A stretch of DNA of 64,000 nucleotides from positions 5,248,001 through 5,312,000 of the forward strand of contig OZ244042.1 in the NCBI GenBank assembly GCA_965215015.1. Direction: 5' to 3'. Each line of letters starts with the position of its first letter. The first letter of the stretch is position 1. This document shows positions 1-64,000 of the stretch, piece after piece. A program made the translations under genes and the position numbers. This DNA is from Candidatus Poribacteria bacterium (lineage in GTDB: Bacteria; Poribacteria; WGA-4E; PCPOR2b). Below the pieces are notes generated by a model. It made no database searches. It was not told where the DNA came from and saw only the letters and a program-made list of their open reading frames with translations.

Positions 1-430
1 TACAGATTGTGGACAAACCCAGTCGAGCCAATTTCTTGTGGTTATAACTCAATTTTTATGCCAAACATTTACTGACAACAAGAAACACAGTCAGAACGAT
101 TTGGAGATCTCTCCAACCCGCGAATCTCATCGTCGGATCTGAATACGTATCGCTACTCACGACATACCCGCGTTCAGGATACAGCAATGGACTAACAACC
201 TATCCAGTGCATTTACGTGCTTTGAACAATGTAGTCTTAAAACCGTCCTGAAATGGGATGGATTTTGCTTGCAGATGGGTAAGAGATTGCCCAATGCTGT
301 GCAAACTGGCTATTTGATGATTGTTAGAGAGACTATATTGGTTCATTGGTTGATTGAACCGATGAATCCTATACATAAGCTAAGGGAAATTGAGATTAAC
401 CACCTTTGGCTGAAATTAGAAAGGAGTAAT

Positions 431-1384
431 ATGACACTTGACGATATTCAACAAATCGCTATCATTGGGGCGGGTTTGATGGGACATGGGATTGCCCAAG
501 AATTTGCCTTTGCCGGCTATCAGGTTCATCTGCACGATGTGAGCAAAGCACAGGTCGAAACCGGAATGGAGCGGATACGAGACAACCTTCGGGTGTTTGT
601 AGAAAACGACCTCGCTAGGCCGGATCAGATTGATGAAACGCTCAATCGGATTCACGGGTCGGACCAGCTTGAAACCGTTGGCGGAGAATCGGATTTCGTC
701 ATTGAAGCGGTGATCGAAAATCTGCCCCTCAAGCAGGAGGTGTTCCGCGAACTGGATCGGATCTGTCCGCCGCACACGATTTTTGCGAGCAACACGACGG
801 CACAGATGCCTTCGCAAATCGGTGTGTTTACCCGGCGTCAAGATAAAATCCTGAACACCCACTATTTTAATCCGCCTTATCTCATCCCCCTCGTTGAACT
901 GATTCGGAGTCCAAAAACGTCGGATGAGACGTTGCAGGTGGTGTATGATTTGATGGTGAAAATCGGGAAAACACCAGCAATTATCCAGAAGGAGGTCCCC
1001 GGCTTTGTAGGGCCTCGCTTGCAAGCTGCACTCATCCGGGAAGCTTTCTCAATTGTCGAGCGCGGCATCGCCACCCCGAAGGATGTCGATTTGGTGGTCC
1101 GCAATAGCTTCGGGCGTCGTTTGAGCGTGGCTGGACCGTTTCAGGTGTTTGAGTTGGCAGGATGGGATCTCGTCCTTGCAGCGTTTGAGGATCTCTACAA
1201 AGATCTCAACAGTTCATCGGAGATTAACCCGCTTCTCCGCGAAATGGTTGAGGGAGAAAAGCTCGGCGTCAAGTCGGGAGAGGGGTTCTACGAATGGACG
1301 CCTGAAAGAATTGAGGAGATTCGCGCTCGGATGAACCGGACGTTGATTGGTCGGCTGAAGGAAGACGTGAAATGTGAAACGTGA
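431..1384 (+). CDS. 3-hydroxyacyl-CoA dehydrogenase family protein
   Basis: Rossmann motif IIGAGLMGHGIA, EAVIENL, FASNT, HYFNPP and PGFVGPRLQ. Start moved to ATG 431 after AAGGAG at 421-426 (ORF track starts at 269). Confidence 0.9.
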   Translation: MTLDDIQQIAIIGAGLMGHGIAQEFAFAGYQVHLHDVSKAQVETGMERIRDNLRVFVENDLARPDQIDETLNRIHGSDQLETVGGESDFVIEAVIENLPLKQEVFRELDRICPPHTIFASNTTAQMPSQIGVFTRRQDKILNTHYFNPPYLIPLVELIRSPKTSDETLQVVYDLMVKIGKTPAIIQKEVPGFVGPRLQAALIREAFSIVERGIATPKDVDLVVRNSFGRRLSVAGPFQVFELAGWDLVLAAFEDLYKDLNSSSEINPLLREMVEGEKLGVKSGEGFYEWTPERIEEIRARMNRTLIGRLKEDVKCET

Positions 1385-1435
1385 AACATGTCAGATGTTC
1401 GAGGAAGCGTTGCTAAATGAGCAACGGCGCGTCGG

Positions 1436-1532
1436 TTCGGTTGAATGGCAACCCCTAAAAAGTCCTATGCAGAGAGGAGGCTTTGAGGTTTTATATCACT
1501 TGAGATTTCCAAAATACGGGTGAAACCTAACA
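1436..1532 (-). repeat. Diverged copy of a ~100-bp GTTGGGTTTCAC...AACCCAAC hairpin-ended dispersed repeat
   Basis: Reverse complement gttaggtttcacccgtattttggaaatctcaa...ttcaacc aligns by eye with 22844-22944 and 10929-11028. Confidence 0.5.
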
Positions 1533-1700
1533 CTTCATCTGCGTTCAAGCCAACCACAGGGTATAGTTAAAAATCGCACGACAGAAACCGAGTCTTCTCT
1601 TGCAAACTCAGTTTCTCTTTGCGCTTTGCACTTTCTTGTTACATGAACCTCATTTTTTGTATGATTATTGTCTGACAGCTCTACTTTTCAGAAAAAACCC

Positions 1701-1729
1701 TTGCCTAAATTTAGAAAATCGCTTATAAT
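1701..1729 (+). promoter_or_regulatory. Sigma70-type promoter for the 1821 gene
   Basis: TTGCCT-N17-TATAAT; AAGGAG RBS before GTG 1821. Confidence 0.65.
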
Positions 1730-1820
1730 AACATTATTCTCTGAATGATAATGGAGAATAGCTTTGCATAAGGTATAACATAACTAAAAAATTAACCTCT
1801 ATGATGAAAGGAGTTATTTA

Positions 1821-4064
1821 GTGAAATATCAGATTCCTAGGCCATGCGTGTTTTTTGCCATTTTAGCTGCATTTATGTTACTTGCAGTTCAAAGTGTGAC
1901 ATATGGTCAAACAGTTTCAATAGACCCATCTGAGGTAGCGGCTCCAGCGGCTGGAGAAGAGTTGATGGTTAGTGTCAACATCACGGGCGGAGCGGATGTA
2001 GCTGGCTATGAAATAACAGTTACGTTTGATCCAACAGCCCTCTCGTATGTCAGTAGCTCAAATGGAGATTATTTGCCTGCCGGTGCGTTTGTTGTGCCCC
2101 CGGTTGCCACCGATACAAGTGCTAAACTCGCTGCAACCGCCCTTGGTGCTACAGCAGATGGGGATGGCACGCTTGCCACAATAACCTTTACAGTCGTCGA
2201 AGCCAAGGACTCCATGATTGGGTTAGAGGCCATTGTTTCTGACCCGGCGGCGGTTACAATAGATGTGACAGTCCAAGGCGGCATGGTTACCGGACCTGCG
2301 CCGGAAATGCCTTCGGAGCCAGAAATGCCCGCAGAACCGGAAGCACCTGCAGAACCGGAAATGCCCACAGAACCAGAGATGCCCACAGAACCGGAAACGC
2401 CTGCAGAACCGGAAATGCCCACAGAACCAGAGATGCCTGCAGAACCGGAAATGCCCGAGGTTGTTGAATTTACAGTAACGCTGACAAACCTCACTGTAGG
2501 TGTTCCAGCCGAAAGCGGTCAGATTTTTTCACCGCCAATCCTTGTGACACATGGACATGGATTTTCCATCGGTGCATCGGGTGAGGCAGCGAGCGAGCAA
2601 CTCACCGCACTGGCGGAAACGGGTAATCACCAGCCGCTTGCTGAATTGGCTATAGGTTCAAACGCAGTAGGCAGTGTCGTTGCATTTCCTGATCCTCCTG
2701 AAGGGGTAGTGCTGCCTAGCGCGTCCGTTTCCGCGACGGTGACGGCTAGTTCTGATACAGGGTATCTCTCATTAGCGACGATGCTTGTGCAGACCAACGA
2801 TGGCATTGTTTTGGCTAACAGTTTACCGCTCTTCGACGAAGATGGTAACGCTCGTTCGTTTACAATGGATCTTATAGCCTATGACGCGGGTACGGAGGAG
2901 AATAACGAGCTAGCAACGCATGTTCCGGGCCCACCTTTTGAAGGCGGTGAACGTGCACCAACTGAAGACGTTATTGCAGCGCACCCCGGTATCGCTGGCA
3001 CTGCCGATGTGGGAGCTGCGTTTGGTTGGACAGAGCCTACCGCGAGCGTGGCAGTTGAAGCGATGGTAGAGATGCCTGAGATACCTACGGAGCCGGAAAT
3101 GCCCGTGGAGCCAGAGCCTCCTGTAGAACCCGAACCAACCGTGAAGCCTACGGATACGTTCGAGATGTCATTGGCAGTGGGGCTGAACATGATCTCCTTA
3201 CCTCTGATGCCGGCGGAGCCATACACGGCGAGTAGCTTTGCTGACATGGTTGGTGCAACCGTTGTGATTCAGCTCGATACAGCGATGCAAGAATTTGTTG
3301 GGTTCACCGCAGATCAGGAGGGCGATGGATTCCCAATTGAAGGCGGTAAGGGCTACATTGTTAACGTTCCCGGCGGCGGCACCGTCACGTTTGGGGGAAC
3401 GGCGTGGAGTAACACCTCGGAGGAAACACCGGCCGCCCCAGGTGTCCAACTTCCGAGTACAGCGTGGGCGTTCGTTGTCAGCGGCGATCTACTAGAAACT
3501 GAGGCGGGTGTGTCCTACACCGTCGTTGCGAAAAATCACCGCACCGGTGAAGTCGCGACAAGGCAAGTTTCCAGCGGCCACACGGAATTTAACGCCGTAT
3601 GGGCAGACCTTACGCGACAGAGTGTCGTCGAAGCCGGGGATACGCTAGAGGTTATCCTGCTGAATGAGTGGGACAATATCGTATCGGGTCCCTTCACCCA
3701 TAAGGTTGGGATTGAAGACCTTCGGAAGGCTTACTTGAGCTTACCCCTGACCGTCGGCGATGTCCATCCGGCAGATACCATCTTAGGCCAGAACTTCCCC
3801 AATCCGTTCAACCCTGAAACATGGATTCCATACCAACTTGAAAAATCGGCAGATGTCGTTCTCCAGATTTTCGACACGTCCGGTAGCATCGTACGGACAC
3901 TGGATCTCGGTTTCAAGTCGCAAGGGTTCTACATGACGCGGTCCACAGCGGCGTACTGGGATGGTCGTAACAACATGGGTGAGCAGGTTGCTTCTGGGGT
4001 TTACTTCTACAGTTTGGAAACCCCTGATTTTTCGGCAACCCGGAAAATGCTGATTTTGAAGTAG
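1821..4064 (+). CDS. Secreted protein: cohesin domain, (E)PEMP linker repeats, Spondin_N domain, C-terminal FlgD-Ig/T9SS-like domain
   Basis: Signal peptide; cohesin-like VAGYEITVTFDPTALSY...GDGTLATITF; Spondin_N motifs FSPPILVTH, LAETGN, MLVQTNDG, YDAGTE; tail QNFPNPFNPETWIPYQL...YWDGRN...VASGVYFY...RKMLILK. Confidence 0.85.
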   Translation: MKYQIPRPCVFFAILAAFMLLAVQSVTYGQTVSIDPSEVAAPAAGEELMVSVNITGGADVAGYEITVTFDPTALSYVSSSNGDYLPAGAFVVPPVATDTSAKLAATALGATADGDGTLATITFTVVEAKDSMIGLEAIVSDPAAVTIDVTVQGGMVTGPAPEMPSEPEMPAEPEAPAEPEMPTEPEMPTEPETPAEPEMPTEPEMPAEPEMPEVVEFTVTLTNLTVGVPAESGQIFSPPILVTHGHGFSIGASGEAASEQLTALAETGNHQPLAELAIGSNAVGSVVAFPDPPEGVVLPSASVSATVTASSDTGYLSLATMLVQTNDGIVLANSLPLFDEDGNARSFTMDLIAYDAGTEENNELATHVPGPPFEGGERAPTEDVIAAHPGIAGTADVGAAFGWTEPTASVAVEAMVEMPEIPTEPEMPVEPEPPVEPEPTVKPTDTFEMSLAVGLNMISLPLMPAEPYTASSFADMVGATVVIQLDTAMQEFVGFTADQEGDGFPIEGGKGYIVNVPGGGTVTFGGTAWSNTSEETPAAPGVQLPSTAWAFVVSGDLLETEAGVSYTVVAKNHRTGEVATRQVSSGHTEFNAVWADLTRQSVVEAGDTLEVILLNEWDNIVSGPFTHKVGIEDLRKAYLSLPLTVGDVHPADTILGQNFPNPFNPETWIPYQLEKSADVVLQIFDTSGSIVRTLDLGFKSQGFYMTRSTAAYWDGRNNMGEQVASGVYFYSLETPDFSATRKMLILK
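2300..2458 (+). repeat. 18-bp coding tandem repeat encoding PEMP(A/T)E linker
   Basis: About nine imperfect gaaccggaaatgcccaca units; a shorter run recurs at about 3068-3140. Confidence 0.85.
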
Positions 4065-4211
4065 GGCTGTGAAACGTGAAATGTGAAAATAATTTATTCA
4101 TCGGTTCGTTTAGTTGGCTCATTTTAGTTGACTCATTAATGAACGGGTGAACTAATGAACCCATGTAATCTTTACCAACTCGCACCAAAAGTTATTAAAT
4201 TTCTAAAAACG

Positions 4212-4270
4212 ATGGGAGCATCGGGCTATCGGACAAGAGATATTGTTTATTGCCCCATGCTCCCATTTTT
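4212..4270 (+). terminator. Long hairpin with U-tract between the two secreted-protein genes
   Basis: ATGGGAGCAT (4212-4221) pairs with ATGCTCCCAT (4257-4266), followed by TTTT. Confidence 0.55.
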
Positions 4271-4311
4271 GCGTAGAAGTTAGTTTTCACATTGCAAGGA
4301 GAATGTTTGTT

Positions 4312-7300
4312 ATGAATAAGCAGATGACCTCCATATCCATGGTAATTGCCCTCTATACAATCCTAATATGTATTCCATTTTCGGTATATGCCGAAAGGGG
4401 GATGAGACAACAGATTCAACTGAAAGCAGGAGCGGCGTTACAGCGGATCAAATCCAATTCAGAGACTCCTGTCGGTGCAAGATGGCATCGGGATCGAGGG
4501 ACAATCCGCAGCCTCTACAATTTGACACTGTCCCCCCCAATCGGGACGCTAGAAACCTCAGTGCGTCAATGCCTTAACAACTATTGCGACCTTTTTGCGA
4601 TGACCGATCCGAACATCGAGCTGCGTCTGATGGCTATCCAAACCAGCTTAACGGGTAGGCATGTGCGATTCCATCAATACTATAAAGGTATTGAGGTTTA
4701 CGGTGCGGCGATTTCCGTCCACACCAACCACTCTGGACAGATACGGGTCATCCACAACAACTACTTTCCACAGATCGATATCAGTACCGCGGCATCACTC
4801 TCCCCGGAAGGTGCGATTGACATTACTATCGCCGAGTCCGGTGTATCTGATTTGCACAAGGCCCCACATGCTAATTTGGTAATTTTTCCCAATCCTAATG
4901 TAGGACAGATAGGCACCTATGCCAATGCATATCGCCTCGCTTACCGCACCATCGTGCACTCCCGTCAGCCGGTCGCAAGTTGGGAGTATATCATTGATGC
5001 CAATACCGGCGAGTCGTTGCACCGACGGAACCGACTCAGGTTTGCTGACGGACGGGGACGCGTTTTTAACCCGAATCCCGTTGTCGCTCTAAAAGATTTT
5101 AGCCTCATGGATCAGGACGATTCTGCCGACGCTATACCAGAAGAAGCGTACACGGAGGTGATTCTACCTGAGTTGGACGGGACTGGTTTTCTTGATGGGC
5201 CCTACGTGAGTACGAGATTGACCGAAAATCGTGCTAACGAGCCGACGCTGGAGTTCAACTACCTCCGAGATGACCCCCGATTTGAGGAGGTGATGGTCTA
5301 TTATCACGTTGATGCCGTTGGACGTTATCTAAAAGGACTCGGCTTCGATTTCGTAGACAATTGGCAGATTCCTGCAAATGCACATTTTGGTAGGACCAAG
5401 AATGCTTTCTACGACGATAGTGACGGCTCGATTAATTTCGGGGATGCTGGTGTTGATACTGCCGAAGATGCTGAAGTGATCATCCACGAATATGGCCACG
5501 CGATTCTTGATCGACAGGTTCCTAACATTAACAAAGGTGAAGGCAAGGCGATACATGAAGGGTTTAGTGATTTTCTCGCAGCCAGTTTTTTCAGTGCTGT
5601 AAGTGACGGTTTTGGGGACTCGATCGTTTTTGAATGGGTTGGCTCAGATGCCTCTGAATTGATCACTCGTTCCGTAAATGGTAACAAGCACTATCCCGAA
5701 GACATTGTGGGTGCCCCACACCCTGATGGGGAGATTTGGTCTGCAGCACTATGGGAGATTTTTGAAACAATAGGACGTGATGCGTCGATCCGCTTGGTTG
5801 TCGAAAGCCATTTCTTTCTTTCGCCCGATGCGGAATTTGTTGATGGGGCATCCGCGATTTTTTTGGCAGATCAAGAACTGAATGGCGGCATAAACTTTGA
5901 CCTCATCTTGGGAATTATGGAGAACCGTGGATTCTTTACGCCGCCCAGATTGGCATCGGATGCCTTTGAGGAGAACGATACAGCAGAGACCGCAGCTGTG
6001 ATCCAATTGCCCTTTGTCAACGAGAGGTTGTCGGTTCATACACCAGATAATGATGATTACTATCAATTCCGTTTAGATGAGACGATGCAAGTCGGGTTGG
6101 GAATTGATTTTCAACCTATCTACGGCGAGTTGATGCTTACATTGACTGGACCTAATGGTATCGAGCTCGTTACCTTCGAGACGAAAGAGGTCACATCGCT
6201 TGAATTAGTGGAGGGCGATTATCTCGTTGCAGTTTCTAGCGTCAACGGTGCGACCAACGATTATAAGCTGGCACTCATCATTGACAGCCACGGCGATACG
6301 CCTGACACGGCAACCCCTGTAGCGATCGGCGACACAATAGAGAGTTTCATTGACTTCAGTGGAGATACGGATTTCTTCGCATTTGAAGGTGAGAAAGGGC
6401 AGCCTATTGGCATCACTGTTATAACTAAGAGATCCGACCTCGACTCTCTACTCGTTGTCTATACGCCGGATGGTGAGCTTTTCGCTAAAAATGATGATAT
6501 CTTTCCAACCACCGTTCTGGCTCCGATTCCTGAATCGCTGAATCCACGTGGTATTGATTCCCGTGTGAATGCAGAGTTACCAGTCGAGGGAACCTACCTA
6601 ATCGCTGTCAGCAACGTTGCGCTTCCTAACCTTAACGCTCCCTTCGGTGGTCTGAACTACGCTTACACGTTGTTGATTGGTGGGAAGACCGATGACCATG
6701 CAGCGTGCGGTAGTGGCGAGGAAACGCCGTTGACCTTCGATGAACCCGTAACCGGGGTCATTACTGTCAGCGACTCTGAATCTCGCGAGGCTCATGACTT
6801 GGACGGTTTCCAATTTGAAGCATCAGAGGGTACTGTCATTGCCCTACGCGTTGAGATAGAAAAGCCTAAACCAGAGGTAGTATTCATAGGTACCCGACTT
6901 AGGCTTGTGGACGCGTTTGGAGAAACGTTGGCATCTATTGAGAGCAATCCCCAGAGCTTGGAGCTGGGGATTGATGGATTTCTCATCCCCGCCGATAGCA
7001 TGTATTGTGTCGAGGTTGCCGGTTTCGTGGGAGGCGCGCCCGATTCCACTTATACCTATACACTGACGTTATCTGAAGGCGAACTCCCTGAAGATGACCA
7101 CGACGACCTAAAGGGTACACCGACTCCCTTAACGGTAGATATTCCTGTCGAGGGAGCCCTCAGTTTTGCGGGGGATGCCGATGCGTTTCAGTTTACTGCT
7201 ACAGGGGGACAAATCATTACGTTAGTGGTGGGCGGGCAACCCGCGACTCCATTCCTTCATTTAGTTTTGACCCTGTATAATAGCGATTTGCAGCGTTTAG

Positions 7301-8319
7301 CAGAGGTTCCACTCTTTGTAGAAGAGTTTGATTCGATGCTAGAAGGTTTTGAAATTCCTGTGGATGGAACTTACTATGCCGAGATTAAACATTCCGAGGG
7401 AAGGGGGACGGATTTTACCTACACACTAACCCTAACCATCGAAGAAGGAGACGGTGAGGGTAAATTTCCCCCTTATGATGTCAACCAAGATGGCAAGGTG
7501 GACATTTTTGATCTCGTGCTTGTCGGTCAACATTTCGGCGAAAAATTCATTAACGTTACGCCAACCGCAGATTTTGGGCAACTTCGGTCGGTATCACCCG
7601 AAGGGGAGTTGCGCCTCCTGATGACCCCGAGTGCAACGGATACACGCCAATTGAGTGTCTCAATCCACACTACAGCGATTGCGGATCTTTACGGTTACCA
7701 TTTTTCAATCCAGTACGATCCGGCGGTATTCGAGCTCCTTGCTGCATCACCAGGTCCGGTTTTAACCGCTGCGCTTCCCCAAAGTTACTGGCATATCTCC
7801 CAGCAAGGTGCCCAGCTGCAGCTAATACAAACACGCCAAGGAACGCTAAAAGGTGTAACAGCAGAGGGGGCACTGGCTACGCTTGTTTTTAATGTCGAAA
7901 AAACGGCGTTCCCTTCGTCGGAGCCTCCCATCCAGCTGATTGACCTGCAACTAGCGGATTCGCGGACAAGAGCAATTCCGGTAAACGTGGTTGGTGAGCG
8001 TGTGTTAATGGCAGAGCTATTTCCTGAGAAACCGATGTTGTTGCAAAACTATCCAAACCCGTTTAATCCAGAAACATGGATTCCGTATCAATTGGCTACC
8101 GATTCAGAAGTGATTATCTCAATTTACGATATACGGGGTGAGTGTATCCGTCAATTAGATCTCGGTTATCAGTACGTTGGGACGTACATCACTCGCGGTA
8201 GGGCGGCTTACTGGAACGGAGAAGATATGTATGATGAGCCGGTTGCGAGCGGCTTATATTTCTATCAGATCCAGGCAGGGACGTTTTCTATGAGTCGCAA
8301 AATGGTTATTCTGAAATAA
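4312..8319 (+). CDS. Secreted zinc metalloprotease (M36/M4-like) with FTP/PepSY propeptide, multiple PPC domains, dockerin, cohesin and C-terminal FlgD-Ig/T9SS-like domain
   Basis: HVRFHQYYKGIEVYGA (FTP); HEYGH plus AIHEGFSD; HPDGEIWS; repeated DDH...D(T/A)D.F.F PPC-type units; YDVNQDGKVDIFDLVLVGQHFGE dockerin; QNYPNPFNPETWIPYQL tail. Start chosen after AGGAG 4297-4301 (ORF track 4243). Confidence 0.85.
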   Translation: MNKQMTSISMVIALYTILICIPFSVYAERGMRQQIQLKAGAALQRIKSNSETPVGARWHRDRGTIRSLYNLTLSPPIGTLETSVRQCLNNYCDLFAMTDPNIELRLMAIQTSLTGRHVRFHQYYKGIEVYGAAISVHTNHSGQIRVIHNNYFPQIDISTAASLSPEGAIDITIAESGVSDLHKAPHANLVIFPNPNVGQIGTYANAYRLAYRTIVHSRQPVASWEYIIDANTGESLHRRNRLRFADGRGRVFNPNPVVALKDFSLMDQDDSADAIPEEAYTEVILPELDGTGFLDGPYVSTRLTENRANEPTLEFNYLRDDPRFEEVMVYYHVDAVGRYLKGLGFDFVDNWQIPANAHFGRTKNAFYDDSDGSINFGDAGVDTAEDAEVIIHEYGHAILDRQVPNINKGEGKAIHEGFSDFLAASFFSAVSDGFGDSIVFEWVGSDASELITRSVNGNKHYPEDIVGAPHPDGEIWSAALWEIFETIGRDASIRLVVESHFFLSPDAEFVDGASAIFLADQELNGGINFDLILGIMENRGFFTPPRLASDAFEENDTAETAAVIQLPFVNERLSVHTPDNDDYYQFRLDETMQVGLGIDFQPIYGELMLTLTGPNGIELVTFETKEVTSLELVEGDYLVAVSSVNGATNDYKLALIIDSHGDTPDTATPVAIGDTIESFIDFSGDTDFFAFEGEKGQPIGITVITKRSDLDSLLVVYTPDGELFAKNDDIFPTTVLAPIPESLNPRGIDSRVNAELPVEGTYLIAVSNVALPNLNAPFGGLNYAYTLLIGGKTDDHAACGSGEETPLTFDEPVTGVITVSDSESREAHDLDGFQFEASEGTVIALRVEIEKPKPEVVFIGTRLRLVDAFGETLASIESNPQSLELGIDGFLIPADSMYCVEVAGFVGGAPDSTYTYTLTLSEGELPEDDHDDLKGTPTPLTVDIPVEGALSFAGDADAFQFTATGGQIITLVVGGQPATPFLHLVLTLYNSDLQRLAEVPLFVEEFDSMLEGFEIPVDGTYYAEIKHSEGRGTDFTYTLTLTIEEGDGEGKFPPYDVNQDGKVDIFDLVLVGQHFGEKFINVTPTADFGQLRSVSPEGELRLLMTPSATDTRQLSVSIHTTAIADLYGYHFSIQYDPAVFELLAASPGPVLTAALPQSYWHISQQGAQLQLIQTRQGTLKGVTAEGALATLVFNVEKTAFPSSEPPIQLIDLQLADSRTRAIPVNVVGERVLMAELFPEKPMLLQNYPNPFNPETWIPYQLATDSEVIISIYDIRGECIRQLDLGYQYVGTYITRGRAAYWNGEDMYDEPVASGLYFYQIQAGTFSMSRKMVILK

Positions 8320-8320
8320 G

Positions 8321-10249
8321 ATGCTTAGACAAGAACCCTCTACCAGAATAACTAAACGTGCAGTGCTGATTGGTGTGGTGTTGATTATTGCCAACAGCTA
8401 TTGGATTGCCTATGTCGAGATGTTGTGGCATACCGCCCACCTGACGATTGTTACGTTGTCGGTCAACGTTATGTTTGCCCTGTTGGTGATTACAGGTTTG
8501 AACATCGTTGTCCGTCAGATTGCCCCGAGTGCTGCACTCAGTCGGCAAGATCTGCTGGTCATCTATGGGATGCTTGCTGTGGGGAGTGCTTTTTCTGGGC
8601 ATGACTGCATGCCTCGCTTGATGGGACTCATCCCCTATGCCTTTCGTTTTGCGACTCCTGAAAACGATTGGGAGGCCCTGCTATTTCGCCATTTGCCCCC
8701 GTGGCTGGTTGTCTCCGATCTGCGGGCGGTTACTGACTTCTTTGAGGGAGAAGTTGATTTTTTTAGAGATGGTTATTTTCGATATTGGATCACGCCTATC
8801 CTATCGTGGTCGGTCGTCATCTTTTCGTTGATGCTGATTTTTCTCTGTTTGACCTCCCTTATCAGGCGGCAGTGGGTGGTGCACGAAAAATTGGCGTATC
8901 CCGTGATTCAGATTCCGCTCGAAATCACGGCGGACAACGGAGCAATCTTCGGGAACCGTCTACTCTGGCTGGGGTTTGGTATTGCTGCGGGAATCAATAT
9001 ACTCAACGGGCTGCAGTATTTCTTTCCGGCATTGCCCTCAATTCCTGTCAAGCAATATGACCTCAACATCTACTTTACGCAGAAGCCGTGGAGTGCGTTG
9101 GGGAGTATGCCGTTGCGGCTGCATCCCTATATGATTGGGCTCGGTTTTATTCTGCCCTTGGACCTCTCCTTTTCCTGTGCATTTTTCTATATATTTGGAA
9201 AGATGCAATTGTTGTATGGGAGCATGATGGGTATCATGCACCTGCCGGGGTATCCGTTCTTTGGTGAGCAAGGTACCGGCGCGCTTTTTGCGCTGCTATT
9301 TATCACATGCTGGAGTGGAAGAAGGCATTTCTCGCAGGTAGCCTCTCGTGTTTTTCGTCCAGATCGGGAGGATGAAGCAGAGGAAGCCCTCTCTTATCGC
9401 GCGACAGTCATTATATTGTTTCTTTGCCTTTTGGTGTTGATGGGCTTCTGTGTAAAAAGCGGTATGTCGATCTGGGGTTGTCTGATTTTCATCTCTATCT
9501 ACTTGATAATTATTGTTGGATTGACGCGGATGCGGGCGGAGTTGGGCCCTCCCATTCAGGCGGTCGGCTATGTTACCCCTCAATACATGACAATCTCGAT
9601 ATTCGGCACACGCCGTCTTCGGGCGGGGAATCTGACGATGCTTTCTCTGCTAAATTGGTTGAGTGGAGCGAGCTACGCATCGTTTCGGACGCACCCGATG
9701 CCCGATCAGATGGAAGCGTTCAAACTGGCAGAACGCACCGGGATAAGAAACCGCACGATGCTCATTGTGTTGGTGATTGCCAGTTTTGTGGGGATTGAAT
9801 CGAGCCTCATCCTGTATCCCTACACTATCTACAAGGAAGGCGTTGCAGCGGGTTCGGAGCAGATCCACTCTGGCGGCGCAGAGGCGTACAATTTCCTATC
9901 CTCTTGGCTGATTAATCCGAAGCCCACGGATTGGTTGGCAACGGTAGTTCTCGGTTTAGGTTTTATGATGAATATGGGCATTATGTTTCTACGCGCCCGA
10001 TTTGTTTGGTGTCCGCTTCACCCTGCCGGCTATATTGTCGGTGTTGCCCCCGGTACAATGAACCTTGTCTGGTTTCCCCTGCTGATCGGGATGGCTGCAA
10101 AATGGGTGCTACTCAAGCATGGCGGTATTAAGGCTTATCGGCGTGGGCTGCCTTTCTTTGTTGGGTTGGTACTCGGTGAGGCGTTGATAGGGTGTTTTTG
10201 GCCCATCATGAGTCTTGTGCTACGTTCTGCGGTGTATAGCTGGATTTGA
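8321..10249 (+). CDS. Polytopic membrane protein, DUF6785/DUF6784-like (OPT peptide-transporter-like)
   Basis: About 16 hydrophobic segments; motifs RRQWVVHEKLAYP, TRMRAELG, WCPLHPAGY, PFFVGLVLGE; starts 1 nt after the protease stop. Confidence 0.7.
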   Translation: MLRQEPSTRITKRAVLIGVVLIIANSYWIAYVEMLWHTAHLTIVTLSVNVMFALLVITGLNIVVRQIAPSAALSRQDLLVIYGMLAVGSAFSGHDCMPRLMGLIPYAFRFATPENDWEALLFRHLPPWLVVSDLRAVTDFFEGEVDFFRDGYFRYWITPILSWSVVIFSLMLIFLCLTSLIRRQWVVHEKLAYPVIQIPLEITADNGAIFGNRLLWLGFGIAAGINILNGLQYFFPALPSIPVKQYDLNIYFTQKPWSALGSMPLRLHPYMIGLGFILPLDLSFSCAFFYIFGKMQLLYGSMMGIMHLPGYPFFGEQGTGALFALLFITCWSGRRHFSQVASRVFRPDREDEAEEALSYRATVIILFLCLLVLMGFCVKSGMSIWGCLIFISIYLIIIVGLTRMRAELGPPIQAVGYVTPQYMTISIFGTRRLRAGNLTMLSLLNWLSGASYASFRTHPMPDQMEAFKLAERTGIRNRTMLIVLVIASFVGIESSLILYPYTIYKEGVAAGSEQIHSGGAEAYNFLSSWLINPKPTDWLATVVLGLGFMMNMGIMFLRARFVWCPLHPAGYIVGVAPGTMNLVWFPLLIGMAAKWVLLKHGGIKAYRRGLPFFVGLVLGEALIGCFWPIMSLVLRSAVYSWI

Positions 10250-10349
10250 CCGGGTTTCAACCGTTTCCTTCTCCCCTTTCTTCACTAATCTCCCTCCCCA
10301 GTGCCCGTTTCATGATAAGCTTGGTTTGTTAGTTCATTTGTTGATTGGT

Positions 10350-10528
10350 TCATTGTATTGATGGACAGTTGTCTGAATCAGGATACTCAGGATTCAAGGA
10401 TTGACAGGATAGAAACCGTGAAACGGGATGCGTAAAATTTCGCAGGTTAGGAAACCTGTCCCCACGAGTGGGGGGACACCAAGATGCTAATTCCTCAACT
10501 GCGTCAGTCCTAATTGAGGGGAACTAAT
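10350..10528 (+). repeat. Solo copy of the ~204-bp unit that is tandemly arrayed at 20758-21618
   Basis: Near-identical gacagttgtctgaatcaggatactcaggattcaagg...ttcgcaggttaggaaacctgtccccacgagtgggg...ctcaactgcgt.agtcctaattgaggg. Confidence 0.9.
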
Positions 10529-10928
10529 TGGCATCACTGCCAACTGAGTCAATCCTCTGTTTCGAGTCCCTTTAATCCCTACTTCCCGCTATATTCGCCG
10601 ATGTAACCTGCTTCCAATCAGCTGCGAGCCATTCCCTGGCTACTGTCGCTGTTTCCAGCCAATCCATAGGGTATCGTCGAGTGTAATGCCATGGGGACTT
10701 GGGTTTCAAGCAATCCAGTCGTGCTCATGCACATCTTAGACTGTGATGCCCATCTAGCTGAGGATATTTCAGTATCAATCTCCTTTTGTTATTATGCTAT
10801 GTTCGGCCTCGGGTTTCCCCGCTTCAGCACTTTTACCGCGCCTACTATAAGACAGGAGGGACTGGAATTTTCTTACAATCCCAGTCCCGATAGTTGGGAC
10901 ACTCCTTATCCCCCTTTACACGGCGCAC
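10529..10928 (-). mobile_element. Probable truncated group II intron (5' end, domain I region; no IEP, no DV/DVI)
   Basis: Minus strand begins GTGCGCCGTGTAAAGG (GUGYG consensus) exactly where a dispersed repeat is interrupted. The ~400 nt are non-coding and hairpin-rich (gggactggga...tccagtccc, cggggaaacccg). Confidence 0.55.
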
Positions 10929-11028
10929 TCGGCTTCACTATGTTTTTGAAATTACAATCAGAATCGCTCTCCGCAATCTAGTTGTGGTGCTTGTCATTTT
11001 TTAATTGGTTCCGTTTAACCTAACCTAC
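10929..11028 (+). repeat. Copy of the ~100-bp hairpin-ended repeat, left end cut by the intron-like sequence
   Basis: cggcttcactatgtttttgaaattacaatcagaat...ggttccgtttaacctaacctac matches 22844-22944. Confidence 0.65.
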
Positions 11029-11171
11029 GTGCCCCACAAACTTCCCCCAATTCCACGCGCAAATGTATCAAAAATTGTGAAAGTCCTTCCTTTCAGTATT
11101 ACATATTTTATTAATTGTTTTAGATTTGTTAATATAAATTGATTGTTTTTGCCTTATTTTGCAAAAATATA

Positions 11172-11223
11172 TTGATATATTGATAAAAGTATGTTATATT
11201 TTTATTATTGACATAAAAAGTCA
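11172..11223 (+). promoter_or_regulatory. Sigma70 promoter plus candidate operator upstream of the DUF2089 operon
   Basis: TTGATA-N17-TATATT with TGn (11172-11200) in an AT-rich region; inverted repeat TGAC-N7-GTCA at 11209-11223. Confidence 0.55.
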
Positions 11224-11246
11224 TACTTTGAAGAGGTGAGATAACT

Positions 11247-11636
11247 TTGCGAAAGGTATTAGAAAAATGTCCAACATGCGGCGGTGAACTGACAATAACG
11301 AGTTTGCATTGTCGTTCCTGTCACACGAGGATTGAAAGTGAGTATTCGACCTGCCGCTTCTGTCGCTTGTCACAACAAAACCTTGATTTCATTGAGATTT
11401 TCGTTAAGAATCGCGGGAATATCAAGGAGATGGAGCGTGAGTTGGAGATCTCCTATCCGACTGTTCGAAGCCGGTTAGACGATGTGATCAAGGAGCTTGG
11501 TTATGAGGTTGAGGTGGAATCGCCTGGTCCGGGTGAGATGGCAGATGAACGCCGTGCTATCCTCAAGCAACTCAATGCCGGGGAGATCTCCGCGGCGGAG
11601 GCAACTGAATTGATCAATCAATTAAGGGGGAAATAA
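11247..11636 (+). CDS. DUF2089 family zinc-ribbon/HTH protein
   Basis: CPTCG...CRSC; FVKNRGNIKEMERELEISYPTVRSRLD; C-terminal ILKQLNAGEISAAEA; GAGGTG RBS before TTG. Confidence 0.88.
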   Translation: MRKVLEKCPTCGGELTITSLHCRSCHTRIESEYSTCRFCRLSQQNLDFIEIFVKNRGNIKEMERELEISYPTVRSRLDDVIKELGYEVEVESPGPGEMADERRAILKQLNAGEISAAEATELINQLRGK

Positions 11637-11638
11637 CG

Positions 11639-13018
11639 ATGAACGAGGAAAGAATGTTCATACTCAAAATGGTGGCTGAAGACAAAATCACCATAGAAGA
11701 GGGGGAATCGCTCTTGCAAACTCTTGACGCGCTTGATGAATCGAAGCAGGATTCCGCGGAACAGTCACTGTCCGAAGGTGAGCAAGGGGGCACTGCGGCG
11801 CGACAGTCATTGTCCAAAGATAAGCAAGGGAGTCTTGTTGAGTTATTAAAGGCTGGTGCCGAATCGCTGAAAGATCGGGATGGACTTTCGCTTAAATTTA
11901 GACGGGTATTGAAAAACTCGACTAGAGATGTGGAACGTGAAAGGTACCGTAATCGTGACAGCGGGCGCCAGGGCTGTCACGAGGAGCCAAGAGTCCAGAT
12001 GCAGCTTGAAACAGGTGAAAAGTTTGATCTGGAAATTGATAGCCGGCACGGCGATATTGAAGTGAGGTCATGGGCGAGAAACAGTCTCCAAATCGACTAT
12101 CAGATTACTGTGTGGGCAGCGGATGAGGAAACCGCGAAAGCACTCGCTTCAGAGATTGAAATCCGAATTGAGTCTGAAAAAGATGCCTCGGACCGGGCAA
12201 AGCGGGTTTTGATTACGACGAACTATCCGGAAGAATGGGGGTTATGGAGGAACAGTGGCCCACGTGCACGAGTTGATTATTGGCTGGTCGTCCCACAACA
12301 GACGAATTTGGAACTTGACAATCGGCACGGTGATGTGTCCGTAGACGATTTGCGTGGGACAACTACGGTCAGCAATCGACATGGTAATGTCTCTCTCCAT
12401 GCAATTGATGGCGATTTGGACTTAGACGCCCGCCATGGAAGCGTCGAAGCGGATTCGATTCAAGGGAATATGTTTTTTAAGGGTGGTCATGGGAATGCGG
12501 ATCTTGGTAAAGTCGGTGGTAACTTTAAAGGTGACTATAGACACGGACACCTTGAACTTGATGCGGTCGGAGGGGATCTCACCCTGACACATCGTCATGG
12601 TAATACCGTAGTCCACTCGGTGGAGGGCGTTATTGAGGTGGATAAGGGGCACGGGCGAATTGAGCTCCAAGGGGTACGCGACAGATTCCGCATTGACGCC
12701 AATCACGCAGACACCCATCTCGATGTGGTGTTGCCTTTAAGGGGGGATTGCGTCATCAAGGGGTATCATGCAAAAGTGAACCTCATTGCGCCGGAAAATG
12801 CGTTTGCGTCGATTCAGACGTCAACCTATCGCGGGCACATCTTCTCAGAATTTGAAGGGGATCTAACCAAGGGGAAACGGGATCAACAATTTACGGCAAC
12901 CCTCAGCGAAGATGGGGCAACCCTTCAGGTCAGCAACCATCACGGGCGGATTAATCTCCATTGCCGTGAAGCTGTGCTTTCGGAAGATACCCACGAAAAC
13001 GTGAAGCGTGAAACATAA
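11639..13018 (+). CDS. SHOCT-like N-terminus plus DUF4097 beta-repeat protein (His-Gly repeat variant)
   Basis: MNEERMFILKMVAEDKITIEEGESLL; ~19-aa beta repeats each with xRHG. Confidence 0.8.
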   Translation: MNEERMFILKMVAEDKITIEEGESLLQTLDALDESKQDSAEQSLSEGEQGGTAARQSLSKDKQGSLVELLKAGAESLKDRDGLSLKFRRVLKNSTRDVERERYRNRDSGRQGCHEEPRVQMQLETGEKFDLEIDSRHGDIEVRSWARNSLQIDYQITVWAADEETAKALASEIEIRIESEKDASDRAKRVLITTNYPEEWGLWRNSGPRARVDYWLVVPQQTNLELDNRHGDVSVDDLRGTTTVSNRHGNVSLHAIDGDLDLDARHGSVEADSIQGNMFFKGGHGNADLGKVGGNFKGDYRHGHLELDAVGGDLTLTHRHGNTVVHSVEGVIEVDKGHGRIELQGVRDRFRIDANHADTHLDVVLPLRGDCVIKGYHAKVNLIAPENAFASIQTSTYRGHIFSEFEGDLTKGKRDQQFTATLSEDGATLQVSNHHGRINLHCREAVLSEDTHENVKRET

Positions 13019-13484
13019 TTAAGAATCCGCGAATCTAACCCAAGTTGCTAGTAGTAGGCATACTCCGTATGCCTACTACTGTCGGGATTTATGGTTTATG
13101 GTGACGCGGGTTGAATGGCGTTACGACAAACTCAAGTGTGTAACTCCTATTATTATGAGCACCCCTCACATAACTAGGTTCTGTTGGCATTTATGTGAGG
13201 TATGTCCGTTATTTGCCGATAAATACCTAATCGTAGAGGCTTAGTTCCCTCACCCAACGAGTTGGGAAACCTAGCCCCTACAGGTTGGTGTGCAACCTAT
13301 AAGTTGTTCTTAGTAGGTGTTGATTTTGGAAAATTGACCGCCAAAAGTCTCCAGTTGCTTTGAATCCCGATCTTACCGGGGGCCTCAGATTGAAAACGCT
13401 CGGAACGGAGATTGGTTCAATACCTAGAACTTGCGCGAATCGAATCAAAATTAAACGCAAAGATGCTAAAAAGAGAAAGAGTTA

Positions 13485-14606
13485 ATGAAGGAGGATATAC
13501 CGATGAACCAAGAAAGACTTGCAATCCTTAAAATGCTTTCAGAGGGAAAAATCAGCGCGGAGGAGGCGGAAATGCTGTTGCGCGCCCTCGATGAAGCTGC
13601 GGCACCAGATGAAGAAACTAATTCTGAAGATGGAAAGCCCAAAAGGAGGCAGGAACTCCTGCAAGAGGTAACGGAAATCTTTCAGGAGGTTGGGCGAGAG
13701 ATTGAGAGTGATGTGAATAAGGCAATTAAATCGGTGCAAGGGTCAGATGTCAAAAAAATTGTCAACGAGGTGGTTGATCAGGTGAGGTCATCTGTCTCTG
13801 ATGCTATTGATTCTGTTGCTGATATTGCTGACATCGCCGGGGAGGAGAGTGGAAAACAGCAGTTCAAACGGCAACTGGACGTGTTTGAGGGCACCGGCAT
13901 CACCAAAATTGATGCACAAACCGCCAACGGGCAGATTACGCTTAAAGGTTCAGACCGAGATGGGGTTACCGTCCGGGCGCGGAAAGAGGTTCGTGGGAGG
14001 AGAGCTGTCGCAGAGGGATTTGCCCAAGAAGTCGAAATCTACGCGGAGCAGATTGGGGAGGAATTACGGATTTTCACCGAACACCCACCGCCCCCCAAAG
14101 GTGTCAATCTCGCGGTGCTTTATACAATTGAGACACCGCGGGAGGTAGATGTGAATCTCCGCACTGTCAACGGTAAGATCGAAATTAGTGGAATCAGTGG
14201 ATCGATTGATGCGACGACCGTTAATGATGTCATAAAATTGGAAGGTGAAACGGGGCCAATTCGTGCCCGCACCACTAACGGATCTATTAGAGCCGAAATC
14301 GATAGGCTAAGCAACGATGCGGAGTTTTCGACAACCAATGGCTTGATAGCAGTAGAGGTGCACCGTGGCGTTGCCCCTGTGACTGCATTGACGACGAATG
14401 GTTCCATCAATTTAACGCTTCCCGCAGATTTTGCCGGACAGCTGGATGCTGAAGCGCGGAGGGGGCGTGCACATTCCGATTTCCCCGTCCCCGTTGTTGG
14501 GAAGGTCAGAAATCGGCTCAAGGGCGAAATTGGCGAAGGTGGCAAGGCGGTTGTCAAGTTGCGGAGTACGAATGGGTCAATTCGTTTGAAACGGCAGGAA
14601 CCTTGA
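13485..14606 (+). CDS. SHOCT-like N-terminus plus DUF4097 protein (LiaX/YvlB-like)
   Basis: MNQERLAILKMLSEGKISAEEAEMLL; T(V/T)NG beta repeats. True start probably ATG 13503 after AAGGAGG. Confidence 0.82.
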   Translation: MKEDIPMNQERLAILKMLSEGKISAEEAEMLLRALDEAAAPDEETNSEDGKPKRRQELLQEVTEIFQEVGREIESDVNKAIKSVQGSDVKKIVNEVVDQVRSSVSDAIDSVADIADIAGEESGKQQFKRQLDVFEGTGITKIDAQTANGQITLKGSDRDGVTVRARKEVRGRRAVAEGFAQEVEIYAEQIGEELRIFTEHPPPPKGVNLAVLYTIETPREVDVNLRTVNGKIEISGISGSIDATTVNDVIKLEGETGPIRARTTNGSIRAEIDRLSNDAEFSTTNGLIAVEVHRGVAPVTALTTNGSINLTLPADFAGQLDAEARRGRAHSDFPVPVVGKVRNRLKGEIGEGGKAVVKLRSTNGSIRLKRQEP

Positions 14607-14830
14607 AGCATGAAACGTGAGACGTGAAACTTGGCAGGTTGGGGAACCCCGATTTCATCGAGGGCAGGTGCCGGTTTTGTTTTTTTTAAGTGGGAATATT
14701 ACAAAGCGGATTGAGTCTGGATTATTGCGTGATGGTTCTAGGTATCTTCCACGATTCCGTAAGGCAAAGAGTTTGGCAAGGGAATCGGGATCTACGCCAC
14801 GTTAATTGAAGATAGTTTTAGGAGGTTATT

Positions 14831-15841
14831 ATGAGGATGGGATTTGGTAAATTTCAAATCATACCGATGTTACAAGGCGTGCTATTGGTAGGAGCAGCTA
14901 TTGCTGACGCTGGTGTTGAAAATAACATCGAGAGGTCGTTTCAAGTCGCTCCCAGCGGGCGTTTGATGGTTGATACAGACAGGGGCTCAATTGAGGTCCG
15001 CACGGCAGACCGCGATTATGTTGATGTAGAGATTGAAAGGAAAGTTAAAAGGGGCGGCAAATGGAGCGTTGAAGAAGTCCTTGAGGATTTCGCAATCACC
15101 TTTAACCATGGCGACGGTGAAGTTGCAATCCGGGCGAAGTACGATCGGAAAAATCTTTGGCAATGGAATCGGGAAAGAAATCGATTGCGGATTAAATTCT
15201 TGATTACCGTGCCGCAACGGTACAACGTTGATCTGAAAACTTCAGGGGGAGGCATTTCCGTTGAAGATTTGGAAGGTGAGGTTCGAGGTCAGACATCGGG
15301 CGGCGGTCTCCGCTTCGGAAAAATCAAAGGTCCTGTTTGGGGACGGACTTCGGGCGGCAGCATTAAATTAGAGGGGACGCAAGGTGATGCTGATGTCAAG
15401 ACCTCCGGCGGTGGGATAACAATCGGAAACGTGGAAGGAGCGGTTCAAGCCATAACCTCCGGTGGATCGATTCGGATCGATAAGGCAACGGGTAGTGTCA
15501 ACGTCAAAACTTCCGGGGGTAGCATTACGGTTAAAGAAGTGATGGGAGACATTACCGCGAAGACTTCTGGTGGTTCTATTAAAACGTATATTTCCCGTCA
15601 ACCTGAAGAGGATTGCTCGTTGGAAACATCAGGGGGAAGTGTAACTGCCTACCTTGTTGAGGACATCGCGGTTGATGTGGATGCTCGGACAAGCGGCGGT
15701 CATGTGTCCACCGATGTTCCCATCACAGTTGTTACACAGGGCAAGATAAGCAAAAACAGGCTACAGGGTGCGATTAATGGCGGGGGACCGCTGCTTAAAC
15801 TGCGTACCTCGGGCGGTGGTGTTCGTCTACGCAAAAAGTAG
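14831..15841 (+). CDS. Exported DUF4097 beta-repeat protein
   Basis: Signal-peptide-like N-terminus; ten TSGG repeats; GGAGG RBS. Confidence 0.85.
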   Translation: MRMGFGKFQIIPMLQGVLLVGAAIADAGVENNIERSFQVAPSGRLMVDTDRGSIEVRTADRDYVDVEIERKVKRGGKWSVEEVLEDFAITFNHGDGEVAIRAKYDRKNLWQWNRERNRLRIKFLITVPQRYNVDLKTSGGGISVEDLEGEVRGQTSGGGLRFGKIKGPVWGRTSGGSIKLEGTQGDADVKTSGGGITIGNVEGAVQAITSGGSIRIDKATGSVNVKTSGGSITVKEVMGDITAKTSGGSIKTYISRQPEEDCSLETSGGSVTAYLVEDIAVDVDARTSGGHVSTDVPITVVTQGKISKNRLQGAINGGGPLLKLRTSGGGVRLRKK

Positions 15842-15974
15842 TTTATTCGTGGGTGCATTTGTTCATTGGTTTAAGGGGTCTATGAACCAGTAGATAAATG
15901 AACTCTGAATCAACTAGCGTCGAGTATGGAAACCCGACCTACAGGTTACGGCATACGGCGTATGCCTACTACTA

Positions 15975-16682
15975 TTAAATTGTGCCGTCCTGTGGTTCGT
16001 AGCCGAGGATTTCACAGGTGTGCGAAATGTCGAGCCGTGGGGTTTTATGGCGGCTCTGTCCATGCACGATTGCGAAGTCAACCCCTTCAACATCAATACA
16101 ACACCCGATTAGTTGTGCCAGATCTCGTTGGCTGATCCAACCCTCTGTTAGGTCGCCTTGATTTCGGTTTGGTTCACCGTCTCGCTTAATTCCGCCGATT
16201 CGGATTGCGATTGAGGACAACCCGTCGTGTGCGAAACAGCGTCCCAATGCCTCTCCGAAGCATTTGGTTACGCCGTAGACATTTGGGGGATTCACCGGCA
16301 TATCCCAAGTGACAGAGCGGTCCGGCGGATAGGCTAACATTGCGTTGATGCTGCTGGCAAAGACGACGCGCTCACAGCCTTGGTCTTTCGCCGCTTGAAA
16401 GACGTTATATGTGCCGATGATGTTCAGCGACAGCAGGGTTTCGTAGAAGTCTGCCATTGGACTGCGATCCGCGGCGAGGTGGACAACTGTATCCATCCCC
16501 TCGCAGGCGCGCTGCATCTGGTCGAGGTCGGCGATGTTTGCCTTCATAACTTCATGCCCTTGTGGATTTTCGATTTCAGCGATGTCTGCTAGTCGCATGA
16601 TGTACCGATCGCCGTAATTTTGACGAATATAGCTGCCGATGAATCCTGCTGCACCGGTAATTAAAACTCGTTTACGTACCAT
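15975..16682 (-). CDS. NAD-dependent epimerase/dehydratase (uronate dehydrogenase-like)
   Basis: VLITGAAGFIG, VVHLAA, VFASS, YGVTK. Confidence 0.88.
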   Translation of the reverse strand: MVRKRVLITGAAGFIGSYIRQNYGDRYIMRLADIAEIENPQGHEVMKANIADLDQMQRACEGMDTVVHLAADRSPMADFYETLLSLNIIGTYNVFQAAKDQGCERVVFASSINAMLAYPPDRSVTWDMPVNPPNVYGVTKCFGEALGRCFAHDGLSSIAIRIGGIKRDGEPNRNQGDLTEGWISQRDLAQLIGCCIDVEGVDFAIVHGQSRHKTPRLDISHTCEILGYEPQDGTI

Positions 16683-16686
16683 ACTC

Positions 16687-17469
16687 TTATTTCTCCTTCT
16701 GTTTTGCTTCTTCCCAGATAAGGTCTAAGCCTGCTAAATTGTAGTCTTTGAAAGTTTTACCGCGTTGTTCAAGGGTTTCCTCCATTCTTTGGAAGCGGTT
16801 CGTAAACTTGCGAACCGCTTGGCGCAATGCCTCCTCTGCCTGCAGGTCCAAAAAACGGCATAGGTTCACCACTGAGAACAGCAGATCTCCAATTTCCATC
16901 TCGATGTCCGCCGCATCCCCCTGCTTCACGCTCGCTTGAATTTCCTCGATTTCTTCCTCTAGCTTCGGAAGGACGTCGTCGGCGGTGTTCCAGTCGAACC
17001 CGACGCGAGCGGCTCTGTTCTGAATTTTCTGCGCCCTCAAGAGGCTCGGCAGGGCTTCTGGCACTCCATCGAGGACAGATTTTCGATCTTCATAGCCTGC
17101 CTCGCTTCGCTTAATCGCTTCCCAATTCTGAAGCACCCTTTCCACGTCCTTTGCCTTTACATCTCCAAAGACATGCGGGTGGCGGCGGATGAGTTTATCC
17201 GTTATTGAACGCAGGACTTCATTGATACTGAAATCACCTCGATCCTTTGCAATTTGTGCGTGGAGCATAACTTGCTGAAGAAGGTCGCCGAGTTCTTCCT
17301 GTAGCTTGTCCGATGATTTCGCATCGATTGCCTCGATCACTTCGTAGGTTTCTTCGATGAGGTCTGCCTTCAGGGTTTCGTGGGTCTGTGCCTTGTCCCA
17401 GGGGCAGCCATTTTCACCGCGTAGGGTGGCGACAACTTGAACGAGTTGGTCAAATAGTTCTTTGTGCAT
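16687..17469 (-). CDS. mazG: Nucleoside triphosphate pyrophosphohydrolase MazG
   Basis: LRGENGCPWDKAQT, EETYEV, EELGDLL, KLIRRHPHVFG, second domain EIGDLLFSVVN. Confidence 0.95.
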   Translation of the reverse strand: MHKELFDQLVQVVATLRGENGCPWDKAQTHETLKADLIEETYEVIEAIDAKSSDKLQEELGDLLQQVMLHAQIAKDRGDFSINEVLRSITDKLIRRHPHVFGDVKAKDVERVLQNWEAIKRSEAGYEDRKSVLDGVPEALPSLLRAQKIQNRAARVGFDWNTADDVLPKLEEEIEEIQASVKQGDAADIEMEIGDLLFSVVNLCRFLDLQAEEALRQAVRKFTNRFQRMEETLEQRGKTFKDYNLAGLDLIWEEAKQKEK

Positions 17470-17492
17470 AGATAGTAGCCTCCAAGCAGATA

Positions 17493-17564
17493 AGTATAGG
17501 GCATGTCTGCCTTCTCTGTCAAGTTGGAAAAGCTATTGACGCTCCGACCTCTGCATGTTATGAT
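17493..17564. promoter_or_regulatory. Divergent sigma70 promoters (mazG and YpjD-like gene)
   Basis: Minus: TTGACA(17522-17517)-N18-TATACT(17498-17493). Plus: TTGACG(17536)-N17-TATGAT(17564) with TGn. Confidence 0.65.
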
Positions 17565-17870
17565 AATTTAATCGTGAAGCGTGAAACGTGAGGAATCATG
17601 TGTAATATGTGAAGGATTCATTAGTGAAATCGTAGTAGGCAGTTCCGCCGTGCTGTCCCCTCTAAGAACCCAAGAACCCCACCCCTAACCCCTCAAATAC
17701 CCATACGATATCTCTTCCCCCTGCTTGCGGGGGGATTGAGGGGGGTAGGCTCAATGAGCCAGGAATTGACGGACAACCCACAGGGTGTTTAGCGGAGTGG
17801 GGACGCAACCCGCAAGTGGGGGAGGGGGGGATGGCATACGGCGTATGCCTACCACTATATGGGGTGAAGG

Positions 17871-18200
17871 ATGGAATATACACTTGAAAACTGTCAGAAA
17901 TTGGTCGATGAATGGATTAAAACAGTTGGGGTCCGTTATTTTTCCGAGTTGACGAATACTGCTATCTTGATGGAAGAGGTTGGGGAGCTGGCTCGCATCA
18001 TGGCACGCCGGTATGGAGATCAGAGCTTTAAGGCCTCAGATAGAGAAGTAGATCTCGCGGAAGAGATGGCGGACGTGCTGTTTGTGCTGATCTGTTTGGC
18101 GAATCAGACCGGGGTGGAGCTAGAGGGCGCCTTTCGGAAGTCGATCGAGAAAAAGACGAAGCGTGACCGGCAGCGGCATCAGGAGAATCCCAAGCTGTGA
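17871..18200 (+). CDS. MazG-like nucleotide pyrophosphohydrolase (YpjD family)
   Basis: YFSELTN, EEVGELAR, YGDQSFK, EEMADVLFVLICLANQTG. Confidence 0.9.
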   Translation: MEYTLENCQKLVDEWIKTVGVRYFSELTNTAILMEEVGELARIMARRYGDQSFKASDREVDLAEEMADVLFVLICLANQTGVELEGAFRKSIEKKTKRDRQRHQENPKL

Positions 18201-18293
18201 TACTAGTTGGTTTATTCGTTCAAAAGTTCATTAATTTACCAGTGAACCGATGTACCAATGAACTCAATCTCCTTACCAACTCGCCCTTGGTTC

Positions 18294-19490
18294 CTATGGA
18301 AGATTGACTTCTGTTTCTACTGCTTCGTCATAATTGACGCCATTGACATCAAAGCCGAACAGGTTGCGGAAACTGTGCTGCAGACCATCGTAGTCGGAGA
18401 TCTCGCGGAAGTTGCCGGTGTTAATTTGGTCCCACCGTTCTATAATTTCGGCGGTGACATCGGCGCGGAGTTCTCTGTCATCGAGTCGGATGCGGCGTTC
18501 AGCGTCGAGCGTTGGGGATAGGTCGGGCCCTATATGTTCTGTGAAAAGCCGTCCCATCTGTGCGATTGGATCTTCGTTGATTTCTTTTGCCTCCATAATT
18601 TGGTTGAGGATGCTCATGTAAAGGGGGACCACTGGGATCGCCATTGATGCCTGTGAAACGATGGCTTTGTTGACGGAGAGGTAGACGTTCCCGCCAAGTT
18701 TGTCGGCGAGGGTTTTGTCTAGCATGTTGACGTGGGTTTCCAGGTTCTCTTTCGCTTTGCCGATTGTGCCGTCGCGATAGATAGCCCATGTGAGCTCGGG
18801 TCCGATGTAGGTGTATGTTACCACCGTCGCCCCCTGTGCGAGCAGATTTTCGGCTAACAGTGCGTCCACCCAAAATTTCAGGTCTTCACCTCCCATCACG
18901 GCGACGGTATCGATGACCTCTTGTTCGGACGCTGCTTCAAGGGTAACATCGGTGACGACCTCTCGATTCAAGTCGATCGTTTGGCTGGTGTAGGACTGGC
19001 CGATCGGCTTCAACACGGAATTATGTTCTGCGCCGGTGCGTGGATGGATCCGCCGTGGAGCCGCGATGCTGTAAACGAGCATATCGATTTTGCCCATACT
19101 CCCTTTGATTCGATTGACGGCTTCCCCCTTAATCTCATCAGAAAAGGCATCGCCGTTGATGCTTTCGGCGGAGAAACCGTCTTGTGCTGCGAGTTGGTGG
19201 AAGGTGGCAGAGTTATAGTAGCCTGCTGTGGCGGTTCGTTTTCCGGATGCTGGCCGTTCATAGAAAATCCCGAGCGATTTTGCGGCGTAGGCCCAGGTGA
19301 GCGCGATGCGGGAGGCGAGTCCGTACCCGGTCGATGCGCCGACTACTAGCGCGTTGAGCCCCTTTTGTTTGGTTGTGGCAGTTTCTTTAATATAATTTAC
19401 CTGGTTCTGGATGTTTTGGTGACATCCGATTGGATGGGCATTTGTGCAGATAAAGCCTCGGATTCGAGGTTTAACGATTTCTACTGACAT
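18294..19490 (-). CDS. fabV: Enoyl-ACP reductase FabV / trans-2-enoyl-CoA reductase
   Basis: KPRIRGFICTNAHPIGC, GASTGYGLASRI, SINGDAFS, VMGGED, YRDGTIGKAK. Confidence 0.93.
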   Translation of the reverse strand: MSVEIVKPRIRGFICTNAHPIGCHQNIQNQVNYIKETATTKQKGLNALVVGASTGYGLASRIALTWAYAAKSLGIFYERPASGKRTATAGYYNSATFHQLAAQDGFSAESINGDAFSDEIKGEAVNRIKGSMGKIDMLVYSIAAPRRIHPRTGAEHNSVLKPIGQSYTSQTIDLNREVVTDVTLEAASEQEVIDTVAVMGGEDLKFWVDALLAENLLAQGATVVTYTYIGPELTWAIYRDGTIGKAKENLETHVNMLDKTLADKLGGNVYLSVNKAIVSQASMAIPVVPLYMSILNQIMEAKEINEDPIAQMGRLFTEHIGPDLSPTLDAERRIRLDDRELRADVTAEIIERWDQINTGNFREISDYDGLQHSFRNLFGFDVNGVNYDEAVETEVNLP

Positions 19491-19599
19491 GGGGTATCCT
19501 TTCTTTATTGGTTCATTGGTCTATTAGTTCATTGGTTCATCGAATTGATCAATAGCTTTCTGAATCGTGAAGGGTAATTCGTAATGCGTGTTGATACCG

Positions 19600-19661
19600 C
19601 AATTCGGCTCTTATAGGAATGGGACGAGAATCCCAAGCCTTTAGGGGTGGGAGTACGTCAA
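19600..19661 (+). mobile_element. Isolated IS200/IS605-type right end
   Basis: AGAATCCCAAGCCTTTAGGGGTGGGAGTACGTCAA: subterminal hairpin plus TCAA; same end follows the tnpB remnant at 37183. Confidence 0.75.
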
Positions 19662-19720
19662 TCTTTACTATTTAGGAGTTACGCACTTCCGAGGGAACAA
19701 CAATCGTTATCGTTATAGAG

Positions 19721-20033
19721 ATGTTCTCGAAGAAACGCCCCACGCTTTCAGATCTGCTCAAGCCGTTGGAATTGACCTCCTTTATCTCCGACGAAATTCA
19801 TGCGCCCATCTCCGTGGACCCGAAGGCTAAAATGGAAGAGGTCGCTGAGGTTTTTGACAAAGCAGGTATTGTCGAATGGGTGGACGGAGTCTCGATTCGC
19901 TTTGATGGTTGGCATCTCATGTCCGTCCTTCCAACACGGAGTCTCTGCTCTATCTCAACGTTGGATCAATGTCAAGTGAGCTTATGGAGCAGAGGTGGGA
20001 CGTGGCTTTGGAGGTGATTCAAGCGGAGGGTAG
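19721..20033 (+). pseudogene. C-terminal fragment of a phosphomannomutase/phosphoglucomutase, frameshifted
   Basis: WVDGVSIRFDGWHL then a shifted frame reading VRPSNTESLLYLNV (canonical DG...NVRPSNTEP); N-terminal domains absent. Confidence 0.75.
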
Positions 20034-20083
20034 GTAAAAGTTGTTGCCCATGTTAAGACGTAATGCAAAGAAACCTCGTGCAA

Positions 20084-20113
20084 CAGAAACCGAGTTTTTT
20101 AAACTCGGTTTCT
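20084..20113. terminator. Hairpin repeat or bidirectional terminator
   Basis: agaaaccgagtttttt-aaactcggtttct, perfect inverted repeat between convergent genes; related copy at about 1582-1617. Confidence 0.6.
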
Positions 20114-20131
20114 CCTGTCCCTTTCACATTA

Positions 20132-20590
20132 CTACTCGATTTCGATGACCAATTCGACTTCGACGGGGATGCTGCCGGGTAATTGTACCATCCCGACTGC
20201 TGATCGTGCGTGCCTGCCGTTATCGCCGAACACTTCCACCAATAGATCCGATACGCCGTTGACCACAGATGGCTGCTCGGTGAAGGTCGGGGCAGAATTG
20301 ACGAAGCCGACGACTTTCACGATGCGTTTGACCCGATCTAGGTCGCCGAGGGCATTTTTGAGCGTGGCGAGGAGGCATAAGCCAACCTGCCGTGCGGATT
20401 GATAGCCTTGCTCGGCTGTTAAATCTGTTCCTACCTGACCTTTGTAAAGGGGCCCTTCGCCACTGCCGGGTCCGTGACCTGATGTGAATATCAGGTTTCC
20501 TGTCTGTACCGTCGTCACATAATTCCCTACCGGTGTTGCTGCTGCTGGCAGCTCAATTCCGAGTTCTTCCAGTCGTTTCTCTATTTGCAT
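20132..20590 (-). CDS. RidA/YjgF family protein
   Basis: GNYV, FTSGHGP, LGDLDRVKRIVKV, NGVSDLLVEVFG, HARSAVG, PVEVE. Confidence 0.92.
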   Translation of the reverse strand: MQIEKRLEELGIELPAAATPVGNYVTTVQTGNLIFTSGHGPGSGEGPLYKGQVGTDLTAEQGYQSARQVGLCLLATLKNALGDLDRVKRIVKVVGFVNSAPTFTEQPSVVNGVSDLLVEVFGDNGRHARSAVGMVQLPGSIPVEVELVIEIE

Positions 20591-20639
20591 AACGGATGTT
20601 TCCTCCTAGGAAATAGGTTAGATTTAATGCTGATAATGC

Positions 20640-20716
20640 AGTATAGCATAGTCTGGTTGGACAGTCAATGAAACAATTTCTTTTCTCTTGTCCATTGTGG
20701 GGTTGTGTGCTAAAAT
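20640..20716. promoter_or_regulatory. Divergent sigma70 promoters (RidA gene; repeat array plus HAD gene)
   Basis: Minus: TTGACT(20668-20663)-N17-TATACT(20645-20640). Plus: TTGTCC(20688)-N17-TAAAAT(20716) with TGn. Confidence 0.6.
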
Positions 20717-20757
20717 GCGTGAAACGTAAAGCGTAATTGATGCATTGGAGTGGTGAA

Positions 20758-21618
20758 CAGTTGTCTGAACCAGGATACGCAGGATTCAAGGATTCACAGG
20801 ATAGAAACCGTGAAATGTGATGCGTAAAATTTCGCAGGTTAGGAAACCTGTCCCCACGAGTGGGGTGTCCCCAAGATGCTAATTGCTCAACTGCGTAAGT
20901 CCTAATTGAGGGAAACTAATGTCCCACTTGGTGCCTTTTGACAATTCATTGTATTGATGGACAGTTGTCTGAATCAGGATACTCAGGATTTAAGGATTCA
21001 CAGGATAGAAACCGTGAAATGTGATGCGTAAAATTTCGCAGGTTAGGAAACCTGTCCTCAAGAGTGGGGTGTCCCCAAGGTGCTAATTCCTCAACTGCGT
21101 AAATCCTAATTGAGGGAAACTAATGTCCCATTTGGTGACTTTTGATAATTCATTGGAGGGGTGGACAGTTGTCTGAATCAGGATACTCAGAATTCAAGGA
21201 TTGACAGGATAGAAACCGTGAAATGTGATGCGTAAAATTTCGCAGTTTAGGAAACCTGTCCCCAAGGTGGTAATTTCTCAAGTGGGTAAGTCTTAATTGA
21301 GTGAAACGAATGTCGCGCTTGGTGTCTTTTGACAATTCATTGGATGGATAGTTGTCTGAATCAGGATACTCAGGATTCAAGGATTGGCAGGATAGAAACC
21401 GTGAAATGTGATGCGTAAAATTTCGCAGTTTAGGAAACCTGTCCCCAAGAGTGGGGGGCCACCAAGATGCTGATTGCTCAACTGCGTAAGTCCTAATTGA
21501 TGGAAACTAATGTCGCCCTGGGTGTCTTTTGACAATTCATTGGATGGATAGTTGTCTGAATCAAGATACGCAGGATTCAAGGATTCACAGGATAGGAAAT
21601 GTGAGACGTGATGCGTAG
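20758..21618 (+). repeat. Tandem array of ~183-204-bp mosaic units (4 full plus 1 partial)
   Basis: Anchor agttgtctgaa recurs at about 20759, 20963, 21167, 21350 and 21550; unit 3 has an internal deletion. Confidence 0.95.
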
Positions 21619-21995
21619 ACGGTCAGAAGTCTCCCCTAACCCCCCGCAAGCGGAGGGGGGGTGCAAGTGGGGGGAAAGAACTGTGTGGGTATCAGACCGT
21701 TCTAGGTTCAATGAGCCAGGAACTGACGGATAACCCACCGGGTATTTAGGAGGGGGATGGCACGCGGAGCGTGCCGAATACTTTGGGATGAACTGTCGCC
21801 GCCCGCTTCCTCGGGCGTTGAGCAGCACCTTCACCGGCGATGAATCGCCGAGGATACTATGACTAGAGTGCAATAGTCATGGTTCAACCACGATGAACAT
21901 TACGCGCCTTTTGCTGGTGTTGGCTTTGAGGGTTCAACTGGGTAAGTCCTAACCCTTGGTTAATTAGTACGTTGGTTCGCTATGGATGGGGATTT

Positions 21996-22691
21996 ATGGA
22001 AAAATCAGATATTAAAGCGTTGACGTTTGATTTATTCGGTACGATTTTGGATCTTGGGGGGAGTCTGATGCCTTACATCGGGGAGTTTCTGAGGGCGAAG
22101 GGTATGGATGTGTCGCCGGATCGGTTTTGGGATCAGTGGCGGGCCCGGCAACGGATCGAGCAGTATCAGGATACGCTCGTAATGCTAGGGCATAGTGGGT
22201 ATCTGGAGACGGTGCGCCGGGCGTTCGTTTATGTGCTCAATCTGAATGGGGTTCAGACTTCGAGCGATGAGGTGAAGGATTTCATGCGGGCTTGGGATGA
22301 GCTCTCTCCGTTTCCTGAAGTGCTTCCTGCGTTGGAGCGTCTTCAATCTCATTATCAGTTGGTGATTTTGTCGAACGGGGATCCGCACTTTCTCGATCAT
22401 CTTGCGAAGAATCGTGTTCGGTGGAATTTTGATGACATCATCTCGGTGACGGATGTTGGTGCGTTCAAGCCGCACCCTGCTGTTTACCGTTACGCTGCTA
22501 TCAGTCGGCTCCGCCTTGAGGTGGGTGAGTGCTTGATGGTCTCGGCGAATTCGTTTGATGTGATGGGAGCAAAGGTCTGCGGTTACAAGGCCGCGTTTGT
22601 CAATCGTTATAAGTTGCCGTATGAGGATTCGCCGTATTTGCCGGATGTGACGGTTGCGGATTTTACAGAGTTGGCGGATGTCCTGTTGTGA
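21996..22691 (+). CDS. Haloacid dehalogenase type II (HAD family)
   Basis: FDLFGTILD, ILSNGD, FKPHPAVY, MVSANSFDVMGA. ATG 21996 preferred over TTG 21972. Confidence 0.9.
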   Translation: MEKSDIKALTFDLFGTILDLGGSLMPYIGEFLRAKGMDVSPDRFWDQWRARQRIEQYQDTLVMLGHSGYLETVRRAFVYVLNLNGVQTSSDEVKDFMRAWDELSPFPEVLPALERLQSHYQLVILSNGDPHFLDHLAKNRVRWNFDDIISVTDVGAFKPHPAVYRYAAISRLRLEVGECLMVSANSFDVMGAKVCGYKAAFVNRYKLPYEDSPYLPDVTVADFTELADVLL

Positions 22692-22843
22692 GTTTTTCTG
22701 AATCACGGATTGGACGGATTAAGAGCCGCCGAACTTTCCTGAGTCAAGGCCCCAGCAGGGCGATAGGTGTATAGATCTCCTTAACACTGTCTTATAGTAT
22801 AGAGAGAATGAAATCCAACACGCAATCAAATTGACGATCAGGA

Positions 22844-22944
22844 GTTGGGTTTCACTATATATTTTGAGATGTCAATCAGAATTGAACCTTGCAATCTCAA
22901 TGTAATGCTGGGTATTTTTCATAGGTTCCGTTTAACCCAACCTA
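22844..22944 (+). repeat. Intact ~100-bp repeat with terminal inverted arms GTTGGGTT...AACCCAAC
   Basis: gttgggtttcac...gtttaacccaacctac; related to 1436-1532 and 10929-11028. Confidence 0.65.
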
Positions 22945-23191
22945 CTAGTTGGTCAATGTTCCAGAATCGGCAAATTAGTTAAGCCCCCCCGCAAGCGGAT
23001 GGGAAAGAACGCAAGGGGGGATTGTCGCCGCAAGTCGAGATATGAATCTCGACCTACGGGAATTTTCTACACACATGTCGCCCCACTGAGACTGAATGAA
23101 CCAAATCACGCATCGCGTTTCACGCATTCTATAAATCTGTCGCCCCACTGGGGCTATATTAAAAACTTGATTTCTAAGGAGGCAATTAAAT

Positions 23192-24820
23192 ATGGCATTT
23201 CCATCACACGGTGTTACCCACCGTCCAACGGTGACGGGTACGCGTGGCATGGTTTCGAGTGCACATCCACTCGCAAGTCTGGCAGGTGCGCGGATATTAC
23301 TTCAGGGCGGCAACGCTTTCGATGCGGCGATTGCGGTTGCGTCGACCCTCAATGTTACGGAACCGTATATGTCGGGCATTGCTGGGTGCGGTTATATGTT
23401 GATTTATCACGCGAAGGAGGACGCGATCCATGTCCTGGACTATATGGGAACTAGTCCATATCAGGCGACGCTTGACGCATATGCGGAGCCGGGGTCAAAT
23501 GAGGTCGGGATCCGGTCGGGTATGATTCCTGCTGCGTGTGGGGGTTGGTTGGCACTCCTCGATCGGTACGGCAGCATGGATTACGCGGATATCTTTGCAC
23601 CTGCGATTGAACATGCGGAGAACGGCTACGCGGTCACGGCGAAGAACGCTGAGTTCATGGCGGGTGCGGCCTCCCGCTTTTCGTCAACAGGGGCAAAGAT
23701 TATCATGTCTCGCGGCCGGACACCACGTCCGGGGGAGGTTTTGGTGCAGAAAGAGCTTGCTCAGACTTTCCGAAAGGTGGTTGAGGGTGGCGCAGAGGTT
23801 TTTTATCGGGGTGAGATTGCGAAGCATATCGCTCAATTCTGCCAAGCGAATGATGGCTTGATTACGGAAAAAGATCTTGAGGATTTTCAGGTGGATTGGC
23901 ATAAGCCAATCTCGACGACCTTCAAGGATTTTGAGATTTTCTGTCCGCCGCCGCCGTGTTCAGGGTTTCAGTATTTGGAGACATTCAATATCTTAGAAAA
24001 CGATCCGCTCAGCGATTTGGGGCATAACTCGGCGCAGTATCTCCATCTGCTGATTGAGGCGATAAAACTTGCTAGTGCGGACCGTGCGGAGTATACCTGT
24101 GCGGAGAATCCGCCCATCACCGGATTGCTCTCTAAGGGTTACGCTGTCGGGCAACGGAAGCGGATTGGATACCGTGCGGGAGTCGGTGGCGGTGAGCGTT
24201 ACACAAAGGATAAGCTGCCGGGCGAGATTCTGCCGGGGAATGCTGCTGAATGGATTAACGAATGCACAACCCATTTCGATGTGGTTGACGGTGAGGGCAA
24301 TGCAGTTGCGGTGACGCAAAGTCTCGGTTCCGGTTTCGGTTCTGGTGTTGCGCTCGGAGGGACTGGGATGTTCCTCAACAACTTTATGAACTGGTTCGAT
24401 CTCTTGCCAGAGAGTCCAAACGCTATCGGACCGCACAAACAGATTGAGATGTGCATGTCTCCGTGCCAAGTTTGGCAGGACGGGAAGCTGTTCGCGGTAA
24501 TTGGTACGCCGGGGAGCCATGGTATTCTACAGACAACGGCGCAGATGGTACTGAACCTAATCGAGCATGGCATGAATATCCAAGCGGCAATTGAGGCACC
24601 GCGTGTGCGGGTTGAAAGTACGGGTACCGGTGTTAGTATGGAGGGACGCATCCCCGTTGAGATTAGGGCTGAACTTGAGGCGCGTGGGCATAAGCCTAAC
24701 GTGATGCCTGACTGGACGGCTGGTGTCGGTGGCGGTCAGGGTATCGCGATTGACCAGGCGGAAGGTTCGCTCATGGGTGGTGCGGATCCGCGGCGTGATG
24801 GGTATTCGATTGGAATCTAA
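23192..24820 (+). CDS. ggt: Gamma-glutamyltransferase
   Basis: GGNAFDAAIA, EPYMSGI, nucleophile CTTHFDVVD, GTPGS, GGADPRRDG; AAGGAGG RBS. Confidence 0.93.
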   Translation: MAFPSHGVTHRPTVTGTRGMVSSAHPLASLAGARILLQGGNAFDAAIAVASTLNVTEPYMSGIAGCGYMLIYHAKEDAIHVLDYMGTSPYQATLDAYAEPGSNEVGIRSGMIPAACGGWLALLDRYGSMDYADIFAPAIEHAENGYAVTAKNAEFMAGAASRFSSTGAKIIMSRGRTPRPGEVLVQKELAQTFRKVVEGGAEVFYRGEIAKHIAQFCQANDGLITEKDLEDFQVDWHKPISTTFKDFEIFCPPPPCSGFQYLETFNILENDPLSDLGHNSAQYLHLLIEAIKLASADRAEYTCAENPPITGLLSKGYAVGQRKRIGYRAGVGGGERYTKDKLPGEILPGNAAEWINECTTHFDVVDGEGNAVAVTQSLGSGFGSGVALGGTGMFLNNFMNWFDLLPESPNAIGPHKQIEMCMSPCQVWQDGKLFAVIGTPGSHGILQTTAQMVLNLIEHGMNIQAAIEAPRVRVESTGTGVSMEGRIPVEIRAELEARGHKPNVMPDWTAGVGGGQGIAIDQAEGSLMGGADPRRDGYSIGI

Positions 24821-24927
24821 AAGAATAATGCGTAACGAGTAATGCCTAAGATTTTTTCTTTACACATTACGCATTACATAGTTTCTGCGATTAATTTAAG
24901 TGACTAATGACTGATTCCAAGCTGTAA

Positions 24928-26847
24928 ATGGAGGAGAATGTGAGTACGCTGATTATTGCGGTCTTGAGTTTTTTCGGTTTTATTGTCGCCTATCATACCT
25001 ATGGGCGGTGGTTAGCCAGGAAGATTTTCCGAATCAACCCGGAGGTGCGGGTGCCGAGCCAAGAATTGCGGGATGATGTGGATTATGTTCCCACGAAGAA
25101 GGAGGTTATCTTTGGACATCACTTCACAAGCATCGCGGGCACGGGCCCCATCGTTGGGCCCGCGATTGCCGTTTTTTGGGGGTGGCTGCCTGCTCTACTC
25201 TGGGTTGTCCTCGGTTCAATTTTTATCGGTGCGGTTCACGACTTCGGCGCGTTGGTGGTCTCGCTCCGCAATCGTGGACAGACGGTCGGCGACATTGCGG
25301 GCCGAATGATTACATCACGCGCCAAGTTGCTTTTTTTGATCATCTTATTCATGGCACTGACGGTTGTTTTGGCGATTTTTGGTCTGGTTATTGCTATCAT
25401 CTTTGCGCTTTACCCGGAATCGGTGCTTTCGGTTTGGATAGAGATTCCGCTTGCGGTTGGGATCGGGCTTTGGATCTATCGCAAGGGTGGGAATATCCTA
25501 ATCCCTTCCATTATCGCTCTAGGGATTATGTACATTGCGATGGGTGTAGGTGCTTACCTGCTTCCGATTGACATTTCGGCGTGGTTTGGCATCCCGCTAC
25601 TAGGACAGACATTTGCAAATGCGGTTGTCCTCTGGACACTGGTGCTGTTTGTGTACTGTTTTATTGCGTCCGTGTTGCCTGTTTGGGTGCTCCTCCAGCC
25701 TCGCGATTTTATCAATAGCCATGAGTTAATTGTAGCACTATTTCTGCTGATTGTAGGGCTTGCCATCGCAGGTCTGACGGGAAAAGCGAACCTCTTGGCA
25801 TCTGCACCCGCTATCGCTCCTGACATTCCCCCCGATGCACCGCCGATTTGGCCCTTCCTTTTTATCACCATTGCTTGCGGTGCGATCAGCGGCTTCCACT
25901 GCATGGTAAGTTCCGGCACTTCGAGTAAGCAGGTCGCTTCGGAGAAAGATGCACAATATGTTGGTTATGGTGCGATGTTGCTTGAGGGGGGGCTTGCGGT
26001 GATCGTTATCCTCGCATGTTGTGCAGGGATTGGTATGGGGCTTTTTGAACGGAATGGGACGGGGGCAAGTTACGCATTTCAACCCGTGATTAGCTCTGCG
26101 ACGGGACAGCAGGTTCAGTATCAGGAGGCGTGGCGGCTGCGCTATGCTACAACCCGAACGGTGACCAATCCCGATGGTACAACGCGGACGGTCGGCGGTT
26201 GGGCGGGGCATAGTCTTGCTAAGAAGGTGGGGGCTTTTGTTGATGGCGGCGGAAATTTCCTCGCTAGCGTGGGTATCCCCCTGAAAATGGGTATTGCGAT
26301 CATGGCAGTGCTGGTGGCAAGCTTTGCTGCAACGACGTTGGACACTGCGACCCGGCTCCAACGCTACGTCATCCAAGAACTCGCGCAAACGATGCGGATT
26401 AAACCGTTGACCAATCGATACGTGGCAACCGGCCTCGCTCTGTTCTTGGGAGGCGTCGTTGCACTGATGCCAGGACCCAATGGCCCCGGAAGTGGTGGTT
26501 TGATTCTATGGCCCCTTTTCGGTGCGGTGAATCAGCTGTTAGCGGGTCTGGCTTTTATGGTGACGGTTTTCTATCTGCTACGACGGAATCAACCAATCTG
26601 GGTCGTAGCGATTCCGATGGTGGTGATGTTGGTTATGCCGGCGTGGGCGATGTTCTGGCAGATGTTTAACCCGGACACGGGGTGGTTGTTCACTGGGAAG
26701 TACCTGCTATTTGCGTTTGGTCTTGCCGTTGAGGCGTTGCAGGTGTGGATGATTGTTGAGGGGTTGATTACGTTGAAAACGGCGCGTGGGAACTATCCGG
26801 AGCTTCCGCCGCTACACGCGCCACAGCAGGGGCAGCCAGCGAGTTAG
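24928..26847 (+). CDS. cstA: Carbon starvation protein A family transporter
   Basis: GHHFTSIAGTGPIVGP, LLQPRDFIN, IACGAISGFH, TTLDTATRL, WPLFGAVNQLLA. Start may be GTG 24940. Confidence 0.93.
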   Translation: MEENVSTLIIAVLSFFGFIVAYHTYGRWLARKIFRINPEVRVPSQELRDDVDYVPTKKEVIFGHHFTSIAGTGPIVGPAIAVFWGWLPALLWVVLGSIFIGAVHDFGALVVSLRNRGQTVGDIAGRMITSRAKLLFLIILFMALTVVLAIFGLVIAIIFALYPESVLSVWIEIPLAVGIGLWIYRKGGNILIPSIIALGIMYIAMGVGAYLLPIDISAWFGIPLLGQTFANAVVLWTLVLFVYCFIASVLPVWVLLQPRDFINSHELIVALFLLIVGLAIAGLTGKANLLASAPAIAPDIPPDAPPIWPFLFITIACGAISGFHCMVSSGTSSKQVASEKDAQYVGYGAMLLEGGLAVIVILACCAGIGMGLFERNGTGASYAFQPVISSATGQQVQYQEAWRLRYATTRTVTNPDGTTRTVGGWAGHSLAKKVGAFVDGGGNFLASVGIPLKMGIAIMAVLVASFAATTLDTATRLQRYVIQELAQTMRIKPLTNRYVATGLALFLGGVVALMPGPNGPGSGGLILWPLFGAVNQLLAGLAFMVTVFYLLRRNQPIWVVAIPMVVMLVMPAWAMFWQMFNPDTGWLFTGKYLLFAFGLAVEALQVWMIVEGLITLKTARGNYPELPPLHAPQQGQPAS

Positions 26848-27444
26848 AGAGGAAAACGGGAAATAAGTTGTCATCTGTCGCACCTCTGGTGCTTTGGGGC
26901 ACGGCTTAGGCAGTTTGAATCAATCAATTTCCATAATCGACCTCTAGTGTTGAAATAGGAATATATCCTTCTCGGCGGAGTCGGAGCCGAGCAGGGTTGA
27001 TAAATAGGCCGCAACCCAGAATACCCCAAAAAAACATGCAAAATACTCCAACTTTCAACGGGTAGCAACTTAGGTAGGACTTATACCCTTGATTAGTAGG
27101 GTACACCGATCGGTGTGCCCGAGGAACTTCTTGATAGAGTTCTTGCTGGAGTTGCCTGATTCATTGGGCGTTGGCACCGGTGTCCAGCGGCGATGAATCG
27201 CCGAACTACAAGTCGAAGACTCTCGGAGGGGTTGAACGTTTAACTGCGTAACTCCCATTGGGTTATCTTAGTGAACTTATTCATTTTTATTAGTAGGTGT
27301 CGAGTATGGAAACTTGACCTACGGGCTACTTTGCTACTTGCGTTTTTTTTAGATAATCGAAAGCGGTAACGACCTATTCCGTTTCTAAATTTGACTTTAA
27401 CAAACACAAATGCCCTTAAACAAAGGGGGTGGAGGAGGTTTGTG

Positions 27445-28293
27445 ATGCAAGATAAGGGAAATCAATCACTGCGGTTTCTTGTGGTCAAAGCGCATCCACA
27501 CGATTTTACCCACTGCGCTGGCACGTGCGGCATCCACGCTGCCCAAGGTGATTCTATTACAGTCGTCAGCATGACCAACGGGGTAGGCACTCACAATGAG
27601 CGGCTCCACGACGAGCTGCTCAAGCCGGAAGATGAGCAAGATCCTGAGATCCTCAACCAGAGTGCCGATGATTACGCTCAGCTTAAGGAGGAGGAGTTTC
27701 GTAAGGTCTGCGGGCTCTTTGGGGTGACGGATGTCCGTATCCTTGATTTTCCAGATAAGCCGTTTCATAAGACACCGCAGGTGGTGGAGGTGCTGCGACA
27801 GATTATCTATGATGTTCGTCCGCATGTGCTGATTACACAGAGGCCGCACCTGAGTGGCCGGTATGGTATGGCTTCTGCTGCACACAACGATCACGACGAG
27901 ACCGCATTTGCTATTCTGGAGGCGCAGGGGTTGGCGGGAACGCCGGACTACGGCAGCCGGCAGCGGCCTCACACAATCGCGGCAACCTACTATCCCGGTG
28001 TCTATTACATGCCAGACGAGATTGACTTCTATGTGGACATCTCGGACTGGAAGGAGCAGCGGGTTCAGGCAGAAATCCTTTTCAGCAGCCAAGGGCATAC
28101 CGAAACCTTCGCTCAAAAGCGGATTGAGATTCATACGGGTCATGCGGGTTGGTATGCTGGGACAGGATATGCCGAGGGATTTGTCCGTGCTGTCCCGGAG
28201 GTTCTATCGCGGATTCATGTGCCGGCAACTGCCTTGCGGCGGGCTTCGGAGCCGCGTCAGAACCACCTGAAGCGTCTTGCGGGTGAGCTATAA
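27445..28293 (+). CDS. PIG-L/LmbE family deacetylase-like protein
   Basis: AHPHD (variant of HPDD), HNDH, VDIS, SQ, YAEGF; GGAGGAGG RBS before ATG 27445. Confidence 0.8.
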   Translation: MQDKGNQSLRFLVVKAHPHDFTHCAGTCGIHAAQGDSITVVSMTNGVGTHNERLHDELLKPEDEQDPEILNQSADDYAQLKEEEFRKVCGLFGVTDVRILDFPDKPFHKTPQVVEVLRQIIYDVRPHVLITQRPHLSGRYGMASAAHNDHDETAFAILEAQGLAGTPDYGSRQRPHTIAATYYPGVYYMPDEIDFYVDISDWKEQRVQAEILFSSQGHTETFAQKRIEIHTGHAGWYAGTGYAEGFVRAVPEVLSRIHVPATALRRASEPRQNHLKRLAGEL

Positions 28294-28326
28294 AATAATG
28301 CGTAAACCGTTTCACGGTACCTGTGA

Positions 28327-28737
28327 TTGCCAGCCACAATAATTGCCCTGCACTGGTTCCCGGATGCCGAACAATTTTCCAACGAACAGATCCAAGGGCT
28401 CACCGAACGTGGTGTGGTCATCGGTGTTGCCCTTGATGCTCGGCTACTCGTACCCGATTGGGTGCATGGCGAATCGTCAACGGAACATGTGAAGCTGACG
28501 ACGGTGGTTGACCCTATCGATCATGTTTGTCAGTTAGCGGGGAATACGCTGCACGCTGCTATAGGCACCGACGCTACATACCACATGCTGTCTGACTTCA
28601 AGACGACAGAGGATTTGCGAAAGCTGGAGCCGATTCGCGCTGATCATGGCTATAGTGATGCGGATAGCGACAACATCTTCCATGCCAACTGGTGCCGCTT
28701 CTTCCGTCGATGGGTGCCTGAATCGCCCACCCGATAA
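28327..28737 (+). pseudogene. C-terminal fragment of a membrane dipeptidase (M19)
   Basis: ERGVVIGVALD, IDHVCQLAGN, AIGTD, GYSDAD..IFHANWCRFF; N-terminal half missing. Confidence 0.65.
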
Positions 28738-29035
28738 CAATCGAAAAGAATGAATATTGTTGACCTCTTTTGTCAAGGTTGATATAGTAATCTTTGGTGT
28801 CGAGTATGGACACTCGAGCTACAGGCTACCTAAGCAGCTTGAGTGGTAATAACGCAAGTTGCCACCTAGATCCACATAGATGTCGTTTGGTTCATTGGTT
28901 CAGAAGTTCAATGAACCCGTAATGAACGCTGATTTTAGATTTATTTGGAGGGGCCGGACTCCTCGTCTTTTCTGTGACTGTGACAATGAGAATCACCGGA
29001 CACGATACGAAAAATATCGAAAGGATGAAACTTAT

Positions 29036-30674
29036 ATGACAGGTAATCAAGCGATTGCTAAAATTCTTAAAGCTGAAGGGCTTGACTGGTTTGCCTGCTT
29101 TCCCAACCATTCATTGATAGATGCGGCTGCCAAAGAGGGACTGAGACCGATTATCTCGCGCCAAGAGCGGGCGGGTGTGAACATGGCTGACGGGTATAGT
29201 CGGATTATGTGTGGGAATCGCATCGGCGTCTTTATGATGCAAGAAGGGCCGGGCGCGGAGAACGCCTTTGGTGGTGTTGCTCAGGCGTATGCCGATTCGG
29301 TGCCAATACTGCTCCTGCCCGGGGGGGCCGCGCCTTGGGAGTGTGGGTATGCACCCCGGCTTCGTTTCGCACCGGAACTACGGTGGGGTTACCAAGTGGA
29401 CAGAATACATCAATCAGGCAGATCGCATCCCTCAGCTGATGCGGATGGCGTTCACTCGGTTGAAACATGGTAGGCCCGGCCCGGTGCTTTTGGAGATCTC
29501 TTCAGATGCTGCGAGTCAGGAAATTCCGGATAGTACCTTTAACTATACACCGGTGCCGGTACGCAAATCTGCAGCAGATCCCGATGATGTTCGTGACCTT
29601 GTGACTACCTTACTCAAAGCGTCATCTCCTGTTATCAGTGCGGGCAGGGGCATACTATACGCCGAAGCGACAGAAGAGTTGGTAGCGTTGGCGGAGTTGA
29701 CGAACATTCCGGTCATGACGACCCTACAGGGTAAGAGCGGCTTCCCTGAAAACCACCCTCTGTCGTTGGGGACAGCTGGGCATACCGGTACGGAGATGGT
29801 GGGGCATTTCCTGAAGAAGGCGGACTTTGTCCTCGGTATTGCGACCACCCTCAGTGGCGGTTACAGTCCACGAATGCCTGGTGGTATCCCTATCGCCCAG
29901 ATTACCAACTCGACCGATGACCTGAACGTGCATTATCGGCTTGCCCATGGTGCTGTCGGCGATGCGCGGTTGGTGCTACAACAGATGATTGAAGAGGTGA
30001 AGCGGCAGATTGGTGAGCAGCCAAGAGCGGATGTCAAAGGTGTGGCGGCCGAAATCCGCAAGGTGAAAGCGGAGTGGATGGCAGCGTGGCACCCGCGGCT
30101 TGAATCGGATGAGGTTCCGATGAACGAGTATCGGGTGCTGAATGAATTGCACAAAGCGGTGGATGTGTCGAACACCATCGCCACGCACGATGCGGGTTAT
30201 CCGCGAGATCGGATGTGCCCGTTTTGGTCCACCAATACCCCAAATACCTATATCGGGTGGGGGAAATCGACACAGTTGGGTTATGGACTGGGGTTGGCGT
30301 TAGGAGCGAAGATGGCTGCACCTGAGAAGTTGGTGATCAATGTAATGGGGGATGCTGCCTTTGGTATGGCTGGCTTGGACATTGAGACAGCGGTGCGATC
30401 TGAGATTCCGATATTGACTGTAGTTTTGAACAACGGTATAATGACTCACTACAACCAGAATATGCCGTATGCCTCGGAGCACTGGGAGAGCGACAAATTG
30501 TCTGGTGATTATGCTAGGGTCGCTGAGAGTTTGGGTGCCTTCGCGGAGACGGTTGAGACACCGGACCAACTGTCCGGTGCGATTGCACGCGCCATCGCTG
30601 CGACGAAGGAGGGACGCCCTGCCTTGCTACAGACGATGACTTGTGGGGAGGAGACGGTCTCTCGCTACCAATGA
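29036..30674 (+). CDS. Thiamine diphosphate-dependent enzyme split by a +1 frameshift in a G7 run
   Basis: N-part MTGNQAIAKILKAEG...RQERAGVNMADGYSR...GPGAEN (ORF 28880-29473); C-part GRPGPVLLEI...GDAAFGM...VLNNG (ORF 29268-30674); frames switch at CCC-GGGGGGG 29318-29327. Confidence 0.85.
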
Positions 30675-31145
30675 CAGCAATGACAGACGGTTGGACAACG
30701 CCCTGCCCATTGCCCCGGTAGGGCAACTGTGGTGAGACGGAAGCCACTGCTGGGATTTGTTAACATGAATGTTGTAAATCCCTAACACACTCTCGTCGGA
30801 GTGTGGGGAAACCGTTGCGGATTTTACCCCTGCTAACCGTTTGCTGCAGTACGACCGTCTCTATCTAAATGGGTTGAAACCTCAAACGCTTTTCTGCAAA
30901 AAAACGCTAAAGCGCATAGGGATATCCCTAAGCCCCTCCTCGGTCCCCCCGCAAGCGGGGCTGCAACCCACGGGCGGAGGGGAATGGGGTTTACTCTTAA
31001 AGGATTTTTGATAAACCCTTGAACGGTGCGGAAACACTATCCTTACCAACTTGCCCCACAGGTCAATTAGGGGCTGGGGTATAGATCTGGACTATGCGAA
31101 AATTATCAGTAGGACTTAGTCTGAAAGTGTGAAAAAGGAGTGGGA

Positions 31146-32735
31146 ATGGCTGAACAACGGGAGGAGATTCTGGCACGCGGCAGTTATTTTCCCGGCGACT
31201 GGGTGCGTCCACGGTACAATCCCGGCACATGGATGGCAATGGTGGATCTGGCCGAGATTTTCACAGGGCACCGCAGCACAACCCGTCAGGGAAACTACGA
31301 AATGTTCGATGCACCCATTGGTGTGGGTTTACGGGTGGAAGCGGCAGAGAAATCGGAGCCGTTTTTAACTCCTGAAAAGGAGTGGGAAACCGAGGATACT
31401 GCCTACCCTAGTTATATCTGGCGCGAAGATGGGCGGCTTCATATGCTGTACAACGTAGGTGAGAGGACCTGTCTCGCTGTCAGCGATGATGGCTACGAAT
31501 GGGATCGACCGGTGCTCGGGCAGACTGCGTTTAATGGTTCGACGGACAACAATATCCTCAAGACACCGTTACAGGCGAGCATTTTTGAAGATCCGTCCGC
31601 CCCACCTGCCGAACGCTACAAAGCGTTGGAAGCGAAGGGATTCTGGCTTGACCGAGAGACCGGCGAGGAGGTCGATTCCGATGAAGCTGACAGATGTTGG
31701 CGTGCTGAGCACTACGAGGGTCGATCCTACACCGGGCGCAAGGTGGTTCTGAAGGGACAGCTACTCGGTTTGACCTCGCCGGATCGGCTGACTTGGACGC
31801 GTCTGCCGGAGCCTCTCGCTAGCTACTCGGTGAACGGTGGGATTTGTCCGGGGTACGATGCCCATAATGGCGTCTATTTTGCGTTCATACAGCCTCAAGG
31901 GGTTGCCCCGTCTGAGCCGCAAGCCTTGGGTGCTAGTATGCCTGAGACGGAGGTAGTGCGCCGTGCTATCGGACTGACACGGACACGGGACTTCCGCAAT
32001 TGGCCCGCGGCGAAACTGCTGATTTATCCCGATGCACAGGATCCTTTGGATATATCATTCTACGGGGCGTGCTACTTTCCCTATCCGGGTCGGGATGAGC
32101 TACATGCCATGGTCATTCCGGTTTTCCATCAAGCCACCGATCATGTCGATTTGCAGCTCGCCTTCAGTCGCGATGGTCTGATCTGGACGCGCCCGGAACG
32201 CCGGGCGGCTGTTGAGTTGGGACCCGTGGGGAGCGGAGAAGAGGGACAGATCCATGTCTGGCGCAACGGTCTGGTGGAGCTTCCCGATGGCACCTGGGCG
32301 GTGCCTTACAATGCACGCTCGACGCTGCACACTGTTCCGGAACAGCATCAAGGGGCAATCTTCCCGGCTGCTCAGCCATCGCAGAATAGGTGGGCCCGTT
32401 GGCGTCCGCATCGGCTCTGTGGCGTTGAGGCGGCAGCCGAAGGACGATTCACGATTCCCACCGTATTTCGACAAGGGGATGAATTGCGCCTGAATTACCG
32501 CTGTGCGCCCGGTGGATGGATCCGTGTTGAATTGCTGCAAAGGATACCTACTATGATGTGTCTGGATGCTAACCCCCTTGAAGGCTTCACTTTTGAGATG
32601 TGTGACCTTCTGACAGGTGATCAGGAAGATCAGGTCGTTACTTGGCAGGGAAGCAGTGATATCACCGGCGTCGGTGAGATGGTTGCCATTCGTGTGAAGA
32701 TGTTTCAGGCGAAACTATTCGCTTATAAGGTTTGA
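31146..32735 (+). CDS. Hypothetical beta-propeller protein, glycoside-hydrolase-like
   Basis: Repeated Asp-box-like S.DG..W motifs (SDDGYEW, SPDRLTW, TRDFRNW, SRDGLIW); AAGGAG RBS. Confidence 0.6.
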   Translation: MAEQREEILARGSYFPGDWVRPRYNPGTWMAMVDLAEIFTGHRSTTRQGNYEMFDAPIGVGLRVEAAEKSEPFLTPEKEWETEDTAYPSYIWREDGRLHMLYNVGERTCLAVSDDGYEWDRPVLGQTAFNGSTDNNILKTPLQASIFEDPSAPPAERYKALEAKGFWLDRETGEEVDSDEADRCWRAEHYEGRSYTGRKVVLKGQLLGLTSPDRLTWTRLPEPLASYSVNGGICPGYDAHNGVYFAFIQPQGVAPSEPQALGASMPETEVVRRAIGLTRTRDFRNWPAAKLLIYPDAQDPLDISFYGACYFPYPGRDELHAMVIPVFHQATDHVDLQLAFSRDGLIWTRPERRAAVELGPVGSGEEGQIHVWRNGLVELPDGTWAVPYNARSTLHTVPEQHQGAIFPAAQPSQNRWARWRPHRLCGVEAAAEGRFTIPTVFRQGDELRLNYRCAPGGWIRVELLQRIPTMMCLDANPLEGFTFEMCDLLTGDQEDQVVTWQGSSDITGVGEMVAIRVKMFQAKLFAYKV

Positions 32736-32946
32736 GGATCTGTTAAAAGAAAGTGCAAAATGCGAAAAACGTGAAACGTGAGAACTATTGGTTCACTAAT
32801 GTAGTCGTGTGCCGGGGCAGCCACAAGGTTCGGGTTCTGTGATTTTGGTTTCATAAAATCTCACAGAGCTGTGAATCCACGATGTAAGGATTCATAAAAT
32901 CCGGCAACATCGGGCGTTGCCCCTACTTTTAGTTTAGGAGGATTAT

Positions 32947-33912
32947 GTGAAAGCTGCACAAATTGTTGCCCCGCGTCAGATTGAGATGGTCGATATTGAT
33001 AAACCTGATATTTCATCTGATCCGGAGGGATTTGTACTTATAAAGACTCATATGAACGCTATTTGTGGTACTGATATGCCATCATTTGCGTTTGAGCATC
33101 CAGCCGATGCCTATCCACTATCGCCCGGAATGACCATCCATGAATGTATCGGCGTGGTGGCTGCAAGCAAGTCGGATCGGTTTAAGGAAGGGGACGCGGT
33201 GCTTGCGCTGCCGGGTCGTATCGGTGGACTTGCGGAATACTTCGTTTCCCATGAAGCCGTTACAGTTCCGTTGGTGGAATTTGAACGCAAGGATTGTATC
33301 CTGATGTCTCAGCCGCTCGGCACGGTGATTTGGGCATGTAGCAAGCTAGGGAATCTGCTCAATCAGGATGTAGTTGTGATGGGGCAGGGACCGATGGGAT
33401 TGTTGTTCACGCATTTGTTGAGTAACTTGGGGGCGAAAACGGTCATTACAACGGATCTCGTTGATTTTCGTCTGGAGGTCTCCAAGCAGATGCAGGCGAC
33501 GCATACGATTAACTCCGCTGAAGTGGATACGGTCGCTGCTGTTGAGCAGATTACGGATGGCAGGATGGCAGATCTGGTTGTCGAAGTGGTAGGACATCAG
33601 ACAGAGACAATCAATCAGTGCATGGATCTCGTCAAGCGTGATGGGACGATTCTGGCGTTCGGTGTGCCTGATGATCCGACCTATGCTTTCCGTTTCGGCG
33701 ATTTTTTCAGAAAGAACCTCCGCTTCATCGGATCCGTGGGTCCCGATGCACAGAATAATTTCCCGTTGGCAATGGATATGATTGCACAGGGACGAATTGA
33801 TGTTTCACCCATGATCACCCACCGTCTACCGTTTACTGAGGTGCAGCGCGGGTTTGAGTTATCTTTGCATAAGAAGGATGAGGCTATCAAGATTGTGCTG
33901 GAGTATGATTGA
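32947..33912 (+). CDS. Zinc-binding (MDR) dehydrogenase
   Basis: ICGTD, HE, GQGPMG, ADLVVEVVG, MITHRLP; structural Zn loop absent. Confidence 0.88.
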   Translation: MKAAQIVAPRQIEMVDIDKPDISSDPEGFVLIKTHMNAICGTDMPSFAFEHPADAYPLSPGMTIHECIGVVAASKSDRFKEGDAVLALPGRIGGLAEYFVSHEAVTVPLVEFERKDCILMSQPLGTVIWACSKLGNLLNQDVVVMGQGPMGLLFTHLLSNLGAKTVITTDLVDFRLEVSKQMQATHTINSAEVDTVAAVEQITDGRMADLVVEVVGHQTETINQCMDLVKRDGTILAFGVPDDPTYAFRFGDFFRKNLRFIGSVGPDAQNNFPLAMDMIAQGRIDVSPMITHRLPFTEVQRGFELSLHKKDEAIKIVLEYD

Positions 33913-34016
33913 TAGGGGCTAGCCTTTATAGACTTGTTGCCCTGATGAGGCTTTAGGGGTTTGGGTGCGCGGTGTGCATCCTACAGGAGGGTATCGGTAG
34001 TAGGTTGCGTTAAGGA

Positions 34017-35066
34017 TTAGAGAGGCAATTCTACGAGGCGTCCTTCTTGGCTGGATTTGTAGATGGCGAGGATAATCTCAACGGCTTTGCGGCCTTCACG
34101 TCCATTGACGAGATGTGGCGTCCCGTTTTCGATGGCGTTGATGAAGTTTTGCATTTGCAGCCGGTGATTCTCGTGGGTGATTGCGCGGGGATCTGCGGCG
34201 CCACCCCCGCCCGACCGTGTCTCTGCGAACCTCTCACGAATTTTGGCATCTTCGGGCAGATCCGGATCGAACTCCCACCTGATAATGTCTTCATCTTCGA
34301 GGGTAACAGTGCCTTTACTGCCGGAGATTTCGAGTTTCTTTAGGAGGCCGGGGTAGACGGTTGTGGTGCCTTCAATCACGCCCAACGCCCCGTTCTCAAA
34401 ACGGAGTGCCGCAACGGCGACATCTTCAACCTCAATGCGTTTATGGGTCATTGTGTCGGTAAAGGCTTGCACGGCTTTTACGGGGCCCATGAAGTACTGG
34501 AGAAGATCTATTGCATGAATTGATTGGTTCATCAACGCGCCGCCTCCGTCGAGTGCCCACGTACCCCGCCATCCGCCGCTGTCGTAATACTCCTGTGTAC
34601 GAAACCACTTGATGTAAGCATCACCGAGAGTAAGCACCCCGAAACGGCCGCTATCGATGGTTCGCTTGACTAGCTGGCTGCCTTCGGTAAAGCGCGAGTT
34701 AAAGATTGCACATAGACGTACCCCCGCCTCGTCACACGCTTGAATGATGTCATCGCAGCGGTCTAGGGTAATCTCAAGCGGCTTTTCGACGATGATGTGC
34801 TTCCTCGCTTTGGCTGCGGCAACCGCTGGATCCCGATGCGCTCCGCTGGGTGTACAGATGCAAACGACATCCAAATCGGGACGCTTGAGCATTTCATTGT
34901 AGTCGGGATACGAATCGACATTGTAGCGGTCTGCCACTCGTCTTGCGTTTTCTTCGTTCCTTGAACTGACAGCGACCAGTTTTCCGCCCTCAAGTTCCGC
35001 AATCGCCGCCGAGTGGAAATCGGAGATCATGCCGCAGCCGATAATTCCAAATCCGTAGGTTTTCAT
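34017..35066 (-). CDS. Gfo/Idh/MocA family oxidoreductase
   Basis: GIIGCGMI, ICTPSGAH, VEKP, GGGALMNQSIHAID. Confidence 0.93.
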   Translation of the reverse strand: MKTYGFGIIGCGMISDFHSAAIAELEGGKLVAVSSRNEENARRVADRYNVDSYPDYNEMLKRPDLDVVCICTPSGAHRDPAVAAAKARKHIIVEKPLEITLDRCDDIIQACDEAGVRLCAIFNSRFTEGSQLVKRTIDSGRFGVLTLGDAYIKWFRTQEYYDSGGWRGTWALDGGGALMNQSIHAIDLLQYFMGPVKAVQAFTDTMTHKRIEVEDVAVAALRFENGALGVIEGTTTVYPGLLKKLEISGSKGTVTLEDEDIIRWEFDPDLPEDAKIRERFAETRSGGGGAADPRAITHENHRLQMQNFINAIENGTPHLVNGREGRKAVEIILAIYKSSQEGRLVELPL

Positions 35067-35236
35067 AAGTGAGTAAAGCCTCCATCCGATGAGGTTGAAT
35101 TATGACGTCGCCATTATATATCGGCGTTGGATATGTGTCAAGTTCAAAGACCGTCATTTTTTGATAGTATTCCTCACCCAATTTGTGCTAACATCCTTTC
35201 CACATATTTGATGTGAGAGGTTGCTGGAGGTTGTGC

Positions 35237-36457
35237 ATGAACGAAACAATCCAACATGCTCGCGAAGTGGCGTTAGATATTTTGAAACCGAGTCCACGCC
35301 AGATAGAGCACGGTATGGAACTCCATCAGAACTCGCTTGTCTGTGATTCATACGGGTTTGCACCGCGTGCGGCTGTTGATGGGGAGGCTGTGGCAGCCGC
35401 TATTGATGACGGTGCGTCGGATGTTGAGGTCCGGGACATGATGGAAGACATGTCGATGACTCGATTTGTCACCGATGAGCGGGAGAAGCGGGAGTTTATG
35501 GCGGCGTGGGAGGCTGCAGGGGTAACTTGTATCGTGCAGAACGCGGGGGAGGAAGGGCAGTCGGCATTGCGTCTCGTCAAGCGTTTGGCACGTTTTACCT
35601 ACACTACAGACATGATGCGTGACTTTATCCAGAAAGCAGTTACACCAGATGATATAGTTGCTGCCAAGGAGCGGAATAGGCACTGTCTATATTTTAGTGG
35701 AAACGGTGTTCCCTTGCCTCAAGACTGGGTTTCGGTTGAGGAGGAATTACGGTATATCCGTATCTTTTTCCAACTCGGTATCCGTATCATGCACCTCACT
35801 TATAATCGGCGTAACATGATCGGTGATGGTTGTGCGGAACCGGCGAACGGGGGGTTAAGCGACTTCGGTAGGGCGGTTGTTGCGGAGATGAATCGCGTGG
35901 GTGTGATTGTGGATGTGGCGCATTCCGGCTGGCAAACGAGTCTTGAAGCGGCGCAAGCGTCCGAGCGTCCGATGGTAGCAAGCCATTCCGGGTGTTGTGC
36001 GGTGAATATACATGATCGCTGCAAACCGGACGAGGTCATCCGTGCGATTGTGGACACCGACGGTTATATCGGGATCTGTGCGATTCCGGCGTTTTTGGGT
36101 GGACGCGGCGACATCAACGCGATGCTAGCGCATGTCGATTATGTCGCCAAGAATTTCGGTGTAGACCATGTTACGATTGGAACGGATGTGGCTTACGCCT
36201 CTTCAGCAACCCAACAAGCGCAGCAGCGGATTCCGAAACGGCGTTCAGGACGGAAACGGTGGGAGTATTTCTGGGACAAGAATGATCCGATGTTTTCGCC
36301 ACAGTGGCAGCAGACGGATCAGAAGTTGAGTTTGGCATGGACCAATTGGCCAGTCTTTACGATCGGTCTTGTTCAGCGTGGGTATTCGGATAGCGAGATC
36401 CAGAAGATTCTTGGCGGCAATATGCTTCGCGTTGCACGTGCTGTTTTGGCGGATTGA
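35237..36457 (+). CDS. Membrane dipeptidase (peptidase M19) family protein
   Basis: HLTYNRRNMIGDGC, MNRVGVIVDVAH, ASHS, HVTIGTD, ILGGNMLRV; GGAGG RBS before ATG 35237. Confidence 0.85.
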   Translation: MNETIQHAREVALDILKPSPRQIEHGMELHQNSLVCDSYGFAPRAAVDGEAVAAAIDDGASDVEVRDMMEDMSMTRFVTDEREKREFMAAWEAAGVTCIVQNAGEEGQSALRLVKRLARFTYTTDMMRDFIQKAVTPDDIVAAKERNRHCLYFSGNGVPLPQDWVSVEEELRYIRIFFQLGIRIMHLTYNRRNMIGDGCAEPANGGLSDFGRAVVAEMNRVGVIVDVAHSGWQTSLEAAQASERPMVASHSGCCAVNIHDRCKPDEVIRAIVDTDGYIGICAIPAFLGGRGDINAMLAHVDYVAKNFGVDHVTIGTDVAYASSATQQAQQRIPKRRSGRKRWEYFWDKNDPMFSPQWQQTDQKLSLAWTNWPVFTIGLVQRGYSDSEIQKILGGNMLRVARAVLAD

Positions 36458-36629
36458 TTGCGTGGAGGGTATACCTTATCAGAGTCTTCCGCTTTGGGGA
36501 CGCAAGGCGGGTGATTTAGGGTTTGCTGATTTTGTCAAGAGGTGGGTGTATATTGGTAAAGAGAAGGGCGTCAAAATAACATTCCTTTTCTTCTCGCCGT
36601 GATTGTCCTCCTGCGACGGGGAGAAGCAG

Positions 36630-36880
36630 TCCTAAGCCCCCTAACCCCTGCTAGCCGGGGGGAAGACGTGCAATGAATTGCACTACTACAAACTCACGCC
36701 CCGGTCTATACCCGCGCAATCTGGGCGGGATGATTCTACAGATTGTTAGGTGAAACCTAAAAGCCACGCGCAATGAACGCGCTACTACGAACAGGAGGAA
36801 AAGGAGGCGTGCCCCCACCGCTAAGATAAGAACCCCCTAGCCCCCCGCAAGCGGTGGGGAATTTGCAGGTGGGGGGACAA
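36630..36880 (+). repeat. REP-mosaic repeat of the same family as the 53.4-54.8 kb array
   Basis: agacgtgcaatgaattgcactactacaaactcacg, attctacagattgttaggtgaaac and ccccctagccccccgcaagc shared with 53358-53640. Confidence 0.85.
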
Positions 36881-36885
36881 TCCGT

Positions 36886-37183
36886 GGCAAGTGGTATCCC
36901 TTTAGTCAGACGGGTTCGGCTTGTGGTTTTGTTAATGAGGTGCTGAATCTGTGTGACGGGACATGGCAGTGTCCCAGCTGCGATACACAGTTAGATAGAG
37001 ATTGCACCGCCGGGGTCAATATCTTTAGGGTGGGGGCGTCCCCTCTCAGGAGAAGGGGTAAACCCATCTTCGGATGGTCCACTTTGACGGCTGTTAGGCC
37101 ATACCTAACAGACAGGATAGAGCAATTCCACTCCTAAAGGATTAGGTAAGGGCCCCAATTCTTTAGGAGTGGGAGTACGTCAA
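36886..37183 (+). mobile_element. tnpB: Degenerate IS200/IS605 remnant: tnpB 3' fragment plus right end/omegaRNA region
   Basis: Frame GKWYPFSQTGSACGF...WQCPSCDTQLDRDCTAGVNIFRVGASPL matches the TnpB Zn-ribbon/RuvC-III C-terminus; ends in ctttaggagtgggagtacgtcaa. Confidence 0.82.
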
Positions 37184-37216
37184 CAGGGAATTCTTGCATA
37201 TAGGTTGGAGATATGA

Positions 37217-37564
37217 TTGATTATGTTCGGAAGGACGCCTAAGACATTTCGATTTCTACGTTTTCTTTACCACCTACCAAGTTTCGTGAAACTGACGTGG
37301 CGGCTGTTTTGGGATGCGCGTGTTCCAATTTACCGGAAAGCGATTCTCATAATCTTTGAGGTGCTTGCGATCGCATTTGCGGTGTTTTATTTTCTCGTTC
37401 TGCGTTTAGATTTTCTCCCTGATATCTTCCCGATTCTCGGATATACCGACGACCTACTTATCGGTATATTCCTGATTCTCGTCCCCGGTGCGTGGCTATT
37501 CATCAAATTTGCCCCAGAGCATATCGTGCAGGAGCATGTTGATCAGATCTCAAAGGGGCAGTGA
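37217..37564 (+). CDS. YkvA/DUF1232 family membrane protein
   Basis: DARVPIYRK, DFLPDIFPILGYTDD. Confidence 0.85.
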   Translation: MIMFGRTPKTFRFLRFLYHLPSFVKLTWRLFWDARVPIYRKAILIIFEVLAIAFAVFYFLVLRLDFLPDIFPILGYTDDLLIGIFLILVPGAWLFIKFAPEHIVQEHVDQISKGQ

Positions 37565-37584
37565 GGGGTATAGGTGATAAATTA

Positions 37585-38271
37585 CTAGCAAATAGCTTGT
37601 GCGTGTTCCATTAGTCGTTCTAGCTTCCGCCGGTCACGAACCCCTTTCGACGCTTCAACCCCCGAACAGAGATCGACGCCGTAAGGACGGACGGTTTCAA
37701 TCGCTGTTCTGACATTGTCAGGCTGGATCCCGCCGGACAGGAATGCTGGCACCTTACAGGCTTGGATAAGCTGTGTGCTTAGATTCCAATCGCTCCGCTT
37801 GCCGGTGCCGCCGAATCGGACTTTTCCGTTATTGAATTCTGCGGTGTCGAACAGCAGAGCGTCTGCGCCTGCGTCGATGTACGCCTCCATCTGCGCGAAG
37901 ATAGCCTTTTCATCTGCTCCCGGCTCGTTTTCGGTGGGTAGAAACAGTGACTTCCAAACCTTGCAGGATACGGTTCCCTTGAGTTTTGTTACTTCAGCGG
38001 GGGGTTCGTGTCCGAGCAGCTGGATTGCGAACGGCTTAATCTTCGCTGCTGCCTCGATGACCCAGTCTGTTGGGCGGTCAAACACAAGGATAACGGTCGG
38101 GATTGGTGTTTGTTGTGCGATTTCTACGGCGGAATTGATGGGAACGGATCGCTCAGAGAAAGGTACTTCGACGACGACGCCCGAATAATCAGCTCCGGCG
38201 TCTGCTGCCATTCGTGCATCGGCGATGCTTGTTGTCCCGCAAATCTTAATCTTGCAGCGGTTGAAAGTCAT
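37585..38271 (-). CDS. trpF: Phosphoribosylanthranilate isomerase family protein
   Basis: KIKICGTT, GAD..G, IQLLG, LFDT, GGTG, FLSGGIQPDNV, GVDLCSGVE. Confidence 0.8.
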   Translation of the reverse strand: MTFNRCKIKICGTTSIADARMAADAGADYSGVVVEVPFSERSVPINSAVEIAQQTPIPTVILVFDRPTDWVIEAAAKIKPFAIQLLGHEPPAEVTKLKGTVSCKVWKSLFLPTENEPGADEKAIFAQMEAYIDAGADALLFDTAEFNNGKVRFGGTGKRSDWNLSTQLIQACKVPAFLSGGIQPDNVRTAIETVRPYGVDLCSGVEASKGVRDRRKLERLMEHAQAIC

Positions 38272-38305
38272 AAGCGTCTGTCCGGAATTGGGGGAAGGGT
38301 CTATG

Positions 38306-38674
38306 CTATTCGTCCTCGACGAAAACGGTTTGCCGGTCGGCGGCGGAATAGCAGATAATCATCATGACGGGTTGCCAGCCGGTGTTGACAGCGTTGTGTT
38401 TCACGCCTTGCGGAATGCGTAACATCGTTCCCTCTTTCAACGGGATCACTTCGTCGCCGAGTTGGTGGTCGCATTGTCCCGAAAGCACGTAAATCAGTTC
38501 CTCGCAGTTCGGGTGGTAGTGGAGTGGGTTGCCCTCGCCGGCATTGAGGTAAACAAGTCCGAAGGTCATTTCCGCTTCTGGATCGATTTGGTCGTTGCAG
38601 AGCCACTTAATGGCACCCCAAGGGAATTGAAGTGCTTTGCCTTCGTTGGCGTTGGTAATTGTTGCCGAGCTCAT
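38306..38674 (-). CDS. Cupin domain protein
   Basis: HYHPNCEELIYVLSG...IPQGVKH; AAGGAGG RBS. Confidence 0.9.
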   Translation of the reverse strand: MSSATITNANEGKALQFPWGAIKWLCNDQIDPEAEMTFGLVYLNAGEGNPLHYHPNCEELIYVLSGQCDHQLGDEVIPLKEGTMLRIPQGVKHNAVNTGWQPVMMIICYSAADRQTVFVEDE

Positions 38675-38684
38675 GATGCCTCCT

Positions 38685-39281
38685 TGTCTGAATCAAGATG
38701 CTCAGGATTGAAGGATTTGCAGGATATAAACCGTGAACCGTGATGTGTAATACGTAAGGATAAACGGAACGGAGATTTCTGTTTCCTACGAATATATCTC
38801 TCGCGCTATCAAATGTCAACAGGGGCTAGCAAGTTCTGTCTGAATCAAGATGCTCAGGATTCAAGGATTTGCAGGATATAAACCGTGAACCGTGATGCGT
38901 AATACGTAAGGATAAACGGAACGGAGATTTCTGTTGCCTACGAATATATCTCTCGCGCTATCAAATGTCAACAGGACCTAGCAAGTTCTGTCTGAATCAA
39001 GATGCTCAGGATTCAAGGATTTGCAGGATGTAAACCGTGAACCGTAATACGTAAGGATAAACGGAACGGAGATTTCTGTTTCCTACGAATATATCTCTCG
39101 CGCTGTCAAATGTCAACAGGGGCTAGCAAGTTCTGTCTGAATCAAGATGCTCAGGATTCAAGGATTTGCAGGATATAAACCGTGAACCGTGATGTGTAAT
39201 ACGTAAGGATAAACGGAACGGAGATTTCTGTTTCCTACGAATATATCTCTCGCGCTGTCAAATGTCAACAGGGGCTAGCAA
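38685..39281 (-). repeat. Four tandem ~145-152-bp units, each containing a sigma70-like promoter
   Basis: Plus-strand anchor tgtctgaatcaagatg at 38685, 38837, 38989 and 39134; each unit has minus-strand TTGACA-N17-TATATT. Confidence 0.95.
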
Positions 39282-39287
39282 CTTCGG

Positions 39288-40037
39288 TTAGATTCCTAAA
39301 GTTTGGCGCATGTATTGACAGCTCATGGTGACGCTTTCTTTCGTCGTTTTGTCCGTCCGATCCTGTTCGACCGTGAGCCACTCTGCTTCGATTTCGCTGA
39401 CGGCTTCCATGATGCCCTCCCAATCGAGAACCCCGTGTCCAACTTCTCCAAAGGAGCCATCGGGATTCATGTCCTTGAAGTGGAGATAGGCAACCCGATC
39501 GGCATATTGCTTCAGGAAGGCGGCGGGGTCTTCGTCCCCGTGCTTGACCCAATAGGTGTCCACACAGGCGTGAACGAGTTTCGGATCGGTTGACTCATAA
39601 AGCGTGGCGAGTCCTGTCGTTCCGCCGAGATCTTTAAATTCCCAACTGTGATTGTGGTAGCAGAACTTGATTCCTGCGTCATTACAGCGACGTCCAACCT
39701 CGTTGAAGACTTCTGCTGAACGTTGGTAATCTTCAAGCGTATCCTGTCCACCGACGCCGGAGACCATTAGGTAACTGGATCCCATCGTTTCGGTGAATCG
39801 AATCGTTTCATCGAACTGTTCGAGGCTGCCGTAGCCTGTATGGACACCTGCGAGCTCTAAGTTGTGTGATGCTAGTAGTGCCTTTGTTTCTTTAGGGGAG
39901 CGGTCGCCTGCGTGGAGATTTCCGGCTTCTATTCCGTCGTAGCCTGCCGCTGCCAGCTCGGCGAGGACGCCGGGGAGGTCGGTGTCCTGGCGGGAGCCGT
40001 AGATAATTAAGGCACAACCGATTTTGTATTTGCTCAT
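39288..40037 (-). CDS. Sugar phosphate isomerase/epimerase (xylose isomerase-like TIM barrel)
   Basis: GYDGIE, YHNHSWEF, DTYWV, HFKD, VEQD; ATG 40037 after GGAG. Confidence 0.9.
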   Translation of the reverse strand: MSKYKIGCALIIYGSRQDTDLPGVLAELAAAGYDGIEAGNLHAGDRSPKETKALLASHNLELAGVHTGYGSLEQFDETIRFTETMGSSYLMVSGVGGQDTLEDYQRSAEVFNEVGRRCNDAGIKFCYHNHSWEFKDLGGTTGLATLYESTDPKLVHACVDTYWVKHGDEDPAAFLKQYADRVAYLHFKDMNPDGSFGEVGHGVLDWEGIMEAVSEIEAEWLTVEQDRTDKTTKESVTMSCQYMRQTLGI

Positions 40038-40309
40038 GGTCGATCTCCGGGAGTTATAAGGATTTGGGTGGGGAGATTCTATAGACATACCACCCCGGTG
40101 GGACTCATAATACGCAATGCGTAATAGGGAAGCAGAAACGGAACGTAGATTTGCGTTCCTTACAAATCACACTCATTGTTTGGTTGCGAGTGTTGGATTT
40201 CACTCTTGTTATCTGTACGAACGTGGTGTTAAAAGACAAAAATTCTACTTTCTTTGATAGCAAAGTGCCTTCAGTCGTTCAACCCAACTTACGTCAGGAT
40301 TAACAGGAG

Positions 40310-40585
40310 ATGGGTTCATTGGTTCATAATACGTCAGAAGATAGGTTGCTTGCAAAACTAAAAAGGCTCGTGGATCGAACGAGTGAGCAGCTGCAATGGG
40401 GCAACTTAACCGTTTGGGAAGCTTGTGAACGGATACGACAGACACGCGCGCAAGCAGAAGCACTGATACCGGATCAGATGGAATTGTATCAGCGTATCTA
40501 TGGGGCACGGTTTCAACGCTTGCTTGAACAGTTTGTCCTACCAAGACAATCTCAATCACAATACAATTGGCACAAGCCATACTGA
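40310..40585 (+). CDS. Small hypothetical helical protein
   Basis: AGGAG RBS; coherent 91-aa ORF (LKRLVD...LT..EA...IPDQMELYQRIYGARFQRLLEQF) convergent with the MFP gene. Confidence 0.6.
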   Translation: MGSLVHNTSEDRLLAKLKRLVDRTSEQLQWGNLTVWEACERIRQTRAQAEALIPDQMELYQRIYGARFQRLLEQFVLPRQSQSQYNWHKPY

Positions 40586-40620
40586 TTGACTTGACCTTTG
40601 TAGCAGGTGATGTATAGCAG

Positions 40621-42228
40621 CTACGGATTCATCACCGTTACCTCTTCGCCATCCTTAAGGGTGTGCTGCCCGGCGATGACTACCTGCTCGCCCTCAGAGA
40701 GACCGTTAGTAATCTCCACCCGGCTGCTTTCAGCCAACCCTATCTTGACCTGCCGGCGTTTGCTGCGTCCATCGGCAACGACAAAGACGGTTTGGATCTT
40801 TTTGACGTTATCTTCGATTATCGCAGAACGCGGGAGGAGGAGGGCGTTTTCATGAATTTCCACTGGAATCCTAACCTTCGCAAACATGCCCGGCTTCAGG
40901 CGCAGCAGTGCGTTGTCAATCGTAATTTCGACTTTCGCAGATCGACTCGCTTGGTCGAGAACGGGGCTGATCAGGGAGATTTTCCCGGTGACAGGTTGTG
41001 CCAACGCATCCACCTCAATCCACGCCTCCTGATTATCGGGGTCAAGTTTGCTCAGATCTGCTTCGATGACACTGACTGTTGCTTTCACGGTATCGATGTC
41101 CACAATCTCGAAGATTGGTGCGGTTGGGGCTGCTAGCCCCCCCAGATCCAGATAACGCATGGACAAGATTCCAGCGATTGGTGCCGTGATTGTTGCGTCG
41201 TCAAGGTGCTCTTGCGCGAGCTTCTGTGCGATTTTTGCTTGTTCCAGCGCGGTCTCCGCGGCAATAATTTCCGCCTCCCAACTTTTGGCGGCTGCCAACG
41301 CCTCGGCGGCTTCGAGAGTTGCACGCGCCCCCTCTACTTGGGACTGTGCTAATGCCCTATCCTTTTCCCATGTTTTTGTGTCCGCTTGGGCGTAAGCGAG
41401 TTTGAGGGCGGCTTCTGCCTGTGCGACCTGTGCTTCCATTGCTTGGATATCTTCCAAGCGTGCACCATTTTGGATAAGTGCGCGTTGTTCATTAGCGACC
41501 TCGTATTGCGATTTGGCAATATCTAATTGGGTTTTTGCTGATTCAAAGGATTGTTTGCTGATTGCGCCATTCTCAAAGAGTTTTTTCATGCGCTTGTGGT
41601 TATTCCGTGCATTGGTGAGGCTTGCCTTTGCTCCAGCCAAGGCAGCCTCTGCCTGCCTAAGATCCTCATCTCTCGCGCCACGCTTAATCTTGTCTAAATT
41701 TGCCTTGAGGGATTCCAAGCCTGCCTTTGCCTGTTCAACCTGTGAGGTGGTGCGGGTTTGTGACAAATCTTCTACCTGCTGTAGGGCAATGGTAGTGGAT
41801 GCCAGCTGTGCCTTTGCCTGATTGATTTGCGATTGGACACGAACCTTGGCTAACTTCTGTGCTTGATTCAAAGCGGTTTCCGCAGCCCGCATTGCGGCTT
41901 CTGCTTGACGCACTTGGAGCCTCAACTCTGCGTGTTCAATGACCGCGAGCATTTGTCCTTTTGTCACCCTTGCTCCTTCTTCAACGTCCATTTGAATGAT
42001 TTTTCCGGGCACTTCGGGGAAGACGGTGACTCGAGAGTTTGCTTCAATTGTGCCGGACAGCTGCAGCTCGGAGCGGATTTCGCCGCGGGGTGCTTTCATC
42101 ACCTCGACAGCTTTGATTGTTGCAGCGACCGCTTCGGTTTCACTCCTTTGTTGCCTAGTGGCAAATCTGATGAGAATCGCTGCGAGAGCGATTAGGATTA
42201 TTAGTACGATAATCCCCAATTTTTTCAT
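40621..42228 (-). CDS. RND efflux membrane fusion (periplasmic adaptor) protein with long coiled coil
   Basis: N-terminal TM; lipoyl halves VEEGARVTKGQ and ITAPIAG; LKPGMFAKV; GLSEGEQVV. Confidence 0.92.
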   Translation of the reverse strand: MKKLGIIVLIILIALAAILIRFATRQQRSETEAVAATIKAVEVMKAPRGEIRSELQLSGTIEANSRVTVFPEVPGKIIQMDVEEGARVTKGQMLAVIEHAELRLQVRQAEAAMRAAETALNQAQKLAKVRVQSQINQAKAQLASTTIALQQVEDLSQTRTTSQVEQAKAGLESLKANLDKIKRGARDEDLRQAEAALAGAKASLTNARNNHKRMKKLFENGAISKQSFESAKTQLDIAKSQYEVANEQRALIQNGARLEDIQAMEAQVAQAEAALKLAYAQADTKTWEKDRALAQSQVEGARATLEAAEALAAAKSWEAEIIAAETALEQAKIAQKLAQEHLDDATITAPIAGILSMRYLDLGGLAAPTAPIFEIVDIDTVKATVSVIEADLSKLDPDNQEAWIEVDALAQPVTGKISLISPVLDQASRSAKVEITIDNALLRLKPGMFAKVRIPVEIHENALLLPRSAIIEDNVKKIQTVFVVADGRSKRRQVKIGLAESSRVEITNGLSEGEQVVIAGQHTLKDGEEVTVMNP

Positions 42229-42339
42229 TTTTTATCTCCGTAATGTAATACGTGATTTGTAATTTGCATGAAGGTTACAACATACGGCGTATGCCTACTA
42301 CCTTAAAACCCAACCTACAATACAATACTTTCTATTGAA

Positions 42340-43563
42340 TTAAGTGGGGTGCTGAGACATATCTGAAATGAGGGCTTGGACCTCCGTTTCTAATTCCAGT
42401 GTGATGTCCTGTACTGTCTGTTTTTTTTGCTGTTTGTAGGTTTCGTATAGGTCAAGCAGGTTCTTTGGGGCACCGAAACGCATGAACACGATACGGGGTC
42501 CCCTTGGTTTTGAGACTCCAAAAACCTCTCTTTCCAACCGAGTGATGACTTCCAGAAAACGCTCTGGCGATCGAGTTTCACCGACGTAGCCGTCGTAGAT
42601 GGCTATGAAATTAAACAGGCGGTTTAGATCCGGATAAAATTCTTGAAATTTTTCCAGTCGCTGTTCGTGTATCTGTTTTTCATAAGCGGAGATTTCGTCC
42701 GTTTCCCTGTAGACTTCTGCATCGATTAGATTCTTCAGGGCGCGGACGCGTGTTCTAGGAAGGGTGGTTGTTTGGGGTGTAACGCCCATAAATTCCTCCA
42801 TCTGCAAAAGGATATGTTCGCGCAACGCCTCAATCCGCTCGTTCAGCGATCTATTTTTATCCGCTCTAAGTTTATATTCCCTTTCCAGCGTTGACACTAT
42901 AGCGGCACCAATCTGTCGCAGCCGCCCATACAGATCTTCGGCGGCGGGTGAGCCTTGGGGCAGAATTTTTCGCTCTAATCTGGCGAGTGCGTCCTCGATT
43001 TCGTCCCACATCTCCTGGTCGTAGATGTACTTAATACCGATTGGAACAATGTAAAGTGGTTTGACTGCGTCTGCCTTTTCCATGTCGGCCAACGCCCAGA
43101 AGCAGAGTTGGACAACGCCGCTTTCAAAGGGGAGCACCGTATCGTTCTGACGTGAGATTTCGCCTTCGGCAAAGATGACCAACGGGTGCTTGCCTTCTGC
43201 CAGTAGTCTCCGCGTTGTCCGAAATGCTTCTCTGTCCACGCTAGCGCGCACCACAGAGTATGTCCCCAGCCGCTGCATAAAAAAACTTCTGACTTGACCT
43301 TTGAAGGTTTCCCGCGCACACATATAGCAAAACTGGCCTCCAATTCGTTTCGATAGCGCGAACATGATGGAAGCGTCCGCATAGTCGGCGTGGTTGGGCA
43401 CCAGGACCATCGGGTGGTTTGCAATTTCCCTTAGCTGCTCCAGTGATTCAGGGTCGATAACGAATTTAGAGATTTTCATCGGGCCGCGCAGCACGAAAGG
43501 CACCAGCCATTGGGCTGCCCTGATGAAAAGTGAGTTTGGTTTGGGCGGCTTGAAGTCTAGCAT
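42340..43563 (-). CDS. Phospholipid/glycerol acyltransferase (PlsC superfamily)
   Basis: PNHADYAD (HX4D), YSVVR, IFAEGE, IVPIGIKY. Confidence 0.88.
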   Translation of the reverse strand: MLDFKPPKPNSLFIRAAQWLVPFVLRGPMKISKFVIDPESLEQLREIANHPMVLVPNHADYADASIMFALSKRIGGQFCYMCARETFKGQVRSFFMQRLGTYSVVRASVDREAFRTTRRLLAEGKHPLVIFAEGEISRQNDTVLPFESGVVQLCFWALADMEKADAVKPLYIVPIGIKYIYDQEMWDEIEDALARLERKILPQGSPAAEDLYGRLRQIGAAIVSTLEREYKLRADKNRSLNERIEALREHILLQMEEFMGVTPQTTTLPRTRVRALKNLIDAEVYRETDEISAYEKQIHEQRLEKFQEFYPDLNRLFNFIAIYDGYVGETRSPERFLEVITRLEREVFGVSKPRGPRIVFMRFGAPKNLLDLYETYKQQKKQTVQDITLELETEVQALISDMSQHPT

Positions 43564-43654
43564 TTTAATTGGTTCATTAGTTCATTAAATATACACCTGT
43601 CGCACCTTTGGAGCTAATGAAGCGTAATACGTGATACGTAAGAAGAGAGGGGGC

Positions 43655-45085
43655 CTAATTGTTTATTGGCATTTTTTGCCCAATTGCTTTTTCCAATCGG
43701 GCGAGTCCCACGGCGTAGTCGTGCAAGGATTGGAGGCGGTTCACCTCCGCTTGTGAGAATGCGAGTTGTGCGTCGGTCAGTTCAACACTGGTGATCATCC
43801 CGTTTTCATAGCGCAAGTTCGCAATTCGCACGCTCTCTTGGGCTTGCTCAACCGTTTCGCGTTGCACATCGATGAGTGTCTTTGCCTCAAGCAGATTGAG
43901 GTAAGCAGATCTCACTTCTAACTCGATGGCGTTGGTCATTTGTTGCTTCCCAAGCTGTGTCTGTTTCAGTCCGGATTCTGCTTGCTTCACGGCAGCCCGC
44001 GTCGCTAAACCGTCGAAGATAGGGACATTAAGGGCGAGACCGAGATTCCAGATTCGGTTCATCTCTTCAAGTCTTTCGTTATGGTCGATCTGATAGTTGG
44101 TAAAAAAGGAGAGGGCGGGACGGCTGCGGGTCTTGGCGACGTCAACCTGTTTTTTGGCGGCACCTTCGCTGAATTGGAACTGATGGAGCTCTGGTCGTTT
44201 CTCCATCGCCAGTTGGATCAGCGGCTCAAGGTCAAATTTGAGGATTGGTCGTTCCAAGCTACCATACACCTCGATTGACTCTCCGAGGCCGATATTCAGC
44301 ACATTTTTATAAACATCCATGGCAACCCGCTCACTATTTTTGGCGCGGATTAGGTTCGATCTGGCATTGGCTAACAGCACTTCCGCCCGCAGGATATCAA
44401 AGTTGGTAGATGCGCCTGCCTCGAAGAGGTTTCGAGCAATTTTCAGCTGTTTTTCGACAAGTTTGACTGTCTGTTCGGAAACTTCGACAAATTCAAGGGA
44501 CAGGAGGACGCGGTAGAAGGCTTCGGAAACGTCAAGCACCAATTGGTTATACGCTGCGTCCAGTTCCTGGCGTGCCGCTTCCAAGCTGAGTTTCGCACTT
44601 TGATAGTTTTTGTAGTAACGTCCCCATGCAAAGATGGGTTGGTTCAGGGTCAGCTCCGCCTGAAAGTTATGGTGTGCTCCAAATTCCAGTTCAATGATGT
44701 TTTGGTTGTCACTGTCCGCGCTGGGAAGGGGTGGTATTTCTCCCCCTACGCCTGCTGGCGGTCCAAATGCGCCACTTGCCTCAAGGACGGATTTTGGGAG
44801 GTCTTTGGCGTATCTATAGCTACTGTTAAGTGAAACATTTGGCAACAATCCTGCATGTGCAGCGCGCACTTGTGCTTCGGCAGATTTCACGCGCTCCTGA
44901 GTTGTTTGGATCGAGAGGTTGGTTTGTCGAGCGATTTGGATGCTATCTTCGAGCGTCAAGGTTTTTAGCCCTTGTGCGGGTACGGTGCCAATCCATAAAA
45001 GTAGTAATATGGCTGTTCCAATTAAGAAATGTTGTTGGGTCGTTTGTGAAGCATGAAACGTGAAACGTGAAGACCGTTTCCCCAT
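43655..45085 (-). CDS. TolC family outer membrane protein
   Basis: LTLEDSIQIA, LLPNVSL, NVPIFDG, RYENGMITSVELTDAQ. Confidence 0.92.
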   Translation of the reverse strand: MGKRSSRFTFHASQTTQQHFLIGTAILLLLWIGTVPAQGLKTLTLEDSIQIARQTNLSIQTTQERVKSAEAQVRAAHAGLLPNVSLNSSYRYAKDLPKSVLEASGAFGPPAGVGGEIPPLPSADSDNQNIIELEFGAHHNFQAELTLNQPIFAWGRYYKNYQSAKLSLEAARQELDAAYNQLVLDVSEAFYRVLLSLEFVEVSEQTVKLVEKQLKIARNLFEAGASTNFDILRAEVLLANARSNLIRAKNSERVAMDVYKNVLNIGLGESIEVYGSLERPILKFDLEPLIQLAMEKRPELHQFQFSEGAAKKQVDVAKTRSRPALSFFTNYQIDHNERLEEMNRIWNLGLALNVPIFDGLATRAAVKQAESGLKQTQLGKQQMTNAIELEVRSAYLNLLEAKTLIDVQRETVEQAQESVRIANLRYENGMITSVELTDAQLAFSQAEVNRLQSLHDYAVGLARLEKAIGQKMPINN

Positions 45086-45225
45086 TCTCTTCTCCTCTGT
45101 TCAATTGTTCAATCGTTAGTGTGTTAAATTTCAATCAGGTGTTTCAACTGCATTAGGTGGAACGTGGCTTAGGCGATTTCTTCTTACAAGAATCTTTCCG
45201 TTTTCCTGAACAGGTTGGCCCCCAT

Positions 45226-46542
45226 CTACTCAAGCCTCGCCTCGATCCGTTTGACAATTTCTTCTCTTGTGAAGGTTTGCTCCAGATTCATCACATAGAC
45301 GCCGAGGTTTTCGGAGCTGTCCTCCTGTCCGACAAAGACAATTCGTGTGCCATCGGGGGTAAAGATTGGGTCGGTATTGATGACCTCGTTGTTGGTGAGT
45401 TGTCTCTGATTTTTACCGTCTGCGTCCATCATAATAATTTCGGTGTCGCCATCTCTATAGGAATCAAAAACGATTTGCGTGCCATCGGGTGAAAAAGCGG
45501 GGTGCGCGTTAATCGCTGGATCATCTGTCAATTTTATGAAATTGCTTCCATCGCTACTAACGACGCAAATTTGGCTAGAAACGCCAAGGGGCCCACCTAC
45601 AGCGTAAGCGGCGAAGGCGATACGTGCTCCGTCGGGGGAGAATGCCGGTCCGTGGTTATTGGTTTGGGTTTGGGTTAATTGTTTCTGATTCGCGCCATCT
45701 GCGTCCATGATATAAATTTCACTGTTTATGCCGGCTCTGTTCGATTCAAAAGCAATTTTGCCACCGTCGGGGGAAAAGGTCGGATTGCTATCCGTGGCAG
45801 TATTGGCGGTCAGGCGTTGGTTCGCTTTTGTATTGATATCTGTGACGAAAATTTCGTCGTTTGGGTTGTGCCATCGAATAAAAGAGACGTAGGCGACTTT
45901 TTTGGCATCGGGAGATAGAGCGGGGTTGTAGTCACTGGTATCGTTGAAGGTCAGCCGCTGCCTGTTTTCTCCGTTGATATCCGCGATGTTCATGACATAA
46001 ATCTCGTTATTGTCGTCAACGAAAGCGGTGAAAGCGACCGTATCAACGGCGGTTGAAACGTCATGAATTTGGACAAAGTTGGGGGTCAAACGGGTGCTTG
46101 GATAGGTGTCGCCGGTGAGTTTGCCAATCTTTTGAACCCAATCTTCTCGCTGCGAATTCTGCAGAATCTTCAAAAATGAACTCAGTGCAAACCTGTCGTG
46201 TCCAGCCGCCATGTACGCTTCTCCCAACGCAAGTTGTACCTCAATGCGTTGCGGTGCGGCCCTGGCAGCAGTTCTCAGGGATTCAATCGCCTCAGTATGG
46301 TGGTCTAGCTTCAGATATGCCAGTCCCAGTTGATAATGGGCTTCTGGGTTCTCCGGTGCTCCCTCTAGCAACTGCTGAAAATATGCGACCGCCCCCTGAT
46401 AATTACCGGCTGCAAGTAACCCTTTGCCTCTTTTTATAGATGTGTCTTCTCCGCAGCCGGACAGCGACACCAGCAGGATCAGGTATACTAAAACCGTGAA
46501 ACGTGATAGATAAGTTACACTGATGGGATTATATTTGTTCAT
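45226..46542 (-). CDS. Lipoprotein with TPR repeats and TolB-like PD40 beta-propeller
   Basis: Lipobox LSGC; PENPEAHYQLGLAY TPRs; five P.(F/L)(S/T)PDG-type repeats. Confidence 0.88.
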   Translation of the reverse strand: MNKYNPISVTYLSRFTVLVYLILLVSLSGCGEDTSIKRGKGLLAAGNYQGAVAYFQQLLEGAPENPEAHYQLGLAYLKLDHHTEAIESLRTAARAAPQRIEVQLALGEAYMAAGHDRFALSSFLKILQNSQREDWVQKIGKLTGDTYPSTRLTPNFVQIHDVSTAVDTVAFTAFVDDNNEIYVMNIADINGENRQRLTFNDTSDYNPALSPDAKKVAYVSFIRWHNPNDEIFVTDINTKANQRLTANTATDSNPTFSPDGGKIAFESNRAGINSEIYIMDADGANQKQLTQTQTNNHGPAFSPDGARIAFAAYAVGGPLGVSSQICVVSSDGSNFIKLTDDPAINAHPAFSPDGTQIVFDSYRDGDTEIIMMDADGKNQRQLTNNEVINTDPIFTPDGTRIVFVGQEDSSENLGVYVMNLEQTFTREEIVKRIEARLE

Positions 46543-46639
46543 TGGCTCATTAGTTTAGCAATAGTCTCCTTTAGGGGTAACACACTTCACTTTAACAGGT
46601 TTGTATTGATTTTGTCTGTGAAATTATGATACATTTTCC

Positions 46640-46841
46640 TAGCTTTCGTGGGAGTGTCTCACCCCTATCGCACGATAGGGACTCGTACCTCCCGTGAGAC
46701 GGAATGAGAGAACGCCTGTTAGGCAAAGCCTAACCGAGAGGCTACAAGCCATCTGACAGCGGCTAACAGACAGGATAGAGCCATTCCACTCCTAAAGGAA
46801 CAAGTAAGAATCCCAAGCCTTTAGGGGTGGGGGTACGTCAA
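46640..46841 (+). ncRNA. ORF-less structured element ending in an IS200/IS605 right end (omegaRNA-like or non-autonomous element)
   Basis: Multiple stems (CCCTATCG/CGATAGGG, GTCTCAC/GTGAGAC, GGAATG/CATTCC, CTGTTAG/CTAACAG, CCACTCCTAAAGG/CCTTTAGGGGTGG); 3' ~75 nt homologous to 37105-37183; TTGATT-N18-TACATT at 46606-46635. Confidence 0.55.
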
Positions 46842-47100
46842 AAGTTCATCGCTATACGTCTATCGCCCCGCCCCGATAGGTCGGGATTCAAAAGCAAGGT
46901 GCTTACTACTGTTTCCCGCTTCAATTGGGATTGGGTGTTGGGTTTCACGGTTCCCGTTTAACCCCACTCCGTTCGGAGGGTCTTCGACCTACGCGATGTC
47001 AAATGTCAACACGCCCTAGCAAAGCCATTTTTAGGTCATTTGAGGGATTTGCCCCAAAATGGACCTTCTCAAAGACGGATTGGAAATGTTTGACGGATTC

Positions 47101-47835
47101 TTAACCCTCATGATTTTGCCAATCGATTTCATCAAGTGTCTCTGCGGTCAGCACTTTCTCAAAAAGTGAATCCAAACGGGACAGACTCCGTATCAAGCTA
47201 ATCTGACTGGTTACAGATTCAGGAACGGAATCAAATCGGAACCGCAGCAGCTTGAGGAGTACCGCCTGTGTCGCTTGGGTTTTGCCCTGTTCAATGCTCT
47301 GTTCAATGCCTTGTTTAATGCCCTGTTCAATGCCTTGTTCAATACCTTGTTTAATGCCCTGTTCAATACCTTGTTCAATACCTTGTGCTTTGCCCTGTTC
47401 AATGAGATGCTCTGCCATTGTCTGCACCATGAATCCTACCTCCTCTCTATCTGAAGACTCTTGAATATGTTGGGCTACAAGTCTGCTTAACTCTTCTTTG
47501 AAATGTTTGACGGATTCTTGGCCATCATGATTTTGCCAATCGATTTCATCAAGTGTTTCTGCGGTCAGCACTTTCTCAAAGAGCGAATCCAAACGGGACA
47601 GATTCCGTATCAAGCTAATCTGATTGACTACAGATTCAGGAACGGAATCAAATCGGAACCGCAGCAGCTTGAGGAGTACCGCCTGTGTCGCTTGGGTTTT
47701 GCCCTGTTCAATGCCTTGGGCTTTGCCCCGTTCAATGCTCTGTTCAATGCCTTGTTTAATGCCCTGTTTAATGCCTTGTTTAATGCCTTGGGCTTTGCCC
47801 TGTTCAATGAGATGCTCTGCCATTGTCTGCGCCAT
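47101..47835 (-). CDS. Two fused orphan Rpn C-terminal modules (GIEQ repeats plus DUF4351-like domain)
   Basis: Both halves nearly identical to the C-terminus of 48521-49807; each has GGAGGT-N7-ATG (47835, 47430); fused by TAA>CAA at 47520-47518. Confidence 0.75.
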   Translation of the reverse strand: MAQTMAEHLIEQGKAQGIKQGIKQGIKQGIEQSIERGKAQGIEQGKTQATQAVLLKLLRFRFDSVPESVVNQISLIRNLSRLDSLFEKVLTAETLDEIDWQNHDGQESVKHFKEELSRLVAQHIQESSDREEVGFMVQTMAEHLIEQGKAQGIEQGIEQGIKQGIEQGIEQGIKQGIEQSIEQGKTQATQAVLLKLLRFRFDSVPESVTSQISLIRSLSRLDSLFEKVLTAETLDEIDWQNHEG

Positions 47836-47922
47836 GAATCCTACCTCCTCTCTATCTGAAGACTCTTGAATATGTTGGGCTACAAGTCTGCTTAACTCTT
47901 CTTTGAAATGTTTGACAGATTC

Positions 47923-48435
47923 TTAACCATCATGATTTTGCCAATCAATTTCATCAAGTGTCTCTGCAGTCAGCACTTTCTCAAAAAGTGAGTCCAAACG
48001 CGACAGACTCCGTATCAAGCTAATCTGATTGACTACAGATTCAGGAACGGAATCAAATCGGAGCCGCAGCAGCTTGAGGAGTGCCGCCTGTTTCGCTTGG
48101 GCCTCACCCTGTTCAATGAGATGCTCTGCCATTGTCTGCGCCATGAATCCTACCTCCTCTCTATCTGAAGATTCTTGAATATGTTGGGCTACAAGTCTGC
48201 TTAACTCTTCGTGCTCCGCCACAGGACGACGATGTAATATCAGCAAAAGCAGATAGGATATCGCCCGACGACGCTGCCGCGCTTGCGCTTCACCAAGAGT
48301 ATTGATGTGCAACATCGCTTCGATTAACGCACCCCTTATCACTGCCTTGGACCCATCTTCCTTTTGCAAAACCGTTAACAACCACCCAAGCGGATGGTCA
48401 GTCCGCGTCAACTTCGCTTCATCTGTCTCCTTCAT
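47923..48435 (-). CDS. Orphan 3' duplicate of the rpn gene (no nuclease motif; internal start 48144 gives a 73-aa repeat-less module)
   Basis: Near-identical to residues ~179-428 of the full gene minus the repeats; GGAGGTAGGATTC-ATG at 48144. Confidence 0.72.
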   Translation of the reverse strand: MKETDEAKLTRTDHPLGWLLTVLQKEDGSKAVIRGALIEAMLHINTLGEAQARQRRRAISYLLLLILHRRPVAEHEELSRLVAQHIQESSDREEVGFMAQTMAEHLIEQGEAQAKQAALLKLLRLRFDSVPESVVNQISLIRSLSRLDSLFEKVLTAETLDEIDWQNHDG

Positions 48436-48520
48436 ACTGAGAAACAGTTTTTAGGTCATTTGAGGGATTTGCCCCAAAATGGACCTTCTCAAAGGCAGAT
48501 TGGAAATGTTTGACGGATTC

Positions 48521-49807
48521 TTAGCCATCATGATTTTGCCAATCGATTTCATCAAGCGTCTCTGCGGTCAGCACTTTCTCAAAAAGTGAGTCCAAACGCG
48601 ACAGACTCCGTATCAAGCTAATCTGATTGACTACAGATTCAGGAACGGAATCAAATCGGAGCCGCAGCAGCTTGAGGAGTGCCGCCTGTGTCGCTCGGGC
48701 CTCACCCTGTTCAATGCCTTGTTCAATGCCTTGGGCTTTGCCTTGTTCAATACCTTGTTCAATGCCCTGTTCAATGCCTTGTTCAATGCCTTGTGCTTTG
48801 CCCTGTTCAATGCCTTGGGCTTTGCCCTGTTCAATACCTTGGGCTTTGCCCTGTTCGATACCTTCGGCTTTGCCTTGTTCGATACCTTCGGCTTTGCCTT
48901 GTTCAATGCCTTGTGCTTTGCCTTGTTCAATGCCTTGGGCTTTGCCCCGTTCAATGAGATGCTCTGCCATTGTCTGCGCCATGAGTCCTACCTCCTCTCT
49001 ATCTGAAGACTCTTGAATATGTTGGTCTACAAGTCTACTTAACTCTTCGTGCTCCACCACAGGACGACGATGTAATATCAGCAAAAGTAGATAGGATATC
49101 GCCCGACGCCGCTGCCGCGCTTCCGCTTCACCAAGAGTATTAATGTGCAACAGCGCTTCGATTAACGCACCCCTTATCACTTCCTTGGACCCATCTTCCT
49201 TTTGCAAAACCGTTAACAACCACCCAAGCGGATGATCAGTCCGCGTCAACTTCGCTTCATCTGTCTCCTTCACACTGAGAAACAGGGTGTCGAACTTCGG
49301 GACAAACCGAGAAAACACATCGGAAGTGTCCATGACTGCATCGAGGGTCAACGGGGTGCCCCATCTCTGTTCGCCGGTGTAGAATACAATCGGGAGAATC
49401 GGACGGAAACGCCACTGACTTTTGGGAACATTGTTGGATTCCCACTCCCGGCGTTGGGCATCCCAAATCTGGGTCATGTAGAACAGCACCCGAAATCCCA
49501 TTATCACATCGACGGTGGATTGGTGTTCGATGAGGATATAGATTAGCAGCTGGTCGGTTTCTGATTCGCTATGGAGTGGCACGCTAAATACGAGGTCCGA
49601 TTCCTGCTGTCGGAGGTTGTCGGTTATAAAACTCCTGTTAATCTGTGCGAGTTGGGTAAAATCGATGAGTTCTACCAGTTCGGTTGCGAGGATTTCTAAC
49701 AATCCTCGGACATTGTGTTTATCTTGAAACAACCATCGGGCACTCCGGTCGGGGAAGTGTTCAATGTGTATGTCGAAAAAATTGAGGATTTCTGTTGCTT
49801 CTACCAT
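48521..49807 (-). CDS. Rpn/YhgA-like (Transposase_31, PD-(D/E)XK) nuclease with 12-bp repeat tract and DUF4351-like tail
   Basis: SFITDNLRQQESDLVFSV, YILIEHQS, MGFRVLFYM, PILPIVFYTG; 20 GKAQ/GIEQ repeats; AAGGAG RBS; internal GGAGGT-N7-ATG at 48982. Confidence 0.92.
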   Translation of the reverse strand: MVEATEILNFFDIHIEHFPDRSARWLFQDKHNVRGLLEILATELVELIDFTQLAQINRSFITDNLRQQESDLVFSVPLHSESETDQLLIYILIEHQSTVDVIMGFRVLFYMTQIWDAQRREWESNNVPKSQWRFRPILPIVFYTGEQRWGTPLTLDAVMDTSDVFSRFVPKFDTLFLSVKETDEAKLTRTDHPLGWLLTVLQKEDGSKEVIRGALIEALLHINTLGEAEARQRRRAISYLLLLILHRRPVVEHEELSRLVDQHIQESSDREEVGLMAQTMAEHLIERGKAQGIEQGKAQGIEQGKAEGIEQGKAEGIEQGKAQGIEQGKAQGIEQGKAQGIEQGIEQGIEQGIEQGKAQGIEQGIEQGEARATQAALLKLLRLRFDSVPESVVNQISLIRSLSRLDSLFEKVLTAETLDEIDWQNHDG

Positions 49808-50050
49808 AGCTCCTTAGATTTTCAAACAGGTTCTGAGACAAACCTAGAATGTCGAGATATGAATCTTGACCTACGAGTATTAGATTGGGCTAGCAGATCA
49901 GGCGAGGCCGCCCAGCTTACAAATTATGGATAAGGTTGGGGGGAGCTGTAAACCTGCCCTATCAACTCTTATAGTTTAGTATAGTTTAGTGATTCATTGT
50001 TGCACAACATGACGCACAACGCTCGATCCCAATTCCGTCAGTCCTACTTC

Positions 50051-51067
50051 TTACTGTTCGGCTGCGACTTCATCCTGTCCAATAGCGCAGCGGAATCCTG
50101 CTACATAAGAGATATGATCTTCTGTACCTCTATCGCGCGAAGGCGTTCGGGCACCGATGGGTCCGAGGCTGTCATAATGATACCAAGAGCCGCCGCGCAG
50201 GACGCGGAATTTTTGCCCAAATTCTGTGGTTGTGAAGGTATTCCCCGGATACGCATCATACCAGCTATCTGTCCATTCCCATACATTTCCCGCCATATCG
50301 AAAACACCATAAGGACTAATACCTTGCGGATAGCTTCCCACAGGCTTTGGACCCGAACCCTCCCAGGATTCCACGTTGCATTTCGTTATATCGAACTCGT
50401 TGCCCCAGGGCCAGATTCTGGCGTCAGTCCCTCTGGCAGCTTTTTCCCACTCAATCTCTGTCGGGAGCCGCTTACCCACCCATCGACAATACGCGTTGGC
50501 ATCCTTCCAACTGACGTACACAACAGGAAAATGATCTTCTCCTTCAGGATGTTTTCGATTTTCCCAATGTCTGGGCGCGGCATGTCCGGTGGCATCGATA
50601 AATTTTTGGTAGTCGGCATTGGTCACCTCAAACTTGTCGATATAAAAGGGTTCTACATAAACCTCCTGCTGCGGTTTTTCAGACAAGAACCACTTGGGGT
50701 GTTCTACCAGTTCGCCTCCCCCCAGTTGGCGGATGACGAGTTGCTCTTCTTCATCACTGGTTCCCATGATAAATTTACCCGCGGGGATTAAAATCATATC
50801 CGACAGGCTAATTTTTTTGAGTTGGAAGGACCGGGCGAGTTTTCCGCCTTCGTGCTTCAGTTTTGCTGTCCCGGCATGATAGCCCCGCTTGCTAACAAGC
50901 ACTTGGTACATTGCTTCTGAGGTCGCTTCCGCCTGGTAGGGTGTAGTACCGACTTCCTCACCGTTTATAAAAACCGTCGCCCCAGACGGTGTTGAAGTGA
51001 TTTCAATCTTTTCACAACCTACGGTCGCAAGGAGGGCGATGCACAGAAAAATAGTAAAGAAACGCAT
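50051..51067 (-). CDS. Lipoprotein with PEGA and FGE-sulfatase (SUMF1) domains
   Basis: Lipobox TVGC; STPSGATVFINGEEVGTTP; FEVTNADY, RLPTEIEWEKAARG, DMAGNVWEW, RGGSW, GFRC. Confidence 0.92.
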   Translation of the reverse strand: MRFFTIFLCIALLATVGCEKIEITSTPSGATVFINGEEVGTTPYQAEATSEAMYQVLVSKRGYHAGTAKLKHEGGKLARSFQLKKISLSDMILIPAGKFIMGTSDEEEQLVIRQLGGGELVEHPKWFLSEKPQQEVYVEPFYIDKFEVTNADYQKFIDATGHAAPRHWENRKHPEGEDHFPVVYVSWKDANAYCRWVGKRLPTEIEWEKAARGTDARIWPWGNEFDITKCNVESWEGSGPKPVGSYPQGISPYGVFDMAGNVWEWTDSWYDAYPGNTFTTTEFGQKFRVLRGGSWYHYDSLGPIGARTPSRDRGTEDHISYVAGFRCAIGQDEVAAEQ

Positions 51068-51259
51068 GGGTATTGGTTATCTCCTTGAGGGTGGAGGGTT
51101 TATAATCGTTCCGCCACATAATTCTTTCGCACTATCCCTACTGCTACGATTGAAGTGGGAAGGGGTTTGGGCGAGAAAATTGAGAGTGGAGTTTTGGGGT
51201 GTAAGCCGCCACCCAGAAAAACGGATGGGGGCGGACGGACTTACAACCCGAATTGTGGT

Positions 51260-53164
51260 TTAGTATTTCAGGATAGAACCCCATTCCCCAACCGCCCAGA
51301 GGGTGCCATCTGCAGATTGGGTGATGTCGCTCAGAGTATTACGGGTGGGGCTCTGTTGGGCAAGCCATGTAACACCTCCGTCAGCGGTGTGCAGGATAGT
51401 TCCTTTTTCACCGACTGCCCATCCCTCGTTAGCATTGAGGAAGCATATTCCCTGCAAAGTGTCGTCGGTTGGTGTAACCTGTTGATTCCAGGTCGCCCCA
51501 CCATCGGTGGTTACATAAATCGCGCCGCCGGATCCAACGGTCCAAGCGGTTTGAGCGTCTATGGCGTAAATCGATCGTAGCTCATCGGGTCCGGCGATTA
51601 TAGCGGTCCACGTTTGTCCGGCGTCCTCGGTTTTTATAACGGTCCCGCTCGCCCCGACTGCCCAACCGATATTGGCGTCAACAAAGTAGACACCATACAG
51701 GTTGTTGAAAGCAACCATCATGTCTCCAGAGTCCTGACCATTCCATGTCTGCCCGCCATCATTCGTATGTGCGATTTTCCCGACTTCACCGACTCCCCAA
51801 CCGTGTTGCGGCGTTGAGAAGTGGAGGTCATAGTAGCCAAGGGCACTCTTCCAACTAGTTGCCGGATCGGAAAAGACGATTCGTTGTGCCGTGCCGTGTC
51901 CTTCGTCTGATGGGTCGCTGACGCTGTGCCATTCCAATCCACTGTCTAGTGCCTCAAGTAGGGTTGCATTGCTGCCAACGATGTAACCTCTCTTTGGATC
52001 AACGAAATGGATGCCGAACAGTTCAAACACATTTCCGCTGTATTGGGGTTGCCATGTGTGCCCGCCGTCGTTGGTGTGTAGGACGGTTCCCGATAAGCCG
52101 ACTGCCCATCCCAATTTATCATCAAAGAAATGGACTTTGGTTAAATGGTTACTCATTGAGATATTTTCCCACGAGGCACCACCATCGGCACTATGCAGGA
52201 CCGTCGCATAGTCGCCGACTGCCCAGACCTCTTGAGTGGTGACAAATTGAAGGGCGTAAAGTCGATTCGGCGCAGGTCTGGGTTCAAGCGGTGCCCACGT
52301 TTTGCCGCCATCGGCGGTTTTCAGAATAACGCCAAACTCTGCTGCGGCCAGTCCGTTGTTGGCGTCAATGAAATGGATACCCCAGATCGGTTCAGGCATA
52401 CCGTTGGAGTGAGGCACATTGCTCTCTTGGGTTTCCCAAGTCTCGCCGGCGTCGGTTGTATGGATTAATGCACCGTTACCGCCGACCGCCCACGCCCAAC
52501 CCATCTGATCGTTGAGTATACAGAGCCCATCAAGGCTGGCAGCGACACCCCCCTGTTGGGCTATCCAGTTTTGTCCGCCATCCGTGGTATGAATCACGGT
52601 GCCGGCGTCGCCGACCGCCCACCCCATTTGAGGGCTAGCGAATTGAACGCTCCGGATGGCGTTATTGGTTCCGGTTTCCTGCCGGGTCCATGTGGTGCCG
52701 CCGTCTGCGCTATGAATGAGAAGCCCTCCATCGCCGCCTGCCCAACCGTGTCGGTCATCAACGAAAAAGATGGTTGACAGCGCGGCACGGGTCCCGGTGG
52801 AAAGCTTCATCCACGTTGCCCCCCCATCGACCGTTTTTAACACGGTGCCCTCTTCGCCTGCAATCCAGCCGATTTGTGGGTTGATAAACCGGACTTTGTG
52901 AAATTCGTTTTTGAATGGAAGGGGTTGACTCGGTTGGGGAGTCCAAGTATTGCCACCATCCTTGGTATGTAGAATTGTGGACTGCGCGCCGACAATCCAA
53001 CCGTGCTGCTCATCTACGAAGAAAATATCTATCAACGCCGCCTGCCACTTTGATTCGCGCACAGCGGTCCATGCGCGGTCTGACGAGAAGGTGTTTGCCA
53101 CAGAGATGAGTAACAACCCTATAGCCATCAGCGTCGTGATATGCCATCGCTTGTTCATTTTCAT
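51260..53164 (-). CDS. YCF48/BNR-repeat beta-propeller protein, secreted
   Basis: Signal peptide; about 14 repeats F.D...GWAVG..G.(I/V)LHT.DGG.TW. Confidence 0.92.
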   Translation of the reverse strand: MKMNKRWHITTLMAIGLLLISVANTFSSDRAWTAVRESKWQAALIDIFFVDEQHGWIVGAQSTILHTKDGGNTWTPQPSQPLPFKNEFHKVRFINPQIGWIAGEEGTVLKTVDGGATWMKLSTGTRAALSTIFFVDDRHGWAGGDGGLLIHSADGGTTWTRQETGTNNAIRSVQFASPQMGWAVGDAGTVIHTTDGGQNWIAQQGGVAASLDGLCILNDQMGWAWAVGGNGALIHTTDAGETWETQESNVPHSNGMPEPIWGIHFIDANNGLAAAEFGVILKTADGGKTWAPLEPRPAPNRLYALQFVTTQEVWAVGDYATVLHSADGGASWENISMSNHLTKVHFFDDKLGWAVGLSGTVLHTNDGGHTWQPQYSGNVFELFGIHFVDPKRGYIVGSNATLLEALDSGLEWHSVSDPSDEGHGTAQRIVFSDPATSWKSALGYYDLHFSTPQHGWGVGEVGKIAHTNDGGQTWNGQDSGDMMVAFNNLYGVYFVDANIGWAVGASGTVIKTEDAGQTWTAIIAGPDELRSIYAIDAQTAWTVGSGGAIYVTTDGGATWNQQVTPTDDTLQGICFLNANEGWAVGEKGTILHTADGGVTWLAQQSPTRNTLSDITQSADGTLWAVGEWGSILKY

Positions 53165-53227
53165 TGTTGGTTCCTCCTCCTATAAATTTGTTGTCTGTTA
53201 TGCGTTGTCTGTTATGGAAACAGATAT

Positions 53228-53321
53228 ATTATACAACGATGGGTTGATACCGTCAAGCAGTTCTTTGATGTTTAGGAGTTTCTAATCTGTTCTTGACAGT
53301 TGGTTAGACTGATGATATGAT
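53228..53321. promoter_or_regulatory. Divergent near-consensus sigma70 promoters
   Basis: Minus: TTGACG(53256-53251)-N17-TATAAT(53233-53228). Plus: TTGACA(53293)-N17-TATGAT(53321) with TGn, pointing into the repeat array. Confidence 0.72.
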
Positions 53322-53357
53322 AACGCAAATGGGTTGATTGGGACATGGGTTCAGAAG

Positions 53358-54765
53358 TCCCCTAACCCCCCTAGCCCCCCCGCAAGCAGGGGGGAATTTG
53401 TAGGCCGGGGGGCAGACGTGCAATGAATTGCACTACTACAAACTCACGCCCCGTCTATACCCCTGCAAGCAGGGGGGAATTTGCATGGGGGGAGAGGAAG
53501 AGCTCCCACCAAGCCGGGGGGCAGACGTGCAATGAATTGCACTACTACAAACTCACGTCCGGTCTATACCCCCACAAGGAGGGAGGGGTCATTCTACAGA
53601 TTGTTAGGTGAAACTTAACAAGCCACGCGCAATGAATTGCACGACTTCTAACTGAATTGCATAACTTCTAATAAATAGCAAACAAGACCTAATGCTCTCT
53701 GACCAGGGCAACTCTTAGGTTTGTAGTAGGGCGATTCATCGCCCGTCCAAACGCCGGGGGACAGACGTGCAATGAATTGCACTACTACAAACTCACGCCC
53801 CCCCTAACCCCCCCGCAAGCAGGGGGGAATTTGCATGGGGGGAGAGGAAGAGCTCCCACCAAGCTGGGAGGGGACATGCCACGCGCAATGAATGGCGCGA
53901 CTACGAACTGAATTGTATAACTTATAATTGATAACAAAACAAGACCTAATGCACTCTGACCAGGGCAACTCTTAGGTTTGTAGTAGGGCGATTCATCGCC
54001 CGTCCAAACGCGCAATGGGCGCGGTACTACGAACTGAATTAAGGGCGTTTCCAAGCCGGGGGAGCAGACGTGCAATGAATTGCACTACTACAAGCCCACC
54101 CCCCCCTAACCCCCCCGCAAGCAGGGGGGAATTTGCATGGGGGGAGAGGAAGAGCTCCCACCAAGCTGGGAGGGGACATGCCACGCGCAATGAATGGCGC
54201 GACTACGAACTGAATTGTATAACTTATAATTGATAACAAAACAAGACCTAATGCCCGCTGACGAGGAAACCTCTTAGGTTTGTAGTAGGGCGATTCATCG
54301 CCCGTCCAAACGCGCCATGGGCGCGGTACTATGAACTGAATTAAGGGCGTTTCCAAGCCGGGGGGTAGACGTGCAATGAATTGCACTACTACAAGCCCAC
54401 CCCCCCCCCTAACCCCCCCGCAAGCGGGGGGGAATTTGCATGGGGGGAGAGGAAGAGCTCCCACCAAGCTGGGAGGGGACATGCCACGCGCAATGAATGG
54501 CGCGACTACGAACTGAATTGTATAACTTATAATTGATAACAAAACAAGACCTAATGCACTCTGACGAGGAAACCTCTTAGGTTTGTAGTAGGGCGATTCA
54601 TCGCCCGTCCAAACGCGCCATGGGCGCGGTACTATGAACTGAATTAAGGGCGTTTCCAAGCCGGGGGACAGACGTGCAATGAATTGCACTACTACAAACT
54701 CACCCCCCCTAACCCCCCCGCAAGCAGGGGGGAATTTGCAAGGGGGGAATTTGTTGGTGGGGGGG
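53358..54765 (+). repeat. REP/BIME-like tandem mosaic array (~257-303-bp period)
   Basis: GTAGTAGGGCGATTCATCGCCCG at 53723, 53980, 54282 and 54585, alternating with inverted ACGTGCAATGAATTGCACTACTAC and CCCCCCGCAAGCAGGGGGG hairpins. Confidence 0.95.
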
Positions 54766-54872
54766 CGTTTACCCTCACTTTCACTCGGAATGGCTCTCTT
54801 TGTGGATAGGGTGATTCTACTCCTAAAGGGACAGCGAAGAATCCCAAGCCTTTAGGTTTGGGAGTATGTCGA
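54766..54872 (+). mobile_element. Degenerate IS200/IS605 right end
   Basis: actcctaaaggg...agaatcccaagcctttaggtttgggagtatgtcga (TCAA mutated to TCGA). Confidence 0.65.
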
Positions 54873-54977
54873 AAACTTGGGGCATTGTTAATAATCATTA
54901 CTGTTTTTGTGTGCGAAATCCTGCCTTGACCGGCAGAAAGCCACAGGAACTATCAATCTTTCGCAAGGAGATTGGAT

Positions 54978-57900
54978 ATGCCAGAAACATCACAATTTTA
55001 CCTAGGTTTGGAGGTGGGAAGTGGGGAAATAGGAACCGGACTCCAAGGGATCCTAAATCACATCCGCGAGACTGCTACTTCCGAATACCTCATCGGTAAT
55101 GAATTTGAACGACTCATGAAACAGTATTTCTGTGTAGACCCGCTTTACAAAGAGCGGTTTACCGATGTCTATCTGTGGAAAGAGTGGGCTGCGCTCCGTA
55201 CAGAATACGACGGTGGCGATATCGGAATTGACCTCGTTGCACGAGAGAGCAACGGCGAGTACTGTGCGATTCAGTGCAAATGTTTTGCGGAGAATACACG
55301 GGTTACGAAGCCACAGATTGATTCGTTTATCTCCGCTTCAGCGGCCGAGGTGTTCACAAAGCGAATTCTTGTCCATACGGGGGCTGAGTTAGGCCCAAAC
55401 GTACGCAAAACCATCGAGCCGCTGGGGCCCGATTTCCAAGTGATTGGCTATGGCCATCTTGCCAGTCGACCGATCGACTGGCCCGATCTGCGCCATGAAG
55501 CACCGGAAAAACTGGACTATCGGGTAGAGCGGTTCGATCTGAGAGATCATCAACAGGAAGCGTTTAATGATGTTATCAACGGGTTCAAAGGTGCCGATCG
55601 GGGCAAACTCATCATGGCCTGCGGGACCGGCAAGACCTTTACCGCCCTGAAAATCGCTGAGAGGATGGCGGGTATAGGCGGTAGAGTGCTCTATCTCGTT
55701 CCATCCATTGGTTTATTTTCGCAGGCGATGCGAGAATGGGCAGAGCAGCAGGGGGTACAGCATCGTTATATAGGAATCTGTTCCGATACAAGTGCCGGTA
55801 AAAAGAGTGAGGATGTGCCCATTCAAGAATTGGAGATACCGGTCACCACAAATCCGTCCAAGATTGCTGGAGCACTGCAGAAGACAGATGCGGACGCGAT
55901 GACAGTGGTATTCTGCACCTATCATTCGCTCCCCATCGTCGAGAGTGCACAGGAACAAGGCGCGCCGGCGTTTGACCTGGTTCTTTGTGACGAGGCACAT
56001 AGAACCACCGGCATTGAGGATATTGAAAACACAACCTCTCCATTCGTGCTTGTACACAATGCTGAGCGCATTCGTGCAAAAAAGCGGCTCTACATGACCG
56101 CGACGCCACGGCTTTACACCGAAGGCGCGAAAGCAAAAGCCGCCCGCCATGACATCGAGGTGTTCTCAATGGACGACCCCGACACCTATGGCCTCGAGTT
56201 TCACCGTCTCCCCTTCTCCAGAGCCGTTGAGCAAGATCTACTCTCCGACTACAAGGTGGCAATCTTTACCATGTATGAGCCGGATGCGGCCGCGACGCTA
56301 GAAAAATATATCGGGACGGACGGGAGCGAGATTAATATTACCGATGCGACCAAGTTTGTCGGCTGCTGGCGGGCACTCCAAGACCCGGAGGGCAGGTCCG
56401 GTGACGACGCAACGAACCAGTCCCTGACACGCGCGATCGCATTCAACAACACCATCCGCAATTCAAAGCGTCTAGCCGAGCATTGGAACGGGGTGATTGA
56501 GAGTGCCATCGAACAGATGCCGGAGGACCTGCGCCCCCTCAATTTTGAATGCGAAACGCAGCATGTTGATGGGCAGCACAACGCGTTCGATCGGAAAACT
56601 CGAATCGAATGGCTGAAAGGCAGCACCGGTGCTTGTCGCATCCTCTCAAATGCGCGCTGTCTCTCCGAGGGCATTGATGTGCCCGCACTCGACGCAGTAA
56701 TCTTTATGACCCCTAAGAACTCGCATATTGACATTGTGCAAGCGGTGGGGCGTGTCATGCGGAAAGCACCGGGCAAGGAATACGGCTACATCATACTGCC
56801 GGTTGCAATTCCCCCCGGCACAGATCCCGCCGCTGCCCTCGACAACAATGAACGCTTCGCCGTTGTGTGGAATGTCCTACGCGCCTTGCGGTCCCACGAC
56901 GACAGACTCAACGCCGAAATCAACAAAATTGACCTCAGCACGGCACCCACCGATCGGATTCTCTTCCCTAACGGGGGCGGCGATGGAGACGGGGACGAGG
57001 AGGCCCTACAACAGTTAATTTCATTCGGCCTGGCAGAAATTCCGCCCCAAGATATTTACGCTAAAATTGTGGAGCGATGTGGCGACCGGAAATACTGGGA
57101 GAGCTGGGCGAAGGATGTCGCAGATATTTTTCAGCGAGTCGTCGTCCGAATCAAAAACCTACTGGACAATCCGGACAACGATGTGCTGCACGAATGGTTC
57201 AATAACTTCCATAAGGAGTTAAGAGAAACGATAAATGCCTCGATTACTCGGGACGCTGCGATTGAGATGATGGCGCAGCATCTCCTGACCCGTCCTGTCT
57301 TTGAGGCACTGTTCGAGAATTACAACTTTGCATCTGGCAACCCTGTGGCAATTGCGCTGGACAGTCTACGGAACGATTTTGGAGAATTTGGGTTTGAGGA
57401 CGAAACGCGGGATTTAGAGGGATTTTACGAAAGCGTCCGGCTGCGCGCCCGCGGCATTGACAACAGCGAAGGGCGGCAACGCGTCCTATTGGAGCTCTAC
57501 GAGAAGTTTTTCGCCACTGCCTTGAAAAAGGAAGCTGAACGGCTCGGCATCGTCTACACACCTGTTGAGGTTGTGGACTTCATCTTACACAGTGCCGCTG
57601 AAGTGTTGCGGCAGGAGTTCGGCAGAAGTCTGAGCGATGAGGGTGTTCATGTGCTCGATCCGTTCACCGGTACTGGCGTTTTTCTCGCCCGTTTGCTTCA
57701 ATCTGACCTTATCCAAGCGTCCGATCTTGAACGGAAATATCGTGAGGAGCTACATGCCAATGAGCTTGTCTTGCTGGCCTACTATATCGCGGCGGTTAAT
57801 ATAGAAGAAGCGTTCCGTGGACGACGTGGAGAAGATAGCGGCTACGAGCCGTTCAAGGGCATCGTCTTAACCGATACATTCAACCTGAACAGAGAGGGGG

Positions 57901-59786
57901 ACCCAACCCTCTTCCCGAAAGAGTGGCTGCCGGACAACAACGCCCGCGCCGAACGTCAACAGAAACTCCCTATCCAAATCATCGTTGGGAACCCACCTTG
58001 GTCAGCAGGGCAGAAGAGTTCAGCGGACGACAACCCCAACGTAGACTATCCTGCACTTGAAAAACGCATTGCAGAAACCTACGCCGCCCGGTCCATAACT
58101 ACGAATAAAAACAGTCTCTATGACACATACAAGATGGCAATCCGCTGGGCATCGGACAGAGTTCAGGAACAGGGAATCATCGCCTTTGTTACCAACGGTT
58201 CGTGGATTGATGGAAACGTTGATACAGGTATTCGGGCATGTTTTGCCGAGGAGTTTAGTTCAATCTATGTCCTGAACTTGCGCGGAAATCAACGTACTCA
58301 GGGAGAACGTTCACGTTGTGAGGGAGGCAAAGTATTTGGTTCAGGCTCAAGGGCACCCGTTGCTATCACAATACTGGTCAAAAATCCGAACGCTGCACAC
58401 AACGGTTGTCTCATCCGCTATTGTGATATCGGTAGCTATCTTAGCCGCGAGCAGAAGCTGGAAGCACTTCACGACGCACAGTCAATCTCGGGGTTCAGCG
58501 ATTGGCAAAAGATCACGCCCGATAAGCATTACGATTGGATTGGACAGCGCAGCGAAGCGTTTGCTCGGTTCTATCCGATGGGATCGAAGGAGACTAAGGC
58601 GGGTAAGGCGGACAATGCAATATTCAGGTTGTATTCGCAGGGATTGAAGACAGGCAGAGACTCATATCTCTACAATTTCTCTCGTGATGCCTGTGCCGAG
58701 AATGCGCTGCGAATGACGCAGGATTACCTTGCTGCGTTCTCCGATAGGGAACAGAACCCTAAACTCACGGAAGAGGCGGCTGCGCGACGTCACTCATCAA
58801 ATCTTAAGTGGGATCGGGAGCTCAAGAACAATCTGAAGCGAAAGAAAAAGCCCCAATTTGAGGATGGCTACATTCGGAAGGTTGTGTATCGACCCTTCGT
58901 TGCCACGAATTGTTACGCGGACTACACCTTCGTACAGATGAAGTACCAGATGGATCGAATTTTCCCAGACAGTGCGATCGAAAATCGCGCGATATGTGTT
59001 CCCGGCATCGGCTCGAAAAAGGCATTTTCCGCGCTTATAACCGATACAGTGCCGGATCTTGGTTTTAATAATGCCTCACAGTGCTTCCCGCGGTACCGAT
59101 ATCGGAAGCCGACGGATGCGACGGATACGGCAAAAGTGCAGGACGAGTTTCCGGGGATTCAACCGAAGCCGGATTGCATTGACAACATCTCAGATCTGGC
59201 GTTCCGCTCCTTCCGTGAGCATTATCGCGATGATACAATCACAAAAGATGCAATATTTGATTATGTTTACGGGATTCTACATTCTCCGAGTTATCGAGAA
59301 GAATTCGCAAACGATTTGTCGAAGGAGATACCTCGTATCCCATTCGCCCCCGATTTCCACGCCTTCGCAGAAGCTGGGAAAACACTTGCAGCACTCCACC
59401 TCGGTTATGAGACGTGCGAACAGTACCCGCTCTCCCTCGTGTTTGCTCATAACGGGGAGCCGCAACCGCATCATTTTCGGTTGACTGAGAAGGCGATGTG
59501 TTTCGCTACGCCTGCAAAAACGACGCTCATTATCAACGAGCACCTACGCTTATCGGGTATCCCGCAGGCGGCGCATCAGTACGTCGTCAACGGCAGAACG
59601 CCGCTGGAGTGGTTCATTGACCGCTACAAGATAAAACGGGACAGGGACAGCGGTATTCGCAACGATCCGAACGGTTGGTTTGCAGACCCCCGTGATCTGG
59701 TCACAGCCATCGAACGCATCGTTTATGTCAGTGTGGAATCAACTCGGGTTATTGAAGAGTTGCCTTCTCTTTTGTCTGAATCATGA
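54978..59786 (+). CDS. Type ISP restriction-modification enzyme (LlaGI/LlaBIII-like nuclease-helicase-methyltransferase-TRD fusion)
   Basis: Mrr-type GIDLVA...AIQCK; SF2 MACGTGKT, DEAH, MTATPR, QAVGRVMRK; MTase VLDPFTGTG, GNPPW; C-terminal YRPF, QCFP, YVVNGRTPLEW, NDPN. AAGGAG-N7-ATG. Confidence 0.95.
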   Translation: MPETSQFYLGLEVGSGEIGTGLQGILNHIRETATSEYLIGNEFERLMKQYFCVDPLYKERFTDVYLWKEWAALRTEYDGGDIGIDLVARESNGEYCAIQCKCFAENTRVTKPQIDSFISASAAEVFTKRILVHTGAELGPNVRKTIEPLGPDFQVIGYGHLASRPIDWPDLRHEAPEKLDYRVERFDLRDHQQEAFNDVINGFKGADRGKLIMACGTGKTFTALKIAERMAGIGGRVLYLVPSIGLFSQAMREWAEQQGVQHRYIGICSDTSAGKKSEDVPIQELEIPVTTNPSKIAGALQKTDADAMTVVFCTYHSLPIVESAQEQGAPAFDLVLCDEAHRTTGIEDIENTTSPFVLVHNAERIRAKKRLYMTATPRLYTEGAKAKAARHDIEVFSMDDPDTYGLEFHRLPFSRAVEQDLLSDYKVAIFTMYEPDAAATLEKYIGTDGSEINITDATKFVGCWRALQDPEGRSGDDATNQSLTRAIAFNNTIRNSKRLAEHWNGVIESAIEQMPEDLRPLNFECETQHVDGQHNAFDRKTRIEWLKGSTGACRILSNARCLSEGIDVPALDAVIFMTPKNSHIDIVQAVGRVMRKAPGKEYGYIILPVAIPPGTDPAAALDNNERFAVVWNVLRALRSHDDRLNAEINKIDLSTAPTDRILFPNGGGDGDGDEEALQQLISFGLAEIPPQDIYAKIVERCGDRKYWESWAKDVADIFQRVVVRIKNLLDNPDNDVLHEWFNNFHKELRETINASITRDAAIEMMAQHLLTRPVFEALFENYNFASGNPVAIALDSLRNDFGEFGFEDETRDLEGFYESVRLRARGIDNSEGRQRVLLELYEKFFATALKKEAERLGIVYTPVEVVDFILHSAAEVLRQEFGRSLSDEGVHVLDPFTGTGVFLARLLQSDLIQASDLERKYREELHANELVLLAYYIAAVNIEEAFRGRRGEDSGYEPFKGIVLTDTFNLNREGDPTLFPKEWLPDNNARAERQQKLPIQIIVGNPPWSAGQKSSADDNPNVDYPALEKRIAETYAARSITTNKNSLYDTYKMAIRWASDRVQEQGIIAFVTNGSWIDGNVDTGIRACFAEEFSSIYVLNLRGNQRTQGERSRCEGGKVFGSGSRAPVAITILVKNPNAAHNGCLIRYCDIGSYLSREQKLEALHDAQSISGFSDWQKITPDKHYDWIGQRSEAFARFYPMGSKETKAGKADNAIFRLYSQGLKTGRDSYLYNFSRDACAENALRMTQDYLAAFSDREQNPKLTEEAAARRHSSNLKWDRELKNNLKRKKKPQFEDGYIRKVVYRPFVATNCYADYTFVQMKYQMDRIFPDSAIENRAICVPGIGSKKAFSALITDTVPDLGFNNASQCFPRYRYRKPTDATDTAKVQDEFPGIQPKPDCIDNISDLAFRSFREHYRDDTITKDAIFDYVYGILHSPSYREEFANDLSKEIPRIPFAPDFHAFAEAGKTLAALHLGYETCEQYPLSLVFAHNGEPQPHHFRLTEKAMCFATPAKTTLIINEHLRLSGIPQAAHQYVVNGRTPLEWFIDRYKIKRDRDSGIRNDPNGWFADPRDLVTAIERIVYVSVESTRVIEELPSLLSES

Positions 59787-59795
59787 TTTTCAGGA

Positions 59796-60593
59796 TTGAA
59801 GGATTTTCAGGAACGGTTGTGGGGTTCGGGAGGGGATTGGAAGGGGGTTCAAAGCTTGGTCAGTGAGGATAATAAATTGTTGCTAGAGCTATACAAAGAG
59901 GTGGGACTTGCGGTTCGCCAGTTTACTTCGGAGGTCTATGCAACCAACCGCCTGATGCTACCCCCTCTTGTTATTGGCTTATTGGTGTTATATGGCGATG
60001 TTACGAAGTTTTTGGGGGTGGAATTTCAAAACGCCGAGGCTGTACATTGCTTAGTCTGGTTTGGTTGTGTGATAATATCTCTGATATGGATATGCAACGT
60101 GAGTCGTCTCGCACAAGTCATCCACTGGCATTTTGAAACAATGAGACAGTGTGAGTGCGAATTGGGGTTAATAGGACACAGGAAGATAGCCCAACTGGAT
60201 GAGAAATTAGGTGTTTCAAAAATCCTAAGACACAATGTGCTCCGATTCATCGGTTTTTGGATATATTTCTCTCTCCTTTTAAATGTCCTGCCAACATCTA
60301 TCTTTTTCTATGAAACCTTAATTCCGTGGTTTTCGATTGTAGCTAGCGGGGTATTATCACCTGGACAAATTCTTTTAGCGGGAGGAACGAACATTATTTC
60401 GATTGGAGTTAGCGCGGTATTATCATTCGGGATTTGGTGCCTGTATTTTTTTATATTATCAAGTGAAACTTCCAGCAAAACGAGATGTATTGCTTCTATG
60501 GTACTCCTGATTCTTTCTTCTATCGTACTCTTGCCTCTTTTTTATTTTGTTATGGTGTGTTTTCTCGTATATCTATGGACACAGTCCTGCTAA
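59796..60593 (+). CDS. Hypothetical multi-pass membrane protein, AT-richer than neighbours
   Basis: 265-aa ORF with about 5-6 hydrophobic helices directly after the Type ISP stop; start uncertain (possibly TTG 59856). Confidence 0.6.
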   Translation: MKDFQERLWGSGGDWKGVQSLVSEDNKLLLELYKEVGLAVRQFTSEVYATNRLMLPPLVIGLLVLYGDVTKFLGVEFQNAEAVHCLVWFGCVIISLIWICNVSRLAQVIHWHFETMRQCECELGLIGHRKIAQLDEKLGVSKILRHNVLRFIGFWIYFSLLLNVLPTSIFFYETLIPWFSIVASGVLSPGQILLAGGTNIISIGVSAVLSFGIWCLYFFILSSETSSKTRCIASMVLLILSSIVLLPLFYFVMVCFLVYLWTQSC

Positions 60594-60624
60594 TGCCCAT
60601 CTTATGCAAGGATTAAGATATGCT

Positions 60625-61236
60625 GCAACATGGACGCGGTACTATGAACTGAATGAAGGGCATTTCCAAGCCGGGGGGTAGACGTGCAATGAATTGCACT
60701 ACTACCAACTCACGTCCCCTAGCCCCCCCGCAAGCAGGGGGGAATTTGTTGGTGGGGGCGTCTATCAATACTTCTACATCGTAGTGGTCCAAGTCTTGAG
60801 CCCCTTACGAGTTTCTGGTATAGGAGTTACGCATTTCGGTTTGTAGTAGGGCGATTCATCGCCCGTCCAAACGCAACATGGACGCGGTACTATGAACTGA
60901 ATGAAGGGCATTTCCAAGCCGGGGGGTAGACGTGCAATGAATTGCACTACTACCAACTCACCCCCCCTAGCCCCCCCGCAAGCAGGGGGGAATTTGTTGG
61001 TGGGGGCGTCTACCAACACTTCTACATCGTAGTGGTCCAAGTCTTGAGCCCCTTACGAGTTTCTGATATAGGAGTTACGCATTTCGGTTTGTAGTAGGGC
61101 GATTCATCGCCCGTCCAAACGTGCCATGGACGCGGTACTATGAACTGAATGAAGGGCATTTCCAAGCCGGGGGGTAGACGTGCAATGAATTGCACTACTA
61201 CCAACTCACCCCCCCTAGCCCCCCCGCAAGCGGGGA
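60625..61236 (+). repeat. REP-mosaic tandem array, ~248-bp period, ~2.5 units
   Basis: GTAGTAGGGCGATTCATCGCCCG at 60843 and 61091; shares ~170 bp in direct orientation with the 53.4-54.8 kb array. Confidence 0.95.
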
Positions 61237-61357
61237 AGGTGATTATGGCAATACGATAAAAGCGTACACCAAAGCGATAGAAATCAAGCCACAGGTTATG
61301 TCCCTACTTTAACGAATGCGCTATACATCGCGCTGCTCTGGAGCGCGGGAAAATGAT

Positions 61358-63571
61358 ATGGAAAAACTTGTAGGTATCCTCGAACGCATTGTTTTTGAAA
61401 ATACGGAATCGGGCTATACCATCGCCCGATTGACCTCGCGTGATTACCCGAATGAACTGATCACCGTTGTAGGGAATCTTGCCGCCGCGAATGCCGGTGA
61501 GAGCCTCGCTCTCAAAGGGGAGTGGGTCAACAACCCGCAGTACGGTAGGCAGTTCAAGATCGAGGGGTATGAGACGGTGCTACCCGCAACAGTCGTTGGG
61601 TTGCGGAAGTACCTCGGTTCGGGGATGATCAAAGGCATCGGGCCGGTGATGGCGTCGCGAATCGTCAATAAGTTCGGGATGGACACGATGGAGGTGATTG
61701 AACAGACTCCCGAAAAGCTGAAGAGGGTTTCGGGAATCGGCAGCAAGCGTGTGGATACGATTAAGGTGGCGTGGGCAGCGCAACGCGAGATCAAAAACGT
61801 GATGCTCTTTCTGCAATCCAACAACGTCAGCACCGCCCATGCGGTCAAAATCTATAAAACCTACGAAAGCGAATCGATCGCGATTGTCCGTGAGAACCCC
61901 TATCGTCTGGCTGATGATATTTATGGAATAGGCTTCAAAACTGCGGATACCATTTCGCAAAATCTGGGTATCGCGCCTGAATCTCCGCATCGGGTGATGG
62001 CGGGCATAAAGTATGTCTTGAGCCATAAGGCGGATGACGGTCACGTTTTCCTGTATCGAGATGAATTGCTCACCGCGTGTGAGGAAATTTTAGAGCTCCC
62101 GCCCGATACAATTGAAGCCGGGATGGCAGAATTGAGTGCGAAAGAGGAAATTATTTCCGAAAATACGCCGACGGGAGAGGGGGTCTACCTCGCGCCATTT
62201 TATTATGCGGAGATTGGCGTCACCAATGCAATTTCAAAGTTATTGCAAATCCCTGCCCATCCTGTCCAACTCGGTTTTGTTGACGCGTCAATTGACCGGC
62301 TTGAAAAGCAGATGGGGATTCGTTTTGCTGCCAATCAGCGCGAGGCAGTTAAGACTGCGTTGACCGCTAAGGTGATGCTCTTGACAGGTGGGCCGGGGAC
62401 CGGAAAAACAACGACAACAATCGGCATGATCCGCCTCTTTGAAGTGCTTGAAAAAAGCGTTCTGCTGGCGGCACCCACCGGACGGGCAGCGAAACGCCTC
62501 AACGAGACGACTGGACGCGAAGCCAAGACCATCCACCGCCTGTTGGAGTTTTCGCCGCAGGAGAACGGTTTCAAACGGAATCGGGAGAACCCGTTGGATG
62601 CGGACGTGGTCATCGTTGATGAGATGTCAATGGTTGATCTGGTGTTGATGAACAACCTGATGAAAGCGGTGCCGCAGCGTGCAACCCTCATCATGATTGG
62701 CGATGTGGACCAACTTCCATCGGTGGGAGCGGGGAATGTCCTGACAGACCTGATCGCTTCTGGGCAGGTTACGGTTGTCACATTGACGGAGATTTTTCGT
62801 CAAGCGCAGCAGAGCTACATCGTCACCAACGCGCATCGCATCAATCGTGGCGAATTTCCGCAGACCACCGGCCCCGCCGACCGCAATTTCTTTTTTATAG
62901 AGGAGGAAGATCCGGATCGCGCGGTTGACCTGATATGTGACCTTGTGGGAAAACGTTTGCCGAAGCACTACGGTTACCACTCAATGGACGATATTCAGGT
63001 GCTCTGCCCGATGCGGCGTGGCACGGTTGGGTCTGAAAATTTCAACAAACGTTTGCAGGCAATCCTCAACGCTTCCTCGGAAGATGCGATTCGCGGGGGG
63101 CGAAATTTTCGCGTCGGAGATAAGGTGATGCAGATTCGGAACAACTACGACTATGAGGTTTTTAACGGTGACATTGGGCGCATCACCGATGTGGACTTCA
63201 TCGAGAAAGAGGTCACGATCCAATTCCCTGAAAAGCGTGTTGCTTTTGACATGGCGGATCTGAACGAATTGGTGCTAGCTTATGGTATCACGGTCCATAA
63301 GGCGCAGGGCAGCGAGTATCCTGCTGTCATTGTGCCGCTGATGACGCAGCACTATCTGATGCTGCAACGAAATCTCCTCTATACCGGCATTACGCGGGCG
63401 AAGGAGTTGGTCATCCTTGTTGGGACTAAGAAGGCACTCGGTATAGCGATCCGGAATAACAAGGTTGTTGAGCGGAATAGCTTTCTCGCTGAGCGACTTC
63501 GGGGTGCTTTGGGTGGAGATGCGGCGCACCTTCAGGATTGGATGGGGGAAGGTAGAGAGCGGATCGCGTAG
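61358..63571 (+). CDS. recD2: ATP-dependent RecD-like DNA helicase RecD2
   Basis: N-terminal OB/HhH (YLGSGMIKGIGP), TGGPGTGKTT, APTGRAAKRL, VDEMSM, GDVDQLPSVG, TVHKAQGSE, LLYTGITRAK. Confidence 0.95.
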   Translation: MEKLVGILERIVFENTESGYTIARLTSRDYPNELITVVGNLAAANAGESLALKGEWVNNPQYGRQFKIEGYETVLPATVVGLRKYLGSGMIKGIGPVMASRIVNKFGMDTMEVIEQTPEKLKRVSGIGSKRVDTIKVAWAAQREIKNVMLFLQSNNVSTAHAVKIYKTYESESIAIVRENPYRLADDIYGIGFKTADTISQNLGIAPESPHRVMAGIKYVLSHKADDGHVFLYRDELLTACEEILELPPDTIEAGMAELSAKEEIISENTPTGEGVYLAPFYYAEIGVTNAISKLLQIPAHPVQLGFVDASIDRLEKQMGIRFAANQREAVKTALTAKVMLLTGGPGTGKTTTTIGMIRLFEVLEKSVLLAAPTGRAAKRLNETTGREAKTIHRLLEFSPQENGFKRNRENPLDADVVIVDEMSMVDLVLMNNLMKAVPQRATLIMIGDVDQLPSVGAGNVLTDLIASGQVTVVTLTEIFRQAQQSYIVTNAHRINRGEFPQTTGPADRNFFFIEEEDPDRAVDLICDLVGKRLPKHYGYHSMDDIQVLCPMRRGTVGSENFNKRLQAILNASSEDAIRGGRNFRVGDKVMQIRNNYDYEVFNGDIGRITDVDFIEKEVTIQFPEKRVAFDMADLNELVLAYGITVHKAQGSEYPAVIVPLMTQHYLMLQRNLLYTGITRAKELVILVGTKKALGIAIRNNKVVERNSFLAERLRGALGGDAAHLQDWMGEGRERIA

Positions 63572-63602
63572 TTAGTAGGCACGCTCCGCATGCCTACTCC
63601 TA

Positions 63603-64000
63603 TTATGAAGGGTCTATCTCCTTTGCTTCGATGCGGACGCCTCGCCATGGCCGAATATCATCGCTTATTGCGTAGAACGCCGGAATTACGAACAGCGTCA
63701 GGAGGGTTGCCACCGACAGCCCCCAAACAACGGTGCTCGCCATTGGCATCCATATCGCGGATTTTCCACCAACTCCCAACGCCATCGGTAGCAGACCGCT
63801 CACGGTTGTAATTGAGGTGAGTAGGATGGGGCGTAGGCGGGTGCGGCCTGCATTGATAATCGCTTGCCATTTGCTAATCCCCTCTGTCCGTTGACGATTG
63901 ATAAACTCAACCAACACAATCGAATCATTCACGACGATGCCAGCCAGCGCGACGAGCCCGTATGTTGAAGCGGTGCTCAGTGGGTTGCCAGAGGTAAGCA
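63603..64000 (-). CDS. RND (AcrB/AcrD/AcrF family) permease, C-terminal part; 5' end outside the window
   Basis: ALAGIVVNDSIVLVEFIN, RLRPILLTSITT, LLPMALG, PMASTVVWGL. Confidence 0.92.
   Translation of the reverse strand, partial: LTSGNPLSTASTYGLVALAGIVVNDSIVLVEFINRQRTEGISKWQAIINAGRTRLRPILLTSITTVSGLLPMALGVGGKSAIWMPMASTVVWGLSVATLLTLFVIPAFYAISDDIRPWRGVRIEAKEIDPS

Follow-up and report, generated by a model that had tools for sequence, protein, structure and literature searches.

Free-standing RpnS genes, which encode a DUF4351 domain and lie downstream of an rpn gene, have been described by Zhong et al. (PNAS, 2023; PMC10400941), with rpnE-ypaA and rpnC-rpnC_Ss as examples. According to the main text of that paper, YpaA (RpnE_Ss) was detected as a protein via an SPA tag, which is all that the main text reports on RpnSs function; each downstream RpnSs copy groups with the gene that precedes it, and tandem rpn arrays are attributed to tandem direct duplication without target-site duplications (PMC10400941). 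RpnS itself is a three-helix bundle (a crystal structure is given for RpnA_S), and its 4-aa repeats, which lie in helix 1, start 8-20 residues downstream of the internal Met. The published rule is that helix lengths must match, and one added repeat abolishes neutralisation in the pair RpnC_S/RpnC_L (PMC10400941). In E. coli K-12, ypaA begins 13 nt past the rpnE stop, and the ypaA unit starts 14 nt before the internal ATG, takes in AAGGAG and has one 4-aa unit more than RpnE_S. We note that RefSeq annotates ypaA as a pseudogene and calls E. coli RpnE inactive.

The locus described here comes from an uncultured Poribacteria bacterium instead of E. coli, and it resembles rpnE-ypaA in its anatomy: an rpn gene with an internal RpnS start is followed by small genes that repeat the Shine-Dalgarno/ATG/stop module with repeat numbers unlike the parent's. 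It differs from rpnE-ypaA in having three copies rather than one, in that one copy includes the middle domain, and in that copies 3 and 4 form a tandem RpnS-RpnS frame retaining the internal start; the repeat difference from the parent is 11 to 20 units, as compared to one in ypaA. As reported for E. coli RpnSs, the Poribacteria tails of one genome cluster together. Like the tandem rpn arrays of PMC10400941, the copies are direct duplications, here nested and with defined junctions; unlike the arrays in the text of that paper (its supplement may show similar cases), here the C-terminal module alone is multiplied. Because the general arrangement is already published, the Poribacteria array extends the known picture and is not a new kind of locus. 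The first-pass annotation overstated the array in this respect, given the published free-standing RpnS genes (PMC10400941) and the same anatomy in K-12, and what stands is the expanded form. Judged by its sequence, the locus is a putative RpnL/RpnS toxin-antitoxin gene (of the anti-phage type) with three predicted free-standing RpnS genes that correspond to RpnSs (ypaA) of E. coli. The additions made here are seven orphans after five of eight rpn genes in one genome, an independent array in a sister species (G003), a frequency of 20/57, dN/dS values, the length mismatch and tail exchange.

Orphan cdiA-CT/cdiI and Rhs-CT/immunity modules, which consist of a toxin tip and a separate immunity gene, offer a second comparison. 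As with those modules, displaced C-terminal modules stand in tandem downstream of a full gene, and the homologous junction region could permit a swap of the expressed tail. In contrast to them, the orphan is the antitoxin-like domain, the nuclease toxin is the constant N-terminal part, and there is no secretion; the orphans hold the DUF4351/RpnS domain alone, and the analogy is one of layout only. Chromosomal orphan antitoxins serving as anti-addiction modules are a general toxin-antitoxin concept, and the orphans resemble these as chromosomal antitoxin genes without a toxin of their own; they differ in that a length-matched target toxin is absent from the genome. That the orphans act against incoming rpn genes is speculation.

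The rpn gene and its three downstream copies

The window is the whole stretch of DNA analysed (64,000 nt), and positions are given in it. The rpn gene and all copies are on the minus strand, with the following features (the copies are numbered 2 to 4, the full gene being the first).

49808..49834, minus strand: upstream leader of 27 nt, common to the paralogous cassette at 2.41 Mb; upstream limit of the cassette homology
48521..49807, minus strand: full rpn gene (RpnL), 428 aa; ORF with a PF04754 match
48521..48995, minus strand: RpnS frame inside the full rpn gene, 153 aa; GGAGGT 48995-48990, N7, ATG 48982
48695..48949, minus strand: 12-bp (GKAQ/GIEQ) repeat tract of the full rpn gene; 85 residues, about 21 units; TRF rows 48708-48956
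48448..48520, minus strand: 3' flank of the full gene, 73 nt; recurs after copy 4
47923..48447, minus strand: orphan copy 2, codons ~176-428 without the repeats; 170-aa ORF from ATG 48435; internal ATG 48144
47518..47922, minus strand: orphan copy 3, a 405-nt unit with 105 codons and 9 repeat units; 18-nt flank, then 69-nt leader with Shine-Dalgarno sequence, then ATG 47835; former stop is CAA
47101..47517, minus strand: orphan copy 4, 109 aa with 10 repeat units, downstream half of a 244-aa ORF; 18-nt flank, then 69-nt leader with Shine-Dalgarno sequence; ATG 47430; stop TAA 47103-47101
47019..47100, minus strand: second 3' flank and the cassette end common to the second locus; the 73-nt part is 47028-47100

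From N to C terminus, RpnL contains a YhgA-like PD-(D/E)XK nuclease domain, a middle domain, the 21-unit tract and a predicted three-helix RpnS/DUF4351 domain. PF04754 (Transposase_31, YhgA-like) matches residues 20-201 of the 428-aa protein with 98 bits (E 7.4e-28; cut-off 21 bits), and PF14261 (DUF4351) gives 18 bits on it, under the cut-off of 25 bits. The full protein scores 36.8 bits with TIGR01784 (Rpn family recombination-promoting nuclease/putative transposase), below the curated cut-off of 52.1 bits, and 34.6 bits with the RpnA equivalog NF007361 (cut-off 583); by the TIGR01784 model it is a distant member of the Rpn family. Its motifs ESDLVFSV and ILIEHQS can be lined up by eye with E. 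coli RpnE, where the counterparts are YSDVLWSV and VIEHQS. The only match in a PDB sequence search with the full protein was a rhoptry neck protein (low-complexity and meaningless), and PADLOC matches and NCBIfam FliH matches were discarded as repeat-driven low-complexity similarity.

Counted from MAQTMAEHLIE to A[TK]QA, the tract has 21, 1, 9 and 10 four-residue units in the full gene and copies 2, 3 and 4, respectively. GGAGGT and ATG are retained in every copy, and none of the copies has a frameshift or an internal stop. In copy 2, the internal GGAGGT-N7-ATG at 48144 would give a 73-aa RpnS-like product with a single repeat unit. This copy also duplicates the middle domain, in a 170-aa ORF opened by the ATG at 48435 that takes the place of the parent's GTG (Val179); no Shine-Dalgarno sequence is visible ahead of ATG 48435. 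Because the stop of copy 3 became CAA (47520-47518), copies 3 and 4 are read in one frame as a single 244-aa ORF (47835..47101). PF14261 matches this ORF in two stretches with 41.7 bits, above the cut-off of 25 and identifying DUF4351, and gives 21.9 bits on the 170-aa ORF, slightly under the cut-off; PF04754 has no match in either of these two downstream ORFs.

Most of what the first-pass annotation had read at this locus is borne out. The internal GGAGGT-N7-ATG (48982) that would give 153 aa is present, and its start is conserved in relatives; the three head-to-tail modules are all found, with ATG 48144 opening 73 aa, ATG 47835 opening 105 aa up to the lost stop and ATG 47430 opening 109 aa, as RpnS-type (DUF4351) units from the Rpn gene each with its own Shine-Dalgarno sequence and ATG; a recount gives the same numbers of extra units beyond one (20, 0, 8 and 9); and the orphans have intact frames and lack the nuclease. 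The description of three orphan C-terminal modules holds for the modules themselves and needs amending for copy 2, which adds the middle domain, and for copies 3 and 4, which form a fused ORF. The roughly 65 nt said to be kept upstream in those two copies measure 66-69 nt before the ATG.

The repetition in the array is far beyond chance: TRF reports a period of 405 with 2.5 copies (91% matches, score 1736), and self-blastn alignments are 87-96% identical, their E values reaching 0. The 73-nt flank at 48520-48448 is identical to that at 47100-47028 in 71 of 73 bases, the junction CATTTC/AAAGAAGAGTTAAGC is seen twice (47905/47904 and 47500/47499), and the duplicated unit of copy 2 begins at codon ~176 (49285 corresponds to 48447, with 95% identity over 352 nt by blastn). 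The junction found twice and the recurring 73-nt flank show that the array arose by two nested tandem duplications. As read from the sequence, the first ran from codon ~176 through 73 nt beyond the stop, and the second, within the new copy, involved the 405-nt unit from 66-69 nt before the internal start to 18 nt beyond the stop. Later slippage in 12-nt steps gave the repeat tracts of 21, 1, 9 and 10 units, and loss of one stop codon fused copies 3 and 4.

Orphans elsewhere and apparent constraint on their sequences

The Candidatus Poribacteria genome, a single contig of 5.94 Mb, contains 8 rpn genes (PF04754) and 7 orphans, which follow 5 of the 8. A second cassette at 2.41 Mb consists of an rpn gene and one orphan, with a junction identical to that of the array (48873-49834 matches 2412393-2413354 at 95.7% identity), and three further rpn genes from two other subfamilies have one orphan each. 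None of the 7 orphans carries a stop or a frameshift. The six tails of the array subfamily in this genome, with 21, 1, 9, 10, 7 and 4 repeat units, form a single clade with mosaic differences. In another genome of the same genus (G003), an rpn gene followed by 3 orphans has the same flanking genes as here; its junctions are different (24-nt leader) and in the tree its tails group as a separate clade (support 100/100), both of which point to an independent expansion at the same site. Across the genus set, at least one orphan is found after 8 of 17 full rpn genes. The search for rpn genes followed by DUF4351-only ORFs that the first-pass annotation had proposed finds the arrangement recurring: the 79 Poribacteria loci include 57 full genes, of which 20 are followed by orphans (16 by one, 2 by two and 2 by three). 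Homologues of copy 2 that stand alone (40-128 aa) amount to 143 proteins. Decay is seen in some orphans of relatives, where the second orphan of locus L114 is truncated and G015b_2 has no ATG.

The dN/dS comparison, likewise proposed there, gives values mostly below 1. In a 62-codon core, 15 of 16 orphan-only pairs have dN/dS of 0.14-0.51 (the remaining pair has 1.68, from 9 differences), full-gene pairs have 0.22-0.23, and a clade of three tails known solely as orphans or nuclease-deleted forms has 0.26-0.48; the pairs are few, short and mutually non-independent. Of the 10 pairs tested, 6 have a one-sided binomial P under 0.05 (for example W2-W3, P = 0.0013). Within the genome, synonymous divergence of the orphans (0.10-0.26) exceeds nonsynonymous divergence (0.04-0.07), and orthologous orphans of two species (G002 and G014) are 93% identical with omega of 0.14. 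Start signals are also widespread. Among the 19 non-attached tails of the genus set, 18 have ATG at the internal-start position (by eye), and in the wider set the start motif is found in at least 40 of 52 tails and a Shine-Dalgarno-like sequence in at least 36 of 52, both being lower bounds because the search pattern misses variants. The Shine-Dalgarno sequence and ATG persist in tails without an adjoining full gene. A promoter/terminator scan of the locus gave counts at the shuffle level, and two terminator-like sites fall within coding cores. Judged by dN/dS and start signals, selection appears to maintain the orphans; their cores could also look constrained without selection at the protein level if the expressed parent converts them.

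Repeat length and possible roles of the orphans

The repeats of the locus begin 12 residues after the internal Met, inside the published window of 8-20 residues (PMC10400941). In the AF2 model of copy 2 (mean pLDDT 87.6), a long helix (5-29) is followed by two short helices, and the 4-aa repeats are placed in the long first helix; the model of the fused 244-aa ORF has two such modules of one long and two short helices, joined by a linker with pLDDT below 50. The copy 2 model is a small helical bundle: Foldseek found no match in PDB at E <= 0.001, and VIA-align gave generic helical bundles (best Z 6.7), with no Rpn entry among the matches listed; the RpnA_S crystal structure was retrieved by neither search.

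The orphan copies are very probably duplicates of the RpnSs type, and their expression and selection at the protein level is somewhat more probable than not. Each copy has a Shine-Dalgarno sequence and ATG of its own, from which a small three-helix protein would be made, and as RpnS-type proteins of this build the products would, we infer, be antitoxin-type binders of Rpn tails. Compared with any RpnL of the same subfamily in the genome (7 RpnL), none of the 7 orphans has an equal repeat length, and all 7 are shorter than their upstream parent. Under the published rule, the absence of any orphan length-matched to a resident RpnL makes a mere increase in cis-antitoxin dose improbable; the earlier proposal that they raise antitoxin dose or cover other paralogues is unsupported in that form. 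The expected partners would be those of their own length: an orphan could pair with a second molecule of its own kind, with another orphan, with the fused 3+4 protein or with RpnL variants made by slippage or tail exchange, and resident RpnL would be weakly tuned by the orphans at most.

If the length-matching rule holds generally, the orphans cannot be plain spare antitoxin, which points to other roles such as tuning, action on variant partners or material for tail switching. They keep frame, start signals and core domain despite lacking a length match to the resident toxin. This touches two questions left open by the main text of the Rpn paper, namely the role of a separate downstream RpnS and what drives variation of the 4-aa repeats (PMC10400941), and the locus provides a panel for a rescue matrix, with one candidate toxin, candidate antitoxins of four natural lengths (21, 1, 9 and 10 units), and a natural RpnS-RpnS fusion.

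The array might instead consist of neutral by-products, i.e., recent and functionless tandem duplications produced by slippage or Rpn-promoted recombination, with decay still to come. The grouping of tails from one genome is in line with this, as are the 12-nt steps of the repeat tract, which preserve the frame under any selection, the few broken orphans of relatives, and the suggestion in the Discussion of PMC10400941 that RpnL itself may initiate recombination making small downstream homologues. We consider it clearly unlikely, as the genome's own orphans are all intact and show the excess of synonymous divergence given above, orthologous orphans last across species (G002/G014), and duplication units start just before the Shine-Dalgarno sequence in this genome, in G003 and in K-12, each a separate case. 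That the array was assembled in error from variants of a single rpn tail in different strains is highly improbable. The assembly is metagenome-derived and Logan short contigs did not span the array (in four Logan short-contig runs the pieces falling on the array are 90-256 nt, and among those listed none spans the array or a copy junction), but the array lies on a single 5.94-Mb contig, its novel junction occurs twice there and once more at the second locus, and comparable arrays are present in independent assemblies from other species. Joints skipping ~2.9-3.1 kb in these data were considered as empty-site alleles and were not read as such because their sides are short (21-23 letters) and lie within dispersed repeats.

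A further explanation is that the orphans act mainly as DNA, a recombination reservoir from which the attached tail is replaced via homologous recombination or gene conversion, with translation incidental; the cognate antitoxin would change in the same step as the RpnL tail, because the same DNA encodes the internal RpnS. The leader, Shine-Dalgarno sequence and head common to all copies make homology available, and relatives provide candidate exchanges. In the tandem rpn pair of G015, the N domains are 97.5% and the middle domains 96.3% identical, the tails are only 83.5% identical, and each gene's tail matches the orphan behind the other gene at 96-98% identity. Between the syntenic loci of G002 and G014, identity is 97.5% for N domains, 85.4% for middle domains, 88.7% for attached tails and 93.4% for orphans, and the G014 orphan clusters with the G002 tails, apart from its own gene. 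However, these exchanges could stem from other full-length paralogues instead of orphans, no recombinant allele was seen at the array locus, and fusion by deletion would consume copies. A silent cassette would also have no need of the Shine-Dalgarno sequence and ATG kept in tails without a full-gene neighbour, and the clade of orphan- or nuclease-deleted-only tails evolves under constraint. We therefore regard a mainly DNA-level role as rather unlikely; the earlier suggestion of recombinable tails has indirect support from relatives (G015), and nothing in this genome shows exchange.

Alongside the preferred reading of the orphans as RpnS-type proteins, they may, though we hold this doubtful, form a cassette bank from which one recombination step, between the attached tail and an orphan, would give the toxin's regulatory domain and the intragenic antitoxin alike a new helix length and sequence. 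If so, a defence system would diversify with toxin and antitoxin staying matched, comparable to orphan CDI modules or to the silent cassettes of pilin genes but acting on the specificity determinant of a toxin-antitoxin system, and the shortness of all seven orphans could mean that they are archived earlier alleles.

Anatomy of the rpn array

The array consists of a full rpn gene followed, head to tail, by three further copies of its C-terminal module (the tail: a tract of 4-aa repeats with the DUF4351/RpnS domain), which we call copies 2, 3 and 4, or the orphans. All features of the locus lie on the minus strand:

49807..48521, minus: full rpn gene (copy 1, the parent), called as a 428-aa ORF
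48995-48990 (GGAGGT), 7 nt, ATG at 48982, minus: internal start of the full gene, predicted in-frame product of 153 aa
48144, minus: internal ATG of copy 2, 73 aa
47835, minus: ATG of copy 3, 105 codons up to a former stop
47430, minus: ATG of copy 4, 109 aa

The start region AGGAGGTAGGATTC-ATG is common to all module copies. These starts and product sizes agree with the first-pass annotation, and the array that it described is real, with repetition far beyond chance (TRF: period 405, 2.5 copies, 91% matches, score 1736; self-blastn: 87-96% identity among the copies). Between MAQTMAEHLIE and the conserved A[TK]QA, the full gene and copies 2, 3 and 4 contain 21, 1, 9 and 10 four-residue units, respectively, as expected from the 20, 0, 8 and 9 extra repeats counted earlier.

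The description of the modules as C-terminal only needs correction for copy 2: self-blastn (95% identity, 352 nt) pairs 49285 with 48447 in copy 2, so this copy also takes in the middle domain from codon ~176. It has an ATG at 48435 where the parent has GTG (Val179), giving a 170-aa ORF; no Shine-Dalgarno sequence was seen before this ATG. The copy 2 stop is followed by 18 nt of native 3' flank and then by a jump back to 66-69 nt 5' of the internal start. This junction (CATTTC joined to AAAGAAGAGTTAAGC) is found again between copies 3 and 4, and the 73 nt 3' of the full gene's stop are repeated after copy 4 (71/73 bases identical). Read from the sequence, the array is the product of two nested tandem duplications, after which 12-nt slippage took place. 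Copy 3 has CAA (47520-47518) in place of its stop, so copies 3 and 4 form a single 244-aa frame, which retains copy 4's internal Shine-Dalgarno sequence and ATG.

Using Pfam, we found PF04754 (Transposase_31, YhgA-like) on residues 20-201 of the 428-aa ORF (98 bits, cut-off 21) and a weak match to PF14261 (DUF4351) at its C-terminus. The score against the NCBIfam Rpn model TIGR01784 is 36.8 bits, under the cut-off of 52.1, so the protein belongs to the Rpn/YhgA family only distantly. The AF2 model of copy 2 (47 sequences, mean pLDDT 87.6) has helices at 5-29, 35-42 and 47-59, and fold searches with it returned generic helical bundles only. For the fused 244-aa ORF, AF2 gives two modules like copy 2 joined by a low-confidence linker, with the repeats inside the first helices (2-61 and 152-200). 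Published RpnA_S is a dimeric three-helix bundle with the 4-aa repeats on its long first helix (PMC10400941, PMC10400984).

Related arrangements in E. coli, in the same genome and in other Poribacteria

RpnS, translated from an internal start, neutralises the toxic full-length nuclease RpnL (Zhong et al. 2023, PMC10400941; commentary PMC10400984). The same two sources describe separate RpnS genes (rpnSs), annotated as DUF4351: ypaA (rpnE_Ss, detected by SPA tag) lies 3' of rpnE, and rpnC_Ss 3' of rpnC. The rpnSs copies group with their own upstream gene, and they can disappear, either deleted outright or through a fusion that links the N-terminal domain with the rpnSs region. In E. coli K-12, ypaA (NC_000913.3 2357816-2358001; L130 in our comparison) starts 13 nt 3' of the rpnE stop codon; the unit that was duplicated begins 14 nt 5' of the internal ATG, AAGGAG included, and ypaA equals RpnE_S plus one 4-aa unit. 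We note that RefSeq classes ypaA among pseudogenes and calls RpnE 'inactive'; detection of the YpaA protein is given in PMC10400941. The published separate RpnS genes and the K-12 anatomy mean that the kind of arrangement is already known. It is very probable that the locus studied here is the same rpn-rpnSs arrangement, extended to three orphan copies in Candidatus Poribacteria, in a clade where orphans are common.

The window sits in a single-contig genome of 5.94 Mb, whose relatives are all Candidatus Poribacteria MAGs. This genome contains 8 PF04754 genes, and 7 orphans are found behind 5/8 of its rpn genes, including those of the following loci:

G000:C1:2411783-2413354 (2.41 Mb): second cassette, homologous to window 47019-49834
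G000:C1:1505367-1506652, 1516411-1517648 and 1622999-1624607: three rpn genes that belong to two further subfamilies, one downstream orphan each

The 2.41-Mb cassette, homologous from 27 nt 5' of the start to ~80 nt past the last stop, contains a 371-aa rpn gene (96% identical, 7 units) and one orphan (4 units), with the duplication junction of the window array between them. The other three genes carry RVEGKREG or LLEGKQEG repeats, with 10, 8 and 15 units in the genes against 6, 4 and 7 in their respective orphans. There is also a weak tail-like match (41% identity) at G000:C1:3524938-3525120 (+), inside a 348-aa open frame without a PF04754 match; this frame may encode a divergent Rpn-like protein.

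For relatives, we used a locus-DNA search (41 genomes, own genome included) and a copy 2 search (20 genomes of the genus), and the fetched loci were then examined. In another species of the genus, G003, the same pair of flanking genes encloses a rpn gene with three orphans. The G003 unit runs from only ~24 nt 5' of the ATG to ~7 nt after the stop, and its orphans 2 and 3 are fused via a 3-nt deletion of the stop. In a maximum-likelihood tree of 37 tails (186-nt cores), this genome's six tails form one clade (99/100) and the four G003 tails another (100/100). The separate clades and the different junctions indicate independent expansion at one site, the alternative being concerted evolution of an old array. 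In five genus genomes (G002, G004, G011, G014 and G016), the flanks are 56-349 nt apart without a cassette. Among full genes of this subfamily, 8/17 have at least one orphan behind them (non-redundant genus set).

A search for rpn genes with tandem orphans had been suggested in the first-pass annotation, and it recovered three-orphan arrays elsewhere. The wider set contains 79 Poribacteria loci from species-representative genomes (own genome apparently excluded) with 57 full genes. Of these, 37 lack an orphan and 16 have a single one; two orphans follow 2 genes (L063 and L114), and three follow another 2 (L066, the G003 locus, and L122, where all three are open). A three-orphan array is thus at the top of the range, not unique. 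Another 26 tails have no same-frame full gene (some are cut by contig ends, or maybe belong to diverged full genes), and seven of these have open frames of 192-337 aa.

Within the genus set, G004a, G006b, G007a and G015b consist of only the first 25-36 codons fused to a tail, and G007b is a lone tail. In internally deleted rpn genes (L002, L035, L041 and L048, from G007, G006, G015 and G004), the tail retains its own Shine-Dalgarno sequence and ATG; internal deletion of rpn is thus another way in which a free-standing RpnS can arise. The rpn gene at L047 (G007:C1:744500-750500) is interrupted: ~1.1 kb of other DNA follows the middle domain's first ~27 codons, with the rest and the tail beyond it.

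Selection, repeat length and tail exchange

All 7 orphans of this genome are free of stops and frameshifts, extending what had been claimed for the array. The ATG at the internal-start position is kept in 18/19 non-attached tails of the genus set (by eye; G015b_2 is without it), and in the wider set at least 40/52 show the start pattern and at least 36/52 a Shine-Dalgarno-like sequence. Nei-Gojobori counts over a 62-codon core gave dN/dS of 0.14-0.51 in 15 of 16 chosen orphan-only pairs, which are few, short and related; the two full-gene pairs gave 0.22-0.23. The outlier (1.68) is a pair of G003 orphans with 9 differences. A one-sided binomial against the neutral nonsynonymous-site share gave P < 0.05 in 6/10 pairs and 0.12-0.15 in the other four; P was 0.0013 for W2-W3, 0.0018 for the G002/G014 orphans, and 0.008 and 0.010 in two of three pairs of an orphan-only clade. 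Synonymous divergence among own-genome orphans is 0.10-0.26. On the dN/dS check proposed earlier, the orphans appear to be kept by selection.

On balance, we favor the reading that the orphans are translated, selected RpnS-type proteins. That they are neutral duplicates seems improbable beside these low ratios and open frames; on its side is one truncated L114 orphan, and the constraint could have reached the orphans through gene conversion by the expressed parent. An assembly artefact is scarcely credible next to the recurrence of the junction at 2.41 Mb. The rpn-rpnSs identity of the locus is the broader claim: it holds under the selected-protein, neutral and recombination readings.

As for what selected orphans would do, a higher antitoxin dose or cover for other paralogues had been proposed. 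In published work, one added repeat in RpnC_S or RpnC_LS abolished neutralisation unless it was in both (PMC10400941, PMC10400984).

Table. Repeat units (4 aa) in RpnL and orphans of this genome, by subfamily
Subfamily: RpnL units; orphan units
QGIE/QGKA: 21, 7; 1, 9, 10, 4
RVEGKREG: 10, 8; 6, 4
LLEGKQEG: 15, 5, 13; 7

No orphan here (0/7) equals any RpnL of its own subfamily in units, and 7/7 are shorter than the gene upstream (not 7 independent events). If the rule published for RpnC applies, these orphans would be no antitoxin for their own RpnL or for its paralogues, which weakens the dose and paralogue proposal. Length matches do occur in relatives (G002, 4 and 4 units; G015, a 1-unit orphan and the neighboring gene's 1-unit tail). 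The abstract and sections 5, 7, 8, 12 and 14 of PMC10400941 contain no test of the downstream copies' function; its supplement may hold multi-copy cases.

The other proposal, a reservoir of tails recombined onto the nuclease, gains indirect support from relatives. In G015, two tandem rpn genes (L008, G015:C1:3582579-3586502) share 97.5% identity in N domains, 96.3% in middle domains and only 83.5% in tails. Crosswise, the tail of either gene matches the orphan that follows its neighbor (96-98% identity). Between the syntenic G002 and G014 loci, identities are 97.5% (N domains), 85.4% (middle), 88.7% (attached tails) and 93.4% (orphans). These patterns show that tails move relative to nuclease bodies in relatives, in agreement with the N-terminus/rpnSs fusions in PMC10400941. 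Nothing shows exchange at the window locus, and that the orphans are mainly useful as recombination material is a minority reading, slightly ahead of neutral duplication.

Surroundings of the locus

The immediate neighbors of the rpn locus encode an FGE-sulfatase/PEGA protein and a TPR/PD40 protein. Two short dispersed intergenic repeats (window 46762-46843 and 46899-47022) have many genome copies at 75-96% identity, and the second lies directly against the cassette's downstream limit (47019). Many short-read contigs have loose ends at 46841/46842, 47019 and 49850. A 1604-aa Type ISP restriction-modification enzyme (window 54972-59786, +; Mrr_cat_2, ResIII, ISP coupler, N6_Mtase and Type_ISP_C domains) is encoded 5 kb from the rpn locus.
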